From positions 53,816,001 through 53,880,000 of the forward strand of contig OZ024742.1 of NCBI GenBank assembly GCA_964016885.1: 64,000 nt of DNA. Direction: 5' to 3'. This stretch comes from Eledone cirrhosa (Eukaryota). Positions 1 through 64,000 of this stretch are shown here, piece after piece. The notes below the pieces were generated by a model, which saw only the letters and a program-made list of their open reading frames with translations, searched no databases and was not told the origin of the DNA. Within the stretch, counting starts at the first letter, position 1; each line of letters opens with the position of its first letter. Made by a program: the position numbers and the translations under genes.

Positions 1-129
1 GGTGAGGAATTCAAATCTGACATTGTTATATACTAGCGGCTAGGTTTAGAGTTATGGAATGAGTGTGGTAGTGGTACTGGCATGAGGAAAACACCTCTGA
101 CTTTTTATTTAGGAGGTTTAGTTTCGAAA

Positions 130-812
130 AGATTATACTAGGGATCTCTAGAAGACAGAGGTTACATAATTTATTCGGTGGTTTATACGATGTAGCCCTA
201 CCTACTACTTACCATTGAAGTGTATATGGTATATTCCTAGTTTTCAGAGAGTGTATGTAGCTAGAGTATGAAGTGGAGTTGGCTAGATTGTGTCTTTTGA
301 AAGAATGGAGGTCCGAGTTGTATCTCGTCTTGAAGCAGTTCGAAGTAGAGCCAATATATGTTTTAGAAGAGTTGTTTGTGTTGACCGTGCAGGAGTAAAT
401 GATGTCTTTGATTAAGCAAGTATTACCTAATGGGCAAGTTCTATTTGATCTACAGTTACATTTATTTTGGATGTTAGCTTGCAGGTTACTATGTTGTGTT
501 TAAGTCTGGTTGCTTTGGATAACATTAGGGTAACGATGGTTGTCGTTCCTATTGTTATTGATTTCATTGGTGCTATTACCATTATTACTATTGCTACTAC
601 GGTTTGTAGGTACTATGTTGTTCTGTACGTTTAACTCCTGCTGTGTTTTAATTAGTTGGAAATAATTATTAATCTTCCTTTTATTACTACTAGCTATATG
701 GTATGCGATGTTAGGTGTGGTAGAGTAAGAGATTTTAATGGTATCTTTATTTATAAGATTATGGTATTTGTGGACCGATGGGAAGTTTTTTTCCAGGATT
801 GAGAAGAAAGCC
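130..812 (-). mobile_element. Decayed Penelope-like element fragment (RT thumb/linker plus GIY-YIG endonuclease)
   Basis: ORF 500-970 contains 'FPSVHKYHNLINKDTIKISYSTTPNI'. Further along the minus strand is 'CNC..CPLGNTCL..IIY..YIGST', the same motif set as the PLEs at 31.6 kb and 48 kb. Stops and frameshifts are present. Confidence 0.85.
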
Positions 813-813
813 T

Positions 814-851
<38 letters not shown>

Positions 852-1031
852 TGTATACAGACGTACAGTAGTATGTATATATATATATACATACATGCAC
901 ACATATATATATGTACGTATGGACTCACCGAACATTTATTATAATGCTCGGTGTGTTTGTAAACAAACATCCCATATTAAGCCGTAGTGTCCAGCAACCA
1001 TGTTGCTCGTTTGTTCAACACTGACAAAGGA

Positions 1032-1074
1032 ACGCTGTACTAGTTTCAAGCTTATTAGCTATCGTTAGCAACGT
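1032..1074 (-). ncRNA. Family A hammerhead, mutated core (CUAACGA)
   Basis: Same as 1469-1511 except G5->A; probably inactive. Confidence 0.75.
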
Positions 1075-1468
1075 ATACCTTCCTGCCAGATGATTGAACG
1101 TCTGAAAGTATATACTTTCCTTATGCATATTAACGGCTGAGTAGCCCAATTTGCATATCGGGTGGGTTAATCGGCCGGGTGCACCGAAAACGATAAACGG
1201 AAAAAATGAAACGAAATTTCATTTCCCACTCTTAGTACGGCTGTTACTTAAATATAAATATGTACACGTACATACATATATGTATACATACGTACAGTAG
1301 TATGTATATATATATACATACATGCACACATGACACATATATATATGTACGTATGGATTCACTGAACATTTATTATAATGCTCGGTGTGTTTGTAAACAA
1401 ACATCCCGAATTAAGCCATACAGTGTCTAGCAACCATCGTTGCTCATTTGTTCAACCCTGACAAAGGA

Positions 1469-1511
1469 ACGCTGTACTAGTTTCAAGCTTATTAGCTATC
1501 GTCAGCAACGT
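1469..1511 (-). ncRNA. Minimal type I hammerhead ribozyme, intact core (family A)
   Basis: Minus strand: ACGUUG-CUGACGA-U AGCU aaua AGCU U-GAAA-CUAG-UA-CAGCGU. Stems I and II pair and stem III is the palindrome CUAG. Confidence 0.88.
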
Positions 1512-2206
1512 ATACCTTCCTGCCAGATGATTAAACGTCTGAAAGTATATACTTTCCTTATGCATATTAACGGCTGAGCAGCCCAACTTGCATATCGAGT
1601 GAGTTAATCGGCCGGGGTACCGAAAACGATAAACGGAAAAAAATGAAACGAAACTTCATTTCTCACTCTTAGTACGGCTGTTACTTAAATATAAGTATGT
1701 ATACGTACATACATATATGTATACAGACGTACAGTAGTATGTATATATATATACATACATGCACACATATATATATGTACGTATGGATTCACCGAACATT
1801 TATTATAATGCTCGGTGTGTTTGTAAACAAACATCCCGAATTAAGCCGTAGTGTCTAGCAACCATCGTTGCTCGTTTGTTCAACCCTGACAAAGGAACGC
1901 TGTACTAGTTTCAATTAACTCACGACGATTAACTCACTCGATATGCAAGTGGGGCTGCTCAGCCGTTAATATGCATAAGGAAAGTATATACTTTCAGACG
2001 TTCAATCATCTGGCAGGAAGGTATACGTTGCTAACGATAGCTAATAAGCTTGAAACAAGCATACGCGAAAACAGTCGCCATAGGTATACAAATACACGCA
2101 TGTACCCCCCCCCCCCAAAAAAAAAAACAAAAACAAAAAAACCCGCACGCACATACAGAACCCACGCATACGAATGTATACACCAAATACACATGAAAAT
2201 ATATCT

Positions 2207-2262
<56 letters not shown>

Positions 2263-2599
2263 ATACATATAACTAAATAAACGTATATAAATAAATGAAT
2301 ACGTATATAACAAGCGCACACACATACCTACATGTAAATACACATATGTTCGGAGACGTACGTCAACCAAAACACAAAGTACACATATACACACCCTCTA
2401 CATACGTACGAACCCGCATACTCACACAGACGCATAACTCACGTATACACATAACCAAAAGCATATGTACCAGAATATATAATATATACGCCATAACATA
2501 TACAATAAAATATACGTACGAGAAAGTATACGTACCTTCACAAAACATACAGGTAATATATACTTACCTATACAAATAAGTAATGGTATAAACATAACA

Positions 2600-3050
2600 T
2601 ATACTTAGCTACCACATCAAGACGTAAAATACCCACGTATAGTTCGTACTATACGTTAGGGTATAATGTTGGGCTGTAATACAGGAAAGTTTGTGCAATT
2701 TATGTTTACAAGCCGAAATTGCCTTAGATATTTTGTTTAAGATGTGGTCTTTGGCGTAGAGTATTTCCAGGGCCTCAGCAGCGCAGAGGTGACATATTCT
2801 TTTATTTCCGTTATACGATCTAGCCCTAGCTAGGATCTCCCACTGTAACTTATATTGGGTCTGGTTGTCTTTTAGACTCCAGATATAAGCTAAAAGGGAC
2901 ATCATATTCCTTCTTAAAGGGTTACGAAAAGAATGGGTATGCATGTAAAGACGCTGCTTGAATCTATTGGCGGTTAACCCTATGTAGGCCCTACGGGACG
3001 TGAGTGTTTCAACCTTACATTTGTAGACAATGTTACTAGAGAGGCATGGT
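2600..3050 (-). mobile_element. PLE GIY-YIG C-terminal fragment
   Basis: ORF 2609-2944 'HSFRNP..IWSLKD..QWEILARARSYNGNKRICHLCAAE..LNK..ACKH' is similar to ORF 47916-48314. Confidence 0.85.
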
Positions 3051-3129
3051 TAAAATATATATATATATATATATTTCGTTTCTGAATTTGTTTAGCAAGA
3101 TTCCTTATCTGAAAACGTGTGTTGAAACC

Positions 3130-3545
3130 GATATTGTTATACTTTGGGAGGGTCATGTTGATAATAAGAAACACACGCACCAGATGCTTTCACTCCAATT
3201 TATTATAAATTAAATTATAAGTTTAAAAAATTCATAAATTTCCGGTTGGTTGCTTAGTTCCACAACCGGATGTTTGTTCATATATTGTCAAAGTTCTTTC
3301 GTCACACATTCTGTGACCTCATCAGTGACCGGGGATTCTTTTCTTTGTGTTGTGCCTCTCCTTTGTTCTGTCCTACACCATCTTGTTTTCGTGTGTGTTG
3401 TGTGCTTAGTTTGCGCATGTGTTACATCCGGGTGTCTGTGTGTGTTATTATTTGTTTATTTATTTGTTTATTTACATGTTACTAGTTGGTTGTTTGTAAA
3501 CAACCAACTAGAGATCGGTGTGGAACTCGCACCTTCCTGAAGACC
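3130..3545 (-). mobile_element. PLE pseudo-LTR/3' end (family C)
   Basis: The terminus 'ttgttatactt(t)gggagggtcat' is shared with 4535, 41637-41670 (reverse) and 55439. It carries an HHR. Confidence 0.75.
3287..3329 (-). ncRNA. Type I hammerhead with one extra nucleotide after A9 (family C)
   Basis: Minus strand: GUCA-CUGAUGA-G-GUCACA gaaug UGUGAC-GAAA-GAAC-UU-UGAC. Confidence 0.8.
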
Positions 3546-3551
3546 TGAAGA

Positions 3552-3989
3552 TCCGCCTCTTCATTGCTGTAGTGGAGTCTGTGCTGCTGTACGGTTCTGA
3601 GACTTGAACACTGACCAAGAAACTCACTCAGATACTGGATGGGTGTTACACGAGAATGCCGAGGATTGCTCTGAACATTAATCAGTATACACTGAGGATA
3701 AAAAACTCAGAGCTGTATGGGAACTTCCCAAAAGTCAGCTCAAATGTGACACAGAGGAGACTGGGGTTAGTTGGACATGCTCACCGACATCCAGAGTTGA
3801 CACTGCACTCAGTGCTCCTGTGGAAGCCCCTACATGGACACACTGGAAGAGAAAGACCAAGGTTAACGTATGTTGATGCCCTAAGGACAGACATTGGTCT
3901 GTTGGAGACGCAGGACATGGCAGCGATAATAAGGGACAGAGACCGCTGGAGAGAACTCGTCCATGGATCTCGGGAATTTTACCCACCCC

Positions 3990-3990
<1 letters not shown>
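3552..3990 (+). mobile_element. RTE-clade LINE 3' fragment
   Basis: 'VESVLLYGSET..TLT..LDGCYTR..RRL.LVGH..GR.RPRLTYVD..RDRDRWR'. Near-identical to 22168-22605. Ends at (TA)n. Confidence 0.85.
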
Positions 3991-4020
<30 letters not shown>

Positions 4021-4022
<2 letters not shown>

Positions 4023-4276
4023 AATGAATATATGAGCGATGAACACCTATACAATTATACATGTGTTCGAATTGCAAATGACCAAGTTTAAAAATACTAA
4101 TTTAACATAATATGGTTTGTCTGTCTCGATTTAAAATAATAAATCAATAAAAATAACAAGCCTATATTGGCAATGGTCGTGATACCCGGATAAATTTTAA
4201 ATTTGTTTCGAACACAATTTTGCAATTCGAACACATGTATAATTGTATAGGTGTTCATCCCTCATATATTCCTTTG
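4021..4276. repeat. Inverted repeat with ~57 bp arms and ~140 bp spacer
   Basis: 'gatgaacacctatacaattatacatgtgttcgaattgcaaa' and its reverse complement at ~4219-4259. Confidence 0.85.
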
Positions 4277-4355
4277 CATTACACGGTTCGGAAATATTCC
4301 CTTCTTTGAACTATTTAATTTAAAAGGACTATTTCAAGTTTATAACTCAATATTT

Positions 4356-4439
<84 letters not shown>

Positions 4440-4473
4440 CACACATATATACACATATATATGTATATATATA

Positions 4474-4530
<57 letters not shown>

Positions 4531-4534
<4 letters not shown>

Positions 4535-6797
4535 TGTTATACTTGGGGAGGGTCATATTTGTGTAATAATATTGCCAGAATTAATAACAGTACACACTCA
4601 CTGTTTGGTTGGTTTTCGCTTCTGTCTTTTATATCGGTTAATTTAATTTATTCGGTCATCAATATTGCAATTGACTGACCGACGGTCAAAAATACAGATA
4701 TAATATAGACACAAACACATATATATAGTCTATCAAAGTTCTTTCGTTGCACATCTGCAACATCGTTGCTATTATGTTTCCTCCCGTTGCATTGTATGCT
4801 TACGCCATCTTTATTTAGTCTGTTTATTTATTTATTTGTTATTTATTTATTTGTTCATTTGTTCATTTTTTTGCGTGTGTGTATAGTATTTTGTTTGATG
4901 TGTGTTCTTGTTTGGGTGACTGTGTATTGGTTAATGTATTCTATCTTAGTTTACTAGTGTGTGTTTATATGTGTTTGTTGTTATTGTGCTTGTGTATGTA
5001 TTTATTTATTTATTTATTTATTTATTTATACTTCTCTTAGGTCAGTGTTGTTTGTTTTGGGTGTTGTTGTTATTCCATTCATTTTTTTTCTGTTTACCCT
5101 TGGCCTTCTAAGTTCTATTTCGCTGGCCTCTCTGATTTGCCTATCTGCTGGGTCATTTCTATGTTTAGATATTATTCTAACTCCTATGTTGTCTATGTTA
5201 CCGGTGTGTTGTTGTATGGCATGTTCGTATAGTACTGACCGTTTTTTCGTCCTTTTAGTTCCCCCCAGTGTAGGTCTATCCTTTCACCTATGCTACGAGC
5301 TGTCTCGCCTATGTATGTTGTTGTCATGTTTCTGCAAGTACTCTCTGTACATCTTATGCTATATACTACGTTTCTAGTTTTACAGTTTATCCGGGGGTTT
5401 ACTCTACATATGATACATTTCCTATTAGTACAGTGGGTTTCCTTAAAAGGGTAGGTTTTATGGTGATTTTATGGTGGTTCCTGGCTTTTCTACAATCTTA
5501 ATCTTTAAGTGGGTCTTTCTCAGGGCCTTTCTACACTGGTTAGCTAATTTCCCTCCAGGGGTAGCGTCCACAATCATGACACTCTGGTATCTCTGGTTGT
5601 CGTACCATGAGGTGGCTTTCCCTATCTTATGTCTAGTCCTCGCTAAGCTTTTCCATGATTTGCTCCTGTATAATGGGCAAATTCCTTTCATGTCCAGTTA
5701 TATGAGGGTCTTATACTTCTCTGTGGCTCCTTCGTATACTCTGATTCTGTCTCTTTGGTTGTAGCCAGAGAACTGCATGCGGTTGATAAAGTGTTGGATG
5801 TGTCTTTCCATTTCTGTTGGGTCGCACATGCGGGACACGTTCTTCATCACTCGTACCAAGTCTGCGATCAGAATATTAAACTTAGCACAACAGGACATTG
5901 CTGAGGCTTTGAGTATCAGGTATTTGGAGGCCATGGGTTTAGCATAGTGTGAGTGGAGAATTTGGGCTCTCTCGTCTATAGCGTTAACCCAGAGTTCTGA
6001 GTCTAATACAGGTAGTCTATTGTTAGGGTGTTTGGAAGGGTAGTCGATAGTTACAGTTATACTCTGGTGTATGGAATTAGCTATCTGCTGGATGCTTTCC
6101 ATTGTGTTACGTTCTAAATCAAACTTGTTAGTGCTCTCTTGTGGGGATGTCCTTATTACTATATTGATGTCGTCTACGTAACGAGAGTACATGATGAGGT
6201 CTATGGAGCTCTCATCAAGGAGATCTTTGAGTTTCCTTTCCCACCATACCATAAAAAGGTTGGCAACGTCACCAGCTATGCTGACGCCAATGGCTGCTCC
6301 CTCATTTTGGGTGTAGATCTTCTCGTTGAACTTGAATATGTGGCCCTTTAGGGTAGTTTTGATACTAGCCCCTATTGCATGTGCGACCATTTTTCTTACC
6401 TGATCATTGTTTTGGGGGGTCCGTATAGCTTTGTTCCACCCAATCCACCTTCCCATGGGAGTCTTTTTTGCCATTGAGGTTATGGTGGGAGGTCTACCTC
6501 TTATGGGTCTACTGGGGCAGAAACGTCTAAGGTCATGGCTGTCTAGGTAGTCAGTGTCGTAGGTAAGTCTAAGTAGGAGGCCCAGTTCGTCTGTGTCGAC
6601 GTCGCATAACTCCACCTCACTCTCAATGATCATCTCCACACATTTTTCCACAGCAAAATCATGTTAATGGATGGGTACAGTGACACCACATCCATGCTGC
6701 CTATTATGCAGTTGGATAGGTTCCTGTTTTTGTTGCACTCACTTATTCTGCTGAGGAGGTCCTCTGTACTATCACATACATCTGGGGACATCTTGAT
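4531..6797 (-). mobile_element. 5'-truncated PLE (RT, GIY-YIG, family C 3' end), possibly Nematis-like
   Basis: ORFs 6630-6812 'GSMDVVSLYPSI' and 5698-6651 'GAAIGVSIAGDVANLFMVWW..RYVDD..LPVLD'. 'C..C....NC..RNVVY.I.C..YIGETARS' lies at ~5200-5440. Frameshifted; flanked by (TA)n on both sides. The clade call is tentative. Confidence 0.88.
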
Positions 6798-6805
6798 TAT
6801 ATATA

Positions 6806-6887
<82 letters not shown>

Positions 6888-7220
6888 AGTATGTGTATAT
6901 ATATGCGAATATACAAAATAAATGCGGAATTTTTCATATAGTTGCGAACATCTGTCAAAGAAAGTTTATACTGTAAAATAATAACCTGCGAAACGCTGAG
7001 ATTTAAAATTTAAGTAAGTGTCTGTCAGCTTTTAACATCCAACATTTACAGATATGTTTTTTCATCTTTGATATATTGTCAGCCACGTCGAAATATCTCA
7101 TGGCAGCTGATGTTATATATGTTCAGACATGTAGCCGCAGCTCTACTGTAAAGTACTATACTAAAAGTAATTCTTATACCTACCCAAATACACACACTCA
7201 CACACAAACACACACACACA

Positions 7221-7261
<41 letters not shown>

Positions 7262-7279
7262 ACAAACACACACACACAC

Positions 7280-7366
<87 letters not shown>

Positions 7367-7417
7367 TATATATATTTAAAATTTAGCTTCGGCATAGCTA
7401 TATACATACATGTATAT

Positions 7418-7756
7418 GAATTTCGTATATCTAAAGACATACAGTATGTTTAATAAATAGATATTTTGAAAGCCCTGCTATGAATATTGAATGGCTGGCG
7501 GCTAGCACCGTCTAGCGGATTCCACCAGAAGCAGCTGGGGACAACTGTTTATGCGCATTTCGATCTTCTGGCTCTCATTCTAGCCCCGTCATGATGAGAG
7601 CCAAAAGCTCCAAATGCGCATAGACAGTTGTCCCCAGCTGCTTCTGGTGGAAACCGCTAGACGGTGCTGGTCACTAGCCTTTCAATATTCAATAGAGGGG
7701 CTTTCAAAATGTTTATTTATTAAACATACCGTATATATTTAGATATACGAAATTTA
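7418..7756. repeat. Fold-back palindrome (~160 bp arms) carrying decayed HHRs
   Basis: The arms are reverse complements around ~7580-7590. Right arm 7586-7627: ccguc-aUGAUGA-GAGC caaaa GCUC-cAAA-UGCGCA-UA-gacag. The left arm keeps GAAA. Confidence 0.85.
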
Positions 7757-8750
7757 CACACATACTCGCACGCGCACACACACACACATATATACACACA
7801 CGCCCGCAGACATACACACACACACAGAAGCACATACACACACACATGCACAGACACACACACACACGCACACTCACACTCACACATATATATATATACA
7901 TACAGAGGCTATTTATTTTTTGGAAACAAACATTAATTTGAATGGAAAAAATAATACTTTATATTGATTTCTCCCCCGTAGGCCAATGAAACACATAAAA
8001 TACATGGCCCACAGCATTGCCTGAATGTACAAAACTAAGATTATGTTTATGTAAAGAGGAATGTTTGCGTTGTGATGGTATATATATTTCACCAGTTCTA
8101 CTGCACTCCCCAACAAAAATTAGGTACCCCCCCCCCATTAAATTGGTACAGAGGACCTAGTTAACCTAACCTCCATCTAATGGTACCTGGGAAAGTATTT
8201 GTTATGTTTTGCTAATGAGGTTCTGTGTATGAAAAAATTATGTTGAATGATAATGATATACACACATACATACATACATGCATATATACATATATACATA
8301 TATACATAAATACATACACACATACATATATACATATATATATATATGCACATACATGCATACATAGATACATAATACATGCAAACATACATACACACAC
8401 ACATACATACATAAATACATACTGAGCACGGCTAGTTAGGAAGTCGCATATAGTCCATTAATGGAAAAAAATATACGTAAAACACTTAAGAAATTTAGCA
8501 TGTAATAACTGCATATACACTCGATTAGACATACAAACATATGCACGTGTAAACACATCACTCAAAGCATACAGATTCACACATAAAATAACATCCATAT
8601 CTGCACACACACTCACAGGCACATACATACATATTTACCTAGATGATGTTGCCTAAATTCCAATGAAGAAAGAGTCATGTTTCTATATTAGAAACCAGCT
8701 CACTCTCTATTGGTATAAATTTATAAAATAATGATTTATTTATTCAAATG

Positions 8751-8790
<40 letters not shown>

Positions 8791-9189
8791 AATGAATAAT
8801 AACAGGTAGACATCATATCCAGTGTAGTAATTAACCATCACTGCATCTTGGATAATCCTATACCTAAATATATATATATATATATATACACACACATATA
8901 TGTCATAACTGTTCATCGCATATTTACCGACTACTAGACATGATGTGGAATGAAAAGAAAGAAAGAGTGTAGTGAGCAAAATTCAACAAACCTAGACAAT
9001 CAAACTGCCTCTTTTACTATTTGTCACTGTATGTGTAAGGTGGTAAAGTCTGGTGCACAGATAGAAAATGGCATGTTAAACTGGCTTTTATTGTATTTGA
9101 TCTCTGTCGGTTGCGACTACGAGTGTTCCAGTTGTTTCACCAACGGTACATCATACAAGTGAATTAAACAAAAAAATGGACAAGCATTC

Positions 9190-9410
9190 GATATGGACGT
9201 GGACCCTTAACGCAACTCCCAAGGAGATTCGGCCTGACAGTTTGTGACAAGTTTGTCCATTTGAACCACAATTCCAATCATTTTTGCAAGTTGAGTGGAC
9301 AGAATCAACGTGAAACAAAATATCTTAGTCAAGGACATAAGGCGATACCACGGATCGAATCACATCTTTCAGATCATGAACCGCACACCTTAACCCCAAA
9401 TCACGTGATT
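9190..9410 (-). mobile_element. Old tRNA-derived SINE (second family)
   Basis: Minus strand B-box-like 'ttcgatcc' followed by 'tgtccttgactaaga'. Related to 62995-63280 and 14420-14530. Confidence 0.6.
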
Positions 9411-9433
9411 TTGCCATTATTACTGGATATATA

Positions 9434-9627
9434 GGGTGGTGGTTTGGCAGTATCGGTAGAAGGTAGGGGGTCATGCTTTGCTGCATAGAGTTACGGCCCT
9501 CTACGGTCTAAGTTCAAATCACGCCGAGGTTAACTTTGCCTTTCATCCTTACGGGGTTGATAAAATATAGCACCAGTAATACACTGGGGTAATTGTTGGC
9601 CTTGTGCCAAAAGTAGAAACAATTATT
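9434..9627 (+). mobile_element. tRNA-derived Meta-type SINE
   Basis: A-box 'tggcagtatcggtag', B-box 'agttcaaatc', core 'gcctttcatccttacggggt.gataaa'. Many copies in the window. Confidence 0.88.
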
Positions 9628-10179
9628 ACTGAATATATAATTGTGTGTCCTACATCTTGTCATTCGGACGCTGAACTTTGTACCGAATGACTGCTCATTC
9701 AGGTCTAACTATGGCTATAATTCAAGAACACTTATTACGAACGCACACAATCATGTACACACACAAACACACACATAGAAACGCATACACACACAAACGC
9801 ATATATATACATACAATAAATTGACGGTATTTGACAGAGTTAGAAGAACAGCCGGCAAAGTAGCCCACAGAAGGTTTTCCAGAAAAAAAGTTGATGTTGT
9901 TGTTGACGTTTCAACATTTGTATTCTATTTGATCAAGAAAATAGCTTACTCATGAAATTAATTGTTTCTACTTTTGGCACAAGACCAGCAATTATCCCGA
10001 GATACTTATATATATATATAATATATCTCATATAAAATAATACAGCCAATTATCCACACAATACTATATAGTTAGCACTCCAAACGTTTGATTGGGAATA
10101 TACTCCGGTATTTCCTAATGTTTGTTGAGTGAGTTGGAATTGGTCGGAGTATCGCTAATAGCTTTCTCCGTTTATGTAG

Positions 10180-10410
<231 letters not shown>

Positions 10411-10701
10411 AATACAAATTTTCTGTAATTTCAGTCTACCATAACAGCCGAAAGAACATATTGCATTGCAGTACGTTTTGTATTATTGAAGACGCTTATT
10501 TCATCTCATGATCGTAATGTGTTGAGTTTGATATTCGGCGCCGTGTCGTGATTTTAAGCAAGATATTTTAATTCACATTGCTCCTTTCTCCTCAAATGTC
10601 AAAATTGAGCAGTAGCTGTAATTCAAACAACCACCATTGAGACACATTGTGACATGCTGAATCTCCGCGAGGTTAAGGATACACGTGTCTGTGAAATGTT
10701 T

Positions 10702-10884
10702 GATTGGCAGTATCGGTAGAGGGTTGGACGCCATGCTTTGCAGCATAGAGTTACGGCTTTTATGGTCTGAGTTCAAATTCCGCCGAGGTTAACTTTGCCT
10801 TTCATCCTTACGGGGTCGATAAAATAAAGTACCAGTAATACACTGATATAATTGCTGGCCTTGTGCCAAAAGTAGAAACAATTA
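10702..10884 (+). mobile_element. Meta-type SINE
   Basis: Matches the window SINE consensus. Confidence 0.88.
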
Positions 10885-11189
10885 ATTTCACGAGCAAGCT
10901 GCTTTCTTGATCAAATAGAATACAAATCACGGGAAAGGTCAACAACAACAACCTTTTTTCTGGGCTACTTTGATTTACGACCCTGTAAGTGAAAATTAAT
11001 AATAGTACGTACTAGTTACATATATTGTCACATTTGTTACACTTTCTTACGAAAACGTATAGTCATTGCATATATTAGACCTCCCTCCTTTCACCTGTTC
11101 TTTTTTTAATCGCTAAGAGCAATTATATCTATCTATCTAGGGCGGGTAAAATTCCGAGATACTCATATATATATATATATATATATATA

Positions 11190-11284
<95 letters not shown>

Positions 11285-12581
11285 ATAAATACAGTTTTTC
11301 TGTAATTTTAGTCTACCATAATTCACTAAGGTACCCATCAACAAGAAGGTTTAATAGAAGGCGCTTGCTCAATGTTTGCTTGATCCCACTGCGAGTTAAT
11401 CCCAAACCACATATTTGTGAATCGATTTTCTCAACTATACAGCCATGCTTGCAAGAGTACTTTCAAGTTCCAGATGACAATTGCCTTTTTCTTTATTTTT
11501 CGAAATTACTAATTATTTCTATCATTCGATTTATAGTGCAGTATTTCAATCGTATGTCCTTAATGAATTATTTTCCTTGAATAGATTTCACTTGCGTGGT
11601 AGTAAATACCAACTCGTCTTACAAAACGTGTTTCGGTTTTCTATATTATTGTCTATATTGCAATCTGTAGATTCCGCTTTGTGGAGAACAAGTTAAGATC
11701 GGTTTACTCACGGAAAATCTCATGAGATTTATGAGAATTACTTTCGATTACAGATTTTGGATGGCGTGACAACAATTTTCATCTTCGCTGAACTCATCTT
11801 TCCTATTAAACTCCGAATGTATTTTTTTCGATTTTCAATCATATCTTATATTTATTTCAGCGCAATCCCCGTTAAACAGTTGTCAATTACAATTAAATTC
11901 TCACATCCCACAATCTCTATATATTGAAGCAGTTTTGTGAAGATATTTATTTTCCATAATCAACTCCCAACCCTACACCTACTTATCTTTTAACCCCTCC
12001 TCCTCCTCCTCCTCCTCCTCCTCCTCCTCCTCCTCATCATCATCATCATCATCATCATCATCAATATCATCATGAACATTACCAATATCGATATCATTAT
12101 TATGCTATCGAAGTTTATGAAGTTATTTCTATTATATATATTTGACAAAAACAGACGAATATACACAATGCCAACACAATGATCTGAACCTTCGAATAAG
12201 ATCAATGTAATACAGGAGGCTGATGGGAAGGCGTGTTTGTTAATCCAGCTTTCGTTTCGATAATATGAATGCACTTGCTGAAGCTGGTTAACGCACAGAC
12301 AAATAATGCGAACAATCACAGTCAAAACACCTTCATTGATATAAATGTTATCAGTTATGTCATTGTCATTGTAATAAACATCTTATATATCTTACACATC
12401 AACATCATCACTATCAGTATCATTGTAATTGCCGCGGTCGAAACCCAAACAACAAGACCACCACCAATAACAACAGCAATAACATTACCACTACAAACTC
12501 TACCACCACCGCCACCACCACCACCACCATATATACATGAGGGTGTGTCTATCTATATATATGTGTGTGTGTGTATACATA

Positions 12582-12665
<84 letters not shown>

Positions 12666-13143
12666 CATATATATATATACGCGCGCACAAACACACTCAC
12701 ACACACACACACACACATATAATATCTATGACGGCCGAAAGCACAATATTTCTCACCAGGGTGCATAGCCAATTATGCCCTGAATATATTGATCTCTGCT
12801 TAAATAAAGAAATTAGTATTTCTATTTTACTGCAGATCTATTGAAGTCCGATATATGAAATAATTGTATCACTACAGAATTGGAAATTATTATTGGTATA
12901 CAATGGTCTATTCATTTCTCATTATTTCACTTGGCTAGTCACAGTCTTCCAATGTAACTCTAATTATTCAGTCGCTGTTTATTCGTCTTTGCAGTAATGT
13001 TCAGATATTTGGCTACGTAGCGTAAGTTGTCCAGTGTTTTGAGAAAAATAACTTCGGTAGGGTGAACAAAAGGCGACAGTCATTAGAAAGTCGAATGACA
13101 GTCATTAGAAAGTCGAATAGAATCCTGTGCGGCTCTTTGTCGA

Positions 13144-13336
13144 TGGTGGATTGGCAGTATCGGTAGAGGGTCGGATGCCATGCTTTGCAGCAAAGAGTTA
13201 CGGCCCTTTATGATCTGAGTTCAAATCCCACCGAGGTTAACTTTGCCTTTCATCCTTACGGGGTCGATAAAATAAAGTACCAGTAATACACTGGGTTAAT
13301 TGCTGGCCTTGTGCCAAAAGTAGAAACAATTATTAT
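13144..13336 (+). mobile_element. Meta-type SINE
   Basis: Matches the window SINE consensus, full length. Confidence 0.88.
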
Positions 13337-15319
13337 AATGTTAATAAATAAAACACCACCAGTTCAGTATGGTGGTGCTTCTCCCCCTCTCTCCCTTTCT
13401 TTATCTCGAAGAGATCTGCTGTGTTCAAACCTGGAGAGGGATGAGCTCCTTCAGGTTAAAAGGCCGTAGACCAATCATGTTTCTTCTATCAAGATGCCCT
13501 AATCCAGATTTTGTTGATAAAAATGGCAATCTGATAATCGTGGAACCCGATGGATTCGATGTCAACTGGCACAAAAAGGCAACGGTCATATTTATTCTAA
13601 ACTATATAGCAAATTCCTACACCTTTATAACGTAGAATCGATTTCGAGTAACATTGGGATATATATGTAGATTATTTTCATATATAATGGATCGATATAT
13701 TACGCTTCATGGACTATGTCATAGCATCAAGTTATTTTTAGATTAGATCAATCATTAATGTTTATCCATTCTCATAATCAGCATGTTCAATATACTATGT
13801 TGTCGTTTCTCGAATTGATTGATTAAATGAAATTGGCCTATGTATATGGTTCACTGAACTGAATACAAACACGCTTATTTCGTAATGTTTATATATTATA
13901 ATTATAATCACATAGCTGATGCATTGATTCCTATTTGCATTCTATTGTGAAGCCACGTAATTGAGCGGCGAAATCTCAGAGTGTGAGAATGTATTAAAAC
14001 TTCCATTCTGTTACGATAGCAGATTACACAACATTTTATAAACATACAAGAAGAGTGAATCACGGTGAAGCTTGATAATTCTAATATTATTTCTTCAGAA
14101 ATGTATTTATTTAACTAAATTTGGATTATTTCCCATTCTAAAATAGCAGTCGAAAAGCAGAATCATTAGAGCATTGGGTAAGCTATGTCATTTGCTCCTG
14201 CTCATAACATTCAAATCTTGCCGAGGACAACTTTGCGTTTTATCTTTCCGGAGTCAATAAAATAAATTACCATTCAATATAATCGACCTCCCTTTCCTCA
14301 TTAATTCAATAGCAGGCTTTGTGTCTAGATAAGAAATCACAGTCTTCCCTTTTAAAATCTAACAAGCTTTTGTCGGTTTAAGTCAAAATAATTTAATTGC
14401 ATGCAGACACAAATGCACACTCTGGCACAGGGTTGAGTATTCCACAGATACATGTATACCTAACGCAGTTCCCAGGGAGATTCAGCTTGAATCACTATAT
14501 GACAAAGCTAGTCCTTTGAATTACAGCGTTATTTTCGTTATTTGAATTAAATGCTTCCTCGGATTCGACGATTAGTTTTGAAATAATTCGACAATCGCAT
14601 CTACATACTGCCAATTAATAATACCAGGTAATTACCAGACATTTTTAACATTGACACAGTTTTCATTGTGACGGTGTGTCTAAGACCCGACCCCCTTTAA
14701 ACTACAAGTACAATGCAGTGGCCTACCATTCACACATGTATCTGCTCAATGTTAGTCTAAAAGTTTGACATGATTTGAGGTTGTCGTTGAAACCATTCAC
14801 TCTGATGTGCTTGCAGTAGGTTCGAATCCGAGACAAACTATTACACAGCGAAATTCTTTACTATTTAACAAAGCACGAGTACATATATTAATATACATAG
14901 AGAAAAGTTAGCAGGCATATCACGTGTTTTATTTACTGGAAGTCTTAAACTGTTTACTGGAAGTCTTAAACACATTGATCACAGAGTATGATGCTAGGGA
15001 CCAGTAGATATATTGCAAAGCAATATTAGATTAGTTTACAGCTGCATACATTTCCCGTTTGGAAATATAATAATAGGCAAGTAACAATGAAAAATGACAG
15101 ATTAAATTGTACATTGTATTCTTCACAATATAGGATCCTCAATATATATATATTCCCATTGAATATACTGTTTGGAATTATTTCCTCTAGAAATATAACT
15201 ATATTTCTTTGAACATAAAAATTATTTTGTCTTTAATTTATTTAGCACTATACTTCAATGTCAGTAAATATCTCTTGCAAAAAAACAAACAAATATTGTT
15301 TTACAGTAGTTTTAAACCG

Positions 15320-15510
15320 CGCAGGAATGCCCGTCATCCAAGGAAGCCTGTGCAGTGCACGCTACATGTGAATGGAGCTCCACTGAAGCAGGTGGTGAAG
15401 TTCAAGTATTTTGGGGTCGTGCCAACCCTTAACTATGGTCATGAATCTTGAGTAATGAAGGAAAGAAAAAGGATCACGAATACAAGCGACCGAAAGATAT
15501 GTATGATCAC
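15320..15510 (+). mobile_element. Decayed RTE-like RT fragment
   Basis: 'VNGAPLKQVVKFKYFGV' joined to 'PTLNYGHES'. Confidence 0.6.
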
Positions 15511-15646
15511 AGACTGGTAAACCATAAGAAGTATAATAAAATAGATTACGGTTATGTCCTGTCAAGTTTTGTATTACAAGGTTTTAGATAATAATGCAGA
15601 GAGATGGAACAAATATCTCTATCTATCTCTCTATCTATCTATCTAT

Positions 15647-16104
15647 ATAGCTATGGCGAAAGAGGTTGTATGGTGGACAAGGTTGAAAGGGCTGAGGTCA
15701 GACACCTTTCTCTCCGGCCAACAACTGATTCTTTTTTTCAAATACCACTTTGGAAGAAGAATCAGGATGGAGAGAGAGGTGCTGTACCCCAGCAAGTTTT
15801 ATGAAAGGTGGGTGAAAGTGGCGAGAATGGCCCGAGTGAATGGGCCTTCTCTCTATATCAGCCTGTAGATTGAGGAAAAGGAGGAGGAGAGGAAAGGAGT
15901 ACAAGCTCTTCGTACTCCTGGAGATGAGGGTTGCACATTTTTTTCGGGGGTATGTGTTACCCATATAAACTGTCTCCCTCTATTGGGGAAAATCGACTAA
16001 CTTTTAAATTCCATCTGTGATAACATTTTACACGTTTTTATTGTATGTAAACTTCCCCCTTTGTATTTGTCCCCTTCTTTTGTGCCCCTGTGGCTAATAA
16101 AGAA

Positions 16105-16105
<1 letters not shown>
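15647..16105 (+). mobile_element. 3' fragment of a Tx1-like LINE, sister to 16169-19925
   Basis: Encodes 'AMAKEVVWWTRLKGLRS..RVNGPSLYISL*', nearly the same as the large ORF's C-terminus. Ends 'aataaagaaa'; (TATC)n on both sides. Confidence 0.93.
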
Positions 16106-16168
<63 letters not shown>

Positions 16169-19100
16169 GTGCAGCCCGATACCCGGGACGCAGAGAGGTA
16201 AGTGCCTTTTCTCTTCACCACCAACATGGCTATGCTAAGAGTAGGCTGTTTAAATGCGCGTGGCCTGGGCTCAACTTGGAAGCAAGCAATGCTTCTAAAT
16301 GACCTCAGGTCACAACGTATAGATGTGATGGTTATTTGCGAGGCCCGGATCAGCAACGTGCGACAGCTGGCCCCCACCTTTGATGACTTTGAGATGCACG
16401 CATCTCTCTGTCAGCCCGGAGGTGGGGGTGGAGTTGTCATTCTGCTGCAAAAACATCTGGGTCTCGCAACACAGATGGTACATTTGGACCCGGAGGGTCG
16501 ACTAGTGGTTCTGGACCTTGGCAGTGGTAAAGGCGGAGCGTTTAGGTTGGTAGCCGCCTACGGCCCTTTCGGGTCAATGCGGCCGGACTTCTTCCATCGT
16601 CTGGAGACTTTTCTGGGGACGTCCCGCTCCTTGCTATTAGTGGGGGACTGGAATGGTATCCTAGATGCACGCTGGGACTACGTAGGGGCCTGCCCCGATA
16701 GAGAGGGGTGTAATAGCCTCAAAGGGTTAATCGGTCGATTTGACCTGGCCGATAGATATCGACTAGATTTTCCGACTGCGCCAACCTGGACTTGGGCAAA
16801 TCGTAGCGGATCATCTAGGTCGTACCTAGATAGGTTCTTAGTTAGAATTAAGGATAAGGACTTTTTAAGTTGTCCAAAAATGCGCATGGTTGGCTATTCA
16901 GACCACAAATTAGTGACCTGCATGGTCAACCTTGACAGGACTCATAGACAGGGCCCCGGTTACTGGAAGCTCAACTTGTCCTTGCCGGCAAGTAGAGCCT
17001 ACAGGAATCGGATTAGTACGTTAGTTAAGGAACGGTTGACTGGAGCGATCGTCAACAGCAGGTGGTGGGTATCTCTAAAGAGAGAGATTAGAGTAGTCTC
17101 GATAGAATTTAGTAAGGTTCTAGCTGCGGATAGGAATAGGAAGGAAAGGGAGCTAATAGATAGAGTAGAAGAGGCAATTAGAAGCGGCGACGTGGCCAGA
17201 GTGCTAGCGTCGAGAACGGCTTTGAGCCAGTTTTTCGACGCGAAGCACGATGGCTGCGTTGTCCGAAGTAAAATACGTGCTCTAGGGAACGAGGGGACCA
17301 AAGCTGTTAGCTCGGCCCGCGTGACAGAGGCCAACAGTGGAACTAAATCCACCATCCGGTCTTTGCGAGACCTGGATGGACGGGCGATTCTTGAGCCTAA
17401 GCAGATGTGTGAGGCCTTTCAAAGGCACTTTGCCCGACTGTTCGGGAGGGGCGGGGAGCCGGTTGGGAACGTGGACTTCGGTCCATACCTCGACGGCCTG
17501 CCGCGCCTCTCGGACAGGGAGGCGAAGTCCTGCGAGGAGCCGATTTCGGCCGCTGAGATAGAGGACGTGCTGAGCCAATGCGGCAAACGTAAATCCCCGG
17601 GTCTCGATGGCCTTCCTTACGAATTATATCTAGCTATGCCGGACTTGTTCCCCGATCTCCTCGAGGCGGTCTACTGCAACTGGCAACAGAACGGGAGAAT
17701 TCCCTGTACTGTGACCAAGGGCGTAGTCACGCTAGTGAGGAAGGACGAGAACAAGGGGGACGAAATAAGTAACTTCAGGCCCATAACACTGCTAAATACA
17801 GAGTTACAGATTTTGGCCAAGGTGCTAGCAAAGAGGTTGGCGCTTGTCGTGGGCAACCTGGTGGGAGATGCGCAGACATGCGCTATCCCGTCCAGGTCCA
17901 TCCATGACAACCTCCACCTCATGCGATACATCATAGAGAGGGTTGGGAACGAACCCGGCTTTGGTGGGGCTCTGATCAACTTGGATCAATCTAAGGCGTT
18001 CGATAGGGTCGACCATGGTTACCTGGATGCGGTGCTAGCGGCGGCAGGCTTCGGACCCGTTTTCAGGGGCTGGATCACTGCTATGCACAGCAGCCGCATC
18101 TGCTCTAGGGTCAAGGTGAACGGCTACCTCTCGGAGCCGTTCAAAATCGCGCGGTCCATCCGACAAGGGTGCCCTCTCTCCTCCCTTCTGTATGTGTTGA
18201 CTCTCGAGCCACTACTGCGGAAGTTGGAGTTGTTGCAGGGCATCCCTTTGGAACCGGGATTGCGGAAAGCGGTGTCAGCCTACGCCGATGATGTGACAGT
18301 AATGGTGTCGACGGCCTCCGAAATCGAGGCGGTCGGCACCTTACTGGAGGAGTACGAAAAGTTCACAGGGGCTAAGCTGAACCGGGACAAGTCGATCGGT
18401 TTGCAACTCGGCACGTGGAGAGGCAGACCGATGCCCTCCGATGGCGTCGTCGGACGCTGGACGGAGGGCCCGGTGAAGTTGCTCGGGGTCTGGTTCGGAC
18501 CGGACCTCCAGGTGGAGAAAAACTGGGCGGAGGTTACGAACAGGGTGTTTGCACTGACCCAGAAGTGGGCCAGTTGCAAACTATCCCTGAAAGGTCGGGC
18601 GGAGGTGGCGAACACTTATATAGCGTCCGTCATCTACTACCGCCTGACCGTAGTGCCCTGCCCAAGGGAAACCCTCACCAAGATGGAGCGCGCGCTCTTC
18701 CAATTCCTTTGGAAGGGGCGGGCTCCTATGGTGAGGAGATCCATCTGCTGTCAACACCCTTCGAAAGGAGGGCTGGGGATGCCGTGGCTAATGATGCGTA
18801 AACACGCATTAAGGCTACGGCACCTCTACGTATTCCTCACCGGACAACCGGTGTGGGCCTCGTTTGTGAGACGAACCTTTCCCAGACTCGTCTCACTCAC
18901 CGAGCTGCAATCCTGGGTCAAGCAGAGACCGAGAAAACTGGGCGCCTGGCACACCGAGTGTGCCCAGGCGCTCACCGCCCTCTGGCAGGCGGATCCGGTT
19001 ATCAGTGGAGACTCCACCGCAACATTCTATAGAGGGCTGGTACGCAGCAGGTGCGACGACGCCCTCGGAGAAGCCCTAGACATGGAGGAGGACGAACTGG

Positions 19101-19925
19101 CCAGCCTGTTCGGTAGGACATTCAGCCCGGGACCTATGGACAACTTCCAGAAGTCCCTGGCCTGGCAGTGCTACCGAGGGGCTTTACCCGTTCGAGAAAG
19201 GCTCTACAGACACGGGCGCCCGGGTAGGGACCCCGCCAAAAAGATCTGTCCCAGATGCGTGTGCGACGAGGAAACCGTTGCACACGCATTGGTACACTGC
19301 TCGGGCGTAGCCGATCTGTGGGGCTATGTCGAACAACTGCTGTCAAGGGTGGGACCGATCCGGTTGACCACCGAGTCTATTGTAATGATCAAGCCGCCTC
19401 CCCCCTTCAAAGATGAAGCAGAGGCGGTGTTTCTGTGCGTAATAGCCATGGCGAAAGAGGTTGTATGGTGGACGCGTCTGAAAGGACTGAGGTCAGGCAC
19501 CTTTCTCTCTGGCCAACAACTGGTCCGTTTCTTCCGATATCATTTCGGAAGAAGGATCAGGATGGAGAGAGAGGTGCTGCACCCCAGTCGTTTTTATGAA
19601 AGGTGGGTGAAAGTGGCGAGAATGGCCCGTGTGAATGGGCCTTCTCTTTACATAAGCCTGTAGGTGGAAAAGAGGAAGGAACGAGGGAGCACCCCCTCTC
19701 TGTGCTCCTGAGGAAAAGGGTTGCACACTTTTTTCGGGGGTGTGTGCGACCCCCCAAGGCGCCTCCTCTCTATTGAGGATTTTGTTAAAAATTTTATTTT
19801 TTGTTATATCTTATTTTATTTTTATATTTTGTTATTGCCTCCTCCTTATTGAGGACGCCTTTTTGTGTAAACTCCCCCCTTTGTACTTGTCCCACTTTTG
19901 ATGCCCTAGTGGCAAATAAAAGAAA
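16169..19925 (+). mobile_element. Tx1/L1-group non-LTR retrotransposon, 5'-truncated (ORF1 missing), in (TATC)n
   Basis: GC-rich island containing ORF2 and a 3'UTR ending 'aataaaagaaa'. TATC repeats at 16106-16168 and ~19928-19960. Confidence 0.93.
16226..19663 (+). CDS. LINE ORF2: AP endonuclease, reverse transcriptase, C-terminal CCHC (zf-RVT-like); uninterrupted
   Basis: APE motifs LNARGL, ICE, GDWN, LDRF, SDH. RT motifs SPGLDG, FRPITLLN, DQSKAFD, RQGCPLS, YADD. CPRC..ETVAH..C. First ATG at 16226 in ACCAACATGG (the ORF track starts at GTG 16202). Confidence 0.96.
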   Translation: MAMLRVGCLNARGLGSTWKQAMLLNDLRSQRIDVMVICEARISNVRQLAPTFDDFEMHASLCQPGGGGGVVILLQKHLGLATQMVHLDPEGRLVVLDLGSGKGGAFRLVAAYGPFGSMRPDFFHRLETFLGTSRSLLLVGDWNGILDARWDYVGACPDREGCNSLKGLIGRFDLADRYRLDFPTAPTWTWANRSGSSRSYLDRFLVRIKDKDFLSCPKMRMVGYSDHKLVTCMVNLDRTHRQGPGYWKLNLSLPASRAYRNRISTLVKERLTGAIVNSRWWVSLKREIRVVSIEFSKVLAADRNRKERELIDRVEEAIRSGDVARVLASRTALSQFFDAKHDGCVVRSKIRALGNEGTKAVSSARVTEANSGTKSTIRSLRDLDGRAILEPKQMCEAFQRHFARLFGRGGEPVGNVDFGPYLDGLPRLSDREAKSCEEPISAAEIEDVLSQCGKRKSPGLDGLPYELYLAMPDLFPDLLEAVYCNWQQNGRIPCTVTKGVVTLVRKDENKGDEISNFRPITLLNTELQILAKVLAKRLALVVGNLVGDAQTCAIPSRSIHDNLHLMRYIIERVGNEPGFGGALINLDQSKAFDRVDHGYLDAVLAAAGFGPVFRGWITAMHSSRICSRVKVNGYLSEPFKIARSIRQGCPLSSLLYVLTLEPLLRKLELLQGIPLEPGLRKAVSAYADDVTVMVSTASEIEAVGTLLEEYEKFTGAKLNRDKSIGLQLGTWRGRPMPSDGVVGRWTEGPVKLLGVWFGPDLQVEKNWAEVTNRVFALTQKWASCKLSLKGRAEVANTYIASVIYYRLTVVPCPRETLTKMERALFQFLWKGRAPMVRRSICCQHPSKGGLGMPWLMMRKHALRLRHLYVFLTGQPVWASFVRRTFPRLVSLTELQSWVKQRPRKLGAWHTECAQALTALWQADPVISGDSTATFYRGLVRSRCDDALGEALDMEEDELASLFGRTFSPGPMDNFQKSLAWQCYRGALPVRERLYRHGRPGRDPAKKICPRCVCDEETVAHALVHCSGVADLWGYVEQLLSRVGPIRLTTESIVMIKPPPPFKDEAEAVFLCVIAMAKEVVWWTRLKGLRSGTFLSGQQLVRFFRYHFGRRIRMEREVLHPSRFYERWVKVARMARVNGPSLYISL

Positions 19926-20016
19926 CTTATCTATCTAACTATCTATCTATCTATCTATCTATATAGAATAAGGAAAAGCGAAGTAGTTTCAGATGTTCAA
20001 GTCTTTTAATAATAAT

Positions 20017-20090
20017 GCTGTGATATATATTTTAATGACGACAGTGGCCACACTGTTCTGTGTGCCAGTGTCGCGACATCGTCAGACAGC
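20017..20090 (-). ncRNA. Decayed type I hammerhead
   Basis: GCUGU-CUGACGA-long stem II hairpin-aAAA-UAUAUA-UC-ACAGC; G12 lost. Confidence 0.65.
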
Positions 20091-20759
20091 TTGTTACATA
20101 ATGAGGTTATGTTTCCGAGGCAATCCAAATTGAATCGACATGGGAACGGGCGAAGTGTGTGCTTTAGGGTTCTTCATCCGTTCCCCTGTGAGTACCAATT
20201 CACCCCCACCGGTCTGCGCAGGCGCAGGTCCGGAGGAAGTTGACCATTAGCTACCGCAGATTTCAACGAAATTCGCTTAGTCAGTTCCCCCTCTTAGCCA
20301 AACAATGACCCATTCAGGCCTGTACCATAGTTTACTGCTACCCCTACCGTCTGTGGGAGTCAGCCGAAATCCAGAGGGGAAGGGAGAGTGTTAGTATTTA
20401 CAGGTCCCAATACTACCTCTCACCAAGCATGGACAGTACAACTGACCATCAACCCCTAAGAGAAAATATACTTAATTCTAGGTATCATGGTTTCACATTG
20501 GAAGTTATGAGTGAGAGTTGGAAATAAAAATTAAAATTTAAAATCGAAAATCCTAAATCAAATATCTGAGGGGTCTCTTGATAATCGGTATCAACCTCAC
20601 AGCGATGATGCATTTTTATAGTGCAGAAACCTTTGCACATGGATCAGCGAAGCTGAAGTCGGGACTTTGAAGAACAAATAAGTATATATTTTTTTCTATG
20701 ATCTATTCATATTTTGTAATTTGATATATTTATATATATATATATCTTTTTTTTTTTTT

Positions 20760-21692
20760 TATTCCGGCGTCATTCTGCAGATAAAAATCGATACGGGGGT
20801 TACCTTTTTTTAGGTATTGCCACCGATGTCGTTCAAATTTTAAAGCAAAATAGAATTTATCATTGCACATCCTGTAATGACTTTATATTTTGTATTTGTT
20901 GTTCAAGGACGGCGTAGCAGACGCTTAAATATTCAAAAATACCACTTTTGGTCTCAAATTTCCACTTTTTCGGCTGTAGCTCCCACATTAATCAACCACT
21001 TTGTTCAAATTTTACACTACGCTAGATCTGATTATTTAAAGTCTTCAAGTGGCTTTACATTTTGGACTTTTTGTTCAGGAACGGCGTGGCAGCCGCTTAA
21101 ATATTCGAAAATACCACCTTTTCGCTCAAATTTCCACCTTTTCGGCTCTAGCTACCACATTTTTCAACCGATTTCGTTCAAATTCGAAACTTCGGATCCA
21201 CCTCACACATAAATCAATTTATTTGGTTCAACTTTTATACTGAGATAGAACCTATCATTAGCTCCCACATTTTTCAACCGATTTCGTTCAAATTCGAAAC
21301 TTCGGCTCCACCTCACAAATAAATCAATTTATTTGGTTCAACTTTTATACTACGATAGAACCTATCATTGCACATCTTATAGATGGTCAAAGGCAAAATG
21401 ATGGCCACTGTCGTCGTCTGAGCTTTTAGTTGTGTATTTGAGAATTCATCGGTTTCCAATCAGGTAGCGTGAGGAAATTTGGCTTAGTGTTAGAGTTCAT
21501 TATCTCCCACCCCCAGCATGCCTCTTCGTCAGTCACCCGCGTTTCTCAATGATAGAGGTCATCACCACTCTCCCCCGCATGGCCTGTGTGTGGCCATAAA
21601 TGAGTCATTGAGAAGCAGTCGCTAAGATCAACACCTTTTCATCAAAGCAGATATTATTTTACCTACCCAGGCAACGCTGGGTACTGCTGTTA

Positions 21693-21693
<1 letters not shown>
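20760..21693 (+). mobile_element. Probable non-autonomous Helitron-like element with internal tandem repeats
   Basis: 3' hairpin tacccag-gcaacg-ctgggta (21664-21683) just before 'ttag|t' (CTAG-like). 110 bp tandem duplication at 21149-21369. The 5' end is uncertain. Confidence 0.55.
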
Positions 21694-21735
<42 letters not shown>

Positions 21736-21738
<3 letters not shown>

Positions 21739-22605
21739 GTGGACTATTGTATGCGCCTTGCACTGGAGAAACACCAGGAATCTGGCTTTACTGTAGCACC
21801 GGCTCAGAGGAGCAGGAGAGTTAAGGCGAAAAAGGTATCAGATGCTGAAATTGCTGACGACATAGTTTTGGTGACAAATACAGTGAAGGAGGCAGAGGAT
21901 TTGATGTAGGAGGTTGAGACTGTGTCGATGAGTGTGGGGCTGAGAATGAATGAGACTAAAACAAAATATCTGGTTGAGAATGTTGAGAAGCCAGAGGGGA
22001 TCACTAAAGTAGGGGGAAGCCGCTAGAATTGGTTGAGGACTTCCTGTATTTGGAAGCAAAGATTGGGAATACTGAAGATGATGTGGTTGAGTGGAAGAGC
22101 AAAGCCTGGTCGGCGTGCCACAGCTTGAGATCGGTGTGGAAGTCGGACCTTCGTAAATACCTGACAATCCGCCTCTTCATTGTTGTAGTAGAGTCTGTGC
22201 TGCTGTACAGGTCTGAGACTTGGACACTGACCAAGAAACTCACTCAGATCGAGGATGGGTGCTACACGAGAATGCTGAGGATGGCTCTGAACATTATTCA
22301 GTATACACTGAGAATGAAAAACTCAGAGCTGTATGGAAGCCTCCCAAAAGTCAGCTCAAAAGTGACACAGAGGAGACTGAGGTTAGCTGGACATGTTCAC
22401 CGAATCCAGAGTTGATATTGCACTCAGTGCTCCTGTGGAAGCCCCTACATGGACACACTGGAAGAGGAAGACCAAGGTTAACGTATGTTGATGCCCTAAG
22501 GACAGACACTGGTCTGTTGGAGACGCAGGACATGGCAGCGATAATGAGGGACAGAGACCGCTGGAGAGAACTCGTCCATGGATCTCGGGAATTTTACCCG
22601 CCCTA
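21736..22605 (+). mobile_element. RTE-clade LINE, 5'-truncated and frameshifted
   Basis: 'ADDIVL..NETKTKY..VEDFLYL..VESVLLY.SETWTLT..GRGRPRLTYVD'. Confidence 0.88.
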
Positions 22606-23289
22606 ATATATATTCATAATATAATTCTCACTTTATAAAATATGGTTTTCATTCTAAAAGGGTATGTCGCGATATATATATTGTTGAAGGAAATGTTAAT
22701 TTAGAATATTTACATTAGATGTAGTCTTTCCACAGCAAAATTGAATATATCAATATATCAGGCTTTCGGTTGCTAGTAGAATGTATTATTTACATATATG
22801 AACAAATTACTATTAATTAGGATGTTCCATTGTTATTAGATAATTCTTATTATTATTTCGGTTTGAAGATATTTGAATATTACCTGCATGCTTACTAATT
22901 ATTCGGATTGTGTCACTCTGCATATATTGGAGATCAATCTTTTTCAAATACAATGTGTTCTTTTCAGATATATTAACGAGCATTTTGCTTACATCGATGT
23001 TATACCTTCCTTATACCAGAACCATACTAACCACAAGAATGAACACGCAACCATATAAAGGCAAGAAGGAAAACGTATTTAGAATTCAATGTCCGGAACA
23101 TACTTTAAACGAAAAATGAGTCTTTCATAAACCATATTTACTGAACTATTATCTTTCATGCTTAAAGATTAAGGTGGAAATATGTATATATTAATTACAC
23201 TGGGAATGTGTAATTAATATATTAGTATTTAATCTCTATTTAATCTCTATTAAATACTCAACGATTAGTGAATATATATATATAGGATG

Positions 23290-23388
23290 ACCCAGACGGC
23301 AGATCTCAAGCCGTTTCGACGGCTATTTCTGGACTAAGGTAAGAGTCGTTTTAGTCTGGTAAAAAAAATAGCCGAACTTTTCAAGGGT
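23290..23388 (-). ncRNA. Hammerhead with UUGAAAA (U3-A8) core in a PLE 3' end, family D relative
   Basis: ACCC-UUGAAAA-G uUCGGCUA..UAGCCGU C-GAAA-CGGC..GCCG-UC-uGGGU. Homologous to 50601-50694; stem I is imperfect. Confidence 0.7.
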
Positions 23389-24709
23389 ACATCCTTATAT
23401 GGAAAGATTGTAGTTGTCAAGGGGATTGGTCAAAATTTGTAGCGGACACAGAAAAGTCTATCATGGCAGTGGGTGTGGGGTGGGGCTGGATGAACTTGCC
23501 TGTAGAACGATAGGGGAGTGGGTAGAGCAGGTCAAGCGTAGAAAGTGAAATCTACACGGCAAATTCTAAGCAATGTGTATGAAAGTAGATCAGTAGTTCA
23601 GACAGGGTCCGTAAACAACTTATCAACTTTTTCCGGAACAGGGGATTTAAAATCACCCTACAAACGTCATCAAGGGGGAAGATTTAACTATCTGTGTTTA
23701 CACATCAAATGCAAATCTGCGAGTGACCCGTCGCACGTGTTGCAATTCTAAAACTATTAACAACATGCTAGCGTCCTCCCATTGGCGTGAATAGGGTGAT
23801 CGACAGCTATAAATAGCAGCCGAGTCCTTTCAACTGATTTAGCTCTACAATTTAGGAGCCGTTTATATATCCAAAATATCCTTGCTGAAGATCCAGGATT
23901 TGACTACTGTGACTTTTCGGATTAATGGTAAAATATATTTCTTTAATGAAATATATACAAGGAGGATTAATCATTTTTTAAAAAGGTAATATTTGAAGCT
24001 CTAGTTAAACTTTAATTTGTTACCTACCTAGCTATGTATGATTGCACACTTTACAAATTATCCCCTGTGATTGTTTCATGTGTTTATTTTAAATATATAT
24101 ATGTCAATCAATTTCTAGTTGATATAAAATGCTCGGATCTATTCATTGGAATCTTTGAGCTTATTCTATGGTGGATATGGCGTATAGTCAGCATGTTTTC
24201 TCTTTATATATATATTGCCTCCTTAACCTCTGTATTAACTTACCTATTATATTGCTACTCTGTTAATGTTATCTTATACATGTATGTTATTGATGATGTG
24301 AAAGCTAAACAACCCCATGATTCGAACTAACAATCCCTTCATCTAATATAGACCACATAAATATTGAACCCACCTCACACCACAAATATTACTATCCTCA
24401 CTACAATGATAAATATTTCATCTGTCAGATAATAAATGATTCTTACGGTCACCAGACCTACAGTAAAGGAAATGGTACATTGTTTAAAGTCACCGGCTTA
24501 TCTCTACACTATATATAATACACCCCATGACAGCTTTTACATGTCAATTTCATACATCTGCCTCATGTCAGCTAGTCTTACACGCTAAAGTCGTAGATAT
24601 ACTATGTTTCTTAATTAGATTGATGTTGTGATTATTTTAAATAATTTATTGCTAGCATTGTTAGTATTGTTGTTATTGTTCTGATTGAATGCCATTACTA
24701 TATATAGAA

Positions 24710-24912
24710 GCCGGTGGATTAGGGCGTTGGATTGGCAGTATCGATAGAGGGTCGGACGCCATGCTTTGACGCATAGAGTTACGGCCCTTGCCATTCTGAG
24801 TTCAAATCCCGCCGAGGTTAACTTTGCCTTTCCTCCTTATGGGGTCGATAAAATAAAGTACTAGTAATACACTGGGTAATTGCTGGCCTTGTGCCAAAAG
24901 TAGAAAACATTA
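24710..24912 (+). mobile_element. Meta-type SINE
   Basis: Matches the window SINE consensus. Confidence 0.88.
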
Positions 24913-25288
24913 CTATATATAGAAGCCATGCCTGTATATTCCTTTCATTCTCACAAGCTCTGATGAATTGACTGGTTACAACTATGTATTGGTGATCGAA
25001 TGACGTGAAAACAAGCGGATAGCGATCTCTAGACATACGAGTTCAGAGAAACAATTGTCAGCATTGAGATTAAAAACCTTTTTTGTATAGCAAACCGTGT
25101 CACTATTCTTTCCTGATTGATCATTACTCCAAGTGTTAACAACATAGAAATCACCGCGTACTCGCAGTATCACTATGGAAACGCCTTGTTGAGTCAAACT
25201 TAGCCAAGCGTTGATATCATCCACTGCTCGGAGTACCCTACCTGGACTACACCTAAGTGGACTACTTATAACAATAATCTGTTTCCCC

Positions 25289-25344
<56 letters not shown>

Positions 25345-25554
25345 GAGTTGTATTTGTACTTTAGTTGCACAGGTCATAAAAATTGGAGTAGTCTTTATAC
25401 ACTCGGTGATGCAAGAAATGAATTCTTGTCAACAGAGGGAAACTAATACGAATTAGAAACTAATTGGAATGAAGCACCATAAATACGATTCTGGTTACAT
25501 GTATGCCAAATTACAAAAGATAGCAACGCTAGCATCAAATAACAAAGTTGAGAA

Positions 25555-25591
<37 letters not shown>

Positions 25592-26378
25592 GTTTAATAT
25601 AATATTTGCGACATACCTTTTTAGATGAAAACCATATATTATAAAGTGAGAGTTATATTAGGAATACGTTTAAGTTGACTGAAAAAGTGTTATTTTGAAA
25701 CGCATTCGATTCGAAACCAATTTAATGAATGCTTTCTATTCACAAAACAATATCTTAACTACAATAAATACATTTTGCAAGATTACGAAACGTATGGTAA
25801 CGGTGTAAATGCTAACTGTTAGTATATTTCAGGATATATAACCAAAGAAATATAAAGGAGTACATTAGGGGATGCATAATATGTAAATAAGAAAATACAT
25901 TATCTCACTTATTGAATATATGTCTGGAGTTCCATTTCACGCTATTCATTTTATTAGAAATGACATTACAATAGGTATTGGCATGCATTTCGTATTCAAC
26001 ATACATCTCAACAGGATGGTTTTGTGTTTTATTTCTTTAAACACAAATCCAGTGAACATCTTTTATATCAGCAGTTTTAAAATTGTATTCATTTTAGTGT
26101 TATCATGGGGGATAGAGAAAAAGCAACTTTTGAATTGATTGTCAAATATAATTCATATGAGAATTTTAGGAAATTAGCCGAAAGGGTGATTTTATTAAAG
26201 ATGTATAAAATGAATGCAAAATATAGGCAGAGACATGGTTACGTGGCTAAAAGGGTTTTGCTTGGCAATCACATGGCTTTAAGTTCAATCTCACGTTTGT
26301 TACATGCCTACTAATATATCTTCGGTTTAAACAATGCTATGTGAAAGCAATTTGTTAAAATGAAAACGTAGAAGCCGA

Positions 26379-26446
<68 letters not shown>

Positions 26447-26509
26447 GTCCCAAGGCTCTGATACCATCAACACTATAAACACAGAGCTGGCATATCTAAG
26501 AACTGACTA

Positions 26510-26565
26510 ACTGCCTGATGAGGTCATAACCATTCAATGGTTATCATCGAAATATATATAGCAGT
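26510..26565 (+). ncRNA. Minimal type I hammerhead, intact core, in a ~180 bp stub between (TA)n tracts
   Basis: ACUGC-CUGAUGA-GGU c AUAACCAU uca AUGGUUAU c AUC-GAAA-UAUAUA-UA-GCAGU, followed by AATAAA. Confidence 0.88.
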
Positions 26566-26612
26566 AAATAAAGTATTATGAGTTCATGCAATTGACTTAT
26601 GTTTCGTCACTT

Positions 26613-26672
<60 letters not shown>

Positions 26673-26679
26673 ATTAATA

Positions 26680-27785
26680 TGGTTCATTGATTACTCAATG
26701 AATATAGTTTTACAATAGATTAAAAGCACTCTACAATGAAAATTTTCTGGAGTTATTAATATTATTCAGAATATTAATAAATGAAATACAGGCCTGAGTT
26801 TAAATTAAGGGTTACATCTAAAACATTAAGTATTTTATTGTTATTTTCTACTTCTAATTTCAGGTCATAATTTTTAAAGAATTCTATAATTACTTTCTTT
26901 ACTCTATTTAATTCACTATTATTATGTCTAAGTACAGTAAATAATATGTCGTCTCTATATAAACCACCGGTAATCTCCGGCAGTTTTCTATTTATCATAT
27001 TACGGATGAAAATTCCCACAAGATCGGTAACTTGCGCCGAATCGCACGAGCCCATAGTAATGTCAAAATTCTTCTGCCTATCGGTCTAGATCTGATAGGC
27101 AGAAGAATTTTGACATTACTATGGGCTCGTCCGATTCGGCGCAAGTTACCGATCTTGTGGGAATTTTCATCCTTAATATGATAAATAGAAAACTGCCGGA
27201 GATTACCGGTGGTTTATATGGAGACGACATATTATTTACTGTAGTTAGACATAATAATAGCAAATTAAAGTAAAGAAAGTAATTATAGAAGTCTTTAAAA
27301 ATTATGACCTGAAATTAGTTAATTTTTTAGATGTAACCCTTAATTTAAACTCAGGCCTGTATTACCCTTCCATAAACTCAATGAAAACTTAAATTATGTT
27401 AGCTTTTACTCTAATCAAACTAAAAGTGTTAAAAATGCAATAGTCAATAGTGTCCAACAACGAAATAGTAAAGCTGTATATTATATTGAAGCGTTACATA
27501 AAGCAGGATATAAAAATAATATTGAATATGTAGAAAAAAATATTAATTATAAACACAGTATTCATAATAATAAAAATCAAATTGACTATAAAAATAACAA
27601 CTTGGGGAATAAATCTTAGAAAAAAATTAGGACTAGATCTATAATTTGGTATGCTAGCCAGCATCATGAGCTATTAAAACACCTTTAGTACATTTATTTT
27701 TTAAAGCCTTGGATAAATGTTTCCATAGATCACATAAGTATTACTCTATCTTCAATAGACACACGGTTAAACTTATCCCCCTGTT
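26680..27785. mobile_element. PLE RT fragment in inverted arrangement (centre ~27088)
   Basis: 'FDITMGS.DSAQVTDLVGIFI..GGLYRDD..LDVTLNL' on both strands; arms ~26785-27087 and 27088-27363. Confidence 0.88.
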
Positions 27786-28362
27786 TGTATGTAATTGATA
27801 TATCAATCTTGGTCGTTTTATATTGTAATCAAATATTTGTGAAATATTATAGCATGACATATGGTGGCAATAGCATTTCTTTATGTAGCAACTGCGTAGA
27901 AAGTGGCAGCGCTCATGTCTTTAACAAGTCACCCAAGTCATTGAAGCAATCGATTCCGGTGAAATATAGTTTAAAATGTTGCGTGCGCAATCATTTTGGC
28001 AAAACAAAACATGATCCTGAATGCTGACAATCTTACTGAGTATTGCCTGAATGTAGTGGTTAATATGGCGCAAGAGATTGGGGCCAGCAAGTGGAATGAG
28101 AGGAGGAAAGGCCTGGAAACAGAGTCGGGGATAAAACGAGAGAGGGTCTGGAGATAACATGTCTGATGAGAATCAGATCTGTCATGAGACTAGAAACTTC
28201 CGAGAAGGATAGATATTTAACAACGTATATATTCGGTGAATTGTATTATATACTCAAATACAAGGTATGAGGAGTTGCAGCTGCAATCATTAAAATAAAA
28301 ATAACAGATGCTCACTTATCCTAATGTACTTTCCAGAGATAACATGAAGCATTTATCCATAT

Positions 28363-28600
28363 TTCTTCTTCTTCTTCTTCTTCTTCTTCTTCTTCTTCTT
28401 CTTCTTCTTCTTCTTCTTCTTCTTCTTCTTTTTCTTCTTCTCCTTCTCCTTCTCCCCCCCTCCTCCTTCTTCTTCTTCTTCTTCTTCTTCTTCTTCTTCT
28501 TCTTCTTCTTCTTCTTCTTCTTCTTCTTCTTCTTCTTCTTCTTCTTCTTCTTCTTCTTCTTCTTCTTCTTCTTCTTCTTCTTCTTTCTTCTTCTTCTTCC
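28363..28600. repeat. (CTT)n microsatellite
   Basis: Direct reading. Confidence 0.97.
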
Positions 28601-28724
28601 AGCTGGAACAAAAGGTTCACGTTGTCATTTTCCAAGAGGTGTTTTATGAGGTTCTTTACTTGTAAATAAACCGAATATTAATAATGTTATGATATCATTA
28701 TAATAATAATATTATTATTATTAG

Positions 28725-28915
28725 GGCTGAGGATTGGCAGTATCGGTAGAGAGTCGGACACCATTCTTTGAAGCATAGAGTTACGTCCCTTTATGATCTG
28801 AGTTCAAATCCCGCCGAGGTTAACTTTGCTTTTCATCTTTACGAGGTTGATAAAATAAAGTACCAGTAATGTTCTGGGTAATTGCTGGCCTTGTGCCAAA
28901 AGTAGAAACAATTAT
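28725..28915 (+). mobile_element. Meta-type SINE
   Basis: Matches the window SINE consensus. Confidence 0.87.
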
Positions 28916-29668
28916 AATATTATTATTTTTCCCTCACGAATACATTTAGGTATCCACCATATCAAGTGTGAAAACAAATTTTGTTTATATATATATAGAG
29001 AGAGAATGGTTGTAATTTATTGACATATCTAAGTATAACAGACATCTCATATCACAGCATTTTTAACAATGCTTACACTTTCAAATATGATGTGACTTTA
29101 TAGCAACATGGAATAATTCCACCTGTATTAACTAAATTTAGAAAGCAACATTTTTCTTGGACACGAGCCCTGAAATATATTTTCACTTGTTGAATACATT
29201 TTGAAATCAGCCGTTATTTACTTCTTTTAGAATTATTTTTTCGCCAATCTCTGGTACCGTAAGGAACGAAAGTAACATTATACATTTTTAAACTGCGTGT
29301 CTTTTTATCTTTAGAAACACACATCTCAGACATGTCTTTCAAATGTATCCTTGCCTGCTTAGACATTACCAAACACGAACTGCGCTGAACAATGACTTAA
29401 ATCAAACAAAATATTCATTTGACCAGAGGGGTAAACAGAGAGGTAGTGTTCACAGAAATTTCTTCTATTCAAACGAAACGAGAAATCTTTTCCAAATCGA
29501 AATTAAAGTTCATTACGTTTATATAATGCTCATACAATGATTAGCTTCGCTTACAGTCAATTTCTTAAACTTAATCACTGTTAATTCTTAGTTTTGTTTC
29601 CCCACATGAGAAATGTCTTGTAACTCAATCATATATATATATACTCTCACACACACACACACACAAAT

Positions 29669-29777
<109 letters not shown>

Positions 29778-30031
29778 ATACGTGTGTGTGGATTTTAAAC
29801 CTACCACTCCATACTTCCTAGAAACACATTTTCAACTAAAAGCATTCTTTTATTGTAGGTAAGTAAGGTTTAATATTTGAAATGAATATAAATTGGTATT
29901 AAGATACTGTCTGTTTTACATTTAAACAATATATATATATATATATAAATATATATATACATTATGAAGAGAGAAGAAACATTTAGATATAATTAGTAAT
30001 AAAATGTATCATACCTAAACTGCTCCTAAAT

Positions 30032-30119
30032 TCCTCGACTACGTAGTTTCGTGGCATAAACAAAAACAATATATCAAAGATATAGAGTCTTTGCGAGGTC
30101 TGCCAACTTATCAAGAGGA
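30032..30119 (-). ncRNA. Type I hammerhead, U3-A8 core (family B copy 1)
   Basis: UCCUC-UUGAUAA-G u UGGCA..UGCCA C-GAAA-CUACGUAG-UC-GAGGA. Confidence 0.85.
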
Positions 30120-30623
30120 TACCTCATTTTACTAGTCTCAAGAACGCGTCTACACGACGTGAGAAAGAATCCCAAAAGGGCGGAGGGGGAGATAGTCACG
30201 CGATATAACGGTCGAAAAACAGAGCTAAGCCTCTTATAACCACGAAGAAAATACCACGGAGGCGGAGGGGGTATCCATATCGAGGCCGCAGAAGAGGTAG
30301 TGAAGAAGGCGAGAAGTATGAGTAATGGAAGCTTTCCAGTTGTCCCCACACTTCAAAGATTGCTCGACCAGAGGGAGTTATTAATATATTTAGAAACACA
30401 CAGATACATGCGGACACACACATATATACATGAATGCATCCGCACCCAACTGTGAGTTAAGGGTGCCAACTTCACCGATGTTGCTCAATGAATGACTGGG
30501 ACAGACCAATTCAGTTTGAACCAGACTGAACCAGTATCAGAGTTAAAAATACATTATGAAGAGAGAAGAAACATTTAGATATAATTAGTAATAAAATGTA
30601 TCATACCTAAACTGCTCCTAAAT

Positions 30624-30711
30624 TCCTCGACTACGTAGTTTCGTGGCATAAACAAAAACAATATATCAAAGATATAGAGTCCTTGCGAGGTCTGCCAACT
30701 TATCAAGAGGA
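30624..30711 (-). ncRNA. Type I hammerhead, U3-A8 core (family B copy 2)
   Basis: Same motif 592 nt away. Confidence 0.85.
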
Positions 30712-30843
30712 TACCTCATTTTACTAGTCTCAAGAACGCGTCTACACGACGTGAGAAAGAATCCCAAAAGGGCGGAGGGGGAGATAGTCACGCGATATAA
30801 CGGTCGAAAAACAGAGCTAAGCCTCTTATAACCACGAAGAAAA

Positions 30844-32454
30844 GATGAATATAAAATGAAAGTGCTTTTATAAAGGAATTTATTAGGTATTGACATATGT
30901 TTCTGTAACAGACGGAATACCTATGTATCGCTGCTTGCGTAATCATATAATGTTAGCAAGTATTCGATAGCAAATGTATAATCAGTTGTCACTTCTTCAG
31001 AGATATTGGATAAATTGGAAAAAATCAGAAAAATTGAAGTATTTATATTAGTTGTAAGAAAGGAAGAAGAGGGGGGATAGTATATGACAGATGGCAATTC
31101 AATTTACTGGTAAACAAGTATATAAAAAGTTTCTAATGAGAATACAATGAGTATATGGTTTATTTTATCTAAATAAGAATTTTTGGGAGTGCCTATTTTA
31201 ATCTATACTTGACCAATTGAACAATGGACAGGGCTGGTCGTTTGGTGTAGTAGTATTAATAGATATAAAGTGTCAATTAAGGAAGAGGGAGATTTTCACT
31301 GCTACTGAATAACAACAATGTTGGTAGCCTGCTGGTATATGCATTAGGGAATTATTTTATCTATAACAGTTTATATTAAATGGTAAAGAATAGAAGAGTT
31401 GATAGAATTAAGACTAATAGAGAATGTTAATATGTATTTTGACAATCAAACGGAGATGGAGACAGGCGTTCAATCCTGGTAGTGTTTGTAATATGATAAT
31501 GTAGATTTCAAGCGATGGTTACAGTATAACGATCGCTCTATTCTGTTATTTAATAACATATTTTTGGATTGCATAATACAAAATAATTCCATATTACCCA
31601 ATTTACAAAATTCCTGTCCGTGGGATAATGCAGGGGCAGCCGCGCTATTATATCCTATTTTAGGTTAAATTGTTGGTTATTTTCGTGCAGCTGCCAAGCC
31701 TTGTCTGCGAGTGTTGTTACATAACGCTGGTTTTCATGTTTTATCGAGTAACGATGTCTATAAAGGCGAGATTTGAAGGAGGTAGCTGTAGACCCCACAT
31801 AGTACCACTTCTGGCTATCCGATTCGATAGTGCATTTGTATATGATGTTGCGTTCAAGACACTGATTGTTCAACGGACACATTCCTGGTTGGACACAGTT
31901 ACAGTTATAATTTTGCGTTGTTGTATTGGCATGGATGGGTTGATGGGGTTGCTTAGGTAGGACAGGATGTTGTTTGTTGTTTTGTGATGTTATAGCCGAT
32001 GTTTTACGTGTATTGTTATGAGTTGGAAGGCGTTTATACAACCGTTTTGCGTTAAGCTTTTTTATATGTTGTTCAATATTAGGGGCGGTTGAATATGAAA
32101 GTCGAATAGTGTTAGGGTTTAAGATTTTATTATATTTATGTGATGTTGGAAAGTGTTTTTTAAACAAAAAGTGTTTTTTAAACAAAATAAATCTCATAGA
32201 GGTAGAAATAGCATAGAATCACCACCATACATACAGTACCGCAATAGACACACTAATAGTCACACACCACCAAACAGAAGGCGATGTAAAGAGTATATAT
32301 GGTACAACCCGGTCTATAACAACTCTATTAAAACCAATCTACCCTCACACTTCTTTCGATTAGTTAAAAAACACTTTCCAACATCACATAAATATAATAA
32401 AATCTTAAACCCTAACACTATTCGACATTCATATTCAACAGCCCCTAATATTGA
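30844..32454 (-). mobile_element. PLE fragment (linker, GIY-YIG, 3' region) with an inverted 5' piece at ~32165-32454
   Basis: ORF 31655-32197 'KHFPTSHKY..SYSTAPNI..CNC..CPLNNQCL..IIY..YVGST'. Plus-strand 'WYNP..KKHFPTSHKY'. An HHR-like motif (CUGAAGA..GAAA-CAUAUG-UC, weak stem I) lies at 30888-31005. Confidence 0.87.
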
Positions 32455-33887
32455 CAATACAACCTCTGCAGTCAGGTGACAACTACAGATATCTTGGACA
32501 GGATGAGAATGTCAGATATGATGGACCCATAAATAAGGAGAGAACCAGAACTGAATACCTCAGAAGAGTAAAGAAAATATGGTCATCAGAACTATCAGCG
32601 TACAACAAATACATTGCCCACAATACTTATGCTGTGCCAATTCTAACGCCAACATTTGGCCTGCTGAACTGGTCATTGCAAGAACTAAGTGAGATGGATG
32701 TTAGAACTCGAAAACTTCTCAGTGTTACTGGGAACTTTAACATCAATGGTGATGTGGATAGGCTATACTTCTCACGCAAGGAAGGTGGCCGGGGTCTAAA
32801 ATCAATATTAACAACATATGATACCCGGATAGTAACACTGAAGCAACACCTTTAACAGAGGAAAAAGGTTGGCAACCATCTTGCCCAGGTTTATGAGCAT
32901 GAAAAAAAAAATCATTAGAATAGCGACTGATCTGGAGGAGAGATATGGAATAAAGCCTGATATAAATCTCTCACCCAGAGAAATCGGAAGATCCTATTCA
33001 ATGTTCAAACAAGATAAAAAAATTGACCAATTTACAGAAAAAGTTGTGCATGGATACTTGAGGCGTAAAACACAGACCATAGAGGGGATAAACCACTCAA
33101 AAAGCCTGGCATGGAGTTCCGACAAGTTTATGACATCACACCTTGAGGGATATCTCTATGCAATACAGGAACAAGAACTCCCTACCAAATATGTGCTGCA
33201 CAAAAGAGGAGGGCCAGCAGCTGACAATAAATGTAGGCTATTTAAACAAAGATCGAGGATGTAAGCCACATTGTTGCCAGCTGCGAAAGAATGTAATCTC
33301 GCTACTACCTCCTCATGAGACACGATGGGATAGCTAGAACCATCTGGAACGCACTTCGGAAAACAAAATTAACAACAAACGAGGAAGAATATATTGAGAC
33401 AGATGGCACTAAGGAATACTGGTGGAACCTGAAAATAAAAACTGCCACCAAATTAAAGCACAACCGGCCTGATATTGTTGTTTGGGACCACACATTGAAA
33501 ACGTGTTCTGTTGTGGAGATCAGCTGCCCACTTGATGTAAACGTTGTCAGAAAAATACAGGAGAAGGAGGACATCAACGGACCATTGATGAGGAGTTTAC
33601 AAATCCAGTATCCAAGATACACCTTTAGCTTCATACCCATCATTATTGGAGCTATGGGTTATATACCAACCCGCTTGGACCAAAGTATGACTGAACTTGG
33701 CTTTGCGGACAAAAAGCGCAGCTCCCCAATTCATAGTCTACAAATGGCTGCGATAGCTGGCACCTTCAAAATTTGCAAAACATTCTTGCGATTCAAGGGA
33801 TGACAATTTCTTTTCTTTTATAACCTTGCGACCAGGAAGGTGGCCGGTCAAAAAAAAAATGTACTCGAAATTAAGAGAAAGAGATAA
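32455..33887 (+). mobile_element. R4/Dong-like (restriction-like endonuclease) LINE 3' fragment, frameshifted
   Basis: 'YRYLG..AVPIL..RLYFSRKEGGRGL', 'AIQEQ', decayed CCHC, 'RHD', 'RPDIVV..VEISCP', 'PIIIGAMG'. The 3' end abuts (CATA)n. Confidence 0.85.
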
Positions 33888-33910
33888 ACATACATACATA
33901 CATACATACA

Positions 33911-33942
<32 letters not shown>

Positions 33943-33982
33943 AATAAATATACACGGGTGTGTATGATTGTGTATAGAAGAT

Positions 33983-34364
33983 TATATTAATAAGAGGAAT
34001 TCCAACTTTGTCTGATTTACTCGTTTTATTTACAATCCTATAAAATTTATAATGGTATTATAATGAAATAGTATGATAGAATATTAAATGTTAAGTGTTA
34101 ATTGAACAAGTACTTTCAGGCTTTCGCAATCTTCAGGTTCATAATGTGTGGTGACAGTCAAGTTTGCAATTTCAACAGTTGAAAATTGCAAACTTGACTG
34201 TCACCACACATTATGAACCTGAAGATTGCGAAAGCATGAAAGTACTTGTTCAATTAACACTTAACATTTAATATTCTATCATACTATTTCATTATAATAC
34301 CATTATAAATTTTAAAGGATTCTAAATAAAACGAGTAAATCAGACAAAGTTGGAATTCCTCTTA

Positions 34365-34372
<8 letters not shown>
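33983..34372. repeat. Near-perfect ~390 bp palindrome with an HHR in each arm
   Basis: Centre 'caac-a-gttg' at ~34177; few mismatches between arms. Confidence 0.95.
34214..34252 (+). ncRNA. Minimal type I hammerhead (mirror copy at 34103-34141, minus strand)
   Basis: UGAAC-CUGAAGA-U UGC gaaa GCA U-GAAA-GUAC-UU-GUUCA. Confidence 0.88.
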
Positions 34373-34410
<38 letters not shown>

Positions 34411-34659
34411 TATTTGTTTTTGTGTGTATGTCTGTAAATATTGGATATATATATATAAATATAAAAACATGTATTATTATGGTTGTTGAAGATTCATGCT
34501 AACCAAACTGTTCAACTTTCATCAATATTATAATACACATGCCTGTTGGATTTATATGAAACATTAAGCTAAAGTTTGCAATACTGAGTTCAACAGTAGT
34601 TGACTCGGCGCACGGCTGGCTAGAGGGGCCAGACTGTTCTTCATTATTTGTTATTTACT

Positions 34660-34977
34660 AGGGCGGTGGATTGGCAGTATCGGTAGAGGGTTGGACGCCA
34701 TGCTTTGACGTATAGAGTTACGGCCCTTGCCATTCTGAGTTCAAATCCCGCCAAGTTCAATATAGAAACTGCTTCATTCAAAATAAATAATTGTTTCTAC
34801 TGTTGGCACAAGGCCAGCAATTATCCCAGTACGTTACTGGTACTTTATTTTAAAGACCCCGTAAGGAAGAAAGGTAAAATTAACCTCGGCAGGATTTGAA
34901 CTCAGACCCTAAAGGGCCGTAACTATGCTGCAAAGCATGGTGTCCGACTCTCTACTGATACTGCCAATCCACCGCCA
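34660..34977. mobile_element. Two Meta-type SINEs: partial plus (34660-34760) and full minus (~34787-34977)
   Basis: Consensus matches in opposite orientations. 'attcaaaataaataat' flanks the minus copy on both sides (probable target-site duplication). Confidence 0.85.
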
Positions 34978-35420
34978 TTCAAAATAAATAATCAAGGCTC
35001 ATAACATGTGATGAAACATAAATCCATCATTATGAAACAGAATTAAAAAAAAACAATCAATGGAATTGTGTCATTCGACGGTAGCATTGCGGGTGCCCAC
35101 AGTAGCATTGTAGGGTCCACTGTAGTATTTTAGGGGCCAATGCTTTGTTTTCAAAAAATACCTGAAGTCTAAGAGAAAGAGTAAATTTTAAAAGAAAATA
35201 AATAAAACATTTAAGCAAATCATTTGGTCAACCAATTCCCCAGGGAATGAATAGACACCAACATATATGATAGTGCAAATAGCTGGAATCAGTGGTTGTA
35301 CATTCTACTAAATCTAAAATTAGTGTATTCATTCATGCATGCAAACATACATATATACACACACAAGCATATATATATATATATATATACTTACACATAC
35401 ACACACAAACTGCTGACCAA

Positions 35421-35626
35421 ATAATTGTTTCTACTTTTGGTACAAGGCCAACAATTACTAGTACATTACTGGTACTTTATTTTATCAACCCCGTATGGAT
35501 GAAAGGCAAAGTTAACCTCGGCGGGATTTGAACTCAGATCATAAAGGGACGTAACTATGCTGGAAAGCATGTCCGAGCCTCTACCGATACTGCCAATTCA
35601 CCGCCCTTCTGCCAATTCACCGCCCT
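35421..35626 (-). mobile_element. Meta-type SINE with probable target-site duplication 'ctgctgaccaaataat'
   Basis: Reverse-complement consensus match; flanking direct repeats at ~35409 and ~35625. Confidence 0.87.
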
Positions 35627-36216
35627 GCTGACCAAATAATGTTTGGTATCAATGGGGTAAAAACATCTGGCAAATCAATTGGTGGTGAAAGTGGTGTGTA
35701 TATATATATACACACATACACACACACATATACATACATATATATTTGTATTTGAACATTTTGAAAGTAGGTTTATAAGTATGAATTTTACGTAGACTTT
35801 AGTGGCTGCACCAGTGGACTAGCACTAGAGACGTTGGAGACCTGGTCTTGTGTTCGATCCTGGTCGAGATGTACAGGTAATCTATTACAGTTTTTATTTT
35901 ACATCCCATAGAAAAAAAAACTGAAAAAGCTTCACCAGGAAGCCTACTCCCGACGAGGATCGAACTTCAGATCAGGATCACCAGCGTCTATAGTTCATCC
36001 AACTAGACCGCCGAAACAGACACAAGAACATAACGGAAATTAATAATTATAAACCTACTTTCAAAATCAAATAAAAACAGATGTGGTGTCGTTCATGGCT
36101 TTCCAAGTGCTATTAGTCACATTTAGGGTCGACTTGACAATCTTCTGGCTCTTTGGTTATTATTCCTATGTGTGTTTAACTGTTGAATTAATTTAATTTG
36201 ATTACTTTAACAAACA

Positions 36217-36274
<58 letters not shown>

Positions 36275-36347
36275 GGTGTTGGATGCTTAAAGCGTCCGTA
36301 TGCGGTAGGCTGCATGAGCACTCGATGCTCTCATAGAGCAGAGTATG

Positions 36348-36664
36348 ATATCACAGAAAAAATAAAATCAGTGTTGCGTCGAATGGAATTTATTGGACAT
36401 ATTACAATCGTTTCTCTGGCAACCAGCTCGAGGCACGATCGATTTGATGATCGAACCTGACTCTGAAAATCGCAAGGTCCTCAGATGCGTCTTGATTCTT
36501 GAAGGAAAATCTGCTTCGTAGAATCAAGACGTATCTGAGGACCTTGCTATTTTCAGAGTCAGGCTCGATCATCAAATCGATCGTGCCTCGAGCTGGTCAC
36601 CAGAGAAACGATTGTAATATGTCCAATAAATTCCTTGCGTCGCAACACTGATTCCCTTTTTTCT

Positions 36665-36671
<7 letters not shown>
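36348..36671. repeat. ~320 bp palindrome with an HHR in each arm
   Basis: The arms are reverse complements around ~36509. Confidence 0.93.
36528..36623 (+). ncRNA. Type I hammerhead with a long stem II region (mirror copy 36396-36491, minus strand)
   Basis: GACGUAU-CUGAGGA-(63 nt)-GAAA-CGAUUG-UA-AUAUGUC, then AATAAA. The base of stem II is not clearly paired. Confidence 0.72.
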
Positions 36672-36739
<68 letters not shown>

Positions 36740-36800
36740 GTAATAAACGAAAGAGATATACTTTATATCATCTTTATTTACTTCATTATATATAATTCGA

Positions 36801-36990
36801 AGGGCGGTGGATTGGCAGTATCAGTAGAAGGTTGGACGCCATGCTTTCCAGTATAGTTACGTCCCTTTGCCGTCTGAATTCAAATCCCGCCGTGGTTAAC
36901 TTTGCCTTTCATCCTTACGGTGTCGATAAAATATAGTACTAGTAATGTACTGGGTAATTGCTGGCCTTGTTCCAAAAGTAGAAACAATTA
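36801..36990 (+). mobile_element. Meta-type SINE
   Basis: Consensus match; flanked by 'tatataattcgaag' direct repeats. Confidence 0.88.
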
Positions 36991-38705
36991 TATATAATTC
37001 GAAGATGCAAAGTTTTATGTATAACATAAAGCAGAACATGTCCTCTTCAGACAAAATACGTATGAGATGTATAAATTTTCCATGATATGCTGGGAGCCAA
37101 CGAGCTGGACAGATCGGTGACCATCAAGCATATATATATATACATATGTATATACATACTATGCGAACAAGACCCACAGTGACAACGCTCCATACACAAA
37201 TTGTTGAATATTCTTCTAGATATGCCGAATTACTTGAAATGAATATTGTGGAAATTAGAAACTAAATGAATTAGGCATCACTGAAATGAAACATTTTATC
37301 ATTAACAGAATATCCTTCGTAACCTATATCCTGTAAAATATTAATGTAATTATTATCCTTTTTATGTTTATTAAATTTATATTTCTTGTCCAACGTCATT
37401 CGGTTTGTAATTGAATTCAAGTATCAACAGCGAGACATGTTGTTGAATTTTAATTATTAGAAGTCGGTCGGTTTATGAAAGTAACGTAGAAGAGGCTGAG
37501 CATTACACAGTCACGATTGCCTTTAACGTAAACCTCGGTAACATTCAGGAGGGCACAATTCACAGCCGGTATTCATACTCGCAATATTACGATTGTGAAG
37601 CAAACACCCTAACCACTATGTCACGCACCTTCACTGCAACTGAATTATGTGGTTAATTTTCTCTCCAATAGAATGCTTACCTGTCAGAAATTTCAATATG
37701 CCCGATCTCATCAATTTAATACATCAATGATTTAAAAAAAATCATTGTTGGTGCCTTTCTTTCTTTACCTTCGAAAAGATATCGGTGTTGATAATGTTGA
37801 TTGAAGAATTCATAAATCATATAACTTGTTCTTTCCTTTCTTTGCTTTAGTTTGTCCTTTCATGTTACTGTTTATCACTTCCCATTATTTTATTCACCAT
37901 CCTCTCATCTGTTCCTTTCTTCATTCTTACACTAGTTCTCTCATTATTATTCTATTCTCGTAAGAATTATTCACAGGACAAAAGAAACTAAAATGTAACA
38001 TGCCTAAAGAAAAACAAAACAAAAAAAAAATACTGGTCTAAAATGCAATAAATGCTGAGAGAATCTATAAAAGACATTGGCTCTCTGAACTGCAAACGAA
38101 AACGCTCCAGTAGACAAATACAATTATCACTAAATGAAAATACAAAAAAGATAATATATTATAATAAAATATTAAAAAAAGAATATATTTTTAATACAAA
38201 TCTCTGCATATATAATATAAAAGTGAAGTGAAGTGTTGTAGCTCCGTAACAAGTGAAGAGATTTGATTTTCTTTGACGTTGAAAGCAACTCTGTATTCGA
38301 CAGGTTTTCATACATGCACATGTCTTTCTTATAGGATATAAAAACCCATTATAATGATGCTGAGGAAATTTTGTTAGATATTGAAACATAATATTACTGA
38401 ATGAACATAGTTAATGACAGTAACAGAAGTTCTCAATAACATACACACAGAAACATTTCACGACTGCATAATAATTTCGTATGATGGCACAAAGCCATAT
38501 ATGCTCATACATGGCGTGTAGTTTATACAGTGACCCTTATTCCATGACTGGTACTTAGAATGGAATGACTTTATTATTGTATGTTACACACGGAAAGCTT
38601 AACTGCTGCATGTCTTATATCCAACTTTAATATGTTCATTTGCACACCACAGATTTCAAGTTATGATAGTATTAATCTATAGTATATAGAGTTGACTCTA
38701 AAGAA

Positions 38706-38812
38706 GGCGGTGGATTGGCATCGGTAGAGCGTCAGACACCATGCTTTGCAGTATAGAGTTGTTATGGCTCTTTACGTTCTGAGTTCAAATCCCAAATAAA
38801 GTACCACTGGGG
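38706..38812 (+). mobile_element. Internally deleted Meta-type SINE
   Basis: Head and tail present, core missing. Confidence 0.75.
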
Positions 38813-39326
38813 TAACAATTATTTAGAGTTGACTATGCTAGAATATTACGCTGAAGCTGGTAGCAATACAAATAGAAAGTATAACACAACGAAAGCTCTC
38901 ATTCTGAGACAAATAAACAAATTGTTAGTTTTTCATTATCGAATTATCATGCGTGAATGATAGATACCAGACATATATATTTAGATATTTCTTAACAAAG
39001 AAGAGAGTTCAGCTTTATGAACGTGTTGCCGCTAATCAATAGTTTAAATTATCATATCAAATTATATGTCCCTTGAATGGAATTCATTAACCATAAAAAT
39101 TATATCGGTTTATTTTAATTGTATGACACTGTAAAATGACACTGATAGATTGTGAAGAATAATAAGTATATAATCTAAATAGCTGTACAAGTATCAAAGC
39201 GAATGATTATCATTTTTTTGCTGCGTTTATTCATCTGCTTTGTCACTCAAATCAACAAGCAATGAAAAGATTACTTTGCTGCACACGTGCTTGCACAAAT
39301 ACACTCAGATCCATATTAATACAGTC

Positions 39327-39740
<414 letters not shown>

Positions 39741-40178
39741 ATTCCTAAATACAATTTCATTATTCATTCATTTACATATCTCGTTAGATATTTCATGATT
39801 TGTGGTTTCTAAAGTTACTTATTTCTAAATTGAATTCCAGAATGATTCGGTGCGATGATTGATGTGAGAGAACATGTATCAAGATTAAATTGTGAATATA
39901 TATTCTGTGTGAAATAGCCGAAAGCAGGAAAAACTTGCGAGAGAACTAATGGGTTAAGCTAAAATAAATTCATTTATGTAAATAGAGATTGTTAAATCTC
40001 TTTCGAAAAACAGATAAAAATGTCATCTTGACAGCAATGAAGATGTAGAATTGGGAGTGTGGAAACACTAGTATTAAGCGGTAGATACGGCTAGGGTAAA
40101 CGGCAGCGATCCGAGGACAGAAGACAGCATATGCCCTAAAAGTGACCGGAAAAACAAAAAAACAAAAATCAAAATCAA

Positions 40179-40367
40179 ATAATTGTTTCTACTTTTGGCA
40201 CAAGGCCAGCAATTAACTCAGTGTATTACTGGTACTTTATTTTATCGACCCCCGTAAGGATGAAAGGCAAAGTTAACCTCGGCGTGATTTGAACTCAGAC
40301 CATAAAGGGCCGTAACTCTTTGCAGCAAAGCAGTGCGTCAGACTCTCTACCGATACTGCCAATCCAC
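40179..40367 (-). mobile_element. Meta-type SINE
   Basis: Reverse-complement consensus match. Confidence 0.88.
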
Positions 40368-40584
40368 GACGAACCAGTGCCGGATATTTAGTCATCTTTC
40401 ACTCCTTTGTGGCAGACAAGGTCACAAGTAGACTAAATGTCGCAATGGTGATTGGCACAGAGATGATATCAGACACAGCCTGGTATTTAATCATCTTTGG
40501 CTCCTCTGCTTTGTGGGCGTTAAATATAGTAATTGTTATTATCATTATAGATACATTGTTTAAAAACAATGACGTTATAGTTAA

Positions 40585-40585
<1 letters not shown>

Positions 40586-40615
<30 letters not shown>

Positions 40616-40720
40616 CTTCTTCTTCTTCTTCTTCTTCTTCTTCTTCTTCTTCTTCTTCTTCTTCTTCTTCTTCTTCTTCTTCTTCTTCTTCTTCTTCTTC
40701 TTCTTCTTCTTCTTCTTCTT
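40586..40720. repeat. (CTT)n microsatellite
   Basis: Direct reading. Confidence 0.97.
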
Positions 40721-40765
40721 GGGAGAGTAGTGGAAGCAGTGTCCTCAAGCACACCTTCCTCCAGG

Positions 40766-41347
40766 TTGGTTTTCGCTTATGTATCTTTTATATCTCCATA
40801 GTTAATTTATTTGGCAATCAATGTTTATCATTGACTGACCAACCTTTAAAAATACAGATATAAATATATATATATAGTCTAACAATGTTCTTTGGTTGCA
40901 CATCTGCAACATCATCAGTGGTACTATTATCATGTTCCCTCCTGTTGTATTATAATGTTTAGGCCATTTTTATTTTATCTATTCATTTATTTCCTCTTGT
41001 CCCCGTCTCTGCGCATGCGTTTGTGTGTGTGTATAATGTTTGGTGTGTGTGTTCGCGTTTGAGTGTATGTATTTTGGTTTTTGTATTCTATCTTTGTTTA
41101 CTCGTGTGTGTTTATATGTGTTTGTTGTTATTGTACTTGTCTATATATTTATTTATCCGACTTAAGGGTAATATAAATAAATAAATAAATAAATATATGC
41201 ACAAGTACAATAAAAACAAACACATATAAACACACACTAGTAAACAAAGATAGAATACAAAAACCAAAATACATACACTCAAACGCGAACACACACAAAC
41301 AACATTATACACACTCACAAACGCATGCGCAGAGACGGGGACAAGAA

Positions 41348-41402
<55 letters not shown>

Positions 41403-41672
41403 AATAAATAAAATAAGAATGGCGTAAACATTACAATAGGAACATGATAATAGTACCACTGCAACGAAAGAACTTTGTTAGACTATATATATATATTTAT
41501 ATCTGTATTTTTAACCGTTGGTTAGTCAATGATAAACATTGATTGCCAAATAAATTAACTATGGAGATATAAAAGATGCAGAAGCGAAAACCAACCAAAC
41601 AGTGAGTGTGTACTGTTATTATTTTTGGTCATATTATTACAACAATATGAGCCTCCCCAAGTATAACAATAT
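40766..41672. mobile_element. Inverted pair of family C PLE 3' ends (centre ~41162)
   Basis: 40766-41156 is the reverse complement of ~41170-41596 and is homologous to 4531-5040. A decayed HHR lies at ~40881-40922 (minus). Confidence 0.85.
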
Positions 41673-41692
41673 ATATATGTGTGTGTGTGTGC

Positions 41693-45750
<4,058 letters not shown>

Positions 45751-45854
45751 CAGCCATATACACTGAACCAGAACAATTTTCCCCATCCCATTTCTCTTGA
45801 CCATTATCTTTTGTTTGGCACAAATTCTCTAAAAGGCTACAAATAAATTCCCAA

Positions 45855-46340
45855 ATACGGGCGCGAAATTTAATGAACTTGTTCAAGTGACAGTCATAAT
45901 TTCATTTATAACCAATCAAGTTACATTTCAGCACATCAGTCATACTCAGAACAACTCTCTACATCCCTTTTTCTTGACCATTATCTTTTGTTTGGCACAA
46001 AATTCTCTAAATGGCTATAAAAAAATTCAAAAATACGGGCGCGAAATTTAATGTACTTGTTCACGTGACAGTCAATTTCATTTATAACCAATCAAATTAC
46101 ATTTATAAAAAAAAGGCTTCGTGAGCCTCTTTTTTTTAAGTAAGAAAAAATTCAAACACAAACTGGCGCGAAAGCTGATGTACTTATTCACGTGACTGCA
46201 TCAACCAACGAAACTTCACTCATATGTGATACAATAACCTGAGCACCCCCCCATTTTATTTGAAGAACTTTGTATCGCGAACTGGCGCGAATTATTATAC
46301 TTATTCACCGACCAATCAAAGAACTTCTATAAAAACCTGG
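45855..46340 (+). promoter_or_regulatory. Putative promoter: four repeated modules with E2F-like, E-box and CCAAT motifs, then TATAAAA
   Basis: GGCGCGAA(A) at 45860, 46038, 46165, 46284; TCACGTGAC at 46061, 46188; CCAAT at 45912, 46088, 46312; TATAAAA at 46328. Function is inferred only. Confidence 0.5.
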
Positions 46341-46428
46341 CATTTCGAGCCACTTTTCTCCATATAAAACAGAAGTAACATTCAAAGACCAACCAGATGT
46401 GACAAAACCACAGATCCTCTATCTCAAC

Positions 46429-46469
46429 TCTATTTTGAAAAGCAGAAGAACTGCGAAACCAGTAAAGGA
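46429..46469 (+). ncRNA. Minimal hammerhead, U3-A8 core (family E)
   Basis: UCU a UU-UUGAAAA-GCAG aagaa CUGC-GAAA-CCAG-UA-AAGGA, then AATAAA. Stem I needs a bulge. Confidence 0.68.
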
Positions 46470-46534
46470 ACCAAATAAATATATATATTTAAAATAAAAA
46501 AGACTCCAGTATCATTTTCGATTTCATCTTTTTT

Positions 46535-46610
<76 letters not shown>

Positions 46611-46613
<3 letters not shown>

Positions 46614-49600
46614 AACAAGTAAGACCCCGACGGCTGAGCTCAAGCCGTTTCGACGGCTGATTCTGTACTGAATGAAAATTTATTCTGGTATTTAAATAAG
46701 CTTATCAAGGAGTAATTCCATATATGGTCAAAGAGAAAATCACCAGGATTTGTCACATCACAAGTTAGTAGTAAATCTGTGATGGCAAATTGGTGGAGGA
46801 AGGGGTAGTTAAACCTGCCGGTAGGAGAAAAAGGGAGAGGGGGTGGAGTAGACCCATTCATGCGTTGGTAGTGCCAGCTACAGCTGGGCGTGAGGTCAAA
46901 GAGGATACTGGGGAGGGGGAGGGGGAGGAGGTCGAAACGGTAAGTAGAACAATGAAGGGTAAAACTATAAAAGATACTGAGAGAGAAAAAAAAAATAAGC
47001 AAAGTCTGGTTACTAAGACTTAAGTCTCTCGCTATTGCTAGGCTAAAGAAATACATAAATAAATAAATAAACAAATAAGTGAATAAAAGAATAGATAAAT
47101 AAATTAAAAAAAAAAAAAAAATATATATATATATAAAAAAAAAATATATATATAATGAAAAATAAAAAAATGAATAATAATAATAAAAATAAACTAGGTG
47201 GGACGGAAATAAAGGGACCCTTATACGAGGTATAAGTGCGTGTATCGTACGGTGACGGGTCAACAAGGGGGGGGGGGGCCAAAATACTAAAGAGACTACC
47301 ATGAAATAATAAAGGTTTCTACCCCAATCACAGGGCCAGCAACCACCCAGTGCAAGAAAGTAAACTAGTACGAGAATATAATTCAGAGTCCGGCAAAAAA
47401 ATACTAGTGCTAACTGTAAGGGTACCGCCACGAAAAAAAAAGTCATATACAAGCTACATGAAAGATCGTACGAAGTAAAAGTAAAGAACAGAAAATGAAT
47501 ACAGGAACACCCCCCTACCCCAAAAAAGGGGAAAAGAAGAAAGAAATACTGGATAAACGAGAAATTAAAGCAAAGATGCCACTAAGAAATATAGAAGGCT
47601 CGGAAAAAAGGGACAGCGGTCGGAGAAGAGGGCGAGTATCCGAAGTCTAACACCTCTGCTATAAAAAGCGGAGTCAGCCAAATCTATCATAGAATAGGGG
47701 AGGGGGGTGGGGGTGCTGAAGCTACAAGGGACCGATGGGCTACCTCGGGTGGGCGAGAAAAAGACGACGACAAAGAAAAGGAACTGGGGTAGAAGGACTA
47801 GGGAGGGATGGGGGCAGGAGGAAATATAGAGGAAGCGATAAAAGAATGTAAAAGAAGATCTTACGTCTCCATTGGCAAGCAGGGGTTACCCATTACAAAA
47901 TAGGCAAGTGGGGTGTTATAGCCCTAGTCTACCCCCCCCCGGGTCATTACGGGGTTTGGGGGCGAGGTAAGTCCTACGTAATCGGTGTTTACATGCAGTA
48001 ACCAGTTCATCTTTCTTGTTTAGGAGTTGGTCCGTCGAAAACAGCATTTGTAATGTTTCCTCCGAGCATAAATTGCACGGACGGCGTCCTCCCGTGTAAG
48101 AGTTGGCTCTGGACAGTAATTTCCAAGTGAGATCATAGTTGATGTTGTTGTGCTTGAGGCCCCATATGTGGCCTGAAAGTGTAGTGGCGTGACGCCGGGT
48201 CGGGTTTTGGAAGGTATGTCTGTGTTGGTATAGCCGGGTCTTGAAGTCGCATGCGGTTAATCCTATATAAGCTTTGTTGGAGGTGTCCGTGCTCACGTTG
48301 CACTGGTAGATCACATTACGGTCTCTGCATCTGTTGTCGAGGGGGCAATTGGATCTATCAGGACAGTTGCACCTCCTGGTCGGCTCTCCACTGCTATTTA
48401 GGTTGTTTCTTCCATCGGGGTTGAGTTTTTTTGTTGTTGGAGGAGACGATGTTTTGTGCGAAGTTAGGTGTAGTGCTGTAAGAGAGTTTGATGGTATTTG
48501 TTAATTATGTTGTGGTAGCGGTATTGTGGTGGGAAGTGCTTTTCAATGAGCCTAAAGAAAATTTTCCCGATGGGAGTTGTCACCTCGGCGTTGTGGGGAG
48601 GATTGAACCATGTTACATTGCGTGAGCGGCGGTGTCGCCTGCTGGTTCCGCTAATGGGAGCTGGACAGTAGGATATTTCCCCCCGGAAACCACTCCGCTT
48701 GAGGGCCTGGTTGTAGTAAGGCGCATGTTCATCGAATATCTTCTGATTATCTGACAAACGGGATATACGGAGGGAGATGTTTTTGACCAGGTTGTTGGTG
48801 ATGTTCCTAGGATGGTTAGATCGGCGGTGGATGTAGTGCAGGTTGTCATTGGGTTTCCTGAATGGGTAGTACAGGTCATTATTGAGATCGAGGGTAACGT
48901 CCAGGAAATTAACTCGGGTCAGGGACGTTTGTAGGGTTATTTTAAATCCCCAGTCGCGGAAGAAGCTGATTAATTGTTTACGGACCCGATCTGTACTACT
49001 GGGGTTGTATCATCACGGTACAATCCACCACCGAAAGCAGGAAACATATCGGTGAGTTTGGCTATAAGGAATAATCCTATAAGATTTGTGACATCCCCCG
49101 AATCTGTAGCGCCCATGCTGACGTCGAAGGGTGAGTCAGGAGCTCTTTTTCGGGCCACATATGGGACCTCAAGGACAACAACATCAACTATGATCAACTA
49201 TGATCTCACTTGGAAATTACTGTCAAGAGCCAACTCTTACACCGGAGAACGCCGTCCGTGCAATTTATGCTCGGAGGAAACATTACAAATGCTGTTTTCG
49301 ACGGACCAACTCCTAAACAAGAAAGATGAACTGGTTACTGCATGTAAACACCGATTACATAGGACTTACCTCGCCCTCAAACCCCATAATGACCCCCCCG
49401 GGGGGGGGGGGGGGGGGTAGACTAAGGCTATAACACCCCACTTGCCTATTTTGTAATGGGTAACCCCTGCTTGCCAATGGAGACGTAAGATCTTCTTTTA
49501 CATTCTTTTATCGCACCTCTATATTTCCTCCTTCCCCCATCCCTCCCTAGTCCTTCTACCCCAGTTCCTTTACTTTGTCGTCGTCTTTTTCTCGCCCACC

Positions 49601-50786
49601 CGAGGTAGCCCATCGGTCCCTTGTAGCTTCAGCACCCCCACCCCCCCCCCTATTCTATGATAGATTTGGCTGACTCCGCTTTTTATAGCAGAGGTGTTAG
49701 ACTTCGGATACTCGCCCCTTTCTCCGACCGCTGTCCCTTTTTTCCGTGCCTTCTATATTTCTTAGTGGCATCTTTGCTTTAATTTCTCGTTTATCCAGTA
49801 TTTCTTTCTTCTTTTTTCCTTTTTTTTTTGGGGGGGGGGTGTGTGTTCCTGTATTAATTTTCCGTTCTTTACTTTTATTTCGTACGATCTTTCCTGTAGC
49901 TTGTATAAGACTTTTTGTTTCGTGGCGGTACCCTTACAGTTAGCACTAGTATTTTTTTGCCGGACCCTGAATTATATTCTCGTACTAGTTTACTTTCTTG
50001 CACCGGTTGGTTTCTGGCCCTGTGATTGTATTTAGTATTTTGGCCCCCCCCCCCTTTGTTGACCCGTCACCGTACGATACACGCACTTATACCTCGTATA
50101 AGGGTCCCTTTATTTCCGTCCCACCTAGTTTATTTTTATTATTATTATTTATTTTTTCATTCTTCATTATATATATATATATATTTTTTATATATATATA
50201 TTTTTTAAAAATTTATTTATCTATTCTTTTATTCACTTATTTGTTTATTTATTTATTTATGTATTTCTTTAGCCTAGCAAAAGCGAGAGACTTAAGTCTT
50301 AGTAACCAGACTTTGCTTATTTTCTTTTTCTCTCTCAGTACCTTTTATAGTTTTACCCTTCATTGTTCTACTTACCATTTCGACTTCCTCCCCCTCCCCC
50401 TCCCCAGCATCCTCTCTGACCTAACGCCCAGCTGTAGCTGGCACTACCAACGCATGAATGAGTCTACTCCATCCCCCTCCCTTTTTCTCCTACCGGCAGG
50501 TTTAGCTACCCCTTCCTCCACCAATTTGCCATCACAGATTTACTACTAACTTGTGATGTGACCAATCCTGGTGATTATCTCTTTGACCATATATGGAATT
50601 ACCCCTTGATAAGCTCGGCTATTTAAATACCAGAATAAATTTTCATTCAGTACAGAATTAGCCGTCGAAACGGCTTGAGCTCAGCCGTCGGGGTCTTACT
50701 TGTTCCTATTACGCACTCTACTACCCTAAGTATTGAGTACTTTGGTGCGTCATGGTCCACCTGGTTCCTTACCACATTTCCTTCGT

Positions 50787-50787
<1 letters not shown>
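46611..50787. mobile_element. PLE (possibly Hydra-clade) with ~1.55 kb inverted arms: minus 46611-49152 (RT, GIY-YIG, 3' region) and plus 49153-50787
   Basis: 'FDVSMGATD..GGLYRDD', 'WFNPP', 'IYQC..YIGLT..FKTRL..H..CNLC..E..LNKKDE..CKH'. Arms ~46611-48173 and ~49153-50709; (TA)n at both outer ends. Confidence 0.93.
50601..50694 (+). ncRNA. Type I hammerhead, U3-A8 core, stable stem III (family D; mirror copy 46624-46713 minus with stem II deletion)
   Basis: ACCCC-UUGAUAA-G cu CGGCUA..UAGCCG u C-GAAA-CGGCU ugagcuc AGCCG-UC-GGGGU. Confidence 0.85.
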
Positions 50788-50818
<31 letters not shown>

Positions 50819-50922
50819 TTCTATTTAAATTGTTGGGATACAACAAGCAAATATTTTTATAACTGATATAAAGCACTCAACAAATATTAACAAATGGAAA
50901 CTATATTTACAAAACCATATTT

Positions 50923-50985
50923 ATTTCATTATACATATTTCGAGGACACCAAGTTAAATTATGGTGTGCTTTCATCAGATAAAAT
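50923..50985 (-). ncRNA. Minimal type I hammerhead, canonical core
   Basis: AUUUUAU-CUGAUGA-aagc ACACCA..UGGUGU ccuc-GAAA-UAUGUA-UA-AUGAAAU. Confidence 0.8.
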
Positions 50986-51864
50986 ATAATATAGATCAGT
51001 TTTATAAATAAATATTGACATACCCTTAAAAAATGCAACCATTACTGTTGGAAGCTCCAGGATAGTGGAGTTATTTAATTATATTATTATTAGTATTGGA
51101 TATTTTTACAGAGAAAGAAAAAGATAAAGAAGGAGAGAGAGAAAAAGAGAGAGAGAGAGAGAGAGGGAGAAAAGAGAGAGAGAGACCAAAACAACAGAGA
51201 GAGAAAGATATATAGAGAGAGAGGAGACAGAGAGAAGGGTTGAGAACGAAAAACTCATATCTTGTTGAGTTAACTTAACAATTGAGATGAAATGAATAAA
51301 TAAAATTAGAAATGTTAATAATCATGAATGGAATATACATATATAATATGAGAAATTAACCATTGTTTAAATATGATTAGATGTTTAGTTAATCATTTAA
51401 AAATTGAGATCAATATATTAAAAATTGGGATCTATACATTAAGAAATCCATATATTACTAGAGAACTACATATCATATAACACGTATACACACGCAAAAA
51501 TACATATAAATATATATACACACTTATAAAATACATTTATTATATATACTGGTGCATATATATATTTTGTCTGTGGTTAATGTTTTGTCTGTCAAATATA
51601 AATTCATAAATATTTACATGAATAAGTTACTGCTGCTTTTCACTGTAAAACGTTGGATGTTTCCTGCTATTTCAATGTAAAAGGTTGGATGTTTACTATG
51701 ATTCAACACTTGTCCTTTGAATGGTTGAGCAGATCTTTTCAGATTTAGAGGTTGATGGACTGTCAGAATCGTTAGGACCACGGAAAAAATGCAAAATGCT
51801 TTGCGGTGTATAGTTGCAGATCACTATGCACTGACACACACACTCTCTCTCACACACACAAATA

Positions 51865-51978
<114 letters not shown>

Positions 51979-53001
51979 TGTGTGTGCATGAGGTTATGGG
52001 AACAACAGAGAAAGTTTGAGAATGGCTGAGAAAAAGTATGGCTGTCCAAAATAGTTTTGGTTAAGAAAATATTCAATTTTCTAAACAATATAACAATACT
52101 CACGACCAAATATAACCAAATGCACTAAAAGTTTGTTACATTCAAAAGTTCTGCGATGGTGTTTTAGATATTACATAGATAGTTATCAAATGATACAAAT
52201 AGTTTTAACGTTGATGGAAATTCTAAAGTACGCAATAGTTTGTGAAATATTTTAATAATTACATCTTGTGGTGTAGTCGTTAATACTGGAGCGGCTGCTA
52301 AGGTTTAAAATGATGATGAAGGCGAGGTTGGCAAATCCCACGACATTGATCAATGAAGGTAATATTGCCGAAAACCATATTCGGAAAAAAAATGACACCT
52401 ATTAATAATGAATATTCCTTTGTTTTTCAACAATATTGTATACAAAGACGGCGGGATGTGATGTATCATTTTAACATTCACAATAATTATCTACAGGGAT
52501 TTACATTTGCATCTTATTAAAGATAGATTGGATATCACCTGTAACGAATATAACCAAAATCAATACTTATAAATAAATAAATAAGTGAAGCTGCTGTTAA
52601 CCCTAATATACGAGATGCATATCTATAATTATTCTATTGATTTCCTATTTTCTTTGAACAAAATTATACAATATAGGATAATTTTCACTAAAATTCCTTC
52701 CGGCATCTTCCATTATCTTTTATAAATATCGGACTCTTTCAGAAGTATTCTTGCTTCACAATTATTAAATATGTTCATAATCTAGTTAATTAATGCCTGT
52801 ATATAATAGACATTGCGTTAAACAATCTTCGATAAAAAAGGAAGAATTTTAGGAATCATGCACATTGTTCAAACATATATTTTTATTCAGATATATAAGC
52901 AGCGACTAATATCAAATTTACCCGGAAATAAAAACTAAAACCATACATTATATAATACATTCACTATGTATATGTATAACCTTCAATTTTACTTATATAT
53001 A

Positions 53002-53593
<592 letters not shown>

Positions 53594-54787
53594 TATATAT
53601 ATATGTATGTGTGTGTGTGTGAAGATATTTCTATATTAAATAATGATGTTACACAAACTAACCCCCCCCCCCACACATATATATATATATATATATATAT
53701 TATTAATCAACCATAATTAAATTATCAGCAAAAGAATGGGAAAAATGAAAACATCTTTTATTTCATTTTTACAAAAAGTACTTTACGCCCTCGTTTTGAA
53801 AATATCTACATAACAACAGGAATGAAAACAATAACTACAATAAACAGGGAAATATTAAAGCTCAGAGAAATAATAACAGGAGGACTAAAAATAAATGGAA
53901 AACATAAGAAAACGTGGATTATGTTTCGACGCTTATATAATGTAATCGCTTATTTATATTTTCGTTTTCTTGATTTATAAAGGATGTACATTATATTGCT
54001 CTTATTTGATAATTTTATATATTTACAGATTACAAAAGAAAGTAGTACGTTAGTATATAATTCTTATCAGGTGTTTTGTTAGAAAACAGATTTAATCTGT
54101 AAATACTTTTAAAACCCTCAAACGCATTTTCTGTTGTATCGTATGGATTTTATCATTGGCCATTAAGCATTTAGCAAAAACAAACATTTGTGTATAAAAC
54201 AAGATATATAAAAAAAGAAGTATCTTAAATATGTTTAGAAATAAAGTTTGTGTTTGTTCTAAGGAATGTTTGAATACTTATTTTACATTCAGACATTTCT
54301 ATCCACAATGAAGTAGACAGTATTAATCTTTTTTTTCTTCTTTACAACAGATGTGCTAAAGATTTAATTTGAAAAGTAAGAATACACAAAATGATATTAT
54401 AAATCGATGCATAAACACGGTCAGACAATCAATTACCTACAATCTTTGTATGTAAACATGAGTTGTTTAAATTTTTGTGGCTCAGCAGTTATCATCTTTA
54501 GACATATAAGAGCGGAGCCACATATTTAAAAATCCATATATTTATCTATCTATGAGTAGTCGCAAATAATCCATATTGATTTATAGAATTTACTCTTGGC
54601 GTAAAAAATGATGGGAGGGATACACGCTTGGTAAACGTAATAAAATGAATGTGTAGTTGTTTTATTTGCTACATATGCCCAGATGTTACGCCAATTTCTC
54701 ACATAAAACCGAGGCCACCTACCCTTAAAAAAAAGTTATAAATGTCTAGAAATTTCATAACGAATTTCAACAATGACCTAAACACAG

Positions 54788-54851
<64 letters not shown>

Positions 54852-55436
54852 CTTAAAATGGAGTGAGAATAAGGAGAAAGCAAGAAGGGGGGGGGGGGGC
54901 TCATCAGTTGTCTACTGGGGGTCTCGGATATTTCCACGCTTTAAAGACAAGATATCTACCGCCCAGAGCGTTCAATAACTGGGTAAGTTATTGGGAAAAC
55001 GGAGGAGGGAGGGAAGGGAAATAGAAGGGAAAAGGGAAGAAAAGAGAAAACAGATATATAATAAAATTATATATATGCGCTGGATCGCGCGGTTAATCCA
55101 TTGGGATTGACCCTAACCCTAACCCCTAGGCTTTGTCATGGCATTCTTCTAGGAGAAGGCAACTCGGGAAACTGGGATAACTCCTACATAAAATCTGCGG
55201 CTCAGTAGTTACCGATGATGTTGATCTTTTCTTCTTTTCGGGTTACAGCTACTGTCGCTCAGAGAGTGGGATTGGCTCAGTGCACAGTCTTTCCTCACTT
55301 AAAATAAAATCTTCACGCATAGGCATTGCACGATAGAATTAATTGATAATTATTAATAATGGTATATCGTGTAATGGCCATACTCGAAAACGTGGGGGCA
55401 TCCATTATATATATATATATATGTATAATGGATATA

Positions 55437-55697
55437 TATTGCTATACTTTGGGAGGGTCATGTTGCCAATAAGAAACAAACGCACCAGTTGCTTTCACTC
55501 CAATTTATTATAAATTAAATTTATAAATTTAAGAATTTATAAATTTCCGGTTGGTTGGTTGGTTCCACAACCGGACGGTTGTTCATATATTGTCAAAGTT
55601 CTTTCGTCACACATTCTGCGACCTTCAGTGACTGGATTCTTTTCTTTGTCTGTGCCTCTCCTTTGTTCTGTCCTACGCCATCTTGTTTTTGTGTGTG
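55437..55697 (-). mobile_element. Family C PLE 3' stub with a partly deleted HHR core
   Basis: Homologous to 3130-3397. Confidence 0.82.
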
Positions 55698-55800
55698 AAC
55701 ACAATATTAATGTCTTACGTCTTTTAATATCTTACGTCTTGAATTAATATCTTACGTCTTTATGACCCCCCTGACCTGGTATCTCACCACATCTTCCTTG

Positions 55801-55838
<38 letters not shown>

Positions 55839-56066
55839 CATTATTAATTCATTATAATACATTGTTTCATTGTCTACATGCATATACACGTCTCGCACCT
55901 GTATAGAAACGGTTGTAGAGATTAAAGATGGGATTTGATCAAAACACCTTGGTTTCTTCAAAAACATACATGCATACATATATATATCTATACATACACA
56001 CGCATAAACATATCTATACATACACACGCATAAACATATACACACATGCATATATAAATATGTGTA

Positions 56067-56099
<33 letters not shown>

Positions 56100-56217
56100 T
56101 TTATATGTGTATGTATATATGTACCCCTAATACTTTACATCGCCTTAACTTGATAGTAAGCACATCTATAATATACCAAAACTATCCATGGAACCAAACA
56201 AACGTAGTTCATGAACC

Positions 56218-56253
<36 letters not shown>

Positions 56254-56342
56254 GGAAAAATTTGAACAGGGACAAAACAGAGAGGCAGTACAACGAATGT
56301 TTATTAATTTCACGCTCTGGAGAGTGGGGTGTTGGTGGGGGA

Positions 56343-56397
<55 letters not shown>

Positions 56398-56704
56398 TAT
56401 ACATACTTGTAGGCCATTGAAACCCGTTTTGTTTTTTTACAGCATTAAAAGAATATTCCGAGTCCGAGCGTCTGTTGTTTTAAAAAAAAATTATTTATCC
56501 CCGATCCTGCACCACATCTATGATGGATGATTTGCCTAATGTCGACTGCTTTAACTAATTACATCACGATCTGCTAACCGGAATGACGAAATCTACCCAT
56601 TGGTAAACCACACAATATAAATGGAATACACACACGCACATAGATACACAACCACACACACACACACACACCCACACACACGCGCACACACACACACGCA
56701 CACG

Positions 56705-56854
<150 letters not shown>

Positions 56855-59800
56855 AAGACATATATATTAAATATCCAGAACAGGTCGCTAGTGTTTAAAG
56901 GCTCCGCAACCTAGCTGATATTCATTATACAACTTGTTATTCATTTTATTGCGATACTGACATGCCCTGATATGATTCAGAACAGGAGAATAATAAAATG
57001 ACTTTATGGCAATATGTTTGTGTTTACATTGATCATGCAAAATACATCACATAGTGATAAGAGGTAGAAATGTCCATTGACACAATCGGCCAATTATTAC
57101 TTTGGCGTATAGAATATACCTGAATCATTTCAATACATTCAAACAACTTCGATAAGGTGTATATATGCGATAAAATACGCCGAGTAACGCACAATGTATT
57201 TGTATGATATGTATAATTGAAAAGGATTATCATGAGATAATAAGGATGATCATTCTTCAGATCAACATCATCATCATCGTGACATGCCTCGTCATCATCA
57301 TTGAACTGACGATAACACTACAAACTTCCACATACCCCTACAACTAAAAACTTCCACATACACACCTCACTCTCACTTACACACAGTCACCTCCATACAC
57401 AAACACATAAAAATATAGAGCAAAAGAATAAACCAACTCGCAGATATCGGAGAGAACTCAATCGGCGATAAACGTTCTGACATGAGAGGTTTATTAAAAT
57501 AACATATATCAAAACCACACCAAAAAAACCTTTCTGAGATCTTTCAATGTGGATATTACTTCACACAGCATCAAAGGCATCATATAATACATATATGCTT
57601 CTTACACAAACCTACATAAATACCTACCCTAAATAAAACGATTCGAAACACGGCAGTAACAGACCACACAAAATACAATTTATCCAGTTTAATATAATTA
57701 TAATATTACTGAGAAGACAAATTGACCAAGCCACAATCACCCCTGTGCGCTCTATGCATGTGTGTTTATGTGTGTTTATGTGTGTTTATGTGTGAGTTTC
57801 ACTTGAATTAATATCTTACGTCTTTTAAAGCAATTCTCCGGTCTAAACCATTTTATCATAGCTATGAAGAGCTCGGCATTATTTAATCATTTAAATATTT
57901 TAACAGAAATAGGATGAAATAAAGAATATAACATTGATCAGAAATGTTAAATAGAGCAGGAAGATAGTCGATCTATCTCTTACCGGGTTAAAGGTCGTAC
58001 ATAAAACTAAAAACGGAAGATTTTTAATTGTGGGTGGTGCTGCTAGTAGGGAAACTTGTAAAAAGTGACAGGAGACAAAGAGAGTGAAGCTAAGTGTTGG
58101 AAAGACCCGAATAATTTTGAATGGACCATAACGACGTTAATTTAGATATCTTGAAAGGGGAAAATATATTTGAAATTTAAATTAAAGCACTTGATATGTG
58201 TTTAAAATTCATATGAAATTATTGCTTTTTTTAAAATCCAATGGCAAAATGATCACAGCTGTATATTTGTGGGTGTATTTAAATATTTAATGATTATTCA
58301 TATGAAGAGACATGAAGTTTATATTAGTTATTATAGCTTTGTAGAAAATGTATTTATGTTAAGAAAGTAGATGTCAGTGTGTATGACTTTGCTACATGTA
58401 GAAAAAGCAAAAACTCAATTACTTCCAATTGTTGGCCAACTGGATTTCTGTGAAAAATTAAAGGAGTTAATGATTTGTCATTGTGAATTGTGCTAAGGAA
58501 AGTTTAATAATACAACCGAGGTTAAAAATCACTGGTGCGAGTGTCTTTCTTGTCAGCTTGAATCCTTCCAAATACAGCATCCTTCTCGACAACATCTCTG
58601 GACCGGATTAGACGGGAATATTCACACACAGACATACCCATACAAAAACATACACACATTCACACAAATCGTTCTGCTACTGACAATACGCATAGCCACA
58701 ATGCACACGTGTATACAAATATACAAACATACACACAATCATGATTGCAAAGCAACCACATGCGTCCACATATACATACGCGTGTGTATTTCTATTGTTC
58801 ATCCTTACATTCTTCATTCTAACTTCAATAAACTCTCTACATCCATGTTGCTGAACCACTCTCATGGGTAGGCAGTCGATCATATTGACCGCCGTAATTT
58901 TTTGTCAATATATTATATATTCCACTGTTGACGTGTTATTATATTATGTAAACATAACTGAACGGCATCTCTTTAATGTGGAACCTCATCTTTGATTTCC
59001 TCGGGGTTAATGGATGTTAGGGTTTCTTAAGCACTTTTATTAATTTTGAAGATGCAGTTTTTTTCTAAATCTAAGTTGTAGGTTTGCCATACGAGATCTT
59101 CATTCATCGCATGGCTAGAATTTGTAGAGACCATCTTGAGGCAAAGTGTTTGCTTTTCATGTTTTGAAGTACACTGGGGATGTGATAAGACTTTTATAAC
59201 CAAATGTTATATAAATGTTATCAGACTTATATAACCAAATATTATCTGAATAGCTAAATAAAATCAGTATTTTTTTAATTCACAAATATTAAACAATAAG
59301 GCAAATATTTGGTGTAGACAACTAAGGCAATTGTTCTGAACAAACGTCTGTAATTTTAAACTTGTTTAAGAAAATTATTATTGATGAATTCTGATGTCCA
59401 TGCTTTTTTATTATGGCTAACTTGCAAACATTCATTCAGTATTGTGCTGTGTGTGAAATAAATCTTTTGGAAACATTGTTTTTTATTTAAAATCTGCTTT
59501 ATTTTGGAATGAGACAAAGGAGGGAAAAGTGGTGTTTATGGCGTAGAATCGATAAATCAACAAAAAAATGATGGAAGGTAATGCTGATAATAATATTAAT
59601 ATTGTTGACAATGATGATGACTGCTATGAGATAATAAAATAGGGGTAATGTTTATTATCTGAAAGAGCCGGTGGTAGCAGAGAGTTATGTTGATATTTAT
59701 AATTATGATTAGATTATTCAGATGATGAAGGCTTGTGTTGTGATGCATTCACTTCTGTGTGTTTGTTTTGTCATGCACAACTAGAATATGAAATTTTTAA

Positions 59801-61909
59801 ATAAATTTGGTGAACACTTCGTGCAAAAAGTTGTAAAACAGATCATCGGTTTCTCTATCATCTCATTACGCAAAGAGACTTGGCGCGTTTTCGCATTTAT
59901 TTTACACTTCATAATAATTTAATATTTTTACATCAAAGATGATATTTTTTGTTAAAACATATTTCTTCATTTCTATTAATACTAGTATACGAGAATGAGA
60001 ATTTAATCGCTTAATAATATGCCAAATATTGATAACCATAATAGCCGATACGCAGCACAATTTCAATTTATTTTTACTTTCATCTTCTGAGATACTACTG
60101 TTTCGTCTACTAGAAATATATGTTCTCTAGATATATAATGTGTATGTATGTATGTATGTATGTATGTATGTATGTATGTATGTATGTATGTATGTATGTA
60201 TGTATGTATGTATGTATGTATGTATGTATGTATGTATGTATGTATGTATGTATGTATGTATGTATGTGTGTGTATGTGTTTGTGTGTGTAGGTATATATG
60301 TATGTGTGCGTGTGTATTGATATATCGGTACTAGGTAAATAGTCAGTGCAGTATTGTGATACGCCTTCTACATTCCACGTGCCAGTCAGAAATATGGTGT
60401 GTCGGCGGTTTCTAAATTCATTGATACAGTTTCAGTTCCATGTGAGGTTTTGTCTAAAATTTCTGCTGCTGTTGCTGTTGTTGTTGGTATTGTTTAAATA
60501 CTTTTATCATTGATGACTCCTGCTTCTGTATGTGCACTCTCTCTCTCTCGCCCTCTCTCTGTATTATATCCACTGTCCTAATTATACCTCTCAGCAATTA
60601 CATTTTCCTATATCCTACTGTCACCACTGGTTCGGTAGCCTGAATAGAATCTTACCCATAAAGTTGTTATTTTATGTTCTTTTAAAATATTTTAGCTGCT
60701 TTTTTTTGCTTGTTGGTGCCTTCTGTTGAGTGTTTGTATGTGTAGCAAAGTTTTCCTTAACACATTTCACAATGAAAAATCCTTAAATATTCCTCAGCAT
60801 TTTTCAAATGAACTAGTCCTACATTCAGTAATCATCGCGATGTTTAGTTTTTCCGATAAAGAATAATTGTAGTGATTAAATCCTCCCACGAACAATCATC
60901 ATCGTGGTTAGCTCCTTCCGAATGATTGCAGTGATTATCTTTTCTCCGAAACACATCATAAATAATCTTACAGAAAGAAGAGGCGCCAACCATTTCATAA
61001 ATAACCATAGCAAGTATCCCTCTACTTGGGATTAAACATAATCCTAACTTCTAGTTCAACTTATTGAACAGTCACATATAGTATTTCTCATTAAATCAAA
61101 TTTGTCGTCTTTAAAACCCGCTCAATTTCTGATGGCCTCTTTAAATACGCTGAAGAAGAAAGGTTATAAGAAAAGATTATATTGTATGGTGAAAGGATTT
61201 TCCTCTGGTGCTGTCAATAATTAAGCTCAGTTACATACTGAATATATTTAGAAAATAAAGATATATATGAGGAGAAAAGTGAATACGGGATAGTTTATAA
61301 CTTCCTGGAATATTATTTCACATTATTACGATTCTGACTATTTTATTTATTCAGCCTATAATACTATATAAACTAAAACACAGTGGATACACATTAAACA
61401 CATATAAATATGTAAGTAATCTAAGGAGATGTATATATGCCAGCAAATCGAAATACGTAGTTAACATTATATTTAATTACAGACTGTTATTGCGCTGTGA
61501 CCCGGCAACGATTGCGAATTCAGATTTGCTTGTTTTCCATTTCCATTTCTGAAAATAACAATAAATTGAACAGGCATTCGTTCACATCTGCAAAAATCTG
61601 GGGGATTAGATATATTTTTGTTATAATTATGAATATAATGTTTTCTTTTATTTAATTTTAACGAGTGAGCAATATGTTTTATTTCGAGAATAAAGTAAGC
61701 AAAGGAAATCTCATGTCAAGATAAATATATGTATATGAGCCGTTGCTATGAAATCGGAACCAGTTTGTATGGAAGATGAAATGGGAATAAGTGCGAAAAT
61801 TAAATTCATAAAATGCAAATGTAAGTATCTATGTATGTATGTATGTATGTATGTATGTATGTATGTATGTATGTATGTATGTATGTATGTATGTATGTGT
61901 GTGTGTAGG

Positions 61910-63840
61910 GTCAGGTCGCTCTTGAGTGCTACTGGTAAATGTAACCCAGTACAACCTGTCTCAAAACCGGTAATCCCACCAAGCTTGCTTGGTAAGGAGG
62001 GTGATATTTGGATACCCTGCGGGATAAAATACAAGACCCGGCGAAGAGCGGAGGAACTCAGCAGAGTCAACGGCCATCCAAATATTTTTTTTCTTTCTTT
62101 TAGTTTTTTTCCATCTGTGAGTGAAAGGCCCCAACACCTTTCTAGGATAGGGAAACTCTGAAAAAAACCCTGCAGCTTCGGAAGCATCCGATGATCTTGA
62201 CCAGTGCTCCTTTTCGGTTCGTGTTTTCGATGCTCAGAGAGTGGGATTGGTCGAATGCAACGCCTTTCCCCACTTTAAAAAACCTTCAAAGCACAGGCAT
62301 TACTTGTTCAGGATCTGTTACAGGTTCGTGTGGCTGGCCGTAGCATAAAAGTGTACCATTTTCTGTAATCTGAAAGCGATTGCAATACTCTTAGCAGGGT
62401 TTGCAGCCATCATGTATGTATGCATGTGTACGTGGGTGTGTGTGTTTGTATGTATGTACAACTGTGTATGGTTGGGTCATCGGCGATTAAACTCGCAAAC
62501 CCCACAAAGCTTGCTTGGTGAGGAGGGTGATTTTAGAAAACATGCGGGATGAAAAGCAAATCCCGTGGAAGGGCGGATGAACTCAGGAGAATCAACGGCC
62601 ATCCAATAAAGTATATTTTTTTTTGTAGAGGTAGAGACACCTAATCATCATTAAAGTACCTCACTAGCAATAGGTCGCTATGATCTAAAACCTGCGACTT
62701 CGTTTGCATCCAATGATGTAGGCCAGTTTAACTTTTTGTGTAAATGCATTCGATGTTCAGAGAGTTGATTGGTCCTGTGGAAATCCTCTTCTCACGTAAA
62801 AAGCTTCAAGCACAGGCATCGCTTGATACGTAGCATTCTTTTTTACTATGCGTGGCATTGCTGGCTATAGGCTTAAGTCCTTAGCAAGACTAAAAGGTCA
62901 CGAACGTGATACTGCTGCTTAAGAATCAAGCGATGAAATTACTCGAAATTCGAGTTGTAGTGATCATGTATGCATGTATGCATGTATGTATTCGGATCAT
63001 GATCGTAAGTTCGTGAGTTTGATTCCCCTACAGCCCGTTGTGTCTTGGAGCAAAATAATTCAGTTTACGTTCCTCCATTCCGCTGGCAAAAATTAGTTGT
63101 ACTTGAAATTCGAAGGACCAGCCTTGTTACAATCTGTCACGCTGAATTTTGCTGAGAACTGCGTTAATGGTATGCGTATCTATGGAATACTCAGCCACAT
63201 GCAAGTTAATTTAATGAGCAGGCTGTTCCGTTGATCACAACATCTGGAACATTCTTCCTCGTAACCGACGGAGTTCCAGTTTTATGTATGTATGTATGTA
63301 TGTATGTATGTATGTATGTATGTATGTATGCATGTCAGGTTGCTCTCGAGTGGTACTGGTAACATGTAGCCCAGTACAACCTGTCTCATGGTCGGGTCGT
63401 CGGTGACTAAATTGGCAACCCCACCAAGCTTGCTTGGCGAGGAGGGGGAAATTTGTACACCCTGCGGGGTGAAATACAAGACCCAGCGAAGGGCGGAGGA
63501 ACTCAGCGGAGTCAACAGCCATCCAAATATTACTTTTTTTCCGCTTGGGAGTGAAAGGCCCTCAGTTGTCATAACACCTTTCTAAGAGAGGGAAACCTGT
63601 GGCTTCGGAGGTATCCGATAATGTTGACCAGTTTTCCTTTTCGGGTAGTGTTTTCGATGCTCAGAGAGTGGGATTGGTCGAGTGCAAGGCCTTTCCCCAC
63701 TTAAAAAACCTTCAAAGCACAGGCATTGCTTGTTCAGGATATGTTACAGGTTCGTGTGGTTAGCCGTAGCCTATAAGTGCACCATTTTCTGTAATCTGAC
63801 AAGCGATTGCAATACTCTTAGCAGAGTTTTCAGCCATCAT
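61910..63840. repeat. Three ~510 bp copies of an unclassified non-coding repeat separated by (TATG)n (61910-62412, ~62455-62967, 63334-63840)
   Basis: Shared blocks such as 'caagcttgcttgg', 'gcggaggaactcag', 'ctcagagagtgggattgg', 'gcacaggcatt'. A relative lies at ~55140-55330. Confidence 0.85.
62995..63280 (+). mobile_element. Old tRNA-derived SINE (second family)
   Basis: Homologous to the reverse complement of 9190-9410. Confidence 0.6.
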
Positions 63841-64000
63841 GTATGTATGTATATATGTATGTAAGTATGTATGTATGTGTAAATATGACTGTTATTGCTC
63901 CAATCTGTCCATAAATACGCAGCAAACATCCTAAACCGAATGCCAACCTGCACTCATGACTCCTGCCAAAATAAACCGTACTTACCCACCAAATTCGACA

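Follow-up and report, generated by a model that had tools for sequence, protein, structure and literature searches.

The Eledone cirrhosa genome contains a young, multi-thousand-copy, non-coding family of tandem repeats that is almost certainly a metazoan non-LTR retrozyme. Its insertions are best, and quite probably correctly, explained by a PLE protein acting in trans to prime both strands of the target on a single circular, probably A-to-I-edited monomer. A more specific account, in which two fixed sites on an ADAR-edited RNA circle are gripped while it is rolling-circle reverse-transcribed into both target strands at once, could equally be right or wrong. If true, one mechanism would account for the tandems, tails, and inverted arms of PLEs, and RNA editing would contribute more heritable change to this retrozyme than any other single source. 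The available text of PMC8557442 treats the way in which PLEs produce tandem and inverted insertions as still undefined, and the circular-template model appears as a proposal in the corresponding parts of PMC4209133 and PMC7229834. With thousands of insertions that are multi-unit and two-armed, a family this young allows template-level changes to be told from copy-level ones, and the predictions are exact: start sites at positions 80 and 245 after the ribozyme cut, one per strand, on the same molecule.

The window analyzed is the whole 64,000-nucleotide stretch of contig OZ024742.1 (positions 53,816,001 to 53,880,000), and the locus of interest within it (Table 1) is a 5′-truncated, 1.5-unit, one-armed copy of the tandem family. 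Its minus strand carries two 295-bp repeats (30843-30549 and 30251-29957) at a period of 592 bp, which differ by one mismatch, G at 30682 versus A at 30090, within the loop II hairpin. Each repeat contains stem I (TCCTC/GAGGA), the core TTGATAA in which U3-A8 replaces C3-G8, GAAA, and a GUC triplet, with the palindrome ACTACGTAGT as the stem III region beside the triplet; stem II has 6 bp with one bulge, loop II is a long hairpin, and the topology read from the sequence is type I in both motifs. C17 is found at 30629 and 30037, where the cuts had been predicted by the initial annotation, which was equally right in recognizing near-identical repeats with a U3-A8 hammerhead motif in each, a core invisible to CUGANGA searches, and a non-autonomous monomer without RT or EN coding, the longest stop-free frame in the circularised monomer being 92 aa. 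Within the window, Rfam gave no hammerhead among 144 matches at E<=1. As a control for chance occurrence, the 27-nt post-cut pattern has 5,029 exact matches in the genome and the reversed pattern has none. Retrozyme surveys built on C3-G8 cores can overlook whole families; PLE hammerhead variants have reportedly been described by Lunse et al. in 2017.

Table 1. Features of the retrozyme insertion and its immediate surroundings (window coordinates)
Feature	Position	Strand	Description
Whole insertion	29957..30843	-	887 bp (1.50 units), running from monomer position 378 at its 5′ end to position 80 after the cut at its 3′ end
Hammerhead motif 1	30624..30711	-	Type I, U3-A8, palindromic stem III; predicted cut 30629|30628
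Hammerhead motif 2	30032..30119	-	Predicted cut 30037|30036
Cut-to-cut monomer	30037..30628	-	592 nt, non-coding; strongly folded (z -6.3)
Predicted post-cut hairpin (monomer 1-71)	30558..30628	-	Sequesters GAGGA; stops immediately ahead of start site 80
Predicted hairpin (about monomer 172-237)	30392..30457	-	Stops just before start site 245
Family 3′ end, site 80	30549	-	The window copy's own 3′ end is the equivalent base, 29957
Second family 3′ end, site 245	30384	-	165-nt tail
(TA)n target at 3′ junction	29929..29956	.	
6-nt microhomology	30838..30843	-	Between the retrozyme 5′ end and the short 3′ end of the neighbouring PLE
Neighbouring PLE, separate family	30838..32163	-	5′-truncated, Hydra-type (endonuclease end and 3′ UTR)
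Inverted piece of the neighbouring PLE	32183-32454		

The view that the repeats bracket a cargo did not survive this analysis, as the 295-bp “repeat” is simply the overlap of a 1.5-unit tandem and elsewhere the units per arm range from 0.04 to 7. The window unit, at 592 nt, has one extra C relative to the usual 591-bp unit of the family. Near identity of the repeats had been taken to indicate a recent event; the young age of the family agrees with this, but a shared template also accounts for the likeness of the units. In the 3.0-Gb genome the spacer yields 950 first-look candidates, and all 40 of those scored match at 99-100% identity, which disposes of the possibility, raised in the initial annotation itself, that the locus is a one-off deletion product of a PLE. 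At the 30 loci examined, the spacer sits in tandem arrays with a period of about 591.

The first 100 matches of the 27-nt pattern represent 44 loci over about 65 Mb (grouped by hand), from which roughly 2,000 retrozyme loci genome-wide can be extrapolated. A further 2,491 matches have the same stem III with other flanks, and the 20 loci read from the first 100 of these are older non-coding subfamilies (about 590-600 bp, 75-95% identity) or truncated copies; the intact older copies among these 20 retain the core and the ends. Assignment to the non-LTR retrozymes of metazoans rests on the presence in each tandem unit of a type I hammerhead motif, its core a U3-A8 variant, on the absence of protein coding, on a G+C content below 50% (about 42%, with 248 of 592 alignment columns G or C), and on the absence of true LTRs, the length of the repeat varying with 5′ truncation. 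The monomer has no RT and GIY-YIG ORF such as defines an autonomous PLE, the adjacent endonuclease fragment belonging to another family, and its type I topology differs from the type III hammerhead within LTRs that typifies plant LTR retrozymes. The insertions bear the signature of a non-autonomous PLE derivative, with two start sites, inverted arms, 5′ truncation, and (TA)n targets. Such targets mask any target-site duplications, which in metazoan non-LTR retrozymes exceed 4 bp when present. Runs X4 and X5, labelled as two other organisms, each gave one contig (621 and 620 nt, that is, one period plus 30, which tandem DNA would yield as well) carrying one full period (window 30051-30800) at about 99% identity. 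Neither run covers the neighbouring PLE, and these one-period contigs, which may reflect related species, a mislabel, or transfer, do not amount to evidence of expression; no RNA dataset is listed as carrying the sequence.

The anatomy of the insertions was read at 38 loci chosen by likeness to the window (the window included) and at 40 consecutive loci from the start of contig C1. Their 3′ ends fall near position 80 or 245, counted from the cut, and are followed by (TA)n; run X1 likewise has loose (TA)n ends, at 30384 and 30549. The 5′ ends are scattered, and arms extend up to 7 units. Head-to-head insertions have one end of each kind in 20 of 23 cases among the loci chosen by likeness and in 19 of 20 among the consecutive ones. 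With one duplicate removed, 38 of 42 independent inverted insertions are 80/245 and four have an odd end, and like-with-like pairs (80/80 or 245/245) are absent among the 42; if ends were chosen independently, 38 mixed pairs would arise with a chance of about 0.5^38 (hand arithmetic). Both arms are longer than one unit in 10 of the 38 inverted insertions, and the lengths of the two arms are uncorrelated. A pile-up of 5′ ends at the cut, suspected from three arms, was rejected: it is absent in the 40-locus sample, and genome-wide such ends number 17 of 5,029 against 5 of 2,821 at a control site, a 1.9-fold ratio that is not significant (chi-square about 1.7, hand estimate). The lack of a pile-up makes it less likely that the usual template is a cleaved linear monomer. 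At two loci, L111 and L120, whole insertions are repeated a few kb apart, the units of L111 being unusually heterogeneous, through either local duplication or assembly artefact.

How variants are shared among units provides a second line of evidence. The comparison comprised 317 segments of 78 insertions and left out L111 (duplicated, heterogeneous), the second L120 copy, one old L149 fragment, arms shorter than 60 nt, and gap-adjacent columns. Differences amount to 0.25% and 0.30% within an arm, 0.12% and 0.28% between the arms of one insertion, and 0.87% and 1.59% between insertions, so that the likeness of units is three to seven times greater inside an insertion than across insertions, and the two arms of an insertion resemble each other as closely as do units inside one arm. 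Non-majority alleles fixed in one arm are present also in the other in 67 of 67 cases. Of 32 variants confined to one unit at positions that both arms cover, none is shared across arms, which indicates that the second arm is not a fold-back copy of the first. Across the 78 insertions, 59 variants occur in every unit that covers the site and 118 in just one unit, a count drawn from 78 of roughly 2,000 insertions, so that “private” alleles may come from unseen parents; a variant present in a subset of two units of an arm was seen at only one site (L109).

The two classes of variants differ in the kinds of change they contain. With the older subfamilies as outgroup and changes read on the RNA strand, A>G accounts for 23 of the 59 all-unit variants versus 6 of the 118 singletons (Fisher p 3e-8), and T>C for 5 of 59 versus 23 of 118. 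C>T is not enriched (10 of 59 all-unit, 19 of 118 singletons), and selection for G-U pairs alone is thus insufficient for the A>G excess. The 5′ neighbours of the A>G sites (U12 A6 C4 G1; 5′-G depletion p 0.03) follow the order U > A > C > G, which matches the 5′-neighbour preference of ADAR. RNA editing is heavy in cephalopods, a pointer only where this family is concerned. Predicted helices show no excess of these sites (15 of 23, versus 81 of 134), and of nine private A>G changes polarised by majority, four come from one locus, L138, in which two adjacent A>G changes are present in all 7 covering units and in both arms. Taken together, it is rather likely that the all-unit A>G changes stem from ADAR (A-to-I) editing. 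A change made once in an RNA can appear in every unit and in both arms only if the base is read repeatedly, and this provides the main argument for a circular monomer. The template was very probably circular, and it seems probable that both arms were copied from one molecule.

Folding predictions and patterns of conservation bear on the role of the ribozyme. The monomer is strongly folded relative to shuffles (z -6.3). The minimum-energy structure of the motif alone is not a hammerhead (z -0.41), and hammerhead folds lie 8-14 kcal/mol above the minimum. The dimeric fold envisaged in the initial annotation is plausible, with a predicted -248.4 kcal/mol versus -238.2 for two monomer folds, and lies 14 above the unconstrained minimum of -262.3. 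In the circle, the active ribozyme fold is predicted to cost 8.4 kcal/mol. As modelled, these energies fit cleavage in multimers and protection in circles. The core columns are invariant in the 79-83 units of the 40-locus sample. None of the 59 propagated variants falls in the 42 critical ribozyme sites, a set that leaves out the bulged base and position 7, versus 8.5% expected (binomial p 0.005); singletons fall there in 6 of 118 cases, and the contrast between the two classes is not significant (Fisher p 0.18). Across 18 sequences, 95.6% of cells pair as the ribozyme fold dictates, and one stem I pair covaries (U-A, U-G, C-G) across the older subfamilies; stem III, fixed by the search pattern, is uninformative in this respect. 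The predicted hairpins before both start sites are conserved among 16 sequences, with a double change in 4 of 62 pairs. The hairpin before site 245 (30384-30440, minus strand) looks like a (TA)/(TG) microsatellite and is perhaps target-derived.

The PLE that adjoins the window copy has the RWK, DKT, and CxCx5C motifs of the Hydra clade, and its copies, at 95-97% identity, are older than the retrozyme. Their junction is most simply a nested insertion of the retrozyme into the (TA)n tail of the PLE. L194 has a similar junction with a related PLE. A regular retrozyme-PLE chimera was rejected, as only one of eight atypical junctions found is of this kind. The neighbouring PLE itself has two ends 107 nt apart, and its inverted insertions with both ends assigned pair short with long in 9 of 9 cases (20 loci read, 5 of them picked for showing two hits), so that the pairing rule extends to an ORF-bearing family. 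Pfam has no family for the PLE fragment, and a homologue search with its protein returned 30 mostly unnamed proteins, one of them, labelled Octopus, at 38% identity. At 30885-31008 on the minus strand, this Hydra-type PLE carries a hammerhead-like motif in which loop II has about 70 nt, stem II has an apparent A-A mismatch at its base, and stem I is unclear; in the related PLE at L194 the layout is the same and stem I is clean.

An autonomous partner sharing sequence with the retrozyme was sought in several ways. None was present in the 20 loci read from the first 100 of the 2,491 stem III matches, and 12 matches read of 21 in another pattern search resembled 5′ junctions. A further pattern (101 matches, 100 in the control) led to other repeats and to one more U3-A8 family with no adjoining PLE frame, and low-stringency BLAST over the loci read gave microsatellite-like hits only, among the matches listed. 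The additional U3-A8 hammerhead family (L213, L217-L223), which has a different palindrome and a period of 675 bp in L218, is probably another retrozyme.

The proposed pathway would begin with a transcript of 1.5 units or more that self-cleaves, probably as a dimer joined via the palindromic stem III. A host ligase would then close the monomer into a 591-nt circle, in which the ribozyme is predicted to be off, and some circles would undergo A-to-I editing. A PLE reverse transcriptase-endonuclease, probably a dimer, would nick both strands of a (TA)n target and start synthesis at positions 80 and 245 of the same circle, with each enzyme circling the template for a random length. Finally, the two cDNA ends would join by 1-6 nt of microhomology to give a two-armed insertion, or one cDNA would join the target to give a one-armed insertion such as the window copy. 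Support at the level of the genome comes from the tandem arrays, the two fixed 3′ ends, the random 5′ ends, the strict pairing of ends, and the sharing of alleles. For the PAc element, the available text of PMC11167929 reports two internal start sites in vitro, nicking and extension of both strands, and a predicted dimer. The same text describes uncleaved RNA as the dominant template in vitro and insertion even of ribozyme mutants, and according to the accessible part of bioRxiv 10.64898/2026.07.22.740005, 8 of 9 tested retrozyme dimers did not cleave.

A rival reading takes a linear, uncleaved multimeric transcript of a parent array as the template, with the same two start sites and a ribozyme acting late or rarely; in its favor, unprocessed RNA was the main substrate in vitro (PMC11167929, in the text available). 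Homogeneous young parents would also yield homogeneous daughters, and the absent 5′ pile-up at the cut fits this reading too. It is unlikely, however, because an edit or error on such a template would hit one unit, yet A>G is found in 6 of 118 singletons versus 23 of 59 all-unit variants and L138 has its two adjacent changes in all 7 covering units of both arms; moreover, lengthening of arrays and fixation of alleles would presumably need a monomer bottleneck at some step. A different doubt concerns the source of the A>G excess and leaves the circle unchanged: selection on RNA structure (A-U to G-U) or RNA-to-RNA copying might take the place of ADAR, editing and RNA-RNA replication both being named as open options in the available text of PMC7229834. 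Many A-U/G-U swaps do occur in the conserved hairpins, and A>G sites show no helix enrichment, which does not favor editing either. Since C>T would preserve pairing as well but shows no enrichment (10 of 59 versus 19 of 118), and since the order of 5′ neighbours matches the preference of ADAR, such a source is possible but on balance doubtful.

Two further explanations were considered. Inverted arms could arise by self-primed fold-back of the first cDNA, with arrays growing by later, satellite-like duplication at the DNA level; palindromic junctions are read as self-priming in the available text of PMC3846280, and local amplification by unequal crossover is proposed in that of bioRxiv 10.64898/2026.07.22.740005. 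Near-mirror 5′ ends occur at 7 of 38 junctions (2.0 expected, p 0.003), and L111 and L120 represent DNA-level duplications or assembly repeats. Against this stand the 31 of 38 junctions that are not mirrored, the 0 of 32 unit-specific variants that are, the uncorrelated arm lengths, and the occurrence at L109 alone of a variant in a subset of two units, all of which make this history very unlikely. On the preferred circular template, the near-mirror junctions might arise when, of two enzymes on one circle, the trailing one catches up with the leading one. That the window locus is a rearranged end of the adjacent PLE, to whose 3′ end it is directly joined, is scarcely credible: in 14 of 14 other copies this PLE finishes in a microsatellite or in a 107-nt tail of its own, and nothing there resembles the monomer except at the monomer's microsatellite-like stretch, the one atypical junction in eight that enters the retrozyme is the window's own, and the family census (950 spacer candidates; 5,029 cut-site matches) refutes the idea.

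Other repeats were encountered along the way. Near-perfect tandem arrays with periods of 471, 310, and 247 bp (L158 1-3239, L172 1-1525, and L134 1329-2564; 98-100% matches) are possible further retrozyme-like families. C3-G8 type I hammerhead motifs of other families lie in the window at 26515 (plus strand) and 3325 (minus strand), the first recurring in L171. An uninterrupted 1153-aa frame at 16202-19663 (plus strand), with matches to APE-type endonuclease, RT, and zf-RVT, belongs to what we take to be an L1/Tx1-like element. At 32409-33803 (plus strand), a broken non-LTR element abuts the inverted piece of the neighbouring PLE; its endonuclease motif, presumably of the restriction-like type, has no Pfam hit.

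Metazoan non-LTR retrozymes have been described as a class (Cervera and de la Pena 2020, PMC7229834; Li et al. 2026, bioRxiv 10.64898/2026.07.22.740005), and the parts of these papers that are available portray elements much like the Eledone family, with non-coding tandem units, one type I hammerhead in each, low G+C, dispersed short arrays, and a proposed circular intermediate mobilised by PLEs. The U3-A8 core sets the Eledone family apart, and its unit of 591 nt exceeds the 150-450 bp of PMC7229834 but falls within the 51-972 bp of bioRxiv 10.64898/2026.07.22.740005. Fixed double 3′ ends, two-armed insertions, and an editing signature are not described in the available text of either. A search that covered mostly open-access main texts turned up no account of strict end pairing or of edits that became fixed in arrays of retrozymes, and the supplements of bioRxiv 10.64898/2026.07.22.740005 may list such families. 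Plant LTR retrozymes (PMC4918200) likewise have two hammerheads that release a monomer of about 600 nt, but their type III ribozyme, true LTRs, PBS/PPT, and mobilisation by Gypsy elements, as described in PMC7229834 and bioRxiv 10.64898/2026.07.22.740005, contrast with the permuted tandem overlap found here.

Likeness to EN+ PLEs is closest in the manner of insertion. In Poseidon PAc (PMC11167929), Adineta Penelope (PMC3846280), and the Hydra clade (PMC8557442), so far as the available text of these sources goes, there are two internal start sites with an optional tail, head-to-head inverted arms, 5′ truncation, AT-rich or (TA)n targets, and a hammerhead shortly upstream of the 3′ end. The retrozyme differs in having no ORF, in its multi-unit arms, and in a tail of 165 nt versus 30-40 in PLEs; whereas the tail in PLEs is optional at one end, the strict pairing seen in the retrozyme is not stated for PLEs in those texts. 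U3-A8 hammerheads have already been reported in Cercyon PLEs of Schistosoma mansoni, which, by the available account in PMC4209133, share the covariation of the core, the type I fold, a bulge near the base of stem II, and a palindromic stem III. The Cercyon motifs are mostly single and heterogeneous, whereas the Eledone motif is nearly invariant and tandem, its stem III measuring 3 bp and its loop II forming a long hairpin (compared with the same part of PMC4209133). The retrozyme class, the U3-A8 core, and the pair of start sites had thus each been known before, and the Eledone family lets the open mechanism be tested directly.
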